Made by a program: the position numbers and the translations under genes. The notes under the pieces are model-generated. The model searched no databases, was not told the origin of the DNA, and saw nothing but the letters and a program-made list of their open reading frames with translations. This document shows positions 1 through 64,000 of a DNA stretch of 64,000 nt, piece after piece (position 1 is the first letter of the stretch; every line of letters begins with the position of its first letter). Origin of the DNA: a virus (taxonomy: Duplodnaviria; Caudoviricetes). The DNA lies in IMG/VR virus record IMGVR_UViG_3300042010_000129, positions 224,001-288,000 of that record; one strand, given 5' to 3'.

Positions 1-90
1 AGAATTCGGCTTCGTCTGTGCAAACAACGTCTCAACCATGCAGACGCTTTCAGGTGTTTTCTGACTGCCGACGCCTGTCCACTTTTTCAC
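1..90 (-). CDS. 5' part of a gene running off the window; possible SLOG/DprA-like phage protein
   Basis: GTG at 90 with AAGGA upstream gives (M)KKWTGVGSQKTPESVC, resembling the (Y/W)xGIGSRxTP start of phage SLOG-family proteins. Only 30 codons are visible. Confidence 0.35.
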   Translation of the reverse strand, partial: MKKWTGVGSQKTPESVCMVETLFAQTKPNS

Positions 91-108
91 GTTCCTTTTT
101 CCATCGTG

Positions 109-390
109 TCACCACTGGTTGATTTGAATGGGCGTTAGATTCATGTGGGTTGCATGCTTCACAACGCCGCGTAGAAAGTCACCGGAATAATCGTCAGAAA
201 CGACTTGGTGCAAATAATGATTTCCGGAAAGGTGTGCGTAGGAAACAGATTCGCGGATCACGCCCCACGGCAGGAAAGGAAGAACCAAACGCACGGCACG
301 CACTTGCATGATCGTGGTCAGATAGGCTGCTTGAAGCCCGGCCCGTTCTGCATGCTGATCGTCTGCAAACAAAACGATGTATTCATTCAT
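109..390 (-). CDS. hypothetical protein (93 aa)
   Basis: ORF coupled to the upstream gene by a 4-nt overlap on the coding strand. Confidence 0.7.
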   Translation of the reverse strand: MNEYIVLFADDQHAERAGLQAAYLTTIMQVRAVRLVLPFLPWGVIRESVSYAHLSGNHYLHQVVSDDYSGDFLRGVVKHATHMNLTPIQINQW

Positions 391-875
391 GGGAATATTT
401 GCAAAGACGCTTGCTCAGGATGGAACCAGTCGCCAATCGGTCGGCCTTCGGAATTGAAATACCCGTCAGCCATCAGGTAGGCCATGATTTCCCAATTCGA
501 TTTTACGACTTCCAGATTATCCGGATTATGGCCGGTGGAAATGCCGGTGGAATTCATCAGGAAGTTCGGGTTTTTCACACTGTGTTCGATACCCACCAGC
601 TTCCAGCGGAAACACAGGTTGTACAGCGGCGTGCCGTCACAGTCGCGAGTGAAGTTCTGCACGAACAAACGCAAGCCTGCCATCGAACCGCTTTTGATTT
701 CGACCAAAGTTAACAGTTGCAATTCGTGCTGTTTTTCCATGTTGCGTTCTTTGCGCGTGGTGCCGTCTTCCCCGACGATGTGGTGGCCGGTCACAAGCGA
801 TCCGCGTTCATCGTTGAACACCACGCCTTCCGGGCGAACCAGCATGCCGCCAACTTCTACCGTTTCATTTGACAT
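387..875 (-). CDS. hypothetical protein (162 aa)
   Basis: ORF overlapping both neighbours, typical operon packing. Confidence 0.75.
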   Translation of the reverse strand: MSNETVEVGGMLVRPEGVVFNDERGSLVTGHHIVGEDGTTRKERNMEKQHELQLLTLVEIKSGSMAGLRLFVQNFTRDCDGTPLYNLCFRWKLVGIEHSVKNPNFLMNSTGISTGHNPDNLEVVKSNWEIMAYLMADGYFNSEGRPIGDWFHPEQASLQIFP

Positions 876-1191
876 GGGATGGCTTCTCGATTTCGTAGAT
901 TACGAAGTCCTCGTTTCCGTGTTCGATATGTTCGAGATTTCCACGGTCGTTGGTTTTGAATTCGCCCATTGGCAGAAAGCGACGTTTGAATTCGTCGTGC
1001 CACACACCGTATTCGGTTTTCTTGCCGTCGCGGTAGTGAGTCGGGCCGCACGCGCTGCACAGCATTTTCCCTTCGCGTTCTGGTGCATACGACCAGTCGA
1101 AAAGTTTACGCATGAAACTCAGTTTAAAACCTTGTGCAGCACATGCCGTATTTTCACAGCAGCCGCAATGTTCGCACTGAAACAAACTCAT
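865..1191 (-). CDS. Cys-rich putative Zn-binding protein (108 aa)
   Basis: CEHCGCCENT and CSAC motifs; GGAG RBS upstream. Confidence 0.75.
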   Translation of the reverse strand: MSLFQCEHCGCCENTACAAQGFKLSFMRKLFDWSYAPEREGKMLCSACGPTHYRDGKKTEYGVWHDEFKRRFLPMGEFKTNDRGNLEHIEHGNEDFVIYEIEKPSHVK

Positions 1192-1204
1192 AAAATTTCT
1201 CCCT

Positions 1205-1229
1205 AAAAGAAAAGGGCCTTCCTTGGCCC
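1205..1229 (-). terminator. rho-independent terminator
   Basis: Minus strand GGGCC-AAGGAA-GGCCC followed by TTTTCTTTT, just after the stop at 1238. Confidence 0.65.
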
Positions 1230-1237
1230 AATTTCAT

Positions 1238-1600
1238 TTACGCGTTGACAGGGGCCGCAGGTGCGTCCGGCTCTTCTTCCTCTTCTTCCTCTTCCTCTTC
1301 TTCCTCTTCCTCTTCTTCCTCTTCTTCCTCTTCTTCCTCTTCTTCCTCTTCGCCATCGTCAGGCATGCCGAAAGCGTATTGGAAAGCGCCGCTGGAAAAC
1401 GCGAGTTCTTCACCGAAGCCAACGAACGTGTCTACGTTCCCGGCGTGATGGCACAATTTCTGGCCGACGAAATACATGCACTCGACCTGATCGGCAACCT
1501 GTTCGCCTTCGATTTCGCGGTAGAAAACAGCGCTCACGGTCATGGCGATAGGGCTGTTTTTCGGTGCAGTCAGTGCGCCAACATATGGAACTTGGGACAT
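1238..1600 (-). CDS. small acidic protein with a 27-Glu tract (120 aa)
   Basis: Start re-assigned to ATG at 1600 (MSQVPY), just after the stop of 1614..2483. The GAA/GAG run spans 1271-1351. Confidence 0.75.
   Translation of the reverse strand: MSQVPYVGALTAPKNSPIAMTVSAVFYREIEGEQVADQVECMYFVGQKLCHHAGNVDTFVGFGEELAFSSGAFQYAFGMPDDGEEEEEEEEEEEEEEEEEEEEEEEEEEEPDAPAAPVNA
1271..1351 (-). repeat. GAA/GAG triplet run encoding poly-Glu
   Basis: 81 nt of (CTT/CTC)n on the plus strand. Confidence 0.9.
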
Positions 1601-1613
1601 GGGAAAACTCCAG

Positions 1614-2483
1614 TTATTTGCGTTTCTTTTTCTTTCCAGCTTTTTGCTTTTTGCGCACAGCGGCTGCTGCTTGTGCAGAAAGCATTTGAACACTGTAGAA
1701 CGGTTCACGTCCTTCAGCGACCAATTCTTCGTTGAGCATTTCGACAATGGCTTCTTTGGAGAAATCCATTTCCATTTCTTCGATTTCTTTTCGGAACTGT
1801 TCGTCTTCGGCTGTGCGGATTTTACCCCAACCGTCACTGAACTGTTTTTCCAGTGGGTTGAGATTGGCACGCGCTTCGATTTCTTTTTTCCAACGTTCGT
1901 CCTCGGCTGCACACAGAGCATCAACGGCGTCGAGGGCCATTGCGCTTTCCAGTGTGGTCGGGAGGCCGTTTGCGTCGAGTTCCAGTTCAGGCGAAGGGAT
2001 CGAAATGTTCGCTTTGGTTTCGATTGGTTCCGGGCGAGCCGCGATCACCAGCGAATCAGCCAATTGCTTCAGGCCTTCCAGTTGTCCCGGCGAGTGTTGT
2101 TGCGAGAAAAACAGTGCAGCTTTTTCGTCGTGTGTTTTCGGCTGAACAAACTCAGAGTTTTCGGAGTTGAAATCCATCGGGATAAATTCCATGGCGCTAC
2201 CAGTGCGACCGCGAGTGTCCGTCCAGCTAAGGCCCGCGCCGATATCAGAGGATTCCGAAGTGTGGTGCGTGCTTTCGCCGCTCAGAAACGTATCGTCGAG
2301 CGGGATAAACACCGGCGTTTGCCCACGATTGCGAGACGGGCGGTGGATTTCTTGGCCGGGAATGTGAGACTGCGCACCAGCTTCGATTCCCTGCACCTTT
2401 TCACGGTACATTTCTACCGCTACTTCGCGGCAGTTTTCAGTGCCGTAATCGACGCAGACCACAACGGGTTTTTCTTCACTCAT
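1614..2483 (-). CDS. hypothetical protein with basic C-terminus (~289 aa)
   Basis: ATGA overlap with the upstream stop at 2480; ends KKQKAGKKKKRK. Confidence 0.8.
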   Translation of the reverse strand: MSEEKPVVVCVDYGTENCREVAVEMYREKVQGIEAGAQSHIPGQEIHRPSRNRGQTPVFIPLDDTFLSGESTHHTSESSDIGAGLSWTDTRGRTGSAMEFIPMDFNSENSEFVQPKTHDEKAALFFSQQHSPGQLEGLKQLADSLVIAARPEPIETKANISIPSPELELDANGLPTTLESAMALDAVDALCAAEDERWKKEIEARANLNPLEKQFSDGWGKIRTAEDEQFRKEIEEMEMDFSKEAIVEMLNEELVAEGREPFYSVQMLSAQAAAAVRKKQKAGKKKKRK

Positions 2484-2836
2484 TTCGATTCCTGCCATTT
2501 TTTCGTGTTCCCTTGCAGCTTCACGATGTAGGTATAGCCCACACCATTTGCCTCACGTTCGTAGCGCACAGCACGAACCGGGACGCGACACGGTTGATCA
2601 TCCAGCACCACGAAAAATTCCTGATCGAAATTGACTTTGCGTTGGTGCGTGAAAAACTCCACGACCAGCATCAGGTTTTCTTCGCGATCAGAACGGGTGC
2701 TGTGATGGAGATATTCGCACTGCTGGAAACCGCGCTCGGTGCAAAGCTTCACGTTGGAAATCGTGCCGTCTTTTTCACTGTCTTCGCGCATGCACAGAAG
2801 TGCAAGGTGGAAATTCTTTTCGTGTCCTTTGGTCAT
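2480..2836 (-). CDS. hypothetical protein (~118 aa)
   Basis: ATGA overlap with the phosphoesterase stop. Confidence 0.7.
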   Translation of the reverse strand: MTKGHEKNFHLALLCMREDSEKDGTISNVKLCTERGFQQCEYLHHSTRSDREENLMLVVEFFTHQRKVNFDQEFFVVLDDQPCRVPVRAVRYEREANGVGYTYIVKLQGNTKKWQESK

Positions 2837-3390
2837 TGAGTAATTGCCCGATAGGCTGCACGCCATCCGAGTTTTGCCTTCACGTAAGCAATCGACTGAC
2901 GACGCTCGAATTCTTCATAAACTTCGTCCATGTGAATCGGACGCATGTTGATTTGTTCGAGCGAGCAATTGAAGTACCGACGATCACGCACAAGATGCCC
3001 ATGCAGGTGTCCGTGTAAGTTACGCTTGCCGCGCAAATGCTCAGGGTGCAGCGGGGCGTGCGTCATGATGATGCCGTGTTTATAACCGTACATGCTATGA
3101 ACACTATTTACAGTTTTCAGACCTGCAATAAATCCAGCGCTCACTTTCTCGGTGCAGTGGTTGCCGAGAATCACGACCTTACGACCGGGCAACGAATCTA
3201 CCTTCAGCCAACCCGCTTCGCTGAATGCAACGTCGCCCAAAATGTAGGTGGTATCGCGCTTGTTCGAACGCACGGTATCGGCCCAATTATCGCAGACGAA
3301 TTCGTCATGTTGTTCGACGCTTTCGTAACCGCGATAGATGTGAATACTTTCGTGGGCAATGTGCAAATCAGCGCAGAGGTATGCGGCCAT
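2833..3390 (-). CDS. calcineurin-like metallophosphoesterase
   Basis: DLH, GDV, GNH, THAP and HGHLH metal-binding motifs in the expected order. Confidence 0.9.
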   Translation of the reverse strand: MAAYLCADLHIAHESIHIYRGYESVEQHDEFVCDNWADTVRSNKRDTTYILGDVAFSEAGWLKVDSLPGRKVVILGNHCTEKVSAGFIAGLKTVNSVHSMYGYKHGIIMTHAPLHPEHLRGKRNLHGHLHGHLVRDRRYFNCSLEQINMRPIHMDEVYEEFERRQSIAYVKAKLGWRAAYRAITQ

Positions 3391-3749
3391 TATTCTGTCT
3401 CGACAAAGAAACTCAGGTAGGTGTCATAATCAGGAACTTCGAACGATTCCAAACCGGTTTCGTTTTCATCCGGAAAGAATTCTGCACCCTGTTTAAATTG
3501 CACGCCTTCCCACACGCAGGTCAGCGAACCGTCTTGCATGAGGTGACGGAGGGTTGCAGACGGTTCCGGATCGTTGAGGCCCATCACGATTTCGAAGCGC
3601 TTGTTTTTGTAATCGTGTGTGCCACAAAAGATGTGACAGATCGGGCGCTCGTTATTGATTTGCACGGGCACCGGCAGTTGCATCACGGCGCCGACTGCGT
3701 TGTACAGACGCTCACTTTCGGCGCGGGAAATCTTACTCATTTTTGCCAC
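3390..3749 (-). CDS. hypothetical protein (119 aa)
   Basis: Coupled ORF. Confidence 0.7.
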   Translation of the reverse strand: MAKMSKISRAESERLYNAVGAVMQLPVPVQINNERPICHIFCGTHDYKNKRFEIVMGLNDPEPSATLRHLMQDGSLTCVWEGVQFKQGAEFFPDENETGLESFEVPDYDTYLSFFVETE

Positions 3750-4188
3750 CAGTTTTTGATCCGAGTTTGGGGAACGCTTGCAGAACCAGAGTGGTCAGCG
3801 TGGGTTCGATTCCTTGGTCGCGCAGTTGCTGGCGCGCTTCCGGAGTGTCGTAGCTTTTGTTCACGTTTTCCCACAACCGTTCATGACCGAAGCGCTTTTG
3901 AAAATGATCGCAGCCTTCTTGATAGTAGGCGTCGAATTCCGCAAGTTTTTCAGTGTCGTTTTGATCGAGGGCGGAACCGAACAATACCCAACGCAAACCA
4001 GACAGGCGCGGCGAGTATGCCATTTCCATCATCTGGTCAGCTATTGCCTTGCCCAGTGCATGCCACTGATCATCGGGTTTATCCGCCAGTTCACGAATCA
4101 GTTCACGGTCGTGGCTGTTTTGTTTTCCATCAGCGGCTTTCATCAAACGTTTTACTTGTTCCAACAATTCTTTCTTGTCGTCGCTCAT
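3733..4188 (-). CDS. hypothetical protein (151 aa)
   Basis: Coupled ORF with RBS-like GTGAG. Confidence 0.75.
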   Translation of the reverse strand: MSDDKKELLEQVKRLMKAADGKQNSHDRELIRELADKPDDQWHALGKAIADQMMEMAYSPRLSGLRWVLFGSALDQNDTEKLAEFDAYYQEGCDHFQKRFGHERLWENVNKSYDTPEARQQLRDQGIEPTLTTLVLQAFPKLGSKTGGKNE

Positions 4189-4195
4189 GGTTTTC

Positions 4196-4648
4196 TCACG
4201 CGGCTAAAACGTCGGTGAAATACTTCGAATCGTTCGCAGCTTTTTGCGCATCAGCTTTGTCGATACCCTTAGCAATTGCGTAGGCGCGGACGGCGCAGAA
4301 CATCGACCACTTTTGCCACGCCGGAACACCCAACACGCCCATGGCTTCGAGGAAGATCAGGTCGCCAGTTTTGCGCGTGACGTAAACGTTGATACCGTTC
4401 ATATTTACAGTTCTGTAGCTGCAAATATAATCGTGAATAACCGCTGCCTTTCCGTACTTGCCATTCGGCGGCAACAGCCAGCGAATCCACCACGGCACCG
4501 ATGCCAAATCAGTGCGATAACCGACTGGCACACTCACAACGATTCCAGATCCAAGCATGCCGATCAGGTAGGCGAAAACCTGCCAGATAACATAATGAAT
4601 TCCGTCGTCTTCAAATTCCGCTACAAGCGGGGAAGTAAAACTACTCAT
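4196..4648 (-). CDS. DUF1353 family protein
   Basis: VPxGYxTDLASVP...AAVIHDY...DLIFLEAM...M..AVR signature. Confidence 0.85.
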   Translation of the reverse strand: MSSFTSPLVAEFEDDGIHYVIWQVFAYLIGMLGSGIVVSVPVGYRTDLASVPWWIRWLLPPNGKYGKAAVIHDYICSYRTVNMNGINVYVTRKTGDLIFLEAMGVLGVPAWQKWSMFCAVRAYAIAKGIDKADAQKAANDSKYFTDVLAA

Positions 4649-4979
4649 AAAGCCTCATGTGTACAGTCCACAGATACAGACCGCGTTCGTTGGTTAGGAT
4701 TTCGATGGACTCTGCAAATTGCCACGTGAAAGTGCCGGGCGTCCGAATGGAAAATTCAGCTGCCTTGAAATGCATCAATTGGTCGATCACGCTGTTTTGC
4801 AGGCGCACCAGTTCTTTTGCTTCTGCTTGAATTTGAAACGACGCGTGCAGATAGCCATCGGCAACATCGGTGCCGAGGATCGCCGCGTCTGCTGTGTGGT
4901 TGTCGATGGAAACACGCACAGTTCCTTTGTGGTTCCGCACCGCATCCAAACGATCCCGTACTTCGTGAATGGTTGACAT
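4641..4979 (-). CDS. hypothetical protein (112 aa)
   Basis: AAGGA RBS, coupled ORF. Confidence 0.7.
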   Translation of the reverse strand: MSTIHEVRDRLDAVRNHKGTVRVSIDNHTADAAILGTDVADGYLHASFQIQAEAKELVRLQNSVIDQLMHFKAAEFSIRTPGTFTWQFAESIEILTNERGLYLWTVHMRLYE

Positions 4980-4987
4980 GAAAATCC

Positions 4988-5629
4988 TTATTTAAATGCC
5001 GCGAATTTTACGAAACGTTTTTTGTGGAGGGATTCAGCTTCACGCATCCGCCGATGCATGCCTTGCTTGGTGTCTGACGGAAGGGTGAACGTGATTTCAA
5101 ACGAAAGTTCCGGCAGGAATTTGCAGTCAATATCTGTCGCGTACCAATGCTGTCCGCAGATCAACGCACTCAACTCGTTGACCTGTTGGAAGTTGTCGCG
5201 CATGTATTGAAATTTCGCCATCAAAACTTTTTCGTCTTTGTGAATTACTTTTGCGCGCAGCGTAATGTGTGGTGGAGCCGTTGGGTAACGCTGAGTCACG
5301 CCGAACCACACCACGTCTGTGTACGCCAGATCCTGCTGCGCATGCATAGGCTCCAACACAAAAGTTTCGGTGCCCAAACGAACGCACAGCAATTTCTTTT
5401 TCGGCTGGCTCTTCGCACCGATTTCAAACTGAGGGAAAAGGCCGGTCAGTTCGCGAACAAACTTCTGAAATTTACGGTCGTATTTGAAATAACGCAGGCG
5501 GTCGGCCAGTGCAACAGGTGGCGAAGCCGGGTAGTATTTTGGTTTGGGCGGTGGCTCTTCGAAGTAGCCAAACTCGTAGCCAAACTCTTCCAGTTCATCT
5601 TCCGTTTCTTCGTATAATTCTTCACACAT
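4988..5629 (-). CDS. hypothetical protein (213 aa)
   Basis: ORF with acidic/Pro-rich N-terminus. Confidence 0.75.
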   Translation of the reverse strand: MCEELYEETEDELEEFGYEFGYFEEPPPKPKYYPASPPVALADRLRYFKYDRKFQKFVRELTGLFPQFEIGAKSQPKKKLLCVRLGTETFVLEPMHAQQDLAYTDVVWFGVTQRYPTAPPHITLRAKVIHKDEKVLMAKFQYMRDNFQQVNELSALICGQHWYATDIDCKFLPELSFEITFTLPSDTKQGMHRRMREAESLHKKRFVKFAAFK

Positions 5630-5631
5630 TT

Positions 5632-6057
5632 TTAGATCCCCCTTGCCCCGAGATTCAAATCAACGAACAGACGGTCGTCGCCATGCAACGCAAACGCAGT
5701 CATGAGAAAATTGTGCCCTACAAATTTTACATGCAGCGGATGATCACACGTGTAACGCCTCGAATAAAGTTTTTGATCATATACGCGGGATTCGTCCATC
5801 TGCCGCTTGAGGCTTTCGTACAGCGAATCAAAAACTTTGCACCCGCTACGTTCGATCATCAGTTGCACCGCAGGGAATGTTACCCGGCCCGCGCAATTAT
5901 GTTCAGGCAACCACGTACAGCGTGCATCGTCCGTCAGTTCTGTTTTGTTGTACACGAAAGCGTGAACAGCATGGCCGAAAAGGAGAAACGCGTAAGTCAT
6001 GCCTTCCTTCGACAGCATCTGATAGACGCTGTTGATATCGTTCTTTTCCATGGGCAA
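5632..6057 (-). CDS. hypothetical protein (141 aa)
   Basis: First gene after the ACTGTAAATA motif at 6081; AGGA RBS. Confidence 0.75.
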   Translation of the reverse strand: MPMEKNDINSVYQMLSKEGMTYAFLLFGHAVHAFVYNKTELTDDARCTWLPEHNCAGRVTFPAVQLMIERSGCKVFDSLYESLKRQMDESRVYDQKLYSRRYTCDHPLHVKFVGHNFLMTAFALHGDDRLFVDLNLGARGI

Positions 6058-6080
6058 ATTCCTGTATGGAGCATGCCCTA

Positions 6081-6090
6081 TATTTACAGT
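6081..6090 (-). promoter_or_regulatory. ACTGTAAATA promoter-like motif
   Basis: Intergenic, after a terminator, about 24 nt before the ATG. The same 10-mer recurs 9 times on the minus strand. Confidence 0.6.
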
Positions 6091-6103
6091 ATCTGCCCCA
6101 ATG

Positions 6104-6136
6104 AAAAAGCCCCTGAATCCAAAAGGAAACAGGGGC
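6104..6136 (-). terminator. rho-independent terminator
   Basis: GCCCCTG...CAGGGGC stem followed by TTTTT. Confidence 0.75.
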
Positions 6137-6141
6137 CATGG

Positions 6142-6954
6142 TCAAACGTACACCAAAGTTTTTGCAACGAAGTTTTCGAACTTATGCAGCAGTGCGAAAG
6201 TCGCCCAATTGGTCGTGGTGTATACCGCATCACTGGTCAGCATCGCGCCATCGGCCAAGTCAACGGCTTCTGCATCGAGCATCACAATGTTGAATTCCCA
6301 TCCGTTTTTAAACACGGCGAAAATCGGAGCATCTGCAAACGTCGCAGAAACCACAACGCACTTATTCGTCTGGTCGTACCAGCACCCGCTGACCGCAAGG
6401 CCTTCGAGTTCGGAACTGCCTTCAGAAATCAGTGCTTCCACCGGCCCACGGAAAGTTTCCAGCTGATCGCCGTTGTGCAAAACAACACGGAAATCTGTTG
6501 AAGAATTCGTCAGCCAAACATTCCCTTCGCCCACCGTTACAGTGTGCCATTCTGGCCCAATCAAGATCGTTCCCTGATCAGTACCGAACGCAGGGCCACC
6601 GATATTTCTGGCGCAAATAAAATTGCCAGTAAACTCATGAACAAGCGTCCAGTCTTCATCGAGTGCGTAAATCCCCACGCCATCAACACAAGCGTAAAAC
6701 TTGTCTGCGAAAACAACGTGAGAAAACACTAAATCAACATCCATTGGTGTCCATTCGATTTTATCAACCGATTCGAACACACCGGAACCCACTGCAATGT
6801 AACGACCGTTTCCGGAAGCAACAGAAACAATGGACGCCGCAACGGACGCAGGTACGAAACCAGTAGACTGAACGAATAAACCGTTTCCATCATGGTCTGT
6901 ACCTGAACCACCGACAACATACGAACGTCGCGGAACAGGTTTTACGACTTTTTT
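6142..6954 (-). CDS. -1 frame extension of the 307-aa protein; beta-propeller-like domain (track ORF 6142..6792 is its 3' part)
   Basis: The frame is open from the slippery site to 6142 with no ATG/GTG/TTG until 6792. The upstream 52 codons read as protein (YVVGGSGTDHDGNGLFVQSTG...GNGRYIAVG). Repeated aromatic/Trp-ending beta-strand units. Confidence 0.7.
   Translation of the reverse strand, partial: KKVVKPVPRRSYVVGGSGTDHDGNGLFVQSTGFVPASVAASIVSVASGNGRYIAVGSGVFESVDKIEWTPMDVDLVFSHVVFADKFYACVDGVGIYALDEDWTLVHEFTGNFICARNIGGPAFGTDQGTILIGPEWHTVTVGEGNVWLTNSSTDFRVVLHNGDQLETFRGPVEALISEGSSELEGLAVSGCWYDQTNKCVVVSATFADAPIFAVFKNGWEFNIVMLDAEAVDLADGAMLTSDAVYTTTNWATFALLHKFENFVAKTLVYV
6901..6954 (-). promoter_or_regulatory. 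programmed -1 ribosomal frameshift signal
   Basis: In-frame A_AAA_AAG (6948-6954), 7-nt spacer, then stem-loop ACCUG...CAGGU (6901-6940) with inner CCG/UGG and CGAC/GUCG pairs. Confidence 0.75.
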
Positions 6955-7865
6955 GCGATTGTCGCCAACACTTCAACCGAAACAGCATCGCCGGTTTGCA
7001 GACGTGGACGCGCTTCCAGTTTCAGAGTGTAGAGGCCCAGCGGCACACCGTCTTCGGTACGTTCAACCGATGCCGGAAGCATGTGGTCGATGTACGGGAA
7101 AGTGTATTGCTGAATCATTTGGGTTACGCGATGGTCAGCATCGGTTGCCGAGTCGCTAACAACGCGAATACCTTGACTGTACCACGTGTAATTTTTGCCT
7201 TTGCCGTCTGGCGTTGGCGTGTTCTGCAAATCCCATTTGACGGGTGCAGCATCGCCGTCCGGATCTACGTCGAGGTAAAGGGAAATGTCGTACATTTCCG
7301 TAATGTCGTTTACGCCTGTCAGCAGCGAACCAGCCGTAACGGCAAAAGTCCAACGCTCGCCCGGTTCCAGTTCGATTTCAAAACCACCAGCGCCATCACC
7401 GAAGTATTCGCTGTTGTTGTATTTACGCACGGCCAAACCGAGTTCGATATTCGCGTTTTTACCAATCACGAAATCATCAGCCGGATTGCCTACGCCTGCC
7501 AGCATGTAATTGACGCCGCCAACTTCACGAACAAAAGTGGTTTCTGCTTTCGGCGTTTCGGTCAGTGGAGCATAAACGATTGCAGCCAGCGGGCCAGTTG
7601 CCGACCACGGGCCGAGGCAGATAAGAACATCACCGAAATAAAACGAAATGATCTTGCCGTCATTGCCTGCTTCGATTTGCGTCAGCACCGGAACTTCGGA
7701 AGAGCCGTAATGGGACGCAACGGTTTTGCGAAATGCGCCCGATTGTACAACCTCTTCCATTTCAGCTTCGGTCAGTTGAATGCGGCGGATCTTCGAGGGA
7801 TCGCCTTTGTCCTGCAAGGCTTCAATAATCTCGGCCCATACGCCCGAGTAGTTCTGGACATTCAT
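6942..7865 (-). CDS. probable virion structural protein (307 aa; short form of the frameshift pair)
   Basis: AAGGA RBS, beta-rich composition, preceded by the GTAATTTAA motif found before structural genes. Confidence 0.8.
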   Translation of the reverse strand: MNVQNYSGVWAEIIEALQDKGDPSKIRRIQLTEAEMEEVVQSGAFRKTVASHYGSSEVPVLTQIEAGNDGKIISFYFGDVLICLGPWSATGPLAAIVYAPLTETPKAETTFVREVGGVNYMLAGVGNPADDFVIGKNANIELGLAVRKYNNSEYFGDGAGGFEIELEPGERWTFAVTAGSLLTGVNDITEMYDISLYLDVDPDGDAAPVKWDLQNTPTPDGKGKNYTWYSQGIRVVSDSATDADHRVTQMIQQYTFPYIDHMLPASVERTEDGVPLGLYTLKLEARPRLQTGDAVSVEVLATIAKKS

Positions 7866-7924
7866 TAAAGAATTCCTTTATTGGTGGAAAACATGTGCAA
7901 AACATCTGCACGGAATACCTACCA

Positions 7925-7933
7925 TTAAATTAC
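7925..7933 (-). promoter_or_regulatory. GTAATTTAA late-promoter-like motif
   Basis: Exact copy 60 nt upstream of the ATG at 7865. Confidence 0.55.
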
Positions 7934-8184
7934 CCTTTAAAGGCAGAAATATCTCGAATGATTCCGCGTGTTAGCCGATAGCCATCACGCAGAGTTGAGG
8001 CACCGAGATAAACGACCAGCATTGCGGCCACGCTGAATGCAATGCTGTGCCGATTCATTTCGTGTTCACGCATCCAGAACCAACCTGCCAGCGCTTTGTG
8101 CGACAGCAGTACAATCAACGCCACCATGATTGCCATAGACAGAGGAATTAACACCAGCGAGCAACGTAGAACGAAAAGACGCAT
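7930..8184 (-). CDS. small membrane protein (~84 aa, two hydrophobic segments)
   Basis: TAATG overlap start (MRLFVLRC); two long hydrophobic stretches. Confidence 0.65.
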   Translation of the reverse strand: MRLFVLRCSLVLIPLSMAIMVALIVLLSHKALAGWFWMREHEMNRHSIAFSVAAMLVVYLGASTLRDGYRLTRGIIRDISAFKG

Positions 8185-8441
8185 TAAAAGAAATCCGGTA
8201 AGTTTGGTTCGCGTTTGAATAGGCGACACACCGCCCATTTGAGAGTGACAAGGCAAACAGAAACCATGAATGCCAAAAAGAAAAGCGGAATGATCGACGC
8301 GACAGTGTAAGTGCCGAAAAGTTCAATGTAACGATTGTCTGCCTGACGCCACAACGTCATAAGCAGAATGCCCGCATGACAGAAACCAATTGCGGCCAAG
8401 CTACTGCACAAGCAAGCAATCCAAATATAGAGCGCACGCAT
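8184..8441 (-). CDS. small membrane protein (85 aa, two hydrophobic segments)
   Basis: Hydrophobic helices at both ends of a short polar loop. Confidence 0.65.
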   Translation of the reverse strand: MRALYIWIACLCSSLAAIGFCHAGILLMTLWRQADNRYIELFGTYTVASIIPLFFLAFMVSVCLVTLKWAVCRLFKREPNLPDFF

Positions 8442-8471
8442 CAGGCCAATCCTTTTATGTTTTTATCCCAC

Positions 8472-8505
8472 AAAAAACGGGATCTACCGCAAGGCAAATC
8501 CCGTT
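8472..8505 (-). terminator. rho-independent terminator
   Basis: AACGGGAUUUGCC-UUGC-GGUAGAUCCCGUU stem plus U-tract. Confidence 0.8.
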
Positions 8506-8509
8506 CGTT

Positions 8510-8683
8510 TTATTTCAGTTCACAAACCAGCTGGCAATAGCGGGTGTGCGCTTGCTGCATGGTCGATCCGTAACGGGCGTAGTAGCCCAGCCAGCTATAC
8601 GCCATGAATTCGCCGCTGTTCAGGCAACGAATACGAACTTTATTTTTGCGAGCTTTGGTTTCGCGGTTATCGTGCGGCGCCAT
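8510..8683 (-). CDS. small hypothetical protein (57 aa, below the track cut-off)
   Basis: TAATG overlap with the upstream stop; MAPHDNRETKARKNKVRIRCLNSGEF...; ends just before the terminator. Confidence 0.6.
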   Translation of the reverse strand: MAPHDNRETKARKNKVRIRCLNSGEFMAYSWLGYYARYGSTMQQAHTRYCQLVCELK

Positions 8684-9027
8684 TATTCGATCCTTTCGAA
8701 GTCGTCAATCATGCCGTTAGGAACCGACAGGATTTCACCGTTCGGTCGATTGAAAATAACGTGTGTGCTGATCGAAACATTCACCACCAAAACATCGTCG
8801 GTCGTTACGTTGTCCCACCACTCGTTTTCTTTCACGCGCCATTTCGTACCGGCTTCGAAACCTTCCAGAAAAGGAGTCGTTTTCAGTTCCGTGATTTTCT
8901 CAGCAGACAGTGGGGCACTGGTTGCGGCAGAGGAAACTGAAGAGGACGCAGAACCCCACGTCAGCATTTCAATAACTTCACCGACCAGTTCCGCAGCGCC
9001 TTCAAACAAACCATCGAAATCGTCCAT
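8683..9027 (-). CDS. hypothetical protein (114 aa)
   Basis: GAGG RBS; possible SH3-like beta C-terminus. Confidence 0.7.
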   Translation of the reverse strand: MDDFDGLFEGAAELVGEVIEMLTWGSASSSVSSAATSAPLSAEKITELKTTPFLEGFEAGTKWRVKENEWWDNVTTDDVLVVNVSISTHVIFNRPNGEILSVPNGMIDDFERIE

Positions 9028-9033
9028 GGTGCC

Positions 9034-9777
9034 TCACAGCATTTTCGGAGAGACTGGAACCGACGCCTGATTCATGTATTTTCCTTTGCGATCCGCATAG
9101 GAAATTTCACACTCTTCGTCGGAGCCGAGGAACAGAATTTGTGCGCAGCCTTCGCCCGCATAAATCTTCGCAGGCAACGGCGTTGTGTTGGAAAATTCCA
9201 ACGTCAACGAACCTTTCCATTCAGGTTCCAGCGGCGTGACGTTTACGATGATGCCGCAACGGGCATACGTCGATTTGCCGAGGCAGATAACCAGCGTATC
9301 GCGGTCGATGTTGAATTGCTCAGGCGTGTTTGCCAGCGCGAAAGAATTCGGCGGAATGATGATCGCATCGCCGTCATCTACATGCTTGGATACGAAGTTC
9401 GCGTCGGTGAAGTTTTTCGGATCGACGACAGTGTTGTTGATGTTGGTGAAAATCTTGAATTCGTTACCGCAACGAATGTCGTAGCCGTAGGAACTCAGGC
9501 CGTAAGGAATGATGCTGCGAACCGAACGTTCACCGTCACCGTCGCCAATGGCCTTGTATTCGACAGACGAAATTTGTTTGTCAGAAAAAGGCGAAATCAT
9601 CGGAGTGTGTTCGATGAAACGTTTGCTGATCACACGCGAGCCGGTAGGAGGCAGGGCCAGCAAGTCGAAGGCACGGTGCGAACCAACCCACGCATAGAAT
9701 CCACCGTTAACCATATACGCTTCACGCGTCGGCTGGCACATCCGCTTGATCCAGCGATCCGACTTAATTCCCGACAT
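9034..9777 (-). CDS. dcd: dCTP deaminase
   Basis: [48 protein letters not shown] and YADRKGKY match proteobacterial Dcd; extra ~40-aa N-proximal insertion. Confidence 0.95.
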
Positions 9778-9994
9778 TTTCTTTTTCCTCTACCTGCTCA
9801 GTTTTTGGCAACAGCGCTTTGATGTGGACGCGGCCACCGATGAAATGCCAATCGACACGGACGCCAAGCGTCTGAGAAAAAGCCTGACAGATATGTTCTG
9901 CCGTGTGCTTTGGAATGTCGAAAAAGCCGACGCTGACGCCATGATCATATACTTCCTGATTGCATGGCGGTAATTCGTTGGAAGTTTCGTGCAT
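9764..9994 (-). CDS. hypothetical protein (76 aa)
   Basis: GAGG RBS, coupled ORF. Confidence 0.65.
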
Positions 9995-10001
9995 AACGAC
10001 C

Positions 10002-10343
10002 TCAGTTGGCAGTCACGGGATTGTTGATGTTTTGAATGGCGGCAAGAAATCTCTTCGTCACCAAACTGGAATACATTTTGTCAGAATCGAGTGCGCACGC
10101 GGTGCCTTGCAATTCAGTCAGGAGGTTGGTCAGCAATTGAACCGACTGCGCATTTTGAAGCGCAATCTGGTTTGCTGCATAGCGCTGTGCGTGTCGCGCC
10201 ACCATCTGAACCACGGCGTCACGCTGCAAATAATTCCCGGCGAATTGCCCGGAAAGAACCAGCGGAGTCATCGCGTTGCAAATATCGTCCAGCAAGGGAT
10301 CGAACGGGCCACCGCCCGGAATTCCCGGTTCACCTTTATTCAT
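10002..10343 (-). CDS. hypothetical protein (113 aa)
   Basis: Coupled ORF. Confidence 0.65.
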   Translation of the reverse strand: MNKGEPGIPGGGPFDPLLDDICNAMTPLVLSGQFAGNYLQRDAVVQMVARHAQRYAANQIALQNAQSVQLLTNLLTELQGTACALDSDKMYSSLVTKRFLAAIQNINNPVTAN

Positions 10344-10531
10344 TTCTCACCCGCTTTGCGCACGTGCATAATATCCAGTGCGTACAATGGTTCGATACCG
10401 ATAGCGCCATGCAAATAAACGCAGCTTACGCTATCGGCGTGTTCAAACTTTATGACCTGTATTCCTAGCTTATTTACAGTTTCTTCCACGTGGCTAGGTT
10501 GGTCGTGGTTGTCGATATAGACTTCGATCAT
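10340..10531 (-). CDS. hypothetical protein (63 aa)
   Basis: TAATG coupling to the hub gene. Confidence 0.6.
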   Translation of the reverse strand: MIEVYIDNHDQPSHVEETVNKLGIQVIKFEHADSVSCVYLHGAIGIEPLYALDIMHVRKAGEK

Positions 10532-11805
10532 TAGGTGAAGTTTCGGCTGCTTGTGTTGACGCCGGAAGTCGATGCGCTTCCAGTCTTCTTGGGTGCTGAC
10601 GTGCCCGCCGGATTACCCGCTTCAGTGAGGAACGGACGATACAAATAAAACAGTTCTGCGTATTTCTTCCCGCCCTTCACCATGATCGTTTTACCGCCGA
10701 CGACATAACGCCCGGCGATATCGTTTGGTGTTGGTGCAGCAGGGCCTTTTGCACCCGCGCCCTGTTGGTAATCAATCGACTGAAACGTTTGAATTTCCGT
10801 TGCAGTATCCGACAGGGCAATCACGCTTTCGCTGAACATGGAAAGCAGCCGAACGTTTTGATAATAAGCGCGTTCGTATTTTTCGTGAATGTTGAAACCT
10901 TCGTCGGGGCCAGTGCCCGGATCGAGGCCGCTGTAGGTCACACGGGCGCCGCGTTCTTTTAACTCCGCTGCCACTTCCATATTCACCGGAACACCAGCAG
11001 CGCCGGGCGCCGTAATGTCCATGGATTCAATGGAGAATGTTCCGTTATCATCCGAACCGAAATCGTGCCCGAACAATTTGTGTCCGTAGTTGATGTAGTG
11101 AGAAAACAGACCGGAATAACTTCGGTCTTTTGCTGCACGAACGTCAACCGATTTACCGCTGGCACCGGCACCGTCTTTATTGTGAACCAATGTGTTTTTC
11201 GGTTCTTCTTTTAGGACTGCCATCAGGTCTTTATAAACCAATGTGCCGTCCATGCGCACAATGCGCGCCATGCAACTTTCATCGCTCATGTATCCGCGCA
11301 TCGCCACGTCTTCCGAAAACGACATGCGGGTCTGGCTCACGTTTAGCCAAACCTGTGTGTCTTTCGGTGCGCCGGTCGGGCCTTCAAAACGCAGACCGGA
11401 ACGTTCCGCAATTTGTTGCAGAACATTTGCAGTGTGTCCCTCGAAAGATTCCGTCATGGAACCTGCACCGAATTTCGGTGAATCGAGAATGCACGCGACG
11501 TGAATAACTTTACCGCTGGAGTTCCTTGGTCGGCCCCAACCGAATACGCGAAATTTCATTTCCGGCGCAGTGTCGGCGGTTTTTCCCAAGCGAATAGAAA
11601 TCGTGGTGCCTTCCTTGAGATTGAGGTCACGGCTCAAGGTTTCTTTTTCGTCGTACAGACTAAGTTTCATAGTCGGTAGACCCATACCGAAACCTTCCAT
11701 GATCCAGATATTTTCGATCATGTTCATGGAAGGGGGCATGGGGCTTCCCGCAATATCCAGCGTGCAAAACGCCATGCCTTCAATGTTTAGGGACGCTTGA
11801 GCCAT
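10531..11805 (-). CDS. baseplate hub/tail protein (gp27/GpD-like)
   Basis: Size, beta-rich N-terminus and position beside gp53-like and tape-measure-like genes. Family assignment is by inference. Confidence 0.55.
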   Translation of the reverse strand: MAQASLNIEGMAFCTLDIAGSPMPPSMNMIENIWIMEGFGMGLPTMKLSLYDEKETLSRDLNLKEGTTISIRLGKTADTAPEMKFRVFGWGRPRNSSGKVIHVACILDSPKFGAGSMTESFEGHTANVLQQIAERSGLRFEGPTGAPKDTQVWLNVSQTRMSFSEDVAMRGYMSDESCMARIVRMDGTLVYKDLMAVLKEEPKNTLVHNKDGAGASGKSVDVRAAKDRSYSGLFSHYINYGHKLFGHDFGSDDNGTFSIESMDITAPGAAGVPVNMEVAAELKERGARVTYSGLDPGTGPDEGFNIHEKYERAYYQNVRLLSMFSESVIALSDTATEIQTFQSIDYQQGAGAKGPAAPTPNDIAGRYVVGGKTIMVKGGKKYAELFYLYRPFLTEAGNPAGTSAPKKTGSASTSGVNTSSRNFT

Positions 11806-11823
11806 ATCCTTTTTCTCTTTTGT

Positions 11824-12153
11824 TTACAGGGTTACGACGACGCTGGAATTAGCGCCCGTTTTCGCCCGTTGCAGGCGCGTACTCATTTCGTTGATATCTG
11901 GAATTTTGATCTTCGTATTTTCTACGATTTCCCAAATGTCCATGTACCCGTTGTAAATCATGATCGCTTTCCACCACTTCGCATTCCGGTACACGTTGTA
12001 TGCGATCAGGGCAGGGTTGAATTGCTCTGTAGCATTTACAGTATATTGGCGATACGAAGTGGTGCCTTCGATTGCTTCGTAGGAGGGATCAAGCAGTGGG
12101 TCAACGCCGTATTCATCCACAATCACAAATTCACGCTGATCATAAACCGGCAT
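11824..12153 (-). CDS. baseplate wedge protein, T4 gp53/LysM-like
   Basis: PALIAYNVY...WWKAIMIYNG...I..NTKIKIP pattern. Confidence 0.7.
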   Translation of the reverse strand: MPVYDQREFVIVDEYGVDPLLDPSYEAIEGTTSYRQYTVNATEQFNPALIAYNVYRNAKWWKAIMIYNGYMDIWEIVENTKIKIPDINEMSTRLQRAKTGANSSVVVTL

Positions 12154-12165
12154 ACGTCACTTCCT

Positions 12166-12882
12166 TTAAAGCATGGTGAAGAATTTATCGAGGTCTTCTT
12201 TCGTGGTTGTCCAGAAAGCTTCGAACTCAACGTTAACAGTTGCCGCAATCGGGTTGCCCGCTTGGTCAAACTGCGAATCGAAAGTCGTGTGTACGCTGTT
12301 GATAATACACGGCGTAAATTTCAGAAACCTTCCGACGCGCAAAGTGATTTCGTCACCGCCCAATTGCACACCACCCGAGAAGTCACCGGCCAGAAGCGCA
12401 GTGGTGTTTCCCACGTGCGGCCCCGGCGCAACCAAAGTACCCGCCGCACTTTCTGAAGGCGCGGCAAGTTGCGTCAGCTTTTTGATTTTATCAGTAACTT
12501 CGAAATAGGCACTGTCGTGTGCAACGATCACAAACGGAATCGAAATGGTCATCGCAGAACCCGACGACCAAACCGAACCCGAAAGATATTTCATAATCGA
12601 CGTTACGCCCGTGGACGCACGCAGCACGTCTTCTGCTGTACCTGCTGCGCCGCCCATGCCCGCTGAATCACCGGCAATCTGAGAAAGCGGTTTTGCAAAC
12701 GGACGGTCGTAAGTAGAAGCCAAGGAAAAGCCGAAGTTTTCAGGCAACGGCGTATCCAGTGTTAAGTAGCTCGCCCCTTCGCGGCGCACGTCCAGTTGAA
12801 TCGTGTAGATACTGGAAATTTCCGGTTTGGATCGTGAGCCGCTGGGGATTTTTGGGTTGTACGGATTTGCGATAATTCCCAT
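12166..12882 (-). CDS. baseplate/tail-tube initiator-like protein (gp48/gp54-like)
   Basis: C-terminal PCIINSVHTTFDSQFD.AGNPIAATVNVEF strand pattern; position in the tail module. Confidence 0.55.
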   Translation of the reverse strand: MGIIANPYNPKIPSGSRSKPEISSIYTIQLDVRREGASYLTLDTPLPENFGFSLASTYDRPFAKPLSQIAGDSAGMGGAAGTAEDVLRASTGVTSIMKYLSGSVWSSGSAMTISIPFVIVAHDSAYFEVTDKIKKLTQLAAPSESAAGTLVAPGPHVGNTTALLAGDFSGGVQLGGDEITLRVGRFLKFTPCIINSVHTTFDSQFDQAGNPIAATVNVEFEAFWTTTKEDLDKFFTML

Positions 12883-15800
12883 TTAAACCATTCCCATATT
12901 TACGAACAAAAGTCCGAAGTCATCCATCATCGCCGGAACGTCGTCGATTTGGGGCATTTCGTTTTTCGCACCACCGCTACTGCCGCCACCAGAACCACCA
13001 CCGCCCGCTGCTGCACCGGCACCGCCGTCAGCTTGCGGAACATCAGTGGAAGCAATCGAAACTTTTTGCACACCGTCAAAAGTATTTCTTTCAACAGATT
13101 CCGGTGCGGGAGTCGAGACTGCTTGTGCAGGTGCAGACATTGGCGAAATCGGAGTAGCACCCGCAGCTTTTGTAACTACTGGCGCATCGTTGTTGTAATA
13201 CGTTGGACTCGCTGGCGACATTGCTGCCACTGGCGCATTCAACGAAGAAACACCGATTTGATCCGTGGAAGTTACGGCAGGCCCGGTGTATGTAACTTTT
13301 TGTCCGCCCATTACTTTCGGACGTTCCGAATACGGTACGGTTTCCGCAGGAGGTTCATCACCACCGAAGAAACTACCGATTTTATCGGCTGCACCATTCA
13401 CAAGTTTTCCGAAACTCGGCAGGCCCGAAGACAAGCGCGGAATTTGCGGCAAACCCGGAATACGCGAAAGCTCACGCAGACCCGGAACCTTGTTGAAAAC
13501 ACCTTGTACTTTCGAATCAACGCCGCGCAATGCACCGTCAACGCCGGGCGCCATAGAACCGAAAGAACCGAGGCCATAAACGCTACCGATTTTCGTAATG
13601 GCTCCAGTTACCGCACGACCGGTTTGTGTTTGCGAAACAGGGCGCGCACGTTGGGAATATCCGGGGGAACCCGGCGAACCCATTGTTTGACCCATTTGCC
13701 CGTGCTGCTGCGACCACGTTGGTTTTCCGTTTGCACCAACAGCAGGTTTCCCCGTTGCAGCTGTGCCCGGCACCGTTACTGGCGTGCCGTTCATCACGTT
13801 AACGGATGGCGGAATTGCTTCCGTTTTTATTTGGTGCGTTTCTGGATTTGTACCGCCCTCAGTAACTGGCGTATCACCCATAACGTTAACGGATGGTGGA
13901 ATTGCTTCCGTTTTTATTTCGTGCGTTTCCGGCCCTTCCTCTTTTTCGTCTACCTCTTCCTCTTCTTCCTCTTCCTCGATTAAATCTTTGCTACCGGCCA
14001 CACCAGATTTAGCAACCGTGCCGCCACCAGCTTCGTCGGCGCCAGATGTTGTGGCTTTTCCACTAGCGGGTGTCGCACCTTTCGTGTTTTCTTCAGCGGA
14101 ATTTGTCGCTACAGCAGCCGCTGCTTTATCCATTTCCTGCGCAGCGCCTTGCATCAATTGTGGTGCAACACCAGCAGCTTTCGTTTCTGGTGTACCGCCA
14201 CCTTTACCGGCGCCGATCATTTCAACGTGCCAAGGCTCGTTGGAAAGTGGACGATGGAAACCGTATTTCTTGAACAGGCCTTTGCCTTCCATTGCCGAAG
14301 CAGAATTGCGATCAATGTCGATTGCAAAACCAGATTCGTGTCGCGACGTACCGGGACGTGCAACGCGTTTGGTATTGCGACCGTATTTAATCCACAATTG
14401 TTCCTGTTCTGCACGGGTACGGAAAGCCGACGCAACTTTAACCTGCGTGCCGCCCTGATTCTGAACCCAATCGCCAACCATGGTAAAAAATGCTTGCTTG
14501 AATTTGCTATTCAAACCGGACATGTTTACCGAGTTGTCATTCGGGATCGTATTCTTTTGGCCGAGTGCATAAAGCGCACCGTCACCGGGACTAAGTTCTG
14601 CCGCAGCAGTACCGCCGCCCGCTTCGTCGCCTGCACCAGTTGTTGCGCCACCACCGCCAGAAGTCGGAGCCATAACGCCGACAGTGCCATTCGACGCAGC
14701 GCCTGTGCCAGCGGCGCCCGATGGTTGACCACCGTAAGCACCGATCATTTTCTGCGAATATTGCGCACCAATTCCGGAACCATCTTTTGCAGCAGAACCC
14801 GGCCCGGCTTTTTCTTCGTTGAGCATTCCCAACAGCGCAGCTTTTTCAGTACCCGCACGTTTGTAAACGGCTTCCTGCGTTGCTTTGTCGCTGGAACGGA
14901 AACGAGTCGAAACCGTGTTGGCCCGTGTTTCTTGGATATAGTCGATCAGTGTTGCATCGTCCATTTCCGCGATATCACGGTTGCCGAATGCATCGCCCAA
15001 AACAGATTTACCGGTAGAAACACCGTACTGAACCGACACGGAATAAAGCGCTTCTTTCAAAGCACGCGAACGCTTATCCAGATCGACGCCGTATTGTTTG
15101 GTGAACCACTGCGCCAGCGGATCGTAGTGCGATTTGGTTGTGAATTTTTGTTGCGCTTTGTCGAAGTTTTCACCATCACGGCCAGCGACTTCTTTGTACT
15201 TCGCGTCGAACTCTTTCGAGCCGGGCGCCAGTCCTCGGAAATCATTGTAATATTGCTGACCTTCCTCAGAACGTAGGAACGCGGTCATGGTGCCAGCTTT
15301 CGAACTCAGCTGGTGTTTACCGTAGGAAACGCCGCCGTTATCACCCTTACCGCTGGAAACGGTGCCGACGCCTTTTCCGCCAGATTCAAACGCAGCACTA
15401 ACCGAACCGAAATCTTGATGGCGTGCTTTTTCGCCAATCATTTTTCCTTGTGCGGCGCGTCCGTCTTGGCGTGCAAAATTATCGCTTGGCGAATTGCCTT
15501 GATCGGGACGGAATTTATCTTGCAGCCAATCGTTACCCGACTGCCAGCCTTTGCGCATTGTACCCGCTTCGCTTTTTTCAAACGTTGCGTTGTCGTACAT
15601 TGCATCCATGGCTTTGCCGCCATAGTACGCAGTTGCCAGCGCCAGAATTGGCCCAAGCGCAGCAGCACCCATACCAGCAGCACGGCCACCGAAACCACCG
15701 AGGCCACCGGGCATTCCTGCACCGCCGCCCATACCCGGAACGCCACCGCCAATGCGTTGCAATTTCGGGCCGTTGCGTTTGAAGCGACCGAGTTTATCGC

Positions 15801-16401
15801 GTTCCTGTTTCGACGCACGTTCGCGCTGCTGATCACGACGCTTTTCACGGATATCATCCATGATTGTGCGACGGCGTTCCTGTGCAGCCAATTGTTTGTC
15901 ATTTACGCGGCTGAATTCGCCTTCGTAAGTGTTGCCCTGAATTTTCGGCTCAGGTTTGGTCGCTTGCTTCTGCATGAATTCAGAAAGGCGCGTGATTACA
16001 TCCGACACGTCTTGAAGGGCGCCCAACTGATCCTGCATCAAACCGGATTGCTGTTGCAGCAAATTCGATTGTTTATTCGACGCCATTACCTGCGTGCGGA
16101 TAACTTGCGTTTGTCCGTCGATGGCGTCGGCGTTCGAACGATCCTGCGATTGATTTGGTTGCGTGCGAACCGCAGGAACATTCGATTTATTTTGCTGATT
16201 TTGTTTCTGATCAGCGCGACCGGTGCGTGCGTAGGAATGGCGTTTCTGCCCCGACAATTTCACGTCATCATCTTGCGCAACGTGAGAGTGCTGCATCAGT
16301 CGCGGTTTGGTTTCAGTCCGACGCTTTGGCCCAACTTCGCGTTCGTTCTTTTCTGTCGCGTGTTTATCGACAATTTCGTTTAATTGGTCTAGAGCAGCCA
16401 T
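12883..16401 (-). CDS. tape-measure/hub-like tail protein with muramidase and M15 peptidase domains (1172 aa)
   Basis: SAAFESG...GGVSYGKHQL (VgrG3-C-like lysozyme fold, ~14825-15420) and SAFRT...ARPGTSRHESGFAIDI...EPWHVE (M15/VanY-type Zn peptidase, ~14220-14530). Confidence 0.8.
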   Translation of the reverse strand: MAALDQLNEIVDKHATEKNEREVGPKRRTETKPRLMQHSHVAQDDDVKLSGQKRHSYARTGRADQKQNQQNKSNVPAVRTQPNQSQDRSNADAIDGQTQVIRTQVMASNKQSNLLQQQSGLMQDQLGALQDVSDVITRLSEFMQKQATKPEPKIQGNTYEGEFSRVNDKQLAAQERRRTIMDDIREKRRDQQRERASKQERDKLGRFKRNGPKLQRIGGGVPGMGGGAGMPGGLGGFGGRAAGMGAAALGPILALATAYYGGKAMDAMYDNATFEKSEAGTMRKGWQSGNDWLQDKFRPDQGNSPSDNFARQDGRAAQGKMIGEKARHQDFGSVSAAFESGGKGVGTVSSGKGDNGGVSYGKHQLSSKAGTMTAFLRSEEGQQYYNDFRGLAPGSKEFDAKYKEVAGRDGENFDKAQQKFTTKSHYDPLAQWFTKQYGVDLDKRSRALKEALYSVSVQYGVSTGKSVLGDAFGNRDIAEMDDATLIDYIQETRANTVSTRFRSSDKATQEAVYKRAGTEKAALLGMLNEEKAGPGSAAKDGSGIGAQYSQKMIGAYGGQPSGAAGTGAASNGTVGVMAPTSGGGGATTGAGDEAGGGTAAAELSPGDGALYALGQKNTIPNDNSVNMSGLNSKFKQAFFTMVGDWVQNQGGTQVKVASAFRTRAEQEQLWIKYGRNTKRVARPGTSRHESGFAIDIDRNSASAMEGKGLFKKYGFHRPLSNEPWHVEMIGAGKGGGTPETKAAGVAPQLMQGAAQEMDKAAAAVATNSAEENTKGATPASGKATTSGADEAGGGTVAKSGVAGSKDLIEEEEEEEEVDEKEEGPETHEIKTEAIPPSVNVMGDTPVTEGGTNPETHQIKTEAIPPSVNVMNGTPVTVPGTAATGKPAVGANGKPTWSQQHGQMGQTMGSPGSPGYSQRARPVSQTQTGRAVTGAITKIGSVYGLGSFGSMAPGVDGALRGVDSKVQGVFNKVPGLRELSRIPGLPQIPRLSSGLPSFGKLVNGAADKIGSFFGGDEPPAETVPYSERPKVMGGQKVTYTGPAVTSTDQIGVSSLNAPVAAMSPASPTYYNNDAPVVTKAAGATPISPMSAPAQAVSTPAPESVERNTFDGVQKVSIASTDVPQADGGAGAAAGGGGSGGGSSGGAKNEMPQIDDVPAMMDDFGLLFVNMGMV
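13775..13932 (-). repeat. two-copy 87-nt (29-aa) tandem repeat
   Basis: PETH(E/Q)IKTEAIPPSVNVM(G/N)(D/G)TPVT occurs twice, copies starting at 13775 and 13862. Confidence 0.9.
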
Positions 16402-16407
16402 GCGGTT

Positions 16408-17376
16408 TTACCTTCTTCTGGTGCCCATCACAGGTTTACCACCGTTCTGTTGTGCTTTTGCTTTTTGTTCCGCTTCGCGCCGGTCAGCAGCCAAAGTGGA
16501 ATGGTGATAGAGGAACATACGCACCGGCATATTCATATCAGGCATAACCCCGAATTGTGACATGAGGTTGTAGCACATTACATAAACGTCTTTGTCGGAA
16601 TTATCCGCAAAGAAGCTCAGCATTGATGGACTCGATTCGTGGAACATTACGTGGTTGCATTGACCGCAACGCAGCCGCACTTTTTCCGTGACGCCGTGAA
16701 ACCATTTCGTTTTTACTTTCTCGATTTCTTGAAAGAGTTCCATGTCCGGCTGTGCCATCAGATAGGCCAGCTTTGCCCGGTATGTTTTACCCTGCTTGAC
16801 CCAACGCGCAATGTCGCCCACATATTTGTAATGCGGGAAATCTGAAACGTGTTCGTAGTAGTCGGTCAGGGTGCCCACGCGAGGCAAAGAAATCTTCGGA
16901 TGGACAAGACGGTTATTGTCATCGTCCAAAGTGTTCAGCTTGATTTCAGTTTGTGGAACAATTTCCGACTGCGTGAAGCCGCACGGTTGCAGCTTAAACC
17001 CCAACCGTTTTGCATCCTTGGCCGTCACGCCGAAACCGATATTGTTTTTGCTGTTCACGTACACCATGTTGTTGCAGGTGTATTGCGCACGAACAGGAAA
17101 ATCAGGGAAAGAACTTTTGCGCAGGCGGGCCATGATGTACATGAAATCGCCGTCTGTTAATTCGTTTACGTCGATGTTGCAGCACATTTGCACCGCACGA
17201 ATAATGTGCTGGTGGGGCCGCGTCTTCGCCGTCATACCAGTGTGCAGCAGCGGCAATTCTTTCAGGACAAATTGCCGCAAATAAATGCGATCAAAACTAT
17301 AGAAGTCATCCAGCGCGGGGTTGCCAGTCAGTAAGTCCCCGACTTCGATAGAGAGCGCGTCCAGATCGTCGCTCAT
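16408..17376 (-). CDS. baseplate hub/tail assembly chaperone (T4 gp26-like), copy 1
   Basis: LTDGDFMYIMARLRK.S, C-x-G-x-C Zn knuckle (CGQC); paralogous to the adjacent gene. Confidence 0.6.
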   Translation of the reverse strand: MSDDLDALSIEVGDLLTGNPALDDFYSFDRIYLRQFVLKELPLLHTGMTAKTRPHQHIIRAVQMCCNIDVNELTDGDFMYIMARLRKSSFPDFPVRAQYTCNNMVYVNSKNNIGFGVTAKDAKRLGFKLQPCGFTQSEIVPQTEIKLNTLDDDNNRLVHPKISLPRVGTLTDYYEHVSDFPHYKYVGDIARWVKQGKTYRAKLAYLMAQPDMELFQEIEKVKTKWFHGVTEKVRLRCGQCNHVMFHESSPSMLSFFADNSDKDVYVMCYNLMSQFGVMPDMNMPVRMFLYHHSTLAADRREAEQKAKAQQNGGKPVMGTRRR

Positions 17377-18158
17377 TACACGAAGAACGAATGTGCATCG
17401 ACCGTTACATCGAACGCGTGTTCACGTGCGCATTTCTTGCACTTTTTGTGAATGCGTTGCAGCACGCCGTGGTCAAACTGGAAATGTGCGCGGCTGGCTT
17501 TATCGAACAAATCCATGTCGATATTGTCGAGCGAGTTCAAACGTTCGTGCAGGGTTTTGCCTTCACGCAGATAACGCACGGGGCCAATCACTTTCTGATT
17601 GCGCACGTCGGCCCCCAGTTCCTTGTAGGCCACCAGATCGCGCACGCGTGGATAATCCAGCGCCGGATCGAGTTCGGATTCATCCATATATTTCAGGGTG
17701 AATTCTTCGAACGAAACGGTTTGGTTATTGTATTCGTCGCAGTCGTGTTCGATCCAGCTGATCTTGCTCGGATCTTCCATGTGCGCTTCGGCTTCCGTGC
17801 CACGCGCTTCGAAGTATTGCTCGGTCATGCTGTCGATTTCTTCCATCGTGTACAGCTTGCCGCTTTCGTCGCCTTCGCGAGTGAAAACAATACCGGTGCA
17901 TTCCCATTCACAAAAGATCGGGAGGTCACGCGAATAAAAACGCAGCCACGCCAAGATGTAATAAAAATCACCATCGGTCAGCTGGTTTACATCGAAGTCC
18001 ATAACCTGCCCAACAGCTTCGATCATCGGCTTATCGTTTTGGGTCAGAATCGCTTCGGAAAGAAACGGCAAATGACGTGGACGAAAAGGATTGACCTCAA
18101 TTGTTTTGACAGCGTAAGGAATCCCACGGGACGGCAGATTAGAACTATCGAATTTCAT
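17376..18158 (-). CDS. baseplate hub/tail assembly chaperone (T4 gp26-like), copy 2
   Basis: LPSRGIPY start, LTDGDFYYILAWLR, C-terminal CKKC. Confidence 0.65.
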   Translation of the reverse strand: MKFDSSNLPSRGIPYAVKTIEVNPFRPRHLPFLSEAILTQNDKPMIEAVGQVMDFDVNQLTDGDFYYILAWLRFYSRDLPIFCEWECTGIVFTREGDESGKLYTMEEIDSMTEQYFEARGTEAEAHMEDPSKISWIEHDCDEYNNQTVSFEEFTLKYMDESELDPALDYPRVRDLVAYKELGADVRNQKVIGPVRYLREGKTLHERLNSLDNIDMDLFDKASRAHFQFDHGVLQRIHKKCKKCAREHAFDVTVDAHSFFV

Positions 18159-18658
18159 TCGTATGTCACCCTATCAATTGCAAAGTTTTGTTGAATCTTG
18201 ATTGCTTGACCGCCGTTGTTCACTAAGCCGATGGGGCTTGTGGTGGTAGGCCAAACGTCTTCCAGCGTTACAGTCATGATCGGCGTGTCTGTCGTGCGCC
18301 CATCAGTCAGAGCAAATTTCATGTTGCGTTTGTAATTCCCCGGCAGGTAATAATAACCTTCCGTTGGATGCATTACACGATTGCGCCAGTCGTCCACGTA
18401 TTTAAAACTGCGCATCGAAACGTCTTCGTAAAAAGTAATGTCGAATGCACCCAATTCACGAAAGCCGGGATATTGCGCAAAACGACCAGCCATGAAAACG
18501 GGTTTCATGTTGATCGACGGAACTGGCAGCGTTACCGTTTCGACATACGACGGATCGAGGTCGAAAGGCAGTTCAACGCAGTACCAATAAAAATCCAGCA
18601 TCGGGCTTCTGTCGCCCGAACGTTTTTCTATAAATTCTTCGAGCGTAAGGATCGGCAT
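18155..18658 (-). CDS. tail tube-like protein (gp19 fold), copy 2
   Basis: Start re-assigned to 18658 (GGAG RBS); VTLP...YPG.....FDITFYED..W...V pattern of T4-type tube proteins. Confidence 0.65.
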   Translation of the reverse strand: MPILTLEEFIEKRSGDRSPMLDFYWYCVELPFDLDPSYVETVTLPVPSINMKPVFMAGRFAQYPGFRELGAFDITFYEDVSMRSFKYVDDWRNRVMHPTEGYYYLPGNYKRNMKFALTDGRTTDTPIMTVTLEDVWPTTTSPIGLVNNGGQAIKIQQNFAIDRVTYE

Positions 18659-18678
18659 TTTCAGACTCCACACAAGCG

Positions 18679-18713
18679 AAAAAAGCCCAATGGAAAAAAT
18701 CCACCGGGCTTTT
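18679..18713 (-). terminator. rho-independent terminator
   Basis: AAAGCCC...GGGCTTT stem with an inner TGGA/TCCA pair and U-tract. Confidence 0.7.
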
Positions 18714-18719
18714 CGCGAA

Positions 18720-19229
18720 TCAGATAATGCGCTCTACATAGCCGTAGGCGAAGGTTGCATCCTGACGCAATGCTTGACCACCCGCACCTTCAAAGGCGTA
18801 TTCGGAAATTTCGGTCGGGAACATCCGGTGAATATTCCACGCCGCCGCATCCGCGCCAGTCTGGTCGAACACAGTCAGTTGCGCGGTACGCATGTACGCA
18901 TCGTGGAAACCACCGGTTTGCGTTTGCGTTGCGCGACCAACAGCCGCCCAGTCTTTCAGAGCCTGATAAGTGCGCGCATCGTAAACTTCGTGCAGCGCCA
19001 CGGTCATGCTATGGCTGAAGGTTTTACGTGCAGCAAAAATCAGTTTGTGGCCGAACAATTCGACCTCAACAGTTTGCAGACTGGCGCCGGGCAGGGAAGC
19101 ACCCAAGCACTGAATCCGCAATTGACGACCGTCGCCACCGCCCGGAATGTCAGTGAACAAAAGTTCAAAGTTGTCATTCAGCATCGGGTCGAGCAGGCTA
19201 TACGCTTCGTCCAACGTTACTTTAGGCAT
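18720..19229 (-). CDS. major tail tube protein
   Basis: Immediately after the sheath; LPGASL..VEV..FG, W......FP..I..Y and F.YGY patterns. Confidence 0.75.
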   Translation of the reverse strand: MPKVTLDEAYSLLDPMLNDNFELLFTDIPGGGDGRQLRIQCLGASLPGASLQTVEVELFGHKLIFAARKTFSHSMTVALHEVYDARTYQALKDWAAVGRATQTQTGGFHDAYMRTAQLTVFDQTGADAAAWNIHRMFPTEISEYAFEGAGGQALRQDATFAYGYVERII

Positions 19230-19256
19230 AAATCACCTTTTTTCCATGTTGGATAA

Positions 19257-20849
19257 TTAAGCCGCGATTTGTTCCACGGCGGTACTGAGTTGGCCGGTAG
19301 CCGCAACGGTCGTGGTGAATTTAATCCGCTTCGCATAACGAGTCGGCTGAATCACGTAAACCAGTGCAACGTCACCGTTTGCAATCTGCGATTTCGGGTT
19401 GGTATTCTTGTCGCAATACACCGCCGAGTAATACAAACCGCGTTGGCCTTTGATCGGCGTCAGGATGCGTTCCACGATGCCTTTCAATTGCGCCCACAGG
19501 AATTCATCGTTCGGATCGAACAGGCCGACCAGAACGTCATATTTCGCAGTGGTTTCGATCAAGTTGATCAGACGACGAACCGGAACATCTTGCAGCGCAG
19601 ATTTTTGCGATTGCAAAGTCTGTGCGCCCCACACGCAATAACCGTAACCGGCTTGCTTGTGGATCATGTTGATTTGGTTTTGGTCGAGGATGTTCCGCTC
19701 AGGCAGCGAGTAACGGTGACGCGTGCCGCTGATTTCGGTAATCACACCACGAACAACACCAGCCGGTGCCCAAAACACATCCCGCGCTTCGTCAGACTGT
19801 GCGAACACAGCAGCGACAGCACCGGAACACGGCACGTAGACTTCTTGGTTGTCGTCGGTAACTTCCAGAATATCCGAGCAATAAAGCGCGGCGAAACTGG
19901 TGTTCGTGTTCAGAACGTTACGGCGGTAATTCACCGCACGCGTTACCGTTTGTTGATCGGATGGAATGTCGAGGATCGCGAAACAATCCCGGCGAGTTTC
20001 CGCCAGCTGAATCATTTCTTGATGGATACCCGCGTCGGCGTAACCGGCGTTGATCAGCAAACGAATTTCGAAATCATCTTCGTTTTCGAATGCGCCCCAA
20101 CCTTCGATGATATCGCCAGTGTTTGCCACACGACCGTTATCGCCGTAGGACAAATCGACTTCCACGATTGCGTTGATCAACCGTTTTGCGCCGCCCGAAT
20201 TCACGTACTCAGGATGGTTCACGTTCGGTTTGAAACGAATGCGCGATTCGAGGTTTTCCAACTGGTACGCGATGCTCAGTTGACGACGTTGGCCGTCCAC
20301 TTTTTCACGCAGAGTGCCACGGTAGGTTTCGACCGGGACGCTCATGTTGGTTTCGAAAACTTGCAAAACAAATTGCTCGTTGTCGATATCGTTCACGTCC
20401 GGATACATCAAGACGCGAAGCTGGTTGTTCCACGTGCCGGGATCGGCGCCGTAAATAAAACCGATTTCATCAGGCAGTTGATTGTGTTCGGTTGCCGGAT
20501 CGAGATAGCCTTGCGTTGCCGCTTTGGCAGTCGCAAAACCGTCTTTCGTAACAACAGAACCGGAACCATAATTGGCTTCGGTATCAACGCGATAAAACCA
20601 AAGACGCTGCGCTTTTTTCAGGAAGCGTTCAGCGGCGAAATGGCCGAAGGTAAGCGATGCATCACGCAAGCCAAATTTGGCTCGGAAATCACCCACGCTA
20701 GTAACAAGCGTCGGTACTCCAACACGTCCGCGATTGGATTCACTTACCATGGCCCCCGTGGTCGGGTAGGTAGACGATGCGGATTGCGAGTTATCCACTT
20801 CACCGCCATACACACCCGCCGACGTATTACTGCCGTTTTGTAGGGTCAT
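19257..20849 (-). CDS. tail sheath protein 1 (~530 aa)
   Basis: SAGVY..EVD.S start, WAPAG..RG, WGAQTLQ and VRRLIN sheath signatures; GGAG RBS before 20849. Confidence 0.92.
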   Translation of the reverse strand: MTLQNGSNTSAGVYGGEVDNSQSASSTYPTTGAMVSESNRGRVGVPTLVTSVGDFRAKFGLRDASLTFGHFAAERFLKKAQRLWFYRVDTEANYGSGSVVTKDGFATAKAATQGYLDPATEHNQLPDEIGFIYGADPGTWNNQLRVLMYPDVNDIDNEQFVLQVFETNMSVPVETYRGTLREKVDGQRRQLSIAYQLENLESRIRFKPNVNHPEYVNSGGAKRLINAIVEVDLSYGDNGRVANTGDIIEGWGAFENEDDFEIRLLINAGYADAGIHQEMIQLAETRRDCFAILDIPSDQQTVTRAVNYRRNVLNTNTSFAALYCSDILEVTDDNQEVYVPCSGAVAAVFAQSDEARDVFWAPAGVVRGVITEISGTRHRYSLPERNILDQNQINMIHKQAGYGYCVWGAQTLQSQKSALQDVPVRRLINLIETTAKYDVLVGLFDPNDEFLWAQLKGIVERILTPIKGQRGLYYSAVYCDKNTNPKSQIANGDVALVYVIQPTRYAKRIKFTTTVAATGQLSTAVEQIAA

Positions 20850-20891
20850 GGACTTTCTCCAGTAATCTCCCAAATCGTTTCGGGATTACTA

Positions 20892-20900
20892 TTAAATTAC
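20892..20900 (-). promoter_or_regulatory. GTAATTTAA late-promoter-like motif
   Basis: Exact copy upstream of sheath 1, overlapping the previous stop. Confidence 0.55.
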
Positions 20901-22252
20901 GCTTTAATCAAAGTGCAGCGAACGACATTTTCAGACGTAAGCTTGATGGTTCCGGCAAAAGATCCATTCAAAAAGAATTGACCATTTACCGTCATTTTAA
21001 CCGGTGCGCTTTGAACGCCCGCATCCGGATCTTGTGTATCGGGTGCCGGACATTCCGCCATTGGGGGGCGAATCAATTCCAGCGTTTTCGTTACCGGTGT
21101 AATGCCCTGCGTGTATTCGATTACAACAGGCTGGCCCGGCAATCCGATGTGGTGAAACGTCGGAAAAGCAATGCCGTATTTGCCGCTGTAATTGAATTGC
21201 AATTCATCCAACGGATAGGTAAAAACTGCACCGGTGAATTGATTGCGGAACACTACGTTTTTCTGGCCGCGTGCGCTGTTGTCCGTGATTACCACAGAGA
21301 ACGGCTGCGTGATATCGACTTGCGTTACGGATTCGATTACAGCAGGTGGCGCAGGACTCACGGTTACATCAACAGAAATTTCCTGCAATTGACCGTAAAT
21401 ATCTTTGCCGAATGTCGTGACGCGAATCACGTCGTTGTCATTCACTGCGAGCGCTGTATCGCCGTCGTCGAAAGTCAATTCGATTGGAACGAATGCGCTG
21501 TGCAGAACTTGCTTTGTCGAACCGCTGCGCACGTTGGTGATTTGCGCATAAGGCTGTTGCGGATTACGCACCTTGAAATTCAGGAAACCACCAAACACAA
21601 CAGTGGCCGGAACTTCAATCGTGGTCGGTTCGAAATCCAGCGTCACAACCTGATCTTTCGTAATCACCCGCGATTTACCGGTGGCGTCGAATTGCTCTTC
21701 GTAAGTGAATCGCAAAATGTCGTCTTTGCGGCAGAACAGCATGCCGTCGAAATCAACACCGGTTGCATCATTGTTTTGCGTCTGCAAAAAGCTTTCGTAT
21801 ACGCCCTGCGAACTACGGATCAGCGACACTTCCTCAGTTTCACCAGTCCGCATATTCTGCACGGAAATAGTGATTGGAGCCGTGGTGAAAATGTCGGGGT
21901 CGGTGACTTTGCAGGTCACGAAACGGCTGGCGTTTGCCACACCGATTTCAATCGTCGCGTCGAAAAAGATTTGCTCGGATCGTACTTCAGGTTCAGGAAT
22001 CAAACCGAAGGCCACCATTTCAATCTGGATCGGATGCGGACACTGAATAGAAAGAATGTTATGCACATCCTTAATTGTGTACGGATTATCAGGGCCGATC
22101 GTGATATCTTTTTGCTCCAATGTTGCTTCCGTTACTTTGGTTGCGACACTGAATGCGTTAATGCCTGTGCGCCGGGTATTATCCACCAGAAACTGGCGCG
22201 TTTCTGTCACGACGGTGCGTGCTGGTGGCTTGTATATTTGAATCGGTTTCAT
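20897..22252 (-). CDS. virion structural protein, beta-sandwich rich (451 aa)
   Basis: Repeated V.V.N.RTG/SG strand motif; located in the neck/tail block. Confidence 0.65.
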   Translation of the reverse strand: MKPIQIYKPPARTVVTETRQFLVDNTRRTGINAFSVATKVTEATLEQKDITIGPDNPYTIKDVHNILSIQCPHPIQIEMVAFGLIPEPEVRSEQIFFDATIEIGVANASRFVTCKVTDPDIFTTAPITISVQNMRTGETEEVSLIRSSQGVYESFLQTQNNDATGVDFDGMLFCRKDDILRFTYEEQFDATGKSRVITKDQVVTLDFEPTTIEVPATVVFGGFLNFKVRNPQQPYAQITNVRSGSTKQVLHSAFVPIELTFDDGDTALAVNDNDVIRVTTFGKDIYGQLQEISVDVTVSPAPPAVIESVTQVDITQPFSVVITDNSARGQKNVVFRNQFTGAVFTYPLDELQFNYSGKYGIAFPTFHHIGLPGQPVVIEYTQGITPVTKTLELIRPPMAECPAPDTQDPDAGVQSAPVKMTVNGQFFLNGSFAGTIKLTSENVVRCTLIKA

Positions 22253-22971
22253 ACGTCACCCGCCGTTTGAAGAATGGAGATTTCTTCGTCAGTAACATTG
22301 CCGTCAGGATTAACCACGACAGCGTTGAAAGTGACTTCCCCGCGATTGTTGATCTTGGAGATTTGTTTCTCGACGCCCGTCCACGTATTGGAAGTACACG
22401 AAAAAGTCAGATCAAAACCTTCAGGGTCAACTTCGTTTTCTTTGTCGGCCCGTGGGATTGTGATTTCTTTTGTGTCCATCACAATATCAACAAAGCTACT
22501 GGCCTTGCCGCTGGTGATACGCACGTTGAGGGCCTTGGAATCAATGAGAATCAGGGCCTCCCCGATAAAGCGAATTGCGTCCACGTAATCGTTGGTGATG
22601 TAGTGGAATTCGTAGCGAAGTTGGATAGGGAAATAATGCAGTCTGGTGATTTGGCTATTGCTGCCATCCAGAACATCCCCGACGCCGCGACGACGAATCG
22701 TAGGCGACAACAAATGCGCTTCAGTTTTTGCGATGCTGTTCACGCTCACGTATGCATACGGAAACGACGGTTCCATTTTGGAACGCAGAAGTTGCTTTAC
22801 ATCGTTGTTGTGAACGAACGGCAAATCTTGGAGCTTAAAATATCTTTTGAACGATGCGCGAATTGCAGCAAACGACGTGAACAAGTGCGTTTGCTTGAAA
22901 CTCTGATTGCCTAGTAGGTCACGACTTTTTAATGCGTCACGCAACTTTTCACGGGCTGGCGTATCAGTCAT
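22249..22971 (-). CDS. putative tail terminator/neck protein (~240 aa)
   Basis: Between capsid and sheath genes; FPYAY.S motif; GGAGG RBS before 22971. Confidence 0.5.
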   Translation of the reverse strand: MTDTPAREKLRDALKSRDLLGNQSFKQTHLFTSFAAIRASFKRYFKLQDLPFVHNNDVKQLLRSKMEPSFPYAYVSVNSIAKTEAHLLSPTIRRRGVGDVLDGSNSQITRLHYFPIQLRYEFHYITNDYVDAIRFIGEALILIDSKALNVRITSGKASSFVDIVMDTKEITIPRADKENEVDPEGFDLTFSCTSNTWTGVEKQISKINNRGEVTFNAVVVNPDGNVTDEEISILQTAGDV

Positions 22972-22990
22972 TTTTTCTGCCTCCAAAAAC

Positions 22991-23026
22991 AAAAAAGGCC
23001 GTCGTGATTTCTCACAGCGGCCTTTT
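22991..23026 (-). terminator. rho-independent terminator
   Basis: AAAGGCCG...CGGCCTTT stem and U-tract. Confidence 0.75.
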
Positions 23027-23028
23027 CG

Positions 23029-23565
23029 TTACAGCGGTATCCTGATACGGCCCGGAATTAGCGGTTGCATCGCTTGGGCTGGCGCTCGAATTACCAACGA
23101 TTCATCATCGTAGGGTTCAAGGTCAACCGAAGCAAAAGCCGATAGTTGTGGATCGAGGATAATTGTTTCGCCCTCTTCCAAATACTGCTTTTGTGCGTAG
23201 ACAGCGGAGGCCATCGACATAATCTGCCGAAGCGCCACGCTATCAGTTCCATGCAACGAAGGGTTGATGGAATTTTCCGAATTTGGAGCAGTACCGAATT
23301 TAGTAACGGTTGGCGAAGTTTCTTCAACGTAATCGACAAAACTGTCGAGTCCATCGACTTGCCCTTCGTTACCACCTTCAGCAAGCGGAACCGTCGAGCA
23401 TTGATTCTGTACCGGGGCGCAGGTCAATGCAGGAAGTAGCGAACTGTTCAGGATCGAAGAAAATTCATCGCAATTGCAAATCTGTTTAAGCACTTGCACT
23501 GCCAATTCGTCTCTTCCGTTTTTGCAACACAATGCCGCAAGTGAAAAAAGAGCCTGAATGTCCAT
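23029..23565 (-). CDS. putative head-associated protein (178 aa)
   Basis: Directly after the MCP; contains AxAS-type motifs. Confidence 0.65.
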   Translation of the reverse strand: MDIQALFSLAALCCKNGRDELAVQVLKQICNCDEFSSILNSSLLPALTCAPVQNQCSTVPLAEGGNEGQVDGLDSFVDYVEETSPTVTKFGTAPNSENSINPSLHGTDSVALRQIMSMASAVYAQKQYLEEGETIILDPQLSAFASVDLEPYDDESLVIRAPAQAMQPLIPGRIRIPL

Positions 23566-23645
23566 CTTTTAATCTCCAGAAGAATCTGACGCCGATCAAA
23601 ACTTAAAGGGGCGCTCCTTTTTATTTTAATCGGCGCGGAGATTAA

Positions 23646-24755
23646 TTAACGAACCAGACGCTTACCTTTCACGACGGAACGGTTGTTGGCGAGAACGAAC
23701 GAGAACGCTTCGGACAGCATCCAGCCTTTAGCGGTCGAACCTTCGTGCGCGTAGTCAACCGGACGGGATTGGATACCGCCGCGAGTCGAGTAGGCAGCGT
23801 GGTGTTCAGGGCTGGCAACAACGTAGATTTCGCCACGTTCCAGAACCTTTTGGTTCGGTGCGCGGAAACCATCGGTCAGCAGTTGCAGACCAACCAGCGT
23901 ACCCAGCTGGCCGTTCAGAGCCAAGTCGTACTTGGTGATCGGATCGAGCATGGTTGCGAAATCGTTCGAACCGATGATATCCGACCAGTAGTCGTTGGAA
24001 ATGATCGCGGTGGTTGCTGGCAGGTTCCAGTCGGTTACAGCGGTGCGCAGACGACCGAGGTTTTTGGTGGTCAGTTCGCCAGCGATGTATTCGATTGGGT
24101 TCATCATGCCAACGGTTGCGTCAGCAGCGATTTTCCACAGACGGTCTTCTTGAACCATCATGCTTTGCAGCGCGTCGTTGTAAGCGTGTTCCAGCAGATC
24201 GCCCGAAACCTGTTCCATGTCCAGCGCGTTTACGCGAACGTTGGCGATGATTTCGAATTCGGCAGGCAGGAATTGACGAGCGCGAATGTTCTGGTAGCCG
24301 ACGCCAGCAGGGCCGGTGGCAACAACTGCCATCGAATCGTGCGGAGGCATTGGAACGCGTTGAACTTCGCCCTGACGCAGAGTGTTACCTTGCGAAAGTT
24401 TACGCAGGAAACCATCACGCTCGGATTGCTCGTAAACCTGTTGCGCGATGTTCGCGCCCAGTGCTTGCCAGTTTTCGTCGGAAGCCATTGCTTCGCGCAT
24501 GATTTCGCGACGTTGTTCGCGTTGTTCTTTGCTCGAAGCGGTGGCGATTTGTTGTTCAGGAACAACGATGCCCTTTTGCACGGCGTCCATCAGACGACCG
24601 ATTTGTTGGGCGAGGTCTTTGCTGTCGGAGGCGTTGAATTCGCCAGTGGCGGAACTCAGAGCCAGCGAACCACCTTTCGAATAGCGCAGTTCGTCGAGCG
24701 GGGAACCGTCACGCAGAACCATCCGTGCGCCTTGAATTTTGTTTGGGGTGAACAT
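23646..24755 (-). CDS. major capsid protein (HK97 fold, 369 aa)
   Basis: Size, position after scaffold and decoration genes, strong codon bias, C-terminal GQLGTLVG...GEIYVVA...GWMLSE pattern. Confidence 0.85.
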   Translation of the reverse strand: MFTPNKIQGARMVLRDGSPLDELRYSKGGSLALSSATGEFNASDSKDLAQQIGRLMDAVQKGIVVPEQQIATASSKEQREQRREIMREAMASDENWQALGANIAQQVYEQSERDGFLRKLSQGNTLRQGEVQRVPMPPHDSMAVVATGPAGVGYQNIRARQFLPAEFEIIANVRVNALDMEQVSGDLLEHAYNDALQSMMVQEDRLWKIAADATVGMMNPIEYIAGELTTKNLGRLRTAVTDWNLPATTAIISNDYWSDIIGSNDFATMLDPITKYDLALNGQLGTLVGLQLLTDGFRAPNQKVLERGEIYVVASPEHHAAYSTRGGIQSRPVDYAHEGSTAKGWMLSEAFSFVLANNRSVVKGKRLVR

Positions 24756-24792
24756 ATGTTATTTCTCCAAGAATTTTTCGAACGGTTCGCGA

Positions 24793-25533
24793 TTAAGCGT
24801 TGGTGATTTTGACGACCAGCGGGCCGTAGGAAGCTGCGTCTTGTACTGGGGTTTGCAGAACCAGAACAGTGTTCACGGTTTCGCCGGGGCCGGAAGTGGT
24901 GAACTTGCCATCAACGCCCAGTTTCGGACGCAGAGCGGTAGACCAGTCGGCAGCAGCGTCGTAGAAAGTGGTAGCGACTTGTTCAGCGCGGGTCAGGACG
25001 GCAATGCGGCCCAGTTCCGAACTCGACAGGCCACCGATTGGCGCATCACCGCGAATGGTTTTGGCTTCGGAAACGGTCGGTTCGTACATCATTTGCACGA
25101 ACAATTCTTTGCCGGTATCGCCCGGAACAGCGGCAGCGCCGCCATCGACGGCAGGAGTGCCGGTGAAGAAATACAGTTTGGTGCCGACGCTTTGCACTTT
25201 GCCTTCAACAGGCGCAGCAGCGGAAATTTCCAGAGTTTCGCCGCCGACTTTAACCAGCATTTGGCCGTTCAGTGGCAGGCGACCGAGGTCAACAACGCCG
25301 CTTTCCGGAACGATGGTGTCTGCAACGATTTTCGGCAGGAACGAAGGCGGGGTATTACGGTTAACCGAAATACCGGCGAAGATTTCGCCAACAACGCCTT
25401 GCGAAGGACGTACATAAGTACGGCCATTTACTTTCGAGAAAACGAGCGCTTGGCCGTCTTCACGCAGGTCGAGGCCGGGTTCAACGTCGCGGAATTCGGT
25501 GTTGAATGCGCGAGTGTATTTATCAACGATCAT
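24793..25533 (-). CDS. putative capsid decoration/cement protein (246 aa)
   Basis: Between scaffold and MCP with the same biased codon usage; GEIFAGIS motif. Confidence 0.6.
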   Translation of the reverse strand: MIVDKYTRAFNTEFRDVEPGLDLREDGQALVFSKVNGRTYVRPSQGVVGEIFAGISVNRNTPPSFLPKIVADTIVPESGVVDLGRLPLNGQMLVKVGGETLEISAAAPVEGKVQSVGTKLYFFTGTPAVDGGAAAVPGDTGKELFVQMMYEPTVSEAKTIRGDAPIGGLSSSELGRIAVLTRAEQVATTFYDAAADWSTALRPKLGVDGKFTTSGPGETVNTVLVLQTPVQDAASYGPLVVKITNA

Positions 25534-25550
25534 TGGGAGTTTCTCCGTTA

Positions 25551-27479
25551 TCAGAACAGTTTCAAGCCGGTCAGCTTGGTTTTGAAATCAGTTTGCGGTT
25601 GCTGTGCCGAAGCGGTTGCGACCACGTTTTCTTGTTGCACTTGCGCTGGAGTTTGCACCGGGCGACCGACCGAAAGCGAAGACGCGGTAGCCACGTTTTT
25701 CGGTTCGATTTGAGTCACGGCAACTGCCATCTGGTTTTGAACGACTTGTTCGAAGTTCATGATTTCGCCAGCCTTCGCCAAAATCGACGCATGGTATTCA
25801 GGCGAATGTTCGATGAACGCACGTTGCAGAAGTTCTTCAGCACCGGACAGACCAACAGCTTCCAGACTGGAAGCGAGCGCGGTCACAATCGGGTTGTTCA
25901 GGTCACGGAAATAACCGGTGTTAATACCGTGTGCAGCCGTCGCCAGAGCGGATTCGTAGCGGGTTGCGAGTTCCGATTTATCGCGTGCGGTTGCTTCAGC
26001 CAGCACGTTACCCTGTTCGGTAACTTGCGATTTGATTTGTTCCGCAACAACCTGTTCGATTTGCAGAACCGGTTTGATTTCTTCGAAACGCAGTTGTTGC
26101 AGCGCAGCAGGCACGCCCTGTTCGCTGGCAATTGCTTTGAAAGCACGGCCAATTGCTGGATCAGCAAAAGTAGCCGGATTTTCCGAAGCAGAAGCGATTG
26201 CTTTTGCGAAAGGAATACCGTTGTGGAATGCCATCCACGTAGGTTCGCCTTGGACGTTACCTACATAATTAACATCAACAGTATTTTCCTTCATGTCCGT
26301 AGACGCGATGGAAACGAACGATGCGGTTACTTCAACCGGGGCCACAACTTCAGGCGCAGCGGCCACAACAGGTGCGGCGGCAGCGGCTGGTTGTTCACCT
26401 GTGTTTTCTGCGTTGTTTTCAGCATTTGCAACGGCGGCATTTTGCTCGGCCAATTGCTCAGCTTCGGTTTTCGCGCTTGCGGTAGCCATTTCAGGTTTTA
26501 CCTTTTTACGAACGCCGCCTTTTTTCTTGCCTTTCGAAGCAGCGAGGCCCAAAGAAAGATCGTCGTCATCGTCTTCTTCTTCCTCTTCCTCTTCCTCTTC
26601 CTCGTCGTCTGGATCTTCTTCCTCTTCCTCTTCTTCCTCGAATTCTTCGTCGTCTTCTTCCTCTTCTTCGTCTTCGTCATCCGAAGCTTTGGCGAGGAAA
26701 TCGGCGGACGCCACAGCTTTTTGCTCGGCGCTCATGTCGTCTTCCGGATCAACCAGACCCATGTTGGTCACGGGGCAGAAAATCGGAGATTGGTTGCTGG
26801 CGACGATATGCATTTCCGGGCCTTCGTCAGAAGCAGTAACCAGATAATGCACTTTCATTTTGCCGTCTTCGGTGGCAGCGGATGCCACGGCGAGTTGTGG
26901 TACATAACCTTCAACTTTTTCCGCTTCGATATTCTTGTAAATGTCGAAGTTGATTGGTTGGTTGGAAATGACCATAACGTCATCGCATTTCGCGGCAAAA
27001 GTTTCGCCTTCGCCACTTGCCAGAGCGCGGAATGCTTCAACAGCAGAAACGCGATCAGTGGCAACTGCGAGCAGCAATTCTTTTGGTTGGTTGTTCTTTT
27101 TCAAGTCAGCGTCTTCCATTTGGGGGAGGTCGGAAGCGCAAGCCGGGCATTTATCCAACAGTTCGAGACTGTCGGTGATAACGTGTGCGCCGCAACCGCT
27201 GGAGCAGGCTTGATAGAACGCGTCCATATCCTCTTCAGTGTTCGAGGCTACGGCCACCATTTCATGCTTTTCGTCTTCCGGAACGGCAACCATTTCTTCA
27301 CCGTTCAACGGGTTCAGAAGTTGCAAATCGGATTGGGCGGTAGCAATGGCGAACGCGCCATCTTTACTTTCCAAAACGCGATAAGTACCCGAAGCGACAG
27401 CGCTGAAAAGTTCCACTGCTTGCTCTTGGTTATCAGCCATAACGACGATGCCGCGCAGGCGCGAATTTCGTTTCGACAT
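25551..27479 (-). CDS. prohead core/scaffolding protein with long acidic tract (642 aa)
   Basis: Upstream of the MCP operon; Ala/Glu-rich; about 40-residue D/E tract at 26559-26681; Cys clusters; many AxAS motifs. Confidence 0.65.
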   Translation of the reverse strand: MSKRNSRLRGIVVMADNQEQAVELFSAVASGTYRVLESKDGAFAIATAQSDLQLLNPLNGEEMVAVPEDEKHEMVAVASNTEEDMDAFYQACSSGCGAHVITDSLELLDKCPACASDLPQMEDADLKKNNQPKELLLAVATDRVSAVEAFRALASGEGETFAAKCDDVMVISNQPINFDIYKNIEAEKVEGYVPQLAVASAATEDGKMKVHYLVTASDEGPEMHIVASNQSPIFCPVTNMGLVDPEDDMSAEQKAVASADFLAKASDDEDEEEEEDDEEFEEEEEEEEDPDDEEEEEEEEEEDDDDDLSLGLAASKGKKKGGVRKKVKPEMATASAKTEAEQLAEQNAAVANAENNAENTGEQPAAAAAPVVAAAPEVVAPVEVTASFVSIASTDMKENTVDVNYVGNVQGEPTWMAFHNGIPFAKAIASASENPATFADPAIGRAFKAIASEQGVPAALQQLRFEEIKPVLQIEQVVAEQIKSQVTEQGNVLAEATARDKSELATRYESALATAAHGINTGYFRDLNNPIVTALASSLEAVGLSGAEELLQRAFIEHSPEYHASILAKAGEIMNFEQVVQNQMAVAVTQIEPKNVATASSLSVGRPVQTPAQVQQENVVATASAQQPQTDFKTKLTGLKLF

Positions 27480-27548
27480 GGTTCACTCCATTTAAGAGTT
27501 TGTGGGTTTTTATACCTCACGTTTAAAAATTACAAAGTTCAGAAAACT

Positions 27549-27911
27549 TCAGAGTAGTTTCAACAGCAGCCCACGAACCTTACGGCAAATCGCTTGCACC
27601 GAATCGTGCGCGGTAAACCCTTCGTATTTCGTGTGTTCGCCATTAATATCCGTTTCACCCTCGTAATGCCAATTCGTTTCTTCAAGGGTGAATTGAATGC
27701 TACCCGTACCCATATCAGAAACAAAATCAACGCGAGCGCTGTGATGCGGTTTGCCGTTGCCTACGTTATCGTACTTGATATCGCATTTAATCAGACCCTT
27801 TCGGATTTCCTGAATGTTGTGCAATTGGTGTTTCAAGCTGCGAAGATCGAAGGTTTTCGGCTGGTGCATATCAGACAATGGCGAGGCTGCTAACGCGATA
27901 AATACTTCCAT
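27549..27911 (-). CDS. putative head protein (120 aa)
   Basis: AAGGAG RBS; preceded by GTAATTTAA; N-terminus FIALAASP. Confidence 0.7.
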   Translation of the reverse strand: MEVFIALAASPLSDMHQPKTFDLRSLKHQLHNIQEIRKGLIKCDIKYDNVGNGKPHHSARVDFVSDMGTGSIQFTLEETNWHYEGETDINGEHTKYEGFTAHDSVQAICRKVRGLLLKLL

Positions 27912-27936
27912 TAGCAGGCTCCTTGATGCTACATGT

Positions 27937-27945
27937 TTAAATTAC
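27937..27945 (-). promoter_or_regulatory. GTAATTTAA late-promoter-like motif
   Basis: Exact copy between a terminator and the ATG at 27911. Confidence 0.6.
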
Positions 27946-27965
27946 CCCGAACAGAAATTTTGGAC

Positions 27966-28004
27966 AAAAAAAAGCCCATACAGGCGGGGGAACCTGTATG
28001 GGCT
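27966..28004 (-). terminator. rho-independent terminator
   Basis: 12-bp perfect stem AGCCCATACAGG/CCTGTATGGGCT plus a long U-tract. Confidence 0.85.
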
Positions 28005-28072
28005 AAATGCTGTGACATAAAGAGATACAACAAGCCTACCCTCGTAGACTATTAATAAATTAGTGACGTTTT

Positions 28073-28333
28073 TCAGATGTGTTTCAATGCGTATTCAAAC
28101 GATTCAATTGCCGCCAATTCATGCACGGTTACTTCGCCTTTCGAACGCCGAGGGTTTCCACACATCACGCAGTTTGATTGCCCGCAATTGAATGCATTCC
28201 GTTTATTCCATTTGTTCGATGGTTTAATACGGCTATCACGTTGCGGGTAATGGTTCCAATCAGCTACACGTTTCTTAATCACGCGTGCATCGTGGAACCG
28301 CTGCAATTGCTTCTGTTCTTTGTTTGAAGACAT
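28073..28333 (-). CDS. small basic Cys-rich protein (86 aa)
   Basis: CGQSNCVMCGNPRR motif; sits inside the head module with its own terminator. Confidence 0.65.
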   Translation of the reverse strand: MSSNKEQKQLQRFHDARVIKKRVADWNHYPQRDSRIKPSNKWNKRNAFNCGQSNCVMCGNPRRSKGEVTVHELAAIESFEYALKHI

Positions 28334-28420
28334 TCGTTTAATCTACATTCGGCCCACCCCGGAATGGAATGGGCTATCGCATGTAGATCGTTTCGTTAAA
28401 TGCCTGCATTTAACTCCTCT

Positions 28421-29239
28421 TTAAACAGCTTTCGGATCGAGAATAATATCCCCGATTGCGGAAACGTAAGACGGATCACCGAAGCCCTGTTTGTAACCGT
28501 CTTGGCCGTGGCGACCGCCGACGTTTTCCAGCAGCGACAATTCGAAACCGGTGATATTCATGCAACGACGATAAGCCAAACGACCATCAGTCAATTGATA
28601 CGTCGGTTTGCCGGGGCGCGTATGGGAACACGGACTGCCAATCCCTTTACCGGCAATATGCCCGCAAATAGAACAGACATACGCGCTGTACATCATGCCC
28701 ATGGAATACGTGTTCAATTCGCGCTTTAAAACACGCGCACAACGAACCTGATCACGCGTGCGGTCGAGTGCCGCCAGCATTACCAGTTTCTGAATGTTTT
28801 TGAACTTCGTCGGGCGCATAAACGTACCGAAAATCAGACCACGAACCCATTCAGGTTTGTGCTGGTGTTCGATATACATTGGTCGGCCTTCCCACGTTTT
28901 ATAAGCCATGCGGGCGCACGGTTCATTCCACGCGGTGAATTGTTTCAGGTCTACCGAATCCCCGTTGGTATTGGGAATGCGCGTAACCATTGCAGGCACA
29001 GTGACCAGAATGTAATCGTTAATATTACGCGAAAGATTGTGATATTCCGCAGCACGTTGCAGCCACGTATTCGCTTCCAGTGTTTCCGCTTCACCAGTGC
29101 CCGAAATAGCGGCGCTGATTGGCAATTGACCGGATTCGTTCAGGCGTGCGCCGTTGAGTTCCACCGTGGAAATCGGCGTGCCGAGATTAAACCCGACCGC
29201 CATATTCCCAAGATCATTTCCATATTGATCAACAATCAT
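28421..29239 (-). CDS. putative prohead (maturation) protease (~272 aa)
   Basis: NGDS...EH.H (His), YSMG (Ser) and GFELSLL motifs with a CSICGH insert; upstream of scaffold and MCP. Start re-assigned to 29239 (GGAGG RBS, ATGA overlap). Confidence 0.65.
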   Translation of the reverse strand: MIVDQYGNDLGNMAVGFNLGTPISTVELNGARLNESGQLPISAAISGTGEAETLEANTWLQRAAEYHNLSRNINDYILVTVPAMVTRIPNTNGDSVDLKQFTAWNEPCARMAYKTWEGRPMYIEHQHKPEWVRGLIFGTFMRPTKFKNIQKLVMLAALDRTRDQVRCARVLKRELNTYSMGMMYSAYVCSICGHIAGKGIGSPCSHTRPGKPTYQLTDGRLAYRRCMNITGFELSLLENVGGRHGQDGYKQGFGDPSYVSAIGDIILDPKAV

Positions 29240-29574
29240 TTTTTCTGGCCTCCAGTGTAATGATCGCGCACCCACTGGCGGGCGTCTGCAATTGCCAGTT
29301 TATTTGGATTATTCAGACTCAATAATCCTTCGTCGCTTTGCGCCACATGCACGTTTGGATTTTCTTCATCCAGTTCATGGTCATGGTCGAAAGGATCGAA
29401 TTGTTTGTGGTGGATTTTTGCAGTCCACATTGCGGTTTGGTGCGAACGGTTTGCGCTTTCGTCGGGCACAGCGGCAAGGGTTGCAATGCGTTTATCGCCA
29501 TCGCAAACCCAAACCTTCGTGCGCTCATGCATGGGCAAATGACGTTCGTCAGGATCACTCAAAAACGTGAGCAT
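29236..29574 (-). CDS. hypothetical protein (112 aa)
   Basis: AGGAGG RBS. Confidence 0.75.
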   Translation of the reverse strand: MLTFLSDPDERHLPMHERTKVWVCDGDKRIATLAAVPDESANRSHQTAMWTAKIHHKQFDPFDHDHELDEENPNVHVAQSDEGLLSLNNPNKLAIADARQWVRDHYTGGQKK

Positions 29575-29584
29575 TTATTGCCTC

Positions 29585-30790
29585 CTAAAGAACGGTACGG
29601 TAATCGAAATCACCGTCGTAACGAATGTAGAAATTGTTATCGAATTTGCCCAACGTTGCACGGCCTTTACCATTGTCGAAATGGTACGCAACCTGATCAC
29701 CATCTTCGGTGGCGCTGACCATGTAACCCATGCGTTTGAAAAGCTTTTCCAGCGTCGGATAACCGCCGTCACAACTGAACGAAACGCCATCGCCTTGCGG
29801 TGTGTAATCGCGGCAATGTGCATAGCTCAGCAGGTAACGCAATTCGGCAAATTCCGGCTTCAACGCAGATGCAGAGGCGCCTGCAAATACTTCGTCGCGT
29901 TGTTCTTGGAAATCTTTCACCGAATGGTATTTCAGCATATCCGTCACATGATCCAGAATCAGGCCGATGGTATCAGCATCAGACATTTCCGTGGATTCGT
30001 TCGGAGTAAATACCGAGGATGCAAAGGCTTGGGAATCGGCGCCATTTGCTTTACGTTCTGCACGACGTTTCTTTTCACGCGCAGCACGCAATTCATCAAT
30101 GTCATCGCGCAGGTTTTTACCGTGTTTGGAACCGGCCCACACGTTGAACAGAGTTGCACCCAACAGCACGCCGAGGGGCGCAGCAGCCATACCAGCAGCC
30201 AACACACCAGCACCCAACAGGGCCATGGTTGCAACACCGCCCAAAACGCGGTGCATTGCGTGTTTCTGCGTGGTACTCATATCGTCCGGATGTTGTTCAC
30301 CGGAAACCAAATCACGCACGGCGCCCAGCCCTTTTCCGTACATGTTAGGCAGTTTCTTTTGCTGCTGTTGCACAGCGGCCACGATATCCTTTTTGTTCTT
30401 CTGAATGTTGTCAGAAGCTTCGCGAAGGTGTTCGTCTTTTACGCTGTCGAGTGCCTGCAAAGAACTCGGGTTAATCACCGCGACATTCGATTTGTTGAAA
30501 TCGGAAATATCTTTGCGGGCTGCGATTCGCTGACGTTGCTTTTGAATTTCGTCTTCGTCTTTGAATCGCTTGGCGCCCGTTGGCGCAGGCGCTTTCTTTT
30601 CGATGTTGTCCGGATCTTCCTTTCCGGTCATGAGGAAACGATGGCTCGAATGCGGATAGAGTTTAATGTAACGCTCTTTTCCGCTCTTCGACAGTTTCAG
30701 AAATTCACCCTTACTCAGGCGTTTCTGCCACGTTGCCATTTCCTGCACGTGCGATTCGTCCTTGAACGCCCACGCTAGAGCAATAATCAT
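29585..30790 (-). CDS. putative internal head/ejection protein with a hydrophobic hairpin (401 aa)
   Basis: N-terminal MIIALAWA motif; central VLGGVATMALLGAGVLAAGMAAAPLGVLLGATLF segment. Confidence 0.6.
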   Translation of the reverse strand: MIIALAWAFKDESHVQEMATWQKRLSKGEFLKLSKSGKERYIKLYPHSSHRFLMTGKEDPDNIEKKAPAPTGAKRFKDEDEIQKQRQRIAARKDISDFNKSNVAVINPSSLQALDSVKDEHLREASDNIQKNKKDIVAAVQQQQKKLPNMYGKGLGAVRDLVSGEQHPDDMSTTQKHAMHRVLGGVATMALLGAGVLAAGMAAAPLGVLLGATLFNVWAGSKHGKNLRDDIDELRAAREKKRRAERKANGADSQAFASSVFTPNESTEMSDADTIGLILDHVTDMLKYHSVKDFQEQRDEVFAGASASALKPEFAELRYLLSYAHCRDYTPQGDGVSFSCDGGYPTLEKLFKRMGYMVSATEDGDQVAYHFDNGKGRATLGKFDNNFYIRYDGDFDYRTVL

Positions 30791-31862
30791 AGAAGACTTC
30801 CTGAATTCGTTGGTTCAATTTCACAACGTCAGTTGCGATATCGACCGGAATATCACCGCCCAAATGCATGCTCAGCAAAATGTCGCGATGCTTTGCAGCG
30901 AAACGGTAATGTCCGAGTTGTTGGTAGCAGGCCATCAACATGTGATCGCACCATGTACCCGAATAATACAGATCCTCGAAAATCATATCGTAATCTGGTT
31001 TTTCGTAATCCATCGCGCTTTTCACACACGCCACGGCATGCTCATATTTCCCATTCTGGAAATAATACGAAGCGAGGTGACAGTACGGTTCGCGGATATT
31101 GTTGCAATGTTGAATTGCGTGACGATACCACCACTCGACTGTCTCAAAATCCTGCGACATACGCGCAATGCGCATGCAGCTATCAGCACGGAACGGCGCG
31201 AATGGCTCAAGTTCCACGTGCTGCTGGAAAAGTGGACTCGCCATAGAGAAATTACCCATCGCTTGATATTCGCGAGCGAGGTACGAAAGATTCCGTGCGT
31301 CGTTGGGGTTTTCTTCGTAGGCAAGTTTCAGCAAATCAATGTAGTGCCCCGGCGTTTTTTGTTCACCGTAATGCACGACCATGATCGGCAGGGTAGGCTT
31401 CTGTCCAGCTTCCTGCGCGATCAATATTTCGTGTACTGGATATTGCCATGCACAGGTATTGCGACGATGAATCGCCAGACGCGGATAGGACATTAAAATG
31501 TTCCCATGTTCGTCGTGCGAATAAACCAGCGTGTAGTTGGCCGTAGACATTTCTTCTGTGAATTGTGTTTCGATTACTTCCCGCCAATCGGGGGACAAAC
31601 GTTCATCGAAATCGAGAGAAATGCAAACGTCGTAGTCATTTGGAATATAAGACATTGCCTCATTACGGGCATGGTCGAACCGGAAAGGTTTACCGGTGTG
31701 CATCTGGTTGACTACAGCGCCGCCCGCTTCCAGCAGGCCTATTGTGGCGTCTTTGCTCCCAGTGTCCAGAACAAAGATGCCGTCTGCATCCTTCACATTT
31801 TCCAGCCAAGTTTCAATCTGGTTTTGTTCATCTTTCGCAATTGCGTACACGGCAATTTTCAT
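30711..31862 (-). CDS. glycosyltransferase family 2 with C-terminal TPRs
   Basis: IAVYAIAKDE, VLDTGSKD, FDHARN, SLDFDE (DxD) and YPVHE; TPR helices (NPNDARNLSYLAREY). Confidence 0.9.
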   Translation of the reverse strand: MKIAVYAIAKDEQNQIETWLENVKDADGIFVLDTGSKDATIGLLEAGGAVVNQMHTGKPFRFDHARNEAMSYIPNDYDVCISLDFDERLSPDWREVIETQFTEEMSTANYTLVYSHDEHGNILMSYPRLAIHRRNTCAWQYPVHEILIAQEAGQKPTLPIMVVHYGEQKTPGHYIDLLKLAYEENPNDARNLSYLAREYQAMGNFSMASPLFQQHVELEPFAPFRADSCMRIARMSQDFETVEWWYRHAIQHCNNIREPYCHLASYYFQNGKYEHAVACVKSAMDYEKPDYDMIFEDLYYSGTWCDHMLMACYQQLGHYRFAAKHRDILLSMHLGGDIPVDIATDVVKLNQRIQEVFYDYCSSVGVQGRIARAGNGNVAETPE

Positions 31863-32180
31863 TTACTTAACTCGCTGTTGGTCGAAAGCCGAAATGCTTT
31901 CCATGATGGATTTGACAAGCCCGGTTGCGCCCTCCGCACTAGGCGGGAATTTAACGGCGTTCGGCCACTGCACACTGCGATAGTGGTTGTTCGTTTTCAC
32001 GTCGGAAATGCCCCATGCATCCTGACGTTCCAGAGTCACGACCGCAAGGCCGTTTTGTTCGCCGTAAACCATCAGACTCAAGCGAGCCGGAAGGTCGGGC
32101 TTTTCGTGATGCTCCACAAGTTTTACGTCGTAGGGATATTCGCGTGTCAGCATTTGTTGCACGGTTGCTACGGTGTTCAT
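31863..32180 (-). CDS. hypothetical protein (105 aa)
   Basis: Coupled ORF. Confidence 0.7.
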   Translation of the reverse strand: MNTVATVQQMLTREYPYDVKLVEHHEKPDLPARLSLMVYGEQNGLAVVTLERQDAWGISDVKTNNHYRSVQWPNAVKFPPSAEGATGLVKSIMESISAFDQQRVK

Positions 32181-32183
32181 TGG

Positions 32184-34124
32184 TTAAATTCCGTATTTGT
32201 TGCGAAAAGTGTTGATCGTTTGGATTGGTATTTTCAAGGAGTTTGCTTCGGCGGTCTTTTTATTTGAAGCCGATTCATCCTTCACGATCAGCAGTGTCGC
32301 CTGCTTAACCGTAGAGGCGATCTTACCACCGTTTGCAATAATCCATTTTTCCGCTTCTGCATCGCGAACGGAAGTGAACAACACGGACTGCCCAGCCATC
32401 TTGGAACCAACTACTTCCGCTTTTTTAGCCGCAATAAGTTTAATCCCATTGCGCTTGCAGAATTTGACGAATGCATTTAGGTTCCCGGCAATCTGATCAG
32501 CCAGTTTATCGAAACCTTTGATATCCCTTACACGCCGCGCCAACTGCGAATCGTCCCAAGTTGTTTCGAGCAATTCGGGAATGCCATCGAACAGAAGTTG
32601 CAGACGTTTTTCAGCGATGCCCTCACCAAAAGCGGCAGAACCTTGGGCAACGTTTAGGAAAGTCATTTTGGATTTTGTGGACTTCAGGGCCTTGTGCAAT
32701 TTCACGGCAGAAGTTTCGCCGTAAGCTGGTAGGTTCTTGATATCGGCCAAATCCATATCGAGGATTTTCTTCACGGTGTCGTAACCGGCGTCCACAAGCT
32801 TGGTGACAACCCCTTGCTTCACGCCGTCAACTTCCAACACGGTGAAAAAGTACGTCAATTCTTTAATCGTGCGCAGGTTGGATTTCCCATCATGCACCGC
32901 GTAAAGAAATGCGCCTTTTACTTTGTATGGAACGTCGGGCACGGCTGGCTTTTTCGCAGCTTCCACAACTTCCATGATGTACGGGATTACGTCGCCCGAA
33001 CGCACGCAACGAATGATCGCGCCTTTGTTCAGTGGACGCGGTTTATACGGCGGCTTGCCACCGTTTTTCTTCACGTCTTCTTGGCTGTAACCGTTTTTGA
33101 TGTAATCGTAATTGTGCGCCGTAAAACTGGTGACGCTCACACCACCAATAATGGTCGGTTTGATCTTGATTACCTGCGTGAGTTTTCCGAGGCGGGATTC
33201 CTCGAACACCACGTCGATTACAGGCACAACAACAGAGTTTGCAATGCTGTTGATTTTAAATGCGTAGGCGTGTTCCGGATAACCTTCGCCAGCTTTGTAT
33301 TTGACGTTCTGCGCCATCACAACGCCGTCGATATCCCGGCCCGCTTCTTTCTTCCGCTGGTCGTGGTATTTCTCCATCGACTCTTGCGTGATTTTCTTCA
33401 CCACAATATGCGGCACCACATCGAATTTGTAGCGTTCGAGAATCGCCAACTGTTCGTTGAGTGGAATGCCTGCACCTTTGCCCAAAAGAATTTCGTAGCA
33501 GATGGTACGGAATTTCTTCGCATGCTCATGCACTACGTCCCGGTTGAGCAAGCCACCGGCAGTGTTGCGGCCAGTCTTGTCGTCAGGGAAATATTTCTTG
33601 AACGTGGTTTTATCAATCGTGAATTCCGCACGGACAATGAAACGCCCTTTGTACGGAATTGACTTCGGAATTTTGAGGTGCGGAATAATCTTCGACACGT
33701 TCTTACCGACCGTGCCTTTCTTACCGCGAGTGGTCGCCAGAATTGGCACACCATCTTGGTAAGTGATGGACAAGGAAATTCCGTCTTCCTTGTCGCTCAG
33801 AGTGAAGCTGGTAGCCTTCATAAAAGCGAGGCGGCGACTTTCCGTCAGCGTGTGAAACTTATCGAGACTTGCCATCGGAACTTCGAGAACGATATCGACG
33901 TTTTTAACACCGCCAACATCCTTTGCGCTTTTCGCACGTTTCGTAATCGACCAACGATAATCGTCCATGATATCGTAGATTTCATCCGACACTACTTCCG
34001 CATTTGCACGATATCTTTCGTCCAACTCTTTCAGGATTTCGTTCAGCTTTGGAAGTTTGTACGACTTCGCGAACGCTAGTGGATCGCGGCGCATTGCTCG
34101 CTTTTGTTCAAGCGTGAATTTCAT
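32184..34124 (-). CDS. ligA: NAD-dependent DNA ligase
   Basis: SDEIYD (domain Ia), KEDG adenylation motif, TRG, DIDGVV, RSGDVIP, HhH repeats and C-terminal BRCT. Confidence 0.93.
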   Translation of the reverse strand: MKFTLEQKRAMRRDPLAFAKSYKLPKLNEILKELDERYRANAEVVSDEIYDIMDDYRWSITKRAKSAKDVGGVKNVDIVLEVPMASLDKFHTLTESRRLAFMKATSFTLSDKEDGISLSITYQDGVPILATTRGKKGTVGKNVSKIIPHLKIPKSIPYKGRFIVRAEFTIDKTTFKKYFPDDKTGRNTAGGLLNRDVVHEHAKKFRTICYEILLGKGAGIPLNEQLAILERYKFDVVPHIVVKKITQESMEKYHDQRKKEAGRDIDGVVMAQNVKYKAGEGYPEHAYAFKINSIANSVVVPVIDVVFEESRLGKLTQVIKIKPTIIGGVSVTSFTAHNYDYIKNGYSQEDVKKNGGKPPYKPRPLNKGAIIRCVRSGDVIPYIMEVVEAAKKPAVPDVPYKVKGAFLYAVHDGKSNLRTIKELTYFFTVLEVDGVKQGVVTKLVDAGYDTVKKILDMDLADIKNLPAYGETSAVKLHKALKSTKSKMTFLNVAQGSAAFGEGIAEKRLQLLFDGIPELLETTWDDSQLARRVRDIKGFDKLADQIAGNLNAFVKFCKRNGIKLIAAKKAEVVGSKMAGQSVLFTSVRDAEAEKWIIANGGKIASTVKQATLLIVKDESASNKKTAEANSLKIPIQTINTFRNKYGI

Positions 34125-35422
34125 AGACGTTTCCCAGCAGTCATTTCAAGGTCGGCGGCCTTTTCCAAAATCTTGTCGAGTTCAGGCCCTTGCATCAGAC
34201 GCCCTACCGAAACAGATTTCAATTGCCGCAAGTCTTCCCCGGCATGCACTTTGTAATGACGCAACGATTTGGTGTCTTCATTGTAAAGCACAAGCGTGTC
34301 AGACATGCCGTGTTCTTCAATGCTGACGATTACCCACTCGGCGTTATCCCGCGCAATCAGCACTTGTCCTTCTTGTGCCAATACCGCAGTTTCATCATCG
34401 ACTGGTTCACCGTCTTCGTCGGTTTCCTGATCTTTGTGGAAATCCATTTCTGGATCTTCCTCTTCCTCAAAGTCTTCGTCTTCCAAAGGAGTAATACCCG
34501 GTTCTTCTCCTTTATTTACAGTATTGCCTCCGCTTTCCTCGGGGAAATCTTCCTGTTCGATTGGCGGATTCAGCAGATTTTCTTCGTCTTCCGGTTCGAA
34601 ATCGAAATCTTCGTCGATATCTTTGTAATCGAAAGTGGTCACAAGCGGTTTATTTCGCACCACATGTTTTGCACTTTCCGACTCGCCAGTTTTGGTCTGG
34701 CGTGGCAGCGGAACATCGCGTGGCTTGCGTGGGATTTTAATTGCCCGCGCACGCTTGGGAAGTTCTTTTGCCAGTTCCGCAAATTCGACGATGCCGGTCT
34801 GCTGTTGGGCACGCGGCTCAATGTCGGTATTGTTCGTGATTTGTTCGTACAGTTCGTGCGCGATCAACACGCGTTCACCGTTCGGCATGATCACATAACC
34901 GCCATGGGATTTACGCAGGTAGCGCAGGCCCACAACGTCACCGGTTTTCAAAGTAGAACGGGAAGTCCCGTAATGCTTCGTGGTCACGGTGATGCTGTGC
35001 ATTACCTTTCGCCACTGGTAATCGTCGCGGTCGTAACTGTGAACTTCGCGAGGCTTGCGCGGACTCACATAAAACTGCGATTCTTGACGATCATTTTCCA
35101 GTTGGTTTTTGCGCATGTACTGGTGCCGGGCGCCTTCCTTTTTTGGCGCTTCCGGAATCCCTTTGTACTCTTTGAATTGCTTGATGAATTTGTCGATTTG
35201 ATCCTGCTTGATCGACCGGTAAATCTTTTGCGGGTATTTGGCGAGTACCACTTGATACGCACCAGCGGTTGGCCCCCGTGTTGCTTTTCGGAAGCCAACC
35301 AAATCGTCAGTATCGACCGTGACAGGCGTATCGTCCAGCCGCAACTTAAAACTTTTACCCGCGTTGTACATCCATTCGAACTGCTTGAAATCAGCAGGTG
35401 ATGCGGCAAGGGAAATAATCAT
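34121..35422 (-). CDS. hypothetical protein with acidic C-half, possible head protein (433 aa)
   Basis: N-terminal MIISLAASP motif; repeated L..GD.VG.R SH3-like units. Confidence 0.7.
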   Translation of the reverse strand: MIISLAASPADFKQFEWMYNAGKSFKLRLDDTPVTVDTDDLVGFRKATRGPTAGAYQVVLAKYPQKIYRSIKQDQIDKFIKQFKEYKGIPEAPKKEGARHQYMRKNQLENDRQESQFYVSPRKPREVHSYDRDDYQWRKVMHSITVTTKHYGTSRSTLKTGDVVGLRYLRKSHGGYVIMPNGERVLIAHELYEQITNNTDIEPRAQQQTGIVEFAELAKELPKRARAIKIPRKPRDVPLPRQTKTGESESAKHVVRNKPLVTTFDYKDIDEDFDFEPEDEENLLNPPIEQEDFPEESGGNTVNKGEEPGITPLEDEDFEEEEDPEMDFHKDQETDEDGEPVDDETAVLAQEGQVLIARDNAEWVIVSIEEHGMSDTLVLYNEDTKSLRHYKVHAGEDLRQLKSVSVGRLMQGPELDKILEKAADLEMTAGKRL

Positions 35423-37086
35423 GTCACAATAATCTCTTTCGTCGCGGTGACTGTTTCGTGTTGGAGTGTGTAGGAAGTTTGCAGCGTGTACGTGCCCGGA
35501 ACGGTTGCGGTTACAACACCGAGAACGATTGAAACGTTGTCGTCAGAACACCACCACAACGCGCTGGCTGTGCGCTCGGAACCATCGCTGAATTCGACCA
35601 GTGCCTGATATTGCGTAGGCACCAACACACGGAACGTTTCCGGCCCGGTAATGCGGGCATGGATTGGATACGTGCGATTGTCGATAATGGTCACGGGCAA
35701 ACTTGCTTCCAATTCAACACCGCTAATTGACAGCGTGGCGTAAACAGTCAGTTCTGCCGTTTCCATTACCTGCACCGCGTGAAGAATTCCCGAATTGGTA
35801 ATCGACGCGATATGGTTATTGGAAAGCGTCCACTTCGCAGGCAGCACAATGTCTGTACCGTCAGCATAAACAACGTGGAACTTCAGCGACTGGTATTCAC
35901 CGACGTACATTGGCGAGCGCAATTCAATCCACGCGCTGACAGGCAGCGTAGCGGACGGCACAACGTCAATGGTTTTGAAAGCCGAAAGGTTTTCATATTG
36001 CGCCATGAAATTTACGGATGTTTCCGCATCAACTTTTGGCGCTGCGTAGAACTGGTTGCCGTCGTCAAGGGCGCCAGCACTTGTTACCGTGTGAATCTTC
36101 GAGGTAACGGCCTTGCGTGTACCATCGCTAAAAATCAGCGTGGTGTAATACTGAACGACCAAACCTTCACGAACTTTCGAAGGGCCTTCAATCTCCAACG
36201 ATTCGGCGCGCACGGTTAAACCGACGACGCTCAATTCAATTGAAGCACTGGTAATAATTCCATCGTATTCGAAGACGCCAATAATCGTGGTGGTTTCCAC
36301 GCCTTCGACTGCGTTGGCACAAAATGCACCGTTACATGAAATCGTACCGGCCTCGGGATTGGTGCTGACCCACGTCGCAACAACCTCGTTATTTTTGCCG
36401 TTATCAAAAAGAACGTCGAGGCCAAAACTGGCACGCGCACGTTCCATCACAATTGACGGCCCGATCACATAAGCTCTGACCGGATAAATTGCAGAATCGA
36501 CAACCAGAATGTCCATGAAAATCTGGCGCGTTACACCGTTCTCCGTGTAGGAGGCGGTAAAGCGAACCATTGCAGAGCCGCGAATCTTTTGGAAATGCGC
36601 AAGGCCCGTCGCGTCAATTGTGGCAACGCTTGGGCGGCTGGAAACAAAGGTAGTCGGTATAACAATAGCGCTCGAACCGTTGTCGTAATTCGCAGTGACG
36701 ACGTATGATTCTATTGTGTTTTTCTCCACTTCGGTTTTACCCGCAATGGAAATAGAAATGAGGGCAGGAGGCGTATCAACATCCCGCACATAAATGACAA
36801 CTGTTGCAGTCAGCGTGGAATCCGATCCCGCGTGATAATACCTGCACAAGACTTGCACCGGGCGCGTACCCGTTTGCACAGAACCAGCAGTAAATAAACC
36901 ACTCGGTGAAATCGTGCCGTACTGTTCGGAAGCAACAGACCATTCTGCCTCGACTTCGTGTTGCGAATTGTCGTCAAAAGTGGCGACCGCACGCATTTGG
37001 AAAGTCGAACGCTCCGCTATTGGAGCACTAGGGCCAACCAAATCCAGTTGGATTGGCACCAGTTCCTCAAAGCTAGTATCGGCCAT
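35419..37086 (-). CDS. Ig-like (Big_2-type) repeat virion protein (~555 aa)
   Basis: About six ~90-aa repeats I.GP..V.E....Y......DG....V.A.W.S....ATI...G; GGAG RBS before 37086. Confidence 0.85.
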   Translation of the reverse strand: MADTSFEELVPIQLDLVGPSAPIAERSTFQMRAVATFDDNSQHEVEAEWSVASEQYGTISPSGLFTAGSVQTGTRPVQVLCRYYHAGSDSTLTATVVIYVRDVDTPPALISISIAGKTEVEKNTIESYVVTANYDNGSSAIVIPTTFVSSRPSVATIDATGLAHFQKIRGSAMVRFTASYTENGVTRQIFMDILVVDSAIYPVRAYVIGPSIVMERARASFGLDVLFDNGKNNEVVATWVSTNPEAGTISCNGAFCANAVEGVETTTIIGVFEYDGIITSASIELSVVGLTVRAESLEIEGPSKVREGLVVQYYTTLIFSDGTRKAVTSKIHTVTSAGALDDGNQFYAAPKVDAETSVNFMAQYENLSAFKTIDVVPSATLPVSAWIELRSPMYVGEYQSLKFHVVYADGTDIVLPAKWTLSNNHIASITNSGILHAVQVMETAELTVYATLSISGVELEASLPVTIIDNRTYPIHARITGPETFRVLVPTQYQALVEFSDGSERTASALWWCSDDNVSIVLGVVTATVPGTYTLQTSYTLQHETVTATKEIIVT

Positions 37087-37112
37087 GAGAAAATATTCTC
37101 CATATTCAACGG

Positions 37113-37152
37113 AAAAAGCGGGGTGCCCAAAACAAATGGACAACCCGCCTTC
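37113..37152 (-). terminator. terminator-like hairpin
   Basis: GGCGGG...CCCGCU stem followed by UUUU between two Ig genes. Confidence 0.55.
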
Positions 37153-37155
37153 ACG

Positions 37156-39483
37156 TTACACGTATTTAATGGAGTAGTTGTTGGTACGTGGGCTGAACTC
37201 CGGAAGAGTTGTAGCCTCGTTACGAACAATAATCCACGGACGTACTCCGGTGCCGTCATCGTACTGCACGGTCAGAGTTTTCGGCAGGTTCGCATCGTAA
37301 CCCGGCAGACCTTCTTCGTTACCGATTACATCGTTGCGGTAATTGATACCGTCGAAAGTAACGTTGAAAGAGTTCGCCAAATCGACGATGAACGTATCGC
37401 CAGCGCGAGCATCCCACATCACGTAAACGTAATCGTCCACGGTGATAACGGTTTCGATGTTTTTCGCAATGCCATCGGTAGTGATATCGAGGGTATTGGT
37501 CATCACGCTCGAAACGAAATCATCGAGGCCAGTCCAGTGGGTGTACTGTTTGCCGGACGCAGACGTTTCTTCGGTCACGCCGTAATCGCGTTCTTCCTGA
37601 GTAATTTCGCTGGCGATTGGGCCACCAGTAAATTGCACGTTGGAGAACATCGCAACGCCATAACGCAGCGGCGGAATTTCAACCACGCCAGTTTCGACGG
37701 TGATTGCTTTGGTCGCGTTCAGGTTAATGCCGTCTTCAGTGTAGGTCGTGCGAACGTTTACAGCGCCGTTTGCAACGCCAGTCACATTACCTTCAGCATC
37801 AACGGTTGCCTTCGAAGTATCCGAAGTTGTCCACTCGCCCGGAATCTTGTCCACGGTCGAACCATCGCTATAAGTGACGGTGTAAACGTAGGCTTTGGTT
37901 TCCAGCGGCGCGATGGTATTCGAACCGGTGATTGCACCAGATACAGGCCAGTTTTTCGTGTCCGCAATAGCAATGGTACGCTTCGCGGTTACAGTCACGC
38001 CGTTTTGGGTGTACGAAACGTTCACTTCAACGGATTTGCTGCCCGGCGCAGTCAGTGGTTTTGCAGTCAACAAACCGTTTTGATCAATGGTCGCATAAGT
38101 ACCAGAGGTCAGAGTCCACAGCGCGTTCACATCTGCTTCGGAAGCATCAGAGAAAACAACGTGTGCATTCAGGTCGATTGCCGCATCCTGATCAACGGTG
38201 TTCGGGCCGGTGATTGCGATTGTGTTCGGGTAGATAGCAGGGTCTTTGATAACCACAGCCAGCGATGCGTTGCGAGTTACGCCAGCGCTCACATAAGTAG
38301 CGGACAAGTTCGTAGAAACATCACGAATTTGTTGCGGACGCGGAGTCAGCACACCACCAACAAAAGAACCTGCGTTCGAATTGCTGGAAATAAACGCGTT
38401 CGGCGTTACGGTGGCGGTCGAGCCGTCGCTGTAGGTTGCCAAAACGGTGTAGGTGCCGATTTCCGATTTCAGGAATTGCGTCGGGCCGACGATTTCGATG
38501 TGGTCAAGAAGAACCAGATCCGGATCACCGATAATGGTAATCACGAAATCAACGAAAACAGTGTCGCCACTTTCTTCGTGTTTCCAACTGGCGCGAACAG
38601 TAACCGGCGTATCAACCGCAACCAAACCAGCGTGGAAAACGCCAGTAGCCGCATTGATCGAACCATGTTCTTCGTTGTTGGTAAGTGTCCACGTTGCCTG
38701 CACGCTGAAAAACTTCGTGCTGTCATCCATGGTCACATCGGCGCGCAATACGTGGTTAGTGTTGCCAACCACTTTTTCAGCCGGGCCAGTAACCGCAATG
38801 GAAACCGGACGCGGGCCGATGTACGCAAATTCCGTGGTAGGCGGCAACCATTCAGCGATGAAATTTCCGTCTTCGGTTACTTCGGTGATAAACAGAAGTG
38901 TTCCGTTGCCCGGATCGCTACCGATTACAGTCACGTAATTTTCCGAACCATCACCGCACGAAAGCATGGTGCGCGGCACGTCGCCGTGGCTGTGCGGAAG
39001 CGGATCGCGCTCGTTGCTCATACGCAAATCGTTATCGCCAACGATGATCGGAAGCAGCGGATCAACAATCACAGAATTCTGCGAAAGTTTCACACCGCCG
39101 AAACGATCTTTCGAAGCCAGCGGCGGACGGAAATCAGGCACTGCGCCCAAAATCGGATCAGCTTCTTTTTTGAAAAACTGTTCTTCGTTGAAAATTTCTT
39201 CAACGGTGGAAAGAACCGCCCACGATCCACGATAATCCTTGTCGTCGTATTTTTCTGCATCAACACGGCGCATCAGGACTTTGTAATCTTCGTGGTTTGG
39301 ATCAGCGTTGATCCACGTCACGTTATACGGAACGGTCAAGGTATCCGGTTCGAGAAGAGAAACGAGGACAGAGAATTTCTTCCCATTGCCCTCGACAATA
39401 ATCTCGACCGGGTTGAATTTCGAGAGGCCGCGATAGTTCAAAGCAATCGCGATTTTCTCGTCAACAAACTCGGTCAGTGTCAT
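37156..39483 (-). CDS. fibre-like virion protein: N-terminal anchor module plus Ig-like repeats (775 aa)
   Basis: About four Ig-like repeats after a ~220-aa module paralogous to the 214-aa neighbour. Confidence 0.85.
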   Translation of the reverse strand: MTLTEFVDEKIAIALNYRGLSKFNPVEIIVEGNGKKFSVLVSLLEPDTLTVPYNVTWINADPNHEDYKVLMRRVDAEKYDDKDYRGSWAVLSTVEEIFNEEQFFKKEADPILGAVPDFRPPLASKDRFGGVKLSQNSVIVDPLLPIIVGDNDLRMSNERDPLPHSHGDVPRTMLSCGDGSENYVTVIGSDPGNGTLLFITEVTEDGNFIAEWLPPTTEFAYIGPRPVSIAVTGPAEKVVGNTNHVLRADVTMDDSTKFFSVQATWTLTNNEEHGSINAATGVFHAGLVAVDTPVTVRASWKHEESGDTVFVDFVITIIGDPDLVLLDHIEIVGPTQFLKSEIGTYTVLATYSDGSTATVTPNAFISSNSNAGSFVGGVLTPRPQQIRDVSTNLSATYVSAGVTRNASLAVVIKDPAIYPNTIAITGPNTVDQDAAIDLNAHVVFSDASEADVNALWTLTSGTYATIDQNGLLTAKPLTAPGSKSVEVNVSYTQNGVTVTAKRTIAIADTKNWPVSGAITGSNTIAPLETKAYVYTVTYSDGSTVDKIPGEWTTSDTSKATVDAEGNVTGVANGAVNVRTTYTEDGINLNATKAITVETGVVEIPPLRYGVAMFSNVQFTGGPIASEITQEERDYGVTEETSASGKQYTHWTGLDDFVSSVMTNTLDITTDGIAKNIETVITVDDYVYVMWDARAGDTFIVDLANSFNVTFDGINYRNDVIGNEEGLPGYDANLPKTLTVQYDDGTGVRPWIIVRNEATTLPEFSPRTNNYSIKYV

Positions 39484-39492
39484 GACGATTCC

Positions 39493-40137
39493 TTATTTCT
39501 GAATGTCGGTAGAAGTCAGCTGGCGCCATACAGCGTTGCCATTACCGGTCGCGATCAGAGTTGCACCAACAACCGGCGTTGCACTGCCGGAAATGGTAAT
39601 CACGGTGGTTTTGGTTTTCAGCTGCGTAGCCGGTTTTTCCGGGTGCGTGTGTTCGGTCGGTTTACGCGGATCGGAAAGACGCGGATCACCTTCACCAACA
39701 GCAATCGGGTTTGCCGGGCTGACAGGGGCAACGCTCAATTTCGCGATGCCGAGAATATCTTTCGTCGCGCCCGGAATCGGATCGAGTTGCGCCAAAATTG
39801 CCGAATCTTCCGCGTCGTAGAATTGGTCTACGTCGTATTCGGCCATGGTGTCGATCACTTCCCACGTGTGGGTTGTGCCAGCGGCCACGTCAGGCTCTTT
39901 CGAAACACGACGGCGCGCAGTGTTGTAATACGGGCCGTGGTTTGGGTTGAAATCGAACCAGATCACATTGAGTGGCAGAATTTCGTTGTACGGTTCGGTA
40001 AGCGCGCACACGGTGGTATGCACGCGGCGAACTGTCGAGTTCTGCACACGGATCGGAATCGGATTGGTTTCATCCAGATTCTGAATGTCCGAAATCACGC
40101 GATAAGAATCGCGGATATCTACGAGTTGTTTTTCCAT
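39493..40137 (-). CDS. virion protein, stand-alone anchor module (214 aa)
   Basis: Aligns by eye with the N-terminus of the 775-aa protein. Confidence 0.75.
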   Translation of the reverse strand: MEKQLVDIRDSYRVISDIQNLDETNPIPIRVQNSTVRRVHTTVCALTEPYNEILPLNVIWFDFNPNHGPYYNTARRRVSKEPDVAAGTTHTWEVIDTMAEYDVDQFYDAEDSAILAQLDPIPGATKDILGIAKLSVAPVSPANPIAVGEGDPRLSDPRKPTEHTHPEKPATQLKTKTTVITISGSATPVVGATLIATGNGNAVWRQLTSTDIQK

Positions 40138-40142
40138 TGGAA

Positions 40143-41783
40143 TTAATTCTCTTGGAAGCTGATAGAGGAACCGAAATTGCGGATATCGGCGGTCAGGGAA
40201 GCACGGCGGGCCGGAATGCTCGGGTCGATAACGAAATCGAGGTTGATATCGTTATTCGCGATATCTGCCGGTTTGTTGTTACGGCTGTCGCAAATGGTTT
40301 CCCATTCGTACAAACCACGACCGCGTTTCACCGTTGCTGCTTCGGCGTCCACGATGTTTTTCAGCTGCTTGCGTTCGTAATCGTCGGCAGGGTTGAAAAC
40401 CGATGGCAGGAAAGCACGACGAATCATTGCTTTGATGCCGTTTACCAGACGACGCACGTTCACGTTCTGGAAACCAGACGCGAAATTCTGCAAAGTCAGT
40501 TGTTCCATGATCACGAAACCACGGCCCGGAATTCGACGCACGTAGTTGATTTGCGCCTGTTCCAAAGCGTTGCGTTCGCGCAGGCTGTATTTCTTGGAAA
40601 GATCCGTGACTTTTACTTGACCACGATTCAAACCAGCCGGTGCCCAGTAGTAGGCACGAACGCGGTCGGTGTACGCGTATTGCGCAGCAACCAAACCGGA
40701 AATCGGGCAAAAGAATTTCTTGCCGGAAACGTCGTCGGTAATCTGACCACGCGGGCCATACATTGCCGAGTAGCTGGAACTCAGGTTCAGGATATTGCGA
40801 CGGTAATTCACAGCACGCGAAACTTCTTCGTATTCGTGCGGCAAATCAACAATCGAAATCGCGTCACCGCGTGCAGTTGCTACGGCGTCAATGCGACGGT
40901 GAATGATCGGGTTTTCGTAACCACAACCAACCAGCAATTGCACTGCGAATTGATCAGTATCGTCGATGCCTTCCCATGCGTTGCTCACTTCGGCCACGGT
41001 CGCACGCGCACCATCGGCGCCACCATCCAGACGTTCGAAAGCAGAAGTGCGGATTTCAACCGGTGGGCAAAGCGAATTGTTTTTCACTTTGATGTATTGC
41101 GAGAATGCGTTTACACGCGACTCGACAAACATCTGATTGCCTTCGCCATCCAGTTCGAATTTACGCGAACACAGATACGATTCAACCGGAATGCTGGCGC
41201 TGCCCTGATAATTCAGGAAAACTTCCAGATAGAAATGCGTTGGGTCATTGAATTCACCGACTTCGGTTCCTTCCGGGTTTGCCGGACGAACCAATACAGT
41301 CAGTGCGCCTGCCCAATCGCCGGGGCTATTCGCGCAAACGTAAAGCAAAGCGTTTTTAACGCCCGGCTCGTTTACGTTGAAACCCAACACGTCGAGCGGA
41401 TTCCCCAATACGCCTTGCGGTTTGTTGGTTCCATCGTCGAAATTCACCAGTTTAATAACTGGTTCCAATGCAGCGCTATCGTCAACCGAAAGGTAGGCGC
41501 CAGCGGTGCGGGCGGTATCGGCGTTTACTGCGCGTTTAATCCACATTGCGGTTTGCACCAAAACGTGTTCTGCGCAATGCATGCCGTAGCCGTATTTGGA
41601 ATAGTTCTTGTCACCGAACTTTTCCTTCAAATCTTGCGTATCGGTAACGTAAATCCATTCCGACGTAGAGCCGCGAGCGGACTCGATCACAGCAGCCGCA
41701 ATAGAGCTAATGACCGGCGAACCGCGTTGACTTACGTCGCGATCCTGATCATAAACCCCAGCGCTGGAGTTGGTAAAAGCCAT
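40143..41783 (-). CDS. tail sheath protein 2 (546 aa)
   Basis: SAGVY.Q.RDVS, WAPAGLNRG, NVRRLVN and sheath C-terminal domain patterns. Confidence 0.9.
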   Translation of the reverse strand: MAFTNSSAGVYDQDRDVSQRGSPVISSIAAAVIESARGSTSEWIYVTDTQDLKEKFGDKNYSKYGYGMHCAEHVLVQTAMWIKRAVNADTARTAGAYLSVDDSAALEPVIKLVNFDDGTNKPQGVLGNPLDVLGFNVNEPGVKNALLYVCANSPGDWAGALTVLVRPANPEGTEVGEFNDPTHFYLEVFLNYQGSASIPVESYLCSRKFELDGEGNQMFVESRVNAFSQYIKVKNNSLCPPVEIRTSAFERLDGGADGARATVAEVSNAWEGIDDTDQFAVQLLVGCGYENPIIHRRIDAVATARGDAISIVDLPHEYEEVSRAVNYRRNILNLSSSYSAMYGPRGQITDDVSGKKFFCPISGLVAAQYAYTDRVRAYYWAPAGLNRGQVKVTDLSKKYSLRERNALEQAQINYVRRIPGRGFVIMEQLTLQNFASGFQNVNVRRLVNGIKAMIRRAFLPSVFNPADDYERKQLKNIVDAEAATVKRGRGLYEWETICDSRNNKPADIANNDINLDFVIDPSIPARRASLTADIRNFGSSISFQEN

Positions 41784-41850
41784 GGGTGAATCCCCTTATA
41801 TGGTTGGAATACGGGAAATTGAGAATCGCGAATAAACGCATTTCCTGTAT

Positions 41851-41859
41851 TTAAATTAC
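41851..41859 (-). promoter_or_regulatory. GTAATTTAA late-promoter-like motif
   Basis: Exact copy between a terminator and sheath 2. Confidence 0.6.
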
Positions 41860-41880
41860 GCAAAGGGGATTTCAGGCAAC

Positions 41881-41904
41881 AAAAAAGGGGCCATATAGGC
41901 CCCC
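41881..41904 (-). terminator. rho-independent terminator
   Basis: GGGGCC-TATAT-GGCCCC stem plus U6. Confidence 0.75.
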
Positions 41905-41927
41905 GCTTTGTATTGCATTTGTAATGA

Positions 41928-42707
41928 TTAATCAGCGAAGAATTCTTCATCGCTTTGTTCGCGTTGGGCATTCAATTCACGTTGCCGCGCATCCTCTTTC
42001 AGGTAGCGTTTAAACAGAATAATTGCCCACGCTTCATTGCCATCGCGCCATTCGAGGATTGCCGGTGTAAAAGGCTTTTCCATAAGGAATGCCATATGGC
42101 GCAGGATTTGCGAATGGCGTTTACGCATAAACGATTCAATGTAATCCGGAATCTTGTGCGGTTCGTGCCGAAAGATTCGCAGCTTGACGTAACTGAATAC
42201 CAACGCTTCCAGATTATCGTCTTCCATGAACTCGGTTGATTCGTGGAATATTGCAACGATTTTCTGTTTGTCGGCGGCACTGAAACGCATGATCTTGTCA
42301 GGATGCGACAGCTGTTTAATCATGCGGTAGATTTCATCAATCGCGATGGTCTGCTCTTCTTCCTTTTTCTTTCTTACAGGCTCATTCGGATTGTTTGGAT
42401 CATACTCAATCTCTTCCTCAAAATATTCGTTGTCATCACGACGATTTTTATTCGGATCGAAATCGTCAAGGGCAGCGATCTTTGCTTTAATGATTCCCCG
42501 GCGCATATCCTCCGGTGGCAAATCCATATCCGCATCGACTTCCTCTTCGTCGTCGCCATCCTCTTCAATGCCGTCGCCCATACCACCGAGCGCGTGTTCG
42601 CATTGGGCGCTAAGCCAGCTGTAACCATGCTCAAGCATTTCAATAAACTTGTGCAGGTTCTCTTCGTCGGTTTTGATTTCTTCGAATTTCTTGAGTGAAA
42701 TTGTCAT
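41928..42707 (-). CDS. J-domain-like (HPD) protein (259 aa)
   Basis: IYRMIKQLSHPDK helix-HPD-helix resembling DnaJ YRKLAKKYHPD. Confidence 0.55.
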   Translation of the reverse strand: MTISLKKFEEIKTDEENLHKFIEMLEHGYSWLSAQCEHALGGMGDGIEEDGDDEEEVDADMDLPPEDMRRGIIKAKIAALDDFDPNKNRRDDNEYFEEEIEYDPNNPNEPVRKKKEEEQTIAIDEIYRMIKQLSHPDKIMRFSAADKQKIVAIFHESTEFMEDDNLEALVFSYVKLRIFRHEPHKIPDYIESFMRKRHSQILRHMAFLMEKPFTPAILEWRDGNEAWAIILFKRYLKEDARQRELNAQREQSDEEFFAD

Positions 42708-43573
42708 AGCATGTCCATCAAGTCGGCCTTGTCACTGCGTTTGCTATTCAACATAAAAGCAAACTGCATTGGCATTCGCATTTTCTCCGCAAAGAACGTA
42801 ACCGGGTCGCACCCGTTCACTACAACGATTCGCGGAATGTTATCGTATTTCTCCAGAAGGTCACGCACCTTCTCAAGCTTGTGCGGCGTGGAATCCGGCC
42901 CCACGTTTGCAATGATCAACATCGAAATATTGCGTCGTTGTTTTTCATCGCGTAATTCGTCTTGATACCCGCCCATGACACGGTGCCAAATCGGAAGCAG
43001 TTTCCCTTTGTGCGAACCGGATCGCTGCTGATCAATGGCGGCATCCATGATGCTCATTGCCATAAACTTTGCGCGTTCATCGGTAGCCATGGAACCAATG
43101 CCGATAATGGGCGAACCATGCAGCGGATTTGTCAGCATGCGATAACAGGATTCAATCTGTCGCTTCACACTGGTTTTTGCAATCTGGTAATCCTCCGGCA
43201 ACCATTTCGGCACCATCGGAGTAATGGAGACAAGCGCGTCATCTAGCAGGAACGGGCTGCGCATTACTTGCAATGCGGTGCCGTCCACGCCTTGAGCTTT
43301 CAGCAGTTTTACACGATCCGATTCAAACCGGAATTTCAGAGTCGGTGCAGGCATCCGTGCTGGTGCCGATACTTTCCCTTTCGGTTTTTTAATGCTGTTT
43401 ACTTTCTCCACTACGGCGCGTTTACGCGGCTTGATGGAACTGACTTTTTCTTGCTCCTTGCTGGCCTCTTCTTCCAACCGCTCGAACTTCAATTTCTTGA
43501 GCGGTTTTTCTTCCTTAAATTTCAGTTCCGAGGACAAGCTGCGTTTCTTGACTGGCTTCAATTCCTTTGCCAT
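42704..43573 (-). CDS. basic protein with a possible degenerate DnaC/IstB-like P-loop fold (289 aa)
   Basis: MLIIANVG...VRDLLEKY...PRIVVVN parallels LLIIDDLG...LF.II..RY...PTIITTN; no intact Walker A or B. Confidence 0.4.
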   Translation of the reverse strand: MAKELKPVKKRSLSSELKFKEEKPLKKLKFERLEEEASKEQEKVSSIKPRKRAVVEKVNSIKKPKGKVSAPARMPAPTLKFRFESDRVKLLKAQGVDGTALQVMRSPFLLDDALVSITPMVPKWLPEDYQIAKTSVKRQIESCYRMLTNPLHGSPIIGIGSMATDERAKFMAMSIMDAAIDQQRSGSHKGKLLPIWHRVMGGYQDELRDEKQRRNISMLIIANVGPDSTPHKLEKVRDLLEKYDNIPRIVVVNGCDPVTFFAEKMRMPMQFAFMLNSKRSDKADLMDML

Positions 43574-43609
43574 CAGAGTGTCCTGTAGTGTAGGTGGATG
43601 GATACTGTT

Positions 43610-43619
43610 TATTTACAGT
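43610..43619 (-). promoter_or_regulatory. ACTGTAAATA promoter-like motif
   Basis: Intergenic, 37 nt before the ATG at 43573. Confidence 0.6.
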
Positions 43620-43761
43620 ATTTGGACGCGCTGTAGCCCCTGTGAGAGCGAGCGCAGGAACGGCAAGCACACTGCCCTCGAATGCCTGCCGCGCAAGGTA
43701 GATTCCCATTTCTTCCATCTGGATTTCAGGCCAGCCATTTGGCGGCATGCTGCAACCACGA

Positions 43762-44106
43762 TTAAGATTTTGCATGGTAGGCCACCATTTGATCGCGCAA
43801 GTCTTCCGCGTATTCTTTCGAAACTTCCTGTTCACGACCGTCCGCATAAGTGACGATGTATTTCGGACATTGGCCGCTGTCTGGATCGAAACGAATTTCC
43901 GTCACGAAATCCGAACGCGGAATCGGATGCGTCGTGATGATGATTCCGCCACCGCCCGTGTATTGAACTTCTTCACCGGGCCGCAGCACTGGAACCATGC
44001 GGGACATTTGCCCGCGTGGCATTACCCGAATGTAATCGAGTTCGCGCTGTACGAATTTACCGTCGGCACATACATTCAGCATTTGCGGTTCGTGTTCCAG
44101 TTCCAT
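43762..44106 (-). CDS. hypothetical protein (114 aa)
   Basis: GAGG RBS. Confidence 0.7.
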   Translation of the reverse strand: MELEHEPQMLNVCADGKFVQRELDYIRVMPRGQMSRMVPVLRPGEEVQYTGGGGIIITTHPIPRSDFVTEIRFDPDSGQCPKYIVTYADGREQEVSKEYAEDLRDQMVAYHAKS

Positions 44107-44344
44107 ACATCACCTCGTCAAAAGGGTGCGGAATATCAAAAGTTTTCAGAGCCTGACGCATGCCCGCATCAAAGCCCGATGGGTCAATGCCGCTCGAATC
44201 GCACTCAGCCCACAACCGATTATTTTCCATCATGTTGTGTTTTCCGTACTTGCGCAATTCGGAACGAACATAGGCAACACCCGCATCGAAGTCTTCTTCG
44301 TAATTGCGGATGCCAAAAAGTTTACGCAGTATTTCCTTTATCAT
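44057..44344 (-). CDS. hypothetical protein (~95 aa)
   Basis: Start re-assigned to MIKEIL; overlaps both neighbours. Confidence 0.6.
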   Translation of the reverse strand: MIKEILRKLFGIRNYEEDFDAGVAYVRSELRKYGKHNMMENNRLWAECDSSGIDPSGFDAGMRQALKTFDIPHPFDEVMYGTGTRTANAECMCRR

Positions 44345-44648
44345 AAGTCGGTGTCCCATCGACGCACTTTGGCCGATTTTCAGGGAACGCAGGATCATCG
44401 AGAACTCGAATAATTCCGGCGTCGAACCAAGTTGACCACTGCCCACATTTCCCGCATTTAAGTTGGTCGTGTTGCATGGTGGGTGTATTTGCTTTCATAT
44501 CTGCCCAGCAATTGTCGGGCATGTTGGAGTCCCACGTCTTGCAATGTGGGCAGCACTGCGAAGAATAGCGCTGTTCACCAATCACTTTTCGTTCGCCACG
44601 TTCGGCCCAGCTTTTGAGCCATTTATAAAAACGCTTACGAATTGCCAT
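44322..44648 (-). CDS. Zn-ribbon protein (108 aa)
   Basis: CPHC and CGKC pairs. Confidence 0.7.
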   Translation of the reverse strand: MAIRKRFYKWLKSWAERGERKVIGEQRYSSQCCPHCKTWDSNMPDNCWADMKANTPTMQHDQLKCGKCGQWSTWFDAGIIRVLDDPAFPENRPKCVDGTPTYDKGNTA

Positions 44649-44906
44649 TTAGCATTCCTTCAGTTTTTTAGTCGTGGCTGCGATAGCCCGGTTACGATGT
44701 TTTGCGGCCCGGCGTTCGGCGCGATTACCTGCCGGGTGTGCCTTACCAATGATCGGTGCAGGCAGCAGCGCCGCAACATCTTCCCCCGCATCCCGACGTG
44801 CCTGCAATTCTTTGAAATGCTGCAAACGGTCGCGTGCCTCTTCTGCCGTTAGTTGCAATATTTCTGCGTCGGTCAACATTCGTGTGAAATGCGGATCAGG
44901 ATTCAT
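44649..44906 (-). CDS. small protein, paralog A (85 aa)
   Basis: LT..EIL.L...NRAERRAAKHR. Confidence 0.7.
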   Translation of the reverse strand: MNPDPHFTRMLTDAEILQLTAEEARDRLQHFKELQARRDAGEDVAALLPAPIIGKAHPAGNRAERRAAKHRNRAIAATTKKLKEC

Positions 44907-45146
44907 TTATTTTCCCCGGTGTTTCATTGCACGACGTTCAGCACGGTTCGGCTTGCGGCCACGCGTGAACAATTCGTTGGTGTTTACCGCCACCAGATCC
45001 GGGTTCAACATCTTCAGAAATTTCATACCGGCTTCCCGATCCGTTGCCATCAGTTGACGCAGGGAATCAGCGAGCGCTTTTTCCTGTTCTTCTTTCGACA
45101 TTTTCAGGATATCTTGCTCGGTCAGTATTCCTTGTTTTTCTTCCAT
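44907..45146 (-). CDS. small protein, paralog B (79 aa)
   Basis: LT..DIL.M...NRAERRAMKHR. Confidence 0.7.
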   Translation of the reverse strand: MEEKQGILTEQDILKMSKEEQEKALADSLRQLMATDREAGMKFLKMLNPDLVAVNTNELFTRGRKPNRAERRAMKHRGK

Positions 45147-46804
45147 TTCGATTTTCTCTCAGCCTTGTTTTCGTTGTTCCGCTTTTTGATGCCAGCACTC
45201 AGTTTGCCGAACATCCCGCCGAACATGCTTTGCCCATCGTTGTGTGCGACTTTGGAAACTACGACTTCCTGTTCTGGATCGAAGTCTTCGCCAATATCCC
45301 GCTTAACATTTCGCAGCCATTGTTTCATCCGCTCTTCAGCGACTTCGGTTGGCTGGTGTTTAAATTCAATCGCCTGCTTCCACGTGTTCGCGCAATATTT
45401 CAATGAGGCCTGCGCGCCAGTATCCACGAAGAAACGAATCACCGGTTGGCGCTTGTCCGGATCAGGCGTCAAAATACGCGAACTTTCCTGTTTCCAGTTT
45501 GGCTCGTTATTCATCGGCATGACGTAGTACAGGCACGACCACGGTTTGATGTTGATACCACGTTGCAGCAATCGACGGATACCGACAACCACGCGAATTT
45601 TCCGCTCGGATGCCAGCTGTTTAATCCGGTCACGATCCAACTTGTTTTTCTTGCCACCGCCACCAACGAACGCGGCTGCGACTTCGTAACCGACAATCGT
45701 ATTTACACGTTTGACGATTTCGAAAATGTGATCTTTGAAATGGCAGGGAATCACGATGCTGTGCCCGGCCTCAAGGTCTTTCAAAATCCACTGGATAATG
45801 AAATCGTTTCGCTTCTTGTTATTCGCCAGCGATTTACCCAGCTTCACAAAGCCCGGCTTGCCTTTGAACACACCTTTCGATTTCATGCCGGTATCGACGG
45901 CGAGCATTTTCGCCACCAACTGCGCACGCAGGATTTTGGATTTGACTTCACCGATTACAAGCGTGGTGATTTTGTCTTTTCCGTCCTTACGTTTTTCCGT
46001 ACCGGTACAACCGAAACGGTAACGCATTTTCAGATTGTTCATGACGTTTGCAAACTCCGGGGCGCCGGTCGCTTGCACTTCGTCCACTACCACAGTGCCG
46101 AACGTTTTGTTGCAGGCCTTCAACAGCTTGCGGCCATTCTTGCTCAGAAAACTTTGGTAGGTGATGATCCCGATTTGAATGTCTTCGAGGTCTTCGATTT
46201 TCTTGATAAAACCGTAAAGCTTTTTGCCTGTCTTTTCCTGCAATGCTGGCAGGTTGGTAGACTCTTCGATATCCCCGATGAACTGATTCAGGAAGTCGTA
46301 TTGGTCGGCCATCAACAGGACTTTGTGTCCGAGTTCAATTGCCAGTTTTAATGCAGTAAGCGATTTACCGGAACGGGGCGGAAGCACGAAAAGGCCGTAC
46401 TTGGCCTCTTTCATTCGCTTAACGGTTTTCACCTGATAGCTGAACCAGTCGCGGTCTTCGCCAAGGTTGATTTTTACTTTGTAATCGAAGGGAGAACGAG
46501 TGCGCTTATCAACGATTTTGTAATCGTCGAAATCAATGCGCATTTTTGCTTCGATGTTTTGCCGGTCGCCCAGTGGCAGGCCGATGTACTCTTTATTCCC
46601 GATTACAGCGGGCCGGGCCAGCCGGTACGAACCGTTAAAGTTCTCGCAACCCTTACAGGCTGCTACCGGGCGTTCTGGCCGTAGCTCGCAACTTCGACAA
46701 CCCTGATCGGAAAAGAAGTCATGAGAATATTCCTTCGTGACTAGCCTTTCCTTCAGGTCGAATTTCGGAATGTACATCTTATCCGATACGATTATTTTTC
46801 CCAT
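45122..46804 (-). CDS. superfamily 2 DNA helicase (UvsW/XPB-like)
   Basis: PPRSGKS (I), VVDEVQ (II), GCTGT (III), RGINI (V) and QESSRILT (VI); N-terminal Cys cluster. Confidence 0.88.
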   Translation of the reverse strand: MGKIIVSDKMYIPKFDLKERLVTKEYSHDFFSDQGCRSCELRPERPVAACKGCENFNGSYRLARPAVIGNKEYIGLPLGDRQNIEAKMRIDFDDYKIVDKRTRSPFDYKVKINLGEDRDWFSYQVKTVKRMKEAKYGLFVLPPRSGKSLTALKLAIELGHKVLLMADQYDFLNQFIGDIEESTNLPALQEKTGKKLYGFIKKIEDLEDIQIGIITYQSFLSKNGRKLLKACNKTFGTVVVDEVQATGAPEFANVMNNLKMRYRFGCTGTEKRKDGKDKITTLVIGEVKSKILRAQLVAKMLAVDTGMKSKGVFKGKPGFVKLGKSLANNKKRNDFIIQWILKDLEAGHSIVIPCHFKDHIFEIVKRVNTIVGYEVAAAFVGGGGKKNKLDRDRIKQLASERKIRVVVGIRRLLQRGINIKPWSCLYYVMPMNNEPNWKQESSRILTPDPDKRQPVIRFFVDTGAQASLKYCANTWKQAIEFKHQPTEVAEERMKQWLRNVKRDIGEDFDPEQEVVVSKVAHNDGQSMFGGMFGKLSAGIKKRNNENKAERKSKWKKNKEY

Positions 46805-46816
46805 GCACTCACTTCG

Positions 46817-47245
46817 TTAAAACTTCGGATAAAGGTGGCGGTATTCCTCCGTCATACTGAATTCGCTACCGATGTGAATATTGAAACGATATTCGCTGTC
46901 GGCGGTCATCCTGTTAACGCAGTCGATCAAGTCTTTGGCGGGCCAGTTACGGGCGTAAACATTCATGCGGGTACGTGGTGTATTTACAGTCTCCAGCGCC
47001 CGCACACAATGCAGAAAAACTTCGTCGAGATTGGTGTAGGTCGCGACCACGATTGCAGGGCAACCTTTGTGGAAAAGCACCGGAACAATCGGATCATCTT
47101 CCGAAAACAATTCGTGATGATCGCCGGTTTTAAATTGCTGCATCGTCGTGTACAAAGTCCACGATGGTTTCGGGCCGGGCAGCATCACCACGGGCGGCGA
47201 GCTATTCGGGAAACCTTCCTGCGGCGTCCAAACGATTTTATCCAT
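46817..47245 (-). CDS. hypothetical protein (~142 aa)
   Basis: Coupled ORF; start at MDKIVW. Confidence 0.7.
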   Translation of the reverse strand: MDKIVWTPQEGFPNSSPPVVMLPGPKPSWTLYTTMQQFKTGDHHELFSEDDPIVPVLFHKGCPAIVVATYTNLDEVFLHCVRALETVNTPRTRMNVYARNWPAKDLIDCVNRMTADSEYRFNIHIGSEFSMTEEYRHLYPKF

Positions 47246-47561
47246 TGAGGTACGCCCCAAGAATCGGATTGTGTGCCAGCGTGATTTGCGGCAGTTCGGT
47301 AAAAGTGAAGTTTTGCGCAGCCCGGATAATTCCGTGATTCGCCAACTGCAATTCGAACACGATGAACGTTCCGTCCGGATAACGCGCAGCCGTGTTACGC
47401 ATCAGCTGATACAGATCGGTCGGCGTATCCATTTGGTGTTGGTACACTTCGTGGAATTGGTCGCGGCAATGGCTGAACATACTGCGCAGGGTATCGGGAT
47501 GCGTCGTGTGGTCATGCACCACAACCAGCACGCGCTTTGTCGTTACGGTCGTCACGTTCAT
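47238..47561 (-). CDS. hypothetical protein (107 aa)
   Basis: ATGA overlap. Confidence 0.7.
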   Translation of the reverse strand: MNVTTVTTKRVLVVVHDHTTHPDTLRSMFSHCRDQFHEVYQHQMDTPTDLYQLMRNTAARYPDGTFIVFELQLANHGIIRAAQNFTFTELPQITLAHNPILGAYLNG

Positions 47562-47872
47562 TTCATACCGCCAATCATTTTCCGTTGATAATTGTCCAGT
47601 TCAAACACGACGGACAGCCCACGTTCCAGCAGCGCGAAAACAATCCCGCGCAACATGCTCAGGTCTTCGGTATATACCGCAACCAGTACAGGTTCCTTTG
47701 AGGCATTTGTGTACTCTGCAATTTCGTCATGAAACTGTTGAAGGTCGTCGGTCGAACCTTCGGTATCCAGCATGATAATGCTGTTACACCGATTAATGCG
47801 AGTGCCGAGATAGCGCTCGTAAAGTTCGTCGTTGGAAACTTCTTTTTCTGCGTACACAAATGCCGTGTTCAT
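47558..47872 (-). CDS. hypothetical protein (104 aa)
   Basis: ATGA overlap. Confidence 0.7.
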   Translation of the reverse strand: MNTAFVYAEKEVSNDELYERYLGTRINRCNSIIMLDTEGSTDDLQQFHDEIAEYTNASKEPVLVAVYTEDLSMLRGIVFALLERGLSVVFELDNYQRKMIGGMK

Positions 47873-48414
47873 AGGATTACTTGCTCCGGTCTAGAAAGGA
47901 CTTTAATGACCTCGACAAGGTTCTTAAACATAAAGCCTGCCTTGTCGATATCTTCGATAACAATGCTCGCGGATTTCTCCAGCGTTTTTACTTCGTCGTA
48001 GAAGTCGTAGAAGTCACGCATCACGGCTTCCACAAATGCTTTACGTTCAGCCTGTGCGCCGACGCGTTTCAAAGTGTCGCCGTATTCGGCACACAGATAA
48101 TCGCGCAGCTTCGACAGCGTGCGTTCCATGGCGTTGCTGATCTTCGTACATTGTCCGAGGATTTCAGCGCAACGGCTGCGCGTGGATTGGTCTTGCAACA
48201 TCGCTTCACAAACTTTTTCAGGGAATGAACGCGTGCGTTTGCGTTTCAGTTCGCGGGTCAGTCGTGTGGTGTGAAGGCGTTGCAATTCTTCGTGGTATTC
48301 TTCGAAGTCGATGTTATACGCCGGGTTGCCCCGGAAGTTTTCGAGGAATTGCTGATAGCGCTGATTCTTTTTAATCACGCGCCGCATTGCCTTCAACTCT
48401 TCACGATTACTCAT
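47869..48414 (-). CDS. helical coiled-coil protein (181 aa), possibly recombination/repair accessory
   Basis: All-alpha pattern, located in the replication block. Function is inferred only. Confidence 0.6.
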   Translation of the reverse strand: MSNREELKAMRRVIKKNQRYQQFLENFRGNPAYNIDFEEYHEELQRLHTTRLTRELKRKRTRSFPEKVCEAMLQDQSTRSRCAEILGQCTKISNAMERTLSKLRDYLCAEYGDTLKRVGAQAERKAFVEAVMRDFYDFYDEVKTLEKSASIVIEDIDKAGFMFKNLVEVIKVLSRPEQVIL

Positions 48415-48790
48415 TCACGTCCTCTTCCGGCGCCAGTTGCGTGCCGAAGTGTCCCGACATTGTGATGGTGATTTCCGCAACGCTCAACACGAATTCTTGA
48501 TTGATTTCGGTCAGGTTGGAATATTCAGGCTCGGCCCACGGAAAGATCCGCCAGTTCTCGCGATACCAGATACCGGCCTCGAAAGGTTCCGCGTCCTCTT
48601 CGCTTTCGAACTGTGCGCGATGTTCGTAAACAGCTTCGCACAATTCACGGATCGAATCGGTATAACGTTCGCGATCCACTTCCGTTTGCTGATCCCAGTT
48701 CGGGTAATGCTTGATCCCGCAAACCTTGGCAAACGTGTAGATCATCGAACACAAAAGTTCTGCGTGTTCGGGTTCTTCGAAGTAGCGCAT
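48407..48790 (-). CDS. hypothetical protein (127 aa)
   Basis: Coupled ORF. Confidence 0.7.
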   Translation of the reverse strand: MRYFEEPEHAELLCSMIYTFAKVCGIKHYPNWDQQTEVDRERYTDSIRELCEAVYEHRAQFESEEDAEPFEAGIWYRENWRIFPWAEPEYSNLTEINQEFVLSVAEITITMSGHFGTQLAPEEDVNE

Positions 48791-48791
48791 T

Positions 48792-49238
48792 TTATGTGGC
48801 CTCAGTCACAAGGTAAGGGGAAACCGCGTTGCCGCTGATTGCCAGTACCGAACCTGCTGTGCTTTTGAATAGTTGGAGTTTTTGTCGGTGCGACGTGATC
48901 GGGTGCGGGCGGTAGTCGTGTTTCTCTTTTTTGTTGCAGGAAATAATCAACTTGTGCGCCGCAAGCTCAACCTTTGACACGTCCGTGATAACGAACAGAT
49001 GGCCGTAAATGGAACGACGTTTATTCACGAAGTTATACATTTTACAGAATCTGTTCAGTACCTCGGGATTTTCGTAGTCGATCATGACAGGCTGATCAAC
49101 CAACTGGCGAAAGAACAGTCCGATATGGTGGCCGTCGTGGGCCGTGCCGAAATCTTCGAACGTATCAACTTGAGCGACCGTATGACTGAACGTATCGGCC
49201 AAGCTGAAAATCGGACTGATATTACTTCGCTTCATCAT
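48792..49238 (-). CDS. hypothetical protein (148 aa)
   Basis: Coupled ORF. Confidence 0.65.
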   Translation of the reverse strand: MMKRSNISPIFSLADTFSHTVAQVDTFEDFGTAHDGHHIGLFFRQLVDQPVMIDYENPEVLNRFCKMYNFVNKRRSIYGHLFVITDVSKVELAAHKLIISCNKKEKHDYRPHPITSHRQKLQLFKSTAGSVLAISGNAVSPYLVTEAT

Positions 49239-50364
49239 AGGTGCCGACCAACGTTAACGTTCCGTCATCGACTTTCGTAACGAGGCGATAGGCAGACATT
49301 GCGCCCGGCACCTTGTAGAAATTCATGTCGATTTCAATACCGGAAACTTTGTTGAAAAGATCCATGAAAATACGTGGGTCAACACGAATGTCCATGGGTT
49401 TGCCTGTCACGTTCGCTTTGAATTCGTCGGATACCTTGCCGCCCTTACCCTGCACGCTCATGATCGTTTTGCCTTTGCTGAAAGCGAGCGCCATTTTCGT
49501 TTCGCCATCGGAAAGAACCGACATATTCGAAACGGCAGAGACTGCTTTCGTGTCAAAGGTCATTGCGCTCATGACTTTCATTTCATCCAGCGCTTTGTTG
49601 TACTGCACCGCCTGCCCCACTTCGCCATAAATCAACTGGCCTTCGGGAATCGACACGGTGAAGTCAGCACCAGTTGCACGGAACCGACCAGAGTCTACCG
49701 AGAAACTGATTTTATCCGCCTGAATGAATTTCTCGATTACGCTGAATGCCTTGGCGGGCAATGCGCTTTTCAACGGCGTCGAGTTTTTCACTTTGGTTTT
49801 GAACAGGGCGACGTGGTGTTCATCATGGCAATAAACGCGCATGATTTTTTCACCGATTTCAAAGATGATCGGGAGTTCCGATGCACCGTAGAAGTCGGTC
49901 AGACGCACACGCTTTACCGCATCGCGCAATTTGGTCACAACGTCTTTTGGCATCGGATCAGTCTTGCGCCCGACCAACTGGTGTTCGAGCATTTGAATGT
50001 CGTCGGCGTCGAATTCCGTCACGTTCAGTTGCGCTTTGAAATTGCCTTTCTTTTCCTTGAAAGCGATTTGACCGCCCCCAGTTTTGAACAGGCAATCGGC
50101 CCGTGTTTTCAGCAGACCAATCAGCGTCGGCGCGTCGATTTTCACGGTGCCCGATTTGGTAGCTTCGCCGGGGATCTTGGCACAGGCCAGCGCGTCAGTT
50201 GACGAACCGATCAGGTAAATACCTTTGCCCTTCTGCGTAGCCAGAACGAATTTCGCATCGTCCGCTTTGATGTACGTTGTCACGTTAATGATGTTGGAAA
50301 GTGTGGTGGCAAATTCTTTGCCGTTACACTCGAATTCCAGTTCGTTGCCTTCGATCAATTTCAT
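49222..50364 (-). CDS. putative DNA sliding clamp (beta-clamp-like, 380 aa)
   Basis: Length and three repeated alpha/beta domains like DnaN; next to the DNA polymerase. No diagnostic short motif. Confidence 0.55.
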   Translation of the reverse strand: MKLIEGNELEFECNGKEFATTLSNIINVTTYIKADDAKFVLATQKGKGIYLIGSSTDALACAKIPGEATKSGTVKIDAPTLIGLLKTRADCLFKTGGGQIAFKEKKGNFKAQLNVTEFDADDIQMLEHQLVGRKTDPMPKDVVTKLRDAVKRVRLTDFYGASELPIIFEIGEKIMRVYCHDEHHVALFKTKVKNSTPLKSALPAKAFSVIEKFIQADKISFSVDSGRFRATGADFTVSIPEGQLIYGEVGQAVQYNKALDEMKVMSAMTFDTKAVSAVSNMSVLSDGETKMALAFSKGKTIMSVQGKGGKVSDEFKANVTGKPMDIRVDPRIFMDLFNKVSGIEIDMNFYKVPGAMSAYRLVTKVDDGTLTLVGTYDEAK

Positions 50365-50750
50365 TGTAAGGAATATCCGAAAATAGGTGCGTGATCATAA
50401 CCGATCAGCTGGATTAACAGGCTCAGTTCGCCAGTCTCAACGCATTGTGCCACCACATCCTGCCACGCGAAAACCAATTTGAATTTCGTGAGTACCTGAC
50501 CTTCCAAAATATCCAGAAGTTCATCCACTGATTCTTGGTTCGCGTAGACAGGCATATCGGTGTCGTCGGCCTGAAGGTTGCGAATCAACTGCTGCAAGAA
50601 TTGGCACAGGTCGGAAAGGCGCGGATCATTAATGTCCGCACCAATCACCGTTGCCGAAAACTGCGTGATAAGCATACCGGAAACGTCTACGCCTTCGCCG
50701 TGATTTTCACACCCTGACTCTTCCAGAATTTCTGCTGTTTCAAAGCCCAT
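50361..50750 (-). CDS. hypothetical acidic protein (start uncertain: 50750 or 50675)
   Basis: ORF between polymerase and clamp. Confidence 0.6.
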   Translation of the reverse strand: MGFETAEILEESGCENHGEGVDVSGMLITQFSATVIGADINDPRLSDLCQFLQQLIRNLQADDTDMPVYANQESVDELLDILEGQVLTKFKLVFAWQDVVAQCVETGELSLLIQLIGYDHAPIFGYSLQ

Positions 50751-53650
50751 TCAGGTGCGTCCTCTTTCATGCGCGCCATGATTTGTTTGAACGTGGCGTT
50801 CGGATCAAGATCGTAGCCGAGGTCATCGCGTTGGCCTTTGAGAGTTTTCATCAGCACTTCGTTGAATGCGTATTTATCTTTCGTCTTGAAATCACCAGTC
50901 AATGCATAATTCCAACCTTCGCACTTGTCGAGCGAGTGGCCGAATTCAAAGTCGATTTCCAATTGGATATCAAACTTGAAGTTGTGACGTTTAATCATTT
51001 CGCGTTCTACGTCGTGAGTCAGTCCCTCTTCGATCATCTGAATTGCCAGCCAAATGTCTTGGTAAGCGCAGGAGAATTCAAGGGAGTCGTGTACGCTGTT
51101 CGCCTGAATGAAATCAGGATAGTGGCCGGTCTTCTGGAAATGCTCAAACCGGCGACGTTCGATGCAGCGCGCACCCGTCATCATGAAATCAGAACCCATG
51201 CCCTGTACTGGACTATTTACAGATTGCCGTTCCGCACGCGACGTGATGTTGCCCGCGTCTTCGTGAGAGTTCGGCGTGATCAAGCCCCACAGGTTACGGC
51301 GACGGCCTACAGGCGATTCCACATACAAATGCTTGCGTGCGTGTGCCTTGGCCTTATCGAACCACTTACCGCCGACCGGGAATCGTTTAAAGAATTGTGT
51401 TGTCAATTCCTCAACCATTTCGACCGTGGCGTTGATGGACTTCGCTGTACCTTTCGCGCCTTGCTGGTAAATCAAACCGAAAATTACTTGCTTAACGGCT
51501 TGACGCATTACCTTGTCAACTTCCTCGATTGCTTTCCGGAAGAAGAACGCGGCGTTGATCTTGTGAACGTCACCCTTGAGGTCGATTTCCTTGGCAAGAT
51601 CCATTGTCGGTTTGCGTTTGAATTTCTCACGCAATTTCAAACCGATCCGGAATGCTTCCGCTACCGCGCTGTCGCCAGAAATCAACGACCAGCAGCGTAC
51701 TTCGTGCGCCGAGTAGTCCACCTTAATAATTATTCGACCGTCAGGTGCAATGAACAATCGTTTAATCAGTTTACCCATTTCACTACGCGACGGAATTGTC
51801 TGCAACGTAGGATCGCGGGCCGATGTTCGACCAGTAACCACGTCGAGATAACCGAACCGAGGACGCATGCAGCGGTCGAATCGGAAGTCTTCGTCTTCGC
51901 CCCATTTTTTAATGAAGCTCTTCACATACGCGTTGTAAAGTTTTTCGATCTTCGTCAGTTCCGTGAACAGCTTAATTTCCGGAACGTCTTCGTATTTCTT
52001 TTGGAAGTCTTTGTCGATCTTACCCAAGCCCTTTTTGTTCATCGTCAGGGGCTTGAGTTTCAGCACTTCGAAGAACAGCAGTTGCTTGTGTTCCTCCTTG
52101 TTAATCTTGAAGAGCTTCGTTTTCGTTCGACCGAATAGACCCATGGCCGGGACGCCCGAGCGTTTGGCAAGAAGCTTGTTAGCTTTCTGTACCCCCTCGG
52201 ATTCGTACAGCGCTTTAAGCACGCGGTTTTTCTCGCGCACAATATGCGAGTCTTTCGACTTGAGTTTGAACAGCCAGTCGATATCGACATACGAGCCGTT
52301 GAACTCAAGGTTAGACAGCGTGTGAATCTGATCGCTAAGCTGTTCGGTAACGAGCGAGAAATACTTGTCGTAACCGATTGTCTTCGCGTATTTCATCTGC
52401 AATTTTTGAATGTGCAGCAGGACGATTACGTCGAGGGCCATGTACGTTAAAACAGGCCCTTCCAAATCCATGTCCGCGATGAATGCCCGCTGTTCCTTAC
52501 CGAAGTCGGATTCGTAATAGGCGCGACAGCCGTACTGCATGCAGATATTGAGCAACGAGTAATAGTTTCGCCCGCTGATCCCTTGAATCGTTTTGTGGTT
52601 TTCATCCTTGGCAAATTCTGCCGAGATAACACACCACAGCGGCGTCTTGAAATAACGAACGCCGAGGTCACGACGTGCAGCGATCAAATCGAACGCGGCG
52701 TTTGCGTAGAGGTTGTACTTGTTCTTCGATTTGTGTTCGAAGTAATCGCGCAATTTCTCTTTGATGTACGCAAGTTCTTTCGGGAGGAACGGCGTATCCT
52801 TGTGCAGGAATGGCAGGATGTACGCCTTCCCCGTTTCAGTCGCGAACTGCCACGTCACCGTGTAGTTCTTTCGCCGTTTCAGACTTCGGGCCTCCGTGTC
52901 GATTGACACGACTTCCGCGTTGGTAATGTCCTTCAACATTTTGTCGAATTTCTTAATCGTATCAACCATCACGATTTTGTAATCCAACTTCGGAACCTTG
53001 TACATCATCTTGCCGTCGTTAAGACAGGTCGTCAGGTTCCGCGCCACGTACCCGGCTGCTGCCATCGTGTCATCGGATTTCTGCAATGACCGCAACGACA
53101 AAGTAGAGACGTGGTTGAATTTGTGCGTGTCGCCTTTTACCGTGACCTTGGCTTTGATTGGCACACCGTAAAAGTGCTGCCACAAAATACCGCGTTCACT
53201 TTTGTGCTGCGAAATGAAATCGCCGCTGATTGCTTTGGTCGGGTCAGGCCCGAACGTCACAACCGTATCCGGTTTGTAAACCGAGATAACATATTCCAAA
53301 CGCTTTTTGAATTCCTGCTGTGCCAGTTCCACAAACGCAGGCGCACCGCCTACGGTTTTGAAGCTGTGATAACTCATGCACAACCAGTTGTAATCGTCGA
53401 GCTTGTGCGGTGCCTTGTTAAAGTTCTCTGCCAACTCAAAAAGGTTTGACATGAGGTCGCCGGTTGCACCATCGAGAATGCGATTCTTCCGCATCGCTTC
53501 GCCCGGCATATAGTCCAACACAAACAGAATTTTCCCACGAGCTTTTTTCGTAACGTGCTTGGCGAGTTCCACACCATCGAAGCTAGTAATCTCGTACTGC
53601 TTCAGCGCCTTACTATACTTGTGTTTAAATTCTACATATTCACACTTCAT
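50687..53650 (-). CDS. polA: family A DNA polymerase with N-terminal UDG-like domain and 3'-5' exonuclease
   Basis: ExoI DTE, ExoII NAAFD, ExoIII YMALD; TGRTS; motif A DYSAHEVR; motif B RQAVKQVIFGLIY; motif C VHDS. The first ~230 aa resemble the UDG family 4 fold. Confidence 0.93.
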   Translation of the reverse strand: MKCEYVEFKHKYSKALKQYEITSFDGVELAKHVTKKARGKILFVLDYMPGEAMRKNRILDGATGDLMSNLFELAENFNKAPHKLDDYNWLCMSYHSFKTVGGAPAFVELAQQEFKKRLEYVISVYKPDTVVTFGPDPTKAISGDFISQHKSERGILWQHFYGVPIKAKVTVKGDTHKFNHVSTLSLRSLQKSDDTMAAAGYVARNLTTCLNDGKMMYKVPKLDYKIVMVDTIKKFDKMLKDITNAEVVSIDTEARSLKRRKNYTVTWQFATETGKAYILPFLHKDTPFLPKELAYIKEKLRDYFEHKSKNKYNLYANAAFDLIAARRDLGVRYFKTPLWCVISAEFAKDENHKTIQGISGRNYYSLLNICMQYGCRAYYESDFGKEQRAFIADMDLEGPVLTYMALDVIVLLHIQKLQMKYAKTIGYDKYFSLVTEQLSDQIHTLSNLEFNGSYVDIDWLFKLKSKDSHIVREKNRVLKALYESEGVQKANKLLAKRSGVPAMGLFGRTKTKLFKINKEEHKQLLFFEVLKLKPLTMNKKGLGKIDKDFQKKYEDVPEIKLFTELTKIEKLYNAYVKSFIKKWGEDEDFRFDRCMRPRFGYLDVVTGRTSARDPTLQTIPSRSEMGKLIKRLFIAPDGRIIIKVDYSAHEVRCWSLISGDSAVAEAFRIGLKLREKFKRKPTMDLAKEIDLKGDVHKINAAFFFRKAIEEVDKVMRQAVKQVIFGLIYQQGAKGTAKSINATVEMVEELTTQFFKRFPVGGKWFDKAKAHARKHLYVESPVGRRRNLWGLITPNSHEDAGNITSRAERQSVNSPVQGMGSDFMMTGARCIERRRFEHFQKTGHYPDFIQANSVHDSLEFSCAYQDIWLAIQMIEEGLTHDVEREMIKRHNFKFDIQLEIDFEFGHSLDKCEGWNYALTGDFKTKDKYAFNEVLMKTLKGQRDDLGYDLDPNATFKQIMARMKEDAPEWALKQQKFWKSQGVKITAKA

Positions 53651-53684
53651 AGAATTACCCGAGAGGGGATTTAGGCCTATGCTA

Positions 53685-53694
53685 TATTTACAGT
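53685..53694 (-). promoter_or_regulatory. ACTGTAAATA promoter-like motif
   Basis: Between a terminator and the polymerase ATG (35 nt). Confidence 0.65.
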
Positions 53695-53709
53695 TTTGCC
53701 CCGCAACGA

Positions 53710-53742
53710 AAAGGCCCCCGAATCCGAATGGAAACGAGGGCC
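53710..53742 (-). terminator. rho-independent terminator
   Basis: GGCCC...GGGCC imperfect stem followed by UUUU. Confidence 0.6.
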
Positions 53743-53747
53743 ATGAT

Positions 53748-54233
53748 TCAAAACAGCTTCACCATTCGAAGAATATCCGATAGGCGACTGTCGTATTGCT
53801 CAGGTGTCGGATAGCAACACCAGCGGCGGCTAAGCGTGCGCAACGTATCAGTCGCTAACAGCTTGTCACCTAGTTGCGTGTACACTTCCCAATTGATCGG
53901 AAGTTCATAAACGCTTTTATCACCGCCCGACAAAATAACCATTGGCCGGTGGTGTGGTGCAGCGTCGATGAATCCGACAAAGCGCGGGCTTTCACGCCAC
54001 ATCATCAGCGCCGCTTCGGTGTCTGGAATTTCAACGGTTGTCACACCGTCTTCCAAACCTTCGATTCGTGGCCCCCAAAATTCACCAGAACCCAAACCGA
54101 AGAAACCGAAAATGTCCGACGTTTCGTGACCAGCGATCAATTGAGGAAAGTTCGTGGTCAAGATCCGATAATGCGTGTTGTTGCCTTTGATGTACGCGTA
54201 GTGAAATGCTACGTCACTCTTGTGCATCGTCAT
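53748..54233 (-). CDS. hypothetical protein (~161 aa)
   Basis: GGAG RBS before ATG 54233. Confidence 0.7.
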   Translation of the reverse strand: MTMHKSDVAFHYAYIKGNNTHYRILTTNFPQLIAGHETSDIFGFFGLGSGEFWGPRIEGLEDGVTTVEIPDTEAALMMWRESPRFVGFIDAAPHHRPMVILSGGDKSVYELPINWEVYTQLGDKLLATDTLRTLSRRWCCYPTPEQYDSRLSDILRMVKLF

Positions 54234-54615
54234 CGGAACTCTCCGATTCTTCCGCCACAACTTCCGGCTTTTTCACCGGATGCTTTGGTGGGTTGGTTGG
54301 CTGCGTGGTGCGTGTGCGCGAACGGATAATTTCTGCCGCTTTTTCCGGGGTCATCTGGCGGTGGTTAAGCACCTTCTTTTCCCAGTACAAACCTTTCGGC
54401 AGTTTTTCATTCAGCGAGAACGGCAGGCCGTTCGCGGGAATGCCCGGCACATACGAATCGTGGAATTCGAAATCGCGCTTTGCCTTGATTGTGGCATCGC
54501 TCCAGATCCCGTCGATTGCACCGTTGTAGTAACCGAGAAACGCAAGCACGACTTGCTGCGCCATCAGTTCCATTTTTCCAGTTTGCATGTTTTTCTCCAG
54601 CGTTAAATGGGCCAT
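54214..54615 (-). CDS. peptidoglycan-binding-domain protein (133 aa)
   Basis: Q..L..LGYY.G.IDGIW...T..A...F matches the PG_binding_1 consensus; no catalytic domain. Confidence 0.7.
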   Translation of the reverse strand: MAHLTLEKNMQTGKMELMAQQVVLAFLGYYNGAIDGIWSDATIKAKRDFEFHDSYVPGIPANGLPFSLNEKLPKGLYWEKKVLNHRQMTPEKAAEIIRSRTRTTQPTNPPKHPVKKPEVVAEESESSDDDAQE

Positions 54616-54630
54616 CCTTGGCCCGACCGA

Positions 54631-57600
54631 TTAACGGGTTTTGTATTTGAAGGTAAGCTCAGACAATTCTTTCAGCGCCTGATCTTTGTTCGACACGGTA
54701 ACGTTGCGCGCTACTTCAGCAACCTTCGCTTTCAGGTCGGTTTTATTCTTCCCGAAATACATCCATTCACCGTCAGTCTTCAACCACTTGGCGCCGGAGT
54801 TCGGAATAACTTTGCCGATGTGTTTGATGATGCCGGGGTTAGTCCGCAAGTCCACGCAAAGCATCACGTGTTCTTCGGTGAAGATCGGGAACACACGAAT
54901 GGCCCGACGGTTGCTGCTCATACGTTTCTGCACGCTGAAGAACGCAGGCAATTCACTTACCGGCGCCAGTTCCAAGCGATACCACAATTTGTGAGTGTTT
55001 TTCATACCTTCGTCAAATGCGCCGTTGATCGAAGCGAACAAATCGTTCGTCTTCTGATTAACTTCGAAGTTGTCGTAGATCCAATCATAAATTGCGTGGA
55101 ATTTCTTCTTGTTCGAAACGTTGATGTACGCGTATGCCGGAGTGAATTTGAAACCTTGCTTCGACAGATCCACATCGCCCGATTCCACGATTGCTTCCAG
55201 TGTTGCGAAGCCGTGGTAGTAGGCAGGATACAGCGAAATTTCTGCTGCTTCGATTTCTTCCGGCTCTTCAGGGAAATCCTCCTGCTCAACAATGACGCCG
55301 ACTTTCGGATTGTCGGTTGGACGCAATTTCTTGCCGCCGCCGATTTTCACCGTACCGCCAGTTTCGTAAATGCCTTCGTTGAGTGGACGCCCTTTCTTTT
55401 CGTTCTCCGTGCGTTTCTCGCCGTCCTTCGCTTCCTTCTTGATAACGCGGATTTTTTCGCCTTCTTGTTTCTTCCGGATGCGCTCTTCGCGCTCTTCCTG
55501 TTCCGCTTGTTTGCGCTGCTGTTCTTCCAACCGCTTTTGGCGGGCGGCGGAACGTTTCTCTTCGGTGTCAGTACCAGCCAGCGACACGTCAAAGAATTGC
55601 GCTTCCTGTTCCGGCGAAATATTCTTCTGCGCAAGGTAAGCCATGTTCACTTGAACCGTCACACGCCCCGGCATACCGGCAGGTGGATTTTTCAAGTTCA
55701 CGATCAAGCTAGAAAGCTTACCGCCACGGGTGTTAAAGCCAACGATACGCCCGGTGCCCCATTCGGTAACAACCGGTTTCGTGCGCAATTTTTCGCTGAA
55801 GTTTTTCACGACTTCCGGATCACGCAGCAGAACTTCAACGTTCAGCAGACCCCAGTTGTGGTGGTCGGGAATTGGTTGGTTCGCAACGAACGGCACCAGT
55901 TCCATACGGGCCGAGCCTTCCAGATTTGGAGCGCCTTCAATCGGCAACATATCCGCTTTCATCGAATTGCGCATTTCTGCGAATTCTTTTGCTTCCACGG
56001 CGTTGAGGCGACGATATGCGTCTTCCATTTCGTTGAAAGGTTCGTCGTCGAGGCCAGCGGTCGATGCAAGCATGTCCACACTGAGAGCCAAACGACGGTC
56101 GTCTTTTTCCGTTGGAACATTCACAGAAGCCAGCAATTCTTTGTACAACGGATTCGCTGCTTCGGTGATTCGAGCAACACCGAAAGTTTTGGAAATAACA
56201 CGCGCCAGTTTCGGCACTTCCATGGTGTTGTCGGCCAGTACCCAATCCAGATAAACCACGTCACGGGTCAAACCGCCTTCGCCTTTCGCCGCTGCAATTG
56301 CGCCCTTAGCATCTGGACGCCACACACGCGCAGCAGTTTGCGACAAAGCACCCGGCCCCCATGGGGCTTCTGCGCGAATCATTCGGCTTGCCAATTGAAG
56401 GTTGTGACCTTCGGACATGCCTTGTTCGTTCGCAATCAGAATTTGTACGCGATCATCGGTTTTGAAATCGTTGAAAGCTTTTACGCGATCAGGTTCGTCG
56501 CCGGTAAACTTCACCGCCATCGCCTGATAGTTCGGTGGCAATGCATCAAACACAGCCCGCGCACTTGCGTTGTAACGCGTGATAATGATCAGCTTGCCCT
56601 TCGGTTCTGGCTTCCAATAATCTGGAGCTTCGACCGGAGTTTTCGATTGAACGTTATCAGGAATTGCTACGCGAGTTTCGCCCGGATTGTATTTCCGTGC
56701 GACATACAGCTGGCCTTCGAAATCAACGAGGTCGAGTTCGATGTAGCGAGTGCCACGGCGCCATTTCTGCGGGTTGAAGTGCTTGGCTGCAAGGTTCGCG
56801 ATGTACTTCGCTTTACGCGAAATAAACCCTTCACCCATATTGCCGAAAACTTCGGTGTAGGCTTCGTCTTCCTGCGGGCAGATAATCAGGCGTTCGAAAC
56901 GCGCAATGTTTTTCTCCCACAATTTCTGCGCGATTGCTTCGCCGGAGAAGTCGGAGTCGTTATCGACGAATTTATCGCCGTTACCTTCCTTGCCATCTTC
57001 CTCTTCGTCGTCGCTGTCGTCGCCACCGTTTTTCTCTGCGAGCGCTTCAGCTTTCGCTTTCTGACGCAGCAGTGGTTCCATCTCTTCCAAGGTACGGTCG
57101 AGAACCAAACGGTACAATTGTTCGTGCAGTTTTTGCTGTTCGATTTCGGCAGGCGATGTTCCGTCTGCGCCGTCGTAGTCCACCATTGGAACCGGGTGGA
57201 AACTTTCGATAGCGGACGGCAGCATGTATGCCCAATCCTTTTTCTCTTTCACAATAAACGAAATATAGTGACCGAGTTTATCGACAGCACGTTTGCCGTT
57301 GAGCGGGGTGTAGGTGCTAATGATGCGATCACCGATTTTCACCAGACCGCTATCTTTTTCCGCTTCTTGATCAGGCTTGATATTCGCGATATCACCAGCA
57401 CGGAAAACGTGCGGCGCTTTCAACGCGATTTGACCTTCGATATCTTTCGCCCGGTCAGGCATGATCGTACCAGTCAGCAGGCGCAGCCATTTGACAGTGG
57501 TCGAAGAGGTAATGATTTTTACTGCACGGTGACGCGCAGATTTAAACGATTTCAAGTTGTGCGATTCGTCGATTGCCACATAGTTGCAACCGAGGCGACG

Positions 57601-60600
57601 AATCAACTCAAGGTTTTGCGAGAAGTTAACCTGCGCGTTACCAATACACACGCGGGTATTCCGGCCTTGAACGAAAGTCATCGAACTGATAAAAATCGTG
57701 TTCGGTGGTGCGTTAACTGCCAGATCACTCAGGCGTTTTTCACCAACGGCTTTCATCCAACGTTGCAGAACTGCGGAACTGATCGGGAATGCGTTCCAAT
57801 TGGAGCCTTGGAAATATTTCATTTCCTCACACCAAGTGTTGATCAGGCCGTTAGGGCAAATAACCAACGGACGTACAACGGTGCCCGCTTCTTTCATGTC
57901 TTTCATCAGACATGCAATGTCGATAATGCCTTGACCGGTTTTACCACCGCCCGGCGCCAGTGCCAGAATTGCGAAGTTTGGCGGATTCTTTTTACGCAGC
58001 GAACTTTGCACCGATTCTTGGTGCGGGAAAATTGCACGGTCTTCACCGATTTTCCCCGGCATCTTGATATCTTCGGCGCTGAACGATGGATCGGGCTGGA
58101 TAGACTCAGCCTGTTCAGTTGCTTCTGCGAAAATCGTTTCCGCATTTGGCGCATATTTCCCGAGCATTACAGCGAACGGCAGAACGTCACGGTACAGAGT
58201 GGCGTTAGCCTGTAGCGGCATGCTGATCGAGAAGTTTTGGCCCGGACGATCAGGCATTTCGCCCAAGTTCACAGTGGCCTGACCAGCGCGAGCATTCGCG
58301 TAGTGTTCGATTTCAACACTGTTGATCGCGTCGAGGATTTGCTTGAAAACTTGCCCACCGAAATAACGGAACAGGCGCGAAAATTCTGCGGCGGTCGAAA
58401 TCGTGGTGTTGAAATAATCCGGATGGTTTTCCAGTTCGAGACTGACTTCCGATGCACGCGGAGTTTTATCACCGTTGCGCAAATTCTCGAAAGTTTCGTT
58501 CCACAGGTGCGTGCCCTGTGCGCCGGAAGCCATGTCCATTGCAGTTTCCAACAGGCTTTGAATCACGCCGCGAGTGTTGCCCTTTGCGCGATCCGGAAGC
58601 GTGCCTTCTGGTGTCAGAAACTTGATGTAATCCGGACTGTAATCGAAACCCGGTTCAGTCGGCAGCTTCGAGTAATTCAGGGCGCGCATTGCACTGCCCA
58701 ACAATTCCGGAAGCTTTGGCACTTTGTTATCGACGTAGGCCAACCGCATATAGAGGTTGATCAGGTTCGAAGCCAATCCGCTTTTTGCGAATTTCAAATG
58801 GTCGTCAGCGGCGCCGTAAAGTTCTTCTGCGCGCTTGTACGCCCACGCGGTGTGTTCCCCGTGGTTCAGCGTGTACATGGCTTGCGCAAACGAACGCTTC
58901 ATTGGTGTTTCGCCATCTTTGGCGAGGTTGAAGCCAAGCCAGTCAGCGATTGCCAAAGAATCCGGAGTTACTGCACCGACCGAAGTCGAAGTAACAGTGC
59001 GGCCCGGTGTGTCGGTTGCCTGAATGTTGATCCCGAAGTCCCAATCGAAACCGAGGGAACAGCCGTCGAAATCGTTCAGTTCTTTTACAAGTTCCTGCAT
59101 GCGCTGCAAATCTTGCGCATCAACCCACGGCCATTTTTCTTCGCGGGGTTCGGCTTGGAAAGCAGCCAAAGGAATTTCGTTGCGGCTCAACAGTTCCAGC
59201 AATTCTTCCGAAACTTTCTCGAAATCTTCAGCCAGAGTAGTTTTTTGCAGCGCGTCGATACTTGGACGAACAGCCATCGTGCCCTGCGGCGTGATGAACA
59301 TGTTTTCCGCGTTACCTTTGGTACGTTCAACAACGTAACCGAATTGTTCACGCAGCGCCGGGATTTTCTTCAGCGTGGAAGCGCTGGTCGCGTAGCGCGG
59401 GATATGATCCATGTGAATTGCTTTGGTGTTGGTAATCTTGTAAGCCTTACCAGTACCCGTAACTTTCGCACGCAGAACCTGCGCGATGTACAGGGAGAAC
59501 CAAGAATTCGCACGGGTCAAACTTGCGCGTTCGTTGGCCGGAGTTTGCGAAACAAAATGCGCGATATCCGATTCCAGCGTGAAGCGGATCGAAGTACGAA
59601 CGGTGATGTTCAGCAATTCCGATTCGGGAGTAATCTTCGGGCGTTCACCGTTCAATTGCTCTTCGATTTTCGCATTAACTGCGGTCGGACTCAGCGCCTG
59701 TTCGTTGAACGCTGGTTTGGTGTTGCGCAGTTTTTCAGTCAGTTTTTTAACAGCGTGGCTCGGCTGTTTAATCAGTTCGATTTGCAGGAACTGATCAGCG
59801 AACGGGTTGGACACAACCATGTCGGTGACGATTTCACCAGCAGTCGGCATTTTCAGGCCGGTGTGTTTCGTCCAGATTTTTTCAACGTCGCTGAATTTGG
59901 TGTTGAGCGGAACGCCACGGTGAATCATACGTTCGCTGCTGGCAGTGGTGCCGAACAGGAACATGTGAATTTCACGCGCTGCTGCCAAAATCTTTTCGCC
60001 CATCGACGATTGCCACGTGCCCTTACGGCGCATTTCAGTCAGTGGGAAATCGTTGTTGGTTTCCAGATATTCGCTGCGACCGAGTTCGAAGTCGGACACA
60101 CCGAAATACGGCGCAGGCAGACCTTCTTTTTCAGGGTCAGCACCGGCACCCATCAGCACCACGTCGAGGCCTTCGTTATAGCGCTTCGAGCGGTAAACGT
60201 TGTGGAAGCTGTGCGCAGTACGACGCGAAGCACGCAGGAAGTTTACAACGTCTTCCTGAATGGAACCGGACGTGCGCTTCGAATGGAACACTTGCACAAA
60301 AATCGAAGAAATCAATTCTTCGTTCTGTTCGTCGGTGTTCATCGACATAACGTTTGCGCGGCCCATACAGATACGGACGAAACGCAAAAACATGTTGAGG
60401 TTGGAAGTTACGTCGCTCAGCGATTCCAGAATCGGAACCAGAAAGTTACGCTCTTTCTTCGGGTAGAAAAAAGATTCGTATTCGAGGTTTCGCGCAGGTT
60501 CCAGCGAAATGGTACGAATAGATTTTACGAATTCGGAACTGTCGTCGCCCTGTTCGTCTTCGTCATCGTCGTCGCCATCTTCATCACCGTTCGCACGGGC

Positions 60601-60705
60601 GTAGGCACTCAGCTGTTCGGAAAGTTCTTCCTGCTGCTGAAGTTCCATGCGCTTTTTACGCAAAGCATCTGCGATTGGATTTTCTCGCCACTGTACACGA
60701 TTCAT
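54631..60705 (-). CDS. large SNF2/SWI2-type SF2 ATPase (2024 aa)
   Basis: APGGGKT, DESH, LLTGT, SEGHNLQ.A and W.P....Q..ARVWR motifs in the C-terminal half. Confidence 0.88.
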   Translation of the reverse strand: MNRVQWRENPIADALRKKRMELQQQEELSEQLSAYARANGDEDGDDDDEDEQGDDSSEFVKSIRTISLEPARNLEYESFFYPKKERNFLVPILESLSDVTSNLNMFLRFVRICMGRANVMSMNTDEQNEELISSIFVQVFHSKRTSGSIQEDVVNFLRASRRTAHSFHNVYRSKRYNEGLDVVLMGAGADPEKEGLPAPYFGVSDFELGRSEYLETNNDFPLTEMRRKGTWQSSMGEKILAAAREIHMFLFGTTASSERMIHRGVPLNTKFSDVEKIWTKHTGLKMPTAGEIVTDMVVSNPFADQFLQIELIKQPSHAVKKLTEKLRNTKPAFNEQALSPTAVNAKIEEQLNGERPKITPESELLNITVRTSIRFTLESDIAHFVSQTPANERASLTRANSWFSLYIAQVLRAKVTGTGKAYKITNTKAIHMDHIPRYATSASTLKKIPALREQFGYVVERTKGNAENMFITPQGTMAVRPSIDALQKTTLAEDFEKVSEELLELLSRNEIPLAAFQAEPREEKWPWVDAQDLQRMQELVKELNDFDGCSLGFDWDFGINIQATDTPGRTVTSTSVGAVTPDSLAIADWLGFNLAKDGETPMKRSFAQAMYTLNHGEHTAWAYKRAEELYGAADDHLKFAKSGLASNLINLYMRLAYVDNKVPKLPELLGSAMRALNYSKLPTEPGFDYSPDYIKFLTPEGTLPDRAKGNTRGVIQSLLETAMDMASGAQGTHLWNETFENLRNGDKTPRASEVSLELENHPDYFNTTISTAAEFSRLFRYFGGQVFKQILDAINSVEIEHYANARAGQATVNLGEMPDRPGQNFSISMPLQANATLYRDVLPFAVMLGKYAPNAETIFAEATEQAESIQPDPSFSAEDIKMPGKIGEDRAIFPHQESVQSSLRKKNPPNFAILALAPGGGKTGQGIIDIACLMKDMKEAGTVVRPLVICPNGLINTWCEEMKYFQGSNWNAFPISSAVLQRWMKAVGEKRLSDLAVNAPPNTIFISSMTFVQGRNTRVCIGNAQVNFSQNLELIRRLGCNYVAIDESHNLKSFKSARHRAVKIITSSTTVKWLRLLTGTIMPDRAKDIEGQIALKAPHVFRAGDIANIKPDQEAEKDSGLVKIGDRIISTYTPLNGKRAVDKLGHYISFIVKEKKDWAYMLPSAIESFHPVPMVDYDGADGTSPAEIEQQKLHEQLYRLVLDRTLEEMEPLLRQKAKAEALAEKNGGDDSDDEEEDGKEGNGDKFVDNDSDFSGEAIAQKLWEKNIARFERLIICPQEDEAYTEVFGNMGEGFISRKAKYIANLAAKHFNPQKWRRGTRYIELDLVDFEGQLYVARKYNPGETRVAIPDNVQSKTPVEAPDYWKPEPKGKLIIITRYNASARAVFDALPPNYQAMAVKFTGDEPDRVKAFNDFKTDDRVQILIANEQGMSEGHNLQLASRMIRAEAPWGPGALSQTAARVWRPDAKGAIAAAKGEGGLTRDVVYLDWVLADNTMEVPKLARVISKTFGVARITEAANPLYKELLASVNVPTEKDDRRLALSVDMLASTAGLDDEPFNEMEDAYRRLNAVEAKEFAEMRNSMKADMLPIEGAPNLEGSARMELVPFVANQPIPDHHNWGLLNVEVLLRDPEVVKNFSEKLRTKPVVTEWGTGRIVGFNTRGGKLSSLIVNLKNPPAGMPGRVTVQVNMAYLAQKNISPEQEAQFFDVSLAGTDTEEKRSAARQKRLEEQQRKQAEQEEREERIRKKQEGEKIRVIKKEAKDGEKRTENEKKGRPLNEGIYETGGTVKIGGGKKLRPTDNPKVGVIVEQEDFPEEPEEIEAAEISLYPAYYHGFATLEAIVESGDVDLSKQGFKFTPAYAYINVSNKKKFHAIYDWIYDNFEVNQKTNDLFASINGAFDEGMKNTHKLWYRLELAPVSELPAFFSVQKRMSSNRRAIRVFPIFTEEHVMLCVDLRTNPGIIKHIGKVIPNSGAKWLKTDGEWMYFGKNKTDLKAKVAEVARNVTVSNKDQALKELSELTFKYKTR

Positions 60706-61118
60706 GCGTCGTCCTCAGAAATCACGCCTTCGGTTTGAATGATGCTGGCCCACGTTGGGTTCGGCTCACGTTTTTGTTCAACCGCCAGTTTTACCAGCGC
60801 TTGAGCCATGGCGTTACGCACGTGCGGATCAGGTTCATCTGCGAAGGGTTGCAAATTGTAGAAGCTGTACAGGTTGTTGTATTCCTGCAAACGGAAAGCA
60901 ACGAGCAAACTTTCGACAGCTTCTTTCATATCGAAAGTCGGCGGGGGCAATTCCGGAACATATTCGGCGTAGGCTTCGTCTGCCAGATCCTGAATATCGT
61001 TGCGCAGCACTTCGGCCAAATGCAGAATTGCTTTCAGTTTCTGTTCAGGCGGCGCATCGCCCTTTTTGATAACGGTCAGGATACTTTCGATCCCATCCAG
61101 AGCGGTACTAAGGCTCAT
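60702..61118 (-). CDS. hypothetical helical protein (138 aa)
   Basis: ATGA overlaps on both sides. Confidence 0.7.
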   Translation of the reverse strand: MSLSTALDGIESILTVIKKGDAPPEQKLKAILHLAEVLRNDIQDLADEAYAEYVPELPPPTFDMKEAVESLLVAFRLQEYNNLYSFYNLQPFADEPDPHVRNAMAQALVKLAVEQKREPNPTWASIIQTEGVISEDDA

Positions 61119-61798
61119 TGCAAGTCTCCAATTGAGGCCCTTCGCCAGACGGCTAAGAGTTCTTTTTCTAGAAGCGGGTAGTGCGGCATTTCTGTCAGAA
61201 AGAAAACCTCATATTTCAAATAGAGGTGATCGCCCTTCAGGCGCGCAATGCTGATTTTCATGTCGCGATTTAACACCACCACATTTTCCTGCCACGGCTT
61301 TACCTGTCGGATTGTTCCGGGGCAGCGATCATTTACGATGGTTACGGTTTCACCACCACGCATTACTTTGCGGCGATCAAGTTTCAGTGAGTCCGGAAGT
61401 TCCTTTAGCACTTTCACTTGCACCATTCGATTCAACAAATAATCGAGGGTGAATCGTTGAGCCTTCATTTTCACTTGGCCCACGATTTTGAAACCGTGAA
61501 CAACGTTGGTCATGTCGTCGGAATCAAACACGATTTCAAACGTATGCTTTTGCGGCTTCAGGTGATACAAAAGAAACTTGGAATGCAGCGCGCTACTGAA
61601 AGCGGCATACAGTTTATTTACAGTAAAGAAATCCTTCAAATTGTGGAGCGTTTTGACTTTTACCCCAGCCTGACGCAAAAGGATTCGAAAACCTTCTTTC
61701 AAAACTTTAGGGTCAAGCTTTTGCACATCGGGTAATTCTAAAAACGCTTCCCACGATCCGGCAAATTCCGGATCAATGTCAGGTGGCATCTTTAGCAT
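61115..61798 (-). CDS. hypothetical protein (227 aa)
   Basis: Coupled ORF. Confidence 0.7.
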   Translation of the reverse strand: MLKMPPDIDPEFAGSWEAFLELPDVQKLDPKVLKEGFRILLRQAGVKVKTLHNLKDFFTVNKLYAAFSSALHSKFLLYHLKPQKHTFEIVFDSDDMTNVVHGFKIVGQVKMKAQRFTLDYLLNRMVQVKVLKELPDSLKLDRRKVMRGGETVTIVNDRCPGTIRQVKPWQENVVVLNRDMKISIARLKGDHLYLKYEVFFLTEMPHYPLLEKELLAVWRRASIGDLQ

Positions 61799-62132
61799 CT
61801 TTTTTCTTCTTCGCTAGGATTAGATGTTTGGAATGTCGGCTACTGTGCTGGGCAGCATGGCAGTCGGCGCAAAGGGTACGCAGGTTGTGCATTACGGTTT
61901 GCCCACCACTGGCAACAGGGCGAATATGATCGACCTGCAAATACGTTGTGTTCGGGCATTTGGTGCATTTGTTCCCGTCGCGTTTAATCACCTTCGCACG
62001 GATTGTCATCCACTCACTGCGGTCGCCGTAAACGGTTGCAGAAGCACGACGAACTTTTGCCACGACTTTTGCTTTCTTCGGCCCGCTTGCAACACTCTTA
62101 ACCCGCTTGGGGGCGACACGCGTGGGCCTCAT
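61779..62132 (-). CDS. HNH endonuclease (McrA-like)
   Basis: CxxC...VDHIRP...GG....NL..LC..CH. Confidence 0.9.
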   Translation of the reverse strand: MRPTRVAPKRVKSVASGPKKAKVVAKVRRASATVYGDRSEWMTIRAKVIKRDGNKCTKCPNTTYLQVDHIRPVASGGQTVMHNLRTLCADCHAAQHSSRHSKHLILAKKKKDAKDAT

Positions 62133-62902
62133 ATCAATACCTTCCGCATCCGATCCAGTGCTTTTGGATATTCTTCGGTGACAGATGCCGCCGCTTCACC
62201 CAAAGTATTTTTCAGTTTCTTTTCCACTTCCGAACGCTGGTCTTCGTTCTTAATGAACTTGGTGATTGCGCCCATCATGTGGAAATAAATATCGGTGAAA
62301 GCCTGCGCCACAATCTGCTGATACGGGCGCATTACAATCGCTTCCAGTTCGGAAATCTGTGCAGAAATATCGCGAGTGGCACGCAGGTCTGCGATCACTT
62401 CACGAATCTGCGAATAGATGGTGTTCAACGCATAAACGTCTTTGTTGTAAATGCGATCTTCCATCTGTTCTTCGAGACGTTGAGCAGTCTGAATCAGTTG
62501 CTCAAAAATACGGCGAGTTTCCGCATCGTATTCATCGACCGGGGCCGGGAGGTGAACGTATTCTTCCACCGCTGCAAGCGTGGTGGCTTTGCCTTTCGCT
62601 TTCTTTTTCAACGCCGCATTTCCAGCAGGCAGCGCGATTTCTTTGCTCAGCGATTTAGGGCCGGGAATCAACTGGCCTTCCAGCGCTTTCTTTTTCTTTT
62701 TCTTGATTGGATCTTGGCCGACTTTGTAGGTGTTATCTTCGATCACGATTGGTTCGTGTTTTTCGACTTTAACCTTTTTCTTTTTCTTAACGGATGGGCC
62801 ACGACCTTCGTCAAGGTGTTTATTGCGAAGCTTACCGCGATCATCGACGCTAATGCCGTCGTCATCGCCGCCGCGCACTGTTCGAACTTTTACCTTAGCC
62901 AT
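62129..62902 (-). CDS. basic N-terminus/helical C-terminus protein (257 aa); possibly terminase small subunit-like
   Basis: Lys-rich N-half, helical C-half, adjacent HNH gene. The functional assignment is weak. Confidence 0.5.
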   Translation of the reverse strand: MAKVKVRTVRGGDDDGISVDDRGKLRNKHLDEGRGPSVKKKKKVKVEKHEPIVIEDNTYKVGQDPIKKKKKKALEGQLIPGPKSLSKEIALPAGNAALKKKAKGKATTLAAVEEYVHLPAPVDEYDAETRRIFEQLIQTAQRLEEQMEDRIYNKDVYALNTIYSQIREVIADLRATRDISAQISELEAIVMRPYQQIVAQAFTDIYFHMMGAITKFIKNEDQRSEVEKKLKNTLGEAAASVTEEYPKALDRMRKVLI

Positions 62903-62931
62903 GTATTCCCCCTAACCGCCGCCAAACCGAC

Positions 62932-62953
62932 AAAAGGGGGCGCATGGCCCCCT
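62932..62953 (-). terminator. rho-independent terminator
   Basis: AGGGGGC...GCCCCCU stem plus UUUU. Confidence 0.7.
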
Positions 62954-62974
62954 CTTGAATTTCCCGCTTTTTGT

Positions 62975-63820
62975 TTAGAAGAAAACGTGACCGCGAACGC
63001 GAGTCATGAACTCTTCGAAGAATGCCGGGCGACGTGCGAAAACGCGGCTGTAGAACGAAGAGAAACGATCAACGTCGGCAGCCGATGCAACGGCGATGGA
63101 ATCTTGAATTTCTTCTTCTTCCAGTTCGACGGCGCCAGCGGTAACAACGATCATTTCGCGATGCACGGTTTCGGTTTGGCCGTTCGGACGAACAACGAAA
63201 ATGTCCGGGGTTGGCGAACCGTCTTCGTGGTCGATGGAAGCACAGGCAATACCCATTTGCAGGTCAGCCGATTGCTGCGAAACGTAGGTAATCAGGTCGC
63301 CGCCTTCAACCATTGCGCGATCCTGCGAGGATTGCAGGTGCAGGTTTTTGTTGTTGAAATCGTTCACGTCGGATTTGGCAACGGCCAGCAATTGCTGCAT
63401 TACCAGAGTGTCGTCAGCGCAAACGGATTTAACCATTACTTCGCCGGTTGCAGTTTTGCGCAGAGTCCACAGATTTTCGTCTGCGTCCATGTACATGTTG
63501 GCCGCGACCGCTTTGAAGTTCGGGCGATTGCCTTCGTTCACGACAACGCGTTCGGAAACGACGCCGACGATACCTTCGAAGTGATGCAGGGTCGGTTCAG
63601 CGGCCAGCGAAACGAACGAACCGTGAATCGGGGAAACGCCTTTGAATTGCGCTTTGATACCGGCGAAAACTTGTTCAGCAGTTGCGCCAGCGGAAGCAAC
63701 GGCGACAACGCGCATGAAACGGTCGTCGATTGGAAAGGCTTCGCGAATTTCTACTTTGGTTACGGCGGTTTTGCCGGAAGTAACCAGCGCATCGCGGGCT
63801 TTGGTAGCGTTGAAAGTCAT
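62975..63820 (-). CDS. putative head/virion protein (281 aa)
   Basis: GGAG RBS, GTAATTTAA upstream, highly biased codons, AVASA motifs at both ends. Confidence 0.75.
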   Translation of the reverse strand: MTFNATKARDALVTSGKTAVTKVEIREAFPIDDRFMRVVAVASAGATAEQVFAGIKAQFKGVSPIHGSFVSLAAEPTLHHFEGIVGVVSERVVVNEGNRPNFKAVAANMYMDADENLWTLRKTATGEVMVKSVCADDTLVMQQLLAVAKSDVNDFNNKNLHLQSSQDRAMVEGGDLITYVSQQSADLQMGIACASIDHEDGSPTPDIFVVRPNGQTETVHREMIVVTAGAVELEEEEIQDSIAVASAADVDRFSSFYSRVFARRPAFFEEFMTRVRGHVFF

Positions 63821-63846
63821 GTGGTAAATCTCCAGAGGATGTATGA

Positions 63847-63855
63847 TTAAATTAC
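63847..63855 (-). promoter_or_regulatory. GTAATTTAA late-promoter-like motif
   Basis: Exact copy 27 nt before the ATG at 63820. Confidence 0.6.
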
Positions 63856-63873
63856 GAATTGTTTATTCGTCAG

Positions 63874-64000
63874 TTAAAAGAAATTGCGGAAGAATCCGCC
63901 GGTAGATCCACGCCCCGGATAACCCGGAATACGAGTCATCGCAGTGTTCGAAATTCCAAGAATACCGAACGCACGACTTGAATCAATGAAACCACCGCCC
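63874..64000 (-). CDS. 3' end of a gene entering from outside the window
   Basis: Open frame GGGFIDSSRAFGILGISNTAMTRIPGYPGRGSTGGFFRNFF then TAA at 63874. Confidence 0.6.
   Translation of the reverse strand, partial: GGGFIDSSRAFGILGISNTAMTRIPGYPGRGSTGGFFRNFF

Follow-up and report, generated by a model that had tools for sequence, protein, structure and literature searches.

The -1 frameshift signals of Escherichia coli dnaX and of the IS3/IS911 type combine the heptamer A_AAA_AAG, a slippage-prone tRNA-Lys, a nearby downstream stem-loop and a close stop codon in the 0 frame; in E. coli, few -1 motifs are as efficient as A_AAA_AAG (PMC4066793). The locus described here has the same parts. It lies in a stretch of 64,000 nucleotides (positions 224,001 to 288,000 of IMG/VR record IMGVR_UViG_3300042010_000129), referred to as the window. 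However, dnaX also possesses an upstream Shine-Dalgarno-like stimulator, and none was seen near the heptamer of the window. Furthermore, the shifted product of dnaX is the shorter one, whereas the shifted product of the window locus would be 268 residues longer than the unshifted one. The clamp-loader and transposase genes are also unrelated to what appears to be a phage surface protein.

Structural proteins extended by frameshifting are described for phage T7 (10A/10B), the coat protein of phage T3, Lactobacillus phage A2, and the Listeria phages A118, A500 and PSA. In these systems, as is proposed here, one gene yields a major form that is short and a minor form with a C-terminal extension. 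Their carriers are major capsid or tail-tube proteins, whereas the carrier in the window resembles a capsid decoration or surface protein, and belongs to a jumbo phage of about 300 kb, unlike the phages of the T7 kind. The Ig-like extensions of phage proteins (Fraser et al.) comprise about 90 residues, whereas the extension in the window would be a beta-propeller of 268 residues. The tail assembly chaperones of the lambda G/GT type differ from the window locus in position, in proteins and in slippery motif. The initial annotation had placed the site away from the usual tail-chaperone position, and the neighbourhood bears this out: the gene adjoins a dCTP deaminase and small unknown genes, and does not lie between tail tube and tape measure genes.

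Mechanism and general strategy are well known. This frameshift site is newly described, and the advance is incremental: no mention of the site was found in the paper on the PaBG/Lu11 group, in the PA5oct paper or in the other literature retrieved, and no mention of phage HRDY3 was found in the literature either. Noteworthy are a large beta-propeller in place of an Ig-like module, a decoration-like carrier in a jumbo phage, and three evolutionary states within one lineage. Frameshift-added accessory modules on phage particles would by this example extend beyond small Ig-like domains.

The two-frame unit

The elements of the unit and their coordinates are given in Table 1. On the minus strand, the 307-aa open reading frame ends ATC GCA AAA AAG TCG TAA, with the heptamer in frame one codon before the stop. 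The -1 frame is closed upstream by a TGA 8 codons before the slip point and then stays open for 268 codons. Its earliest ATG, GTG or TTG is the GTG at 6792, which is codon 53, and the first 52 codons are without a start. Direct reading of the strand confirmed these statements of the initial annotation, together with the stem-loop that follows the heptamer and its three helices (ACCUG/CAGGU, CCG/UGG and CGAC/GUCG).

Taken alone, the heptamer is not unusual, as the window holds 18 copies of A_AAA_AAG against about 27 expected. Only the copy at 6954-6948 has both a long 0-frame ORF that ends no more than one codon later and a -1 frame that is open over a long distance. The unit as a whole is bracketed by a hairpin and a ribosome-binding site upstream and by a terminator downstream; between the two frames there is no terminator-like element. 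Paralogs of either half were not found within the window.

Table 1. Features of the putative frameshift unit (window coordinates).
Feature	Position	Strand	Remarks
Small terminator-like hairpin	7895..7911	minus	upstream of the unit; sets it apart from the preceding gene
Shine-Dalgarno-like AAAGGAA	7873..7879	minus	7 nt upstream of ATG 7865
0-frame ORF, 307-aa short form	6942..7865	minus	ATG at 7865, stop TAA 6944-6942
Slippery heptamer A_AAA_AAG	6948..6954	minus	X_XXY_YYZ phase; identical in 13 distinct sequences
7-nt spacer with the 0-frame TAA inside	6941..6947	minus	sequence reading
Predicted stimulatory hairpin, 40 nt	6901..6940	minus	-16.1 kcal/mol; RNAalifold gives the same structure
-1 frame ORF, 268 codons and TGA (6144-6142)	6142..6948	minus	predicted to encode the beta-propeller extension
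Intrinsic-terminator-like hairpin with U5	6103..6137	minus	-23.1 kcal/mol; directly after the -1 stop

Conservation of the signal and its explanation

The phage of the window shows about 70% nucleotide identity to the Pseudomonas phages HRDY3 (314 kb) and Lu11 (281 kb). With these two phages, one IMG/VR contig and nine further metagenomic loci, a set of 13 distinct sequences, the window included, was available for comparison. Identity to the window drops within this set to about 45% in the N-terminal half and to 32-41% in the C-terminal half. All 13 sequences share A_AAA_AAG in phase, a TAA stop, a spacer of 7 nt, a hairpin and a -1 frame that is open over 267-272 codons; the TAA stands directly after the heptamer in Lu11 and one codon later elsewhere. 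The A that opens the heptamer stands at the wobble position of GCA, ACA, GTA or TCA (encoding Ala, Thr, Val or Ser), so that the residue varies while the A is fixed. The final G, a synonymous site of a Lys codon, is unchanged in all 13 sequences.

One extra A would join the two frames, and a single relative (P0036, see below) is indeed fused in frame. The locus might thus be a broken gene or carry a homopolymer assembly error, with A7 and a truly fused gene in the real genome. However, 13 independently assembled sequences, two of them isolate genomes, carry A6 with a TAA behind it, and every independent assembly reads A6. Contigs from three further studies span the run without insertion or deletion. 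The junction sequence of P0036, moreover, is entirely different and has no A-run. On the assemblies compared, we consider the probability of this explanation negligible, and assembly error or recent pseudogene formation may be regarded as excluded.

In tblastn searches, the -1 product aligns from residue 1 to residue 268 in both HRDY3 and Lu11. In the GenBank entries of these phages the locus is divided into two hypothetical genes, and 117-264 nt between these are left unannotated; such a split by gene callers had been foreseen in the initial annotation. Such public annotations, and gene callers in general, favour an explanation by two genes, in which the downstream ORF is translated on its own, be it from GTG 6792, from a non-canonical start codon or by ribosomes that re-initiate past the TAA, and in which the heptamer is incidental. 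A relative that carries the short form only (L017, see below) likewise implies that the N-terminal part can work alone. However, the downstream starts differ among gene callers (called products of 178-252 aa), the relatives compared share no position of a start codon in the -1 frame, and the aligned sequences hold neither an RBS-like element nor a conserved start near the junction. Amino-acid conservation begins at the slip site, the 52 residues ahead of the first possible start form propeller strands, the heptamer, stop and hairpin are invariant, and an in-frame fusion occurs naturally in P0036. Two separate genes therefore appear very improbable to us. With a frameshift instead, the annotation would be corrected for a jumbo-phage group that includes Lu11, HRDY3 and many relatives from soil, rhizosphere and plant metagenomes.

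The stability of the predicted hairpin is only moderate. Folded alone, it reaches z = -3.8, and 0 of 200 shuffles are as stable; when 81 nt of sequence are folded together, the energy at this site is not exceptional (z = -0.45). RNAalifold predicts an identical hairpin from 12 sequences. In the outer 5-bp and middle 3-bp helices, all cells across the aligned sequences are paired (104/104), and one-sided changes there preserve pairing (UA to UG, GC to GU, GU to AU or GC). L007, the most divergent relative, has CU/AG pairs in place of the UU/UU internal loop, and its stem thereby reaches 12 bp and -26.3 kcal/mol (z = -7.4). The initial annotation had proposed to look among homologs for a conserved heptamer and for covariation in the stem. 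The heptamer is conserved, but covariation was not significant on either alignment tested (120 of 500 shuffles reach the score in the 13-sequence set), because most hairpin pairs never vary. The arms of the hairpin also double as code for conserved residues (KPxP...GGxG), hence part of the hairpin conservation is due to the protein.

For both reasons, the synonymous sites provide a stronger argument than covariation. Synonymous change was measured as the fraction of identical-residue pairs with different codons in a codon alignment of 11 sequences. Over the first 30 codons past the slip site it amounts to 0.07-0.16, compared to a gene mean of 0.42, a range of 0.31-0.63 in the other windows of the alignment and a value of 0.49 just upstream of the heptamer. 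Suppression of this kind is what a functional RNA element inside coding sequence should leave behind, and the hairpin region would then contain one. A search by RNAalifold over 140 nt for a second helix or a pseudoknot that would explain the suppression up to codon 30 returned nothing convincing. A pseudoknot formed through the loop is made less likely by the loop sequence of the hairpin, which is not the same in all relatives.

The same 574-aa fusion would be encoded if RNA polymerase added one A to the A6 run, as an A7 mRNA reads GCA AAA AAA GTC and its junction is identical to that of the frameshift product. The A-run is invariant among the 13 sequences, and transcriptional slippage is known to yield two products in bacteria and mobile elements (PMC5009743). 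However, slippage of RNA polymerase gives no role to the conserved hairpin, whose distance of 7 nt is usual for stimulators of ribosomal slippage, or to the synonymous suppression over it, and the final G never changes, even though AAA would be synonymous and would lengthen the run. A run of A6 is also short for efficient slippage of bacterial RNA polymerase, the known cases being runs of about nine. A6 is read as well in one contig whose sequencing run carries the label metagenomic cDNA, although contigs cannot reveal minor variants. Transcriptional slippage thus appears improbable, and we infer that it would be ribosomes rather than RNA polymerase that slip.

Signal conservation, synonymous suppression, a natural fusion and the lack of a position-conserved start are four independent lines of comparative evidence for the proposal of the initial annotation. 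A conserved programmed -1 ribosomal frameshift, by which one gene gives a 307-aa short and a 574-aa long form, is in our view highly probable. The majority of ribosomes would remain in the 0 frame and stop at the TAA, releasing the 307-aa protein. A fraction would pause on the hairpin that starts 7 nt past the heptamer and, with the P- and A-site tRNAs on GCA-AAA-AAG territory, slip back by one base on A_AAA_AAG. The tRNA-Lys would re-pair from AAG to AAA, and translation would continue for 268 codons in the -1 frame. The long form of 574 aa would then consist of residues 1-306 of the short form followed by the propeller, with predicted masses of about 34 kDa for the short and about 62-63 kDa for the long form. 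The locus would represent a clean and deeply conserved case of A_AAA_AAG with a hairpin outside dnaX and insertion sequences.

Predicted structures of the extension and the short form

Neither half of the gene gave a result in Pfam or PHROGs, and tblastn with the -1 product found no match outside the Lu11/HRDY3 group. AlphaFold2, supplied with 16 aligned sequences, returned a confident all-beta model of the -1 product (pLDDT 91.5, pTM 0.89) with 27 strands over its 268 residues. Five of them (residues 10-16, 24-27, 31-33, 40-46 and 49-54) precede the first possible start codon, hence a product starting at GTG 6792 would miss part of the fold. Foldseek matches of the model are WD40, Kelch, Ycf48 and 7-bladed designer propellers (TM 0.5-0.72, E about 1e-6 to 1e-7), and remote phmmer matches of the -1 product carry DUF6242, PSII_BNR/Ycf48 and HVO_0234 propeller domains. 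The propeller-like C-terminal domain suggested in the initial annotation is supported by this model and its matches, and we are confident in the prediction of a roughly 7-bladed, BNR/Ycf48-like beta-propeller. The propeller is a concrete candidate for a surface or binding module on the poorly understood virion of jumbo phages.

As a side observation, domains of the DUF6242, PSII_BNR/Ycf48 and HVO_0234 kinds often occur in cell-surface proteins.

Homologs of the short form measure 306-309 aa. Its AlphaFold2 model (pLDDT 82) displays an Ig-like beta-sandwich (about residues 100-307) preceded by a small alpha/beta region at the N terminus, with Ig-like structural matches at Z 5-7. The Ig-like part matches gp9 of Sphingomonas phage PAU in tblastn (E 7e-11, 31% identity over 185 residues) and EST35_0383 of Pseudomonas phage PA5oct (E 2e-7); in Foldseek, the short form matches the BFVD model of PAU gp9 (E 4.9e-15, rmsd 3.5, 221 columns). 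PAU gp9, a protein of 768 aa, is labelled 'capsid decoration protein (banana)' in GenBank, and EST35_0383 is a virion protein by ESI-MS/MS. Distant homology extends to 'possible surface proteins' of Yersinia phage fHe-Yen9-04. The capsid of PAU exhibits arch-shaped extra density on the peripentonal hexamers (PMC5646251). Based on these remote homologies and the PAU capsid density, a location of the short form at the virion surface or as capsid decoration is likely. The two products may be made at the fixed ratio proposed in the initial annotation, both may enter the virion, and the propeller may serve in binding, as the proposed adhesin would. A long C-terminal extension is present in PAU gp9 as well, in frame, but differs from the propeller of the -1 product, which has no tblastn match outside the Lu11/HRDY3 group.

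Three states of the locus in one lineage

An exhaustive phmmer search with the -1 product retrieved a 582-aa protein, P0036, which is an in-frame fusion of both halves. Its residues 1-305 show 44% identity to the short form, and positions 309-581 match residues 4-267 of the -1 product at 37% identity. Hence at least one relative encodes both halves as a single chain. The P0036 contig (115 kb), from a distant relative, is syntenic, with T4_Y16D upstream and DUF1353 downstream; the junction DNA holds no heptamer or A-run, no stop and no notable hairpin. A search with P0036 for further fused examples returned itself alone. Fusion in frame is hence confined to just one of the homologs retrieved, and homologs that are all fused, which would have spoken against the initial proposal, were not seen.

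L017 (43% identity) carries the short form only, without a heptamer, and its ORF is followed by a terminator and then an unrelated gene. The PA5oct homolog is a stand-alone protein of 326 aa with no frameshift. One lineage thus shows the locus in three states: restricted to the short form, with the frameshift signal, and as an in-frame fusion. Maximum-likelihood analysis of the N domain, in which PA5oct, PAU and the Yersinia phage served as outgroups, gave an unresolved tree with long branches that does not tell an ancestral from a derived fusion.

We tentatively hypothesize, with more doubt than confidence, that a fixed minority of decoration subunits may bear a 7-bladed, lectin-like propeller on the phage head, and that the lineage may have moved between the three states. 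If so, the propeller displayed on the head would correspond to Hoc and to Ig-like 'weak adhesin' domains, while being larger and not of the Ig type, and the lineage would offer a natural system in which to ask why phages set the stoichiometry of surface modules by recoding.

The Ig-like extensions of phage structural proteins are carried by related phages either by frameshift or in frame (PMC5009743). The fused P0036, set against the 13 loci of the frameshift type, matches this pattern.

Low synonymous variation downstream of the predicted frameshift hairpin

Synonymous variation (the fraction of identical-residue pairs with different codons in a codon alignment of 11 sequences; gene mean 0.42) is low, at 0.11–0.23, in window 6860–6900 on the minus strand, corresponding to codons ~17–30 of the -1 ORF, so that the low-variation stretch extends ~45 nt past the 40-nt hairpin. 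A second conserved helix in this interval was not found by RNAalifold. Hence, the low variation may reflect an additional RNA element or strong codon constraint.

Homologs lacking the frameshift cassette

Among billions of database proteins, the protein encoded on contig L020 is the sole in-frame fused homolog found. Its junction carries a Pro/Thr/Lys-rich linker, KEPTPTPKK, where the frameshift cassette would be. The relative L017 encodes the short form only; its gene lacks the heptamer and stops at TGA, beyond which lies a terminator-like hairpin with a T-run. The gene neighbourhood (dCMP deaminase, dUTPase_2, NADAR) is different as well.

Homologs and neighbouring genes of the frameshift locus
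Feature	Location	Strand	Remarks
L020 fused homolog	L020:3001-4749		582 aa, in frame
L017 short-form gene	L017:2501-3480		43% identity; short form only
L007 dCTP-deaminase gene	L007:1-643		598 aa, upstream of locus
Conserved downstream neighbour of the unit	window 4196-4648	-	DUF1353 protein in relatives

Annotation and gene neighbourhood in relatives

The record of Pseudomonas phage HRDY3 leaves 264 nt at the junction (L001:3501–3765) without annotation and calls a small antisense CDS across the end of the propeller ORF (L001:4235–4378), both probably artefacts of the missed frameshift.

In the distant relative L007, an intein (PF14890) sits inside the DCD domain of the dCTP deaminase; the window enzyme (9034–9777) comprises 247 aa and has no intein. 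The Lu11 counterpart of the downstream neighbour, Lu11_0040, carries the annotation "putative tail assembly protein", with a putative middle/late promoter marked right after it.
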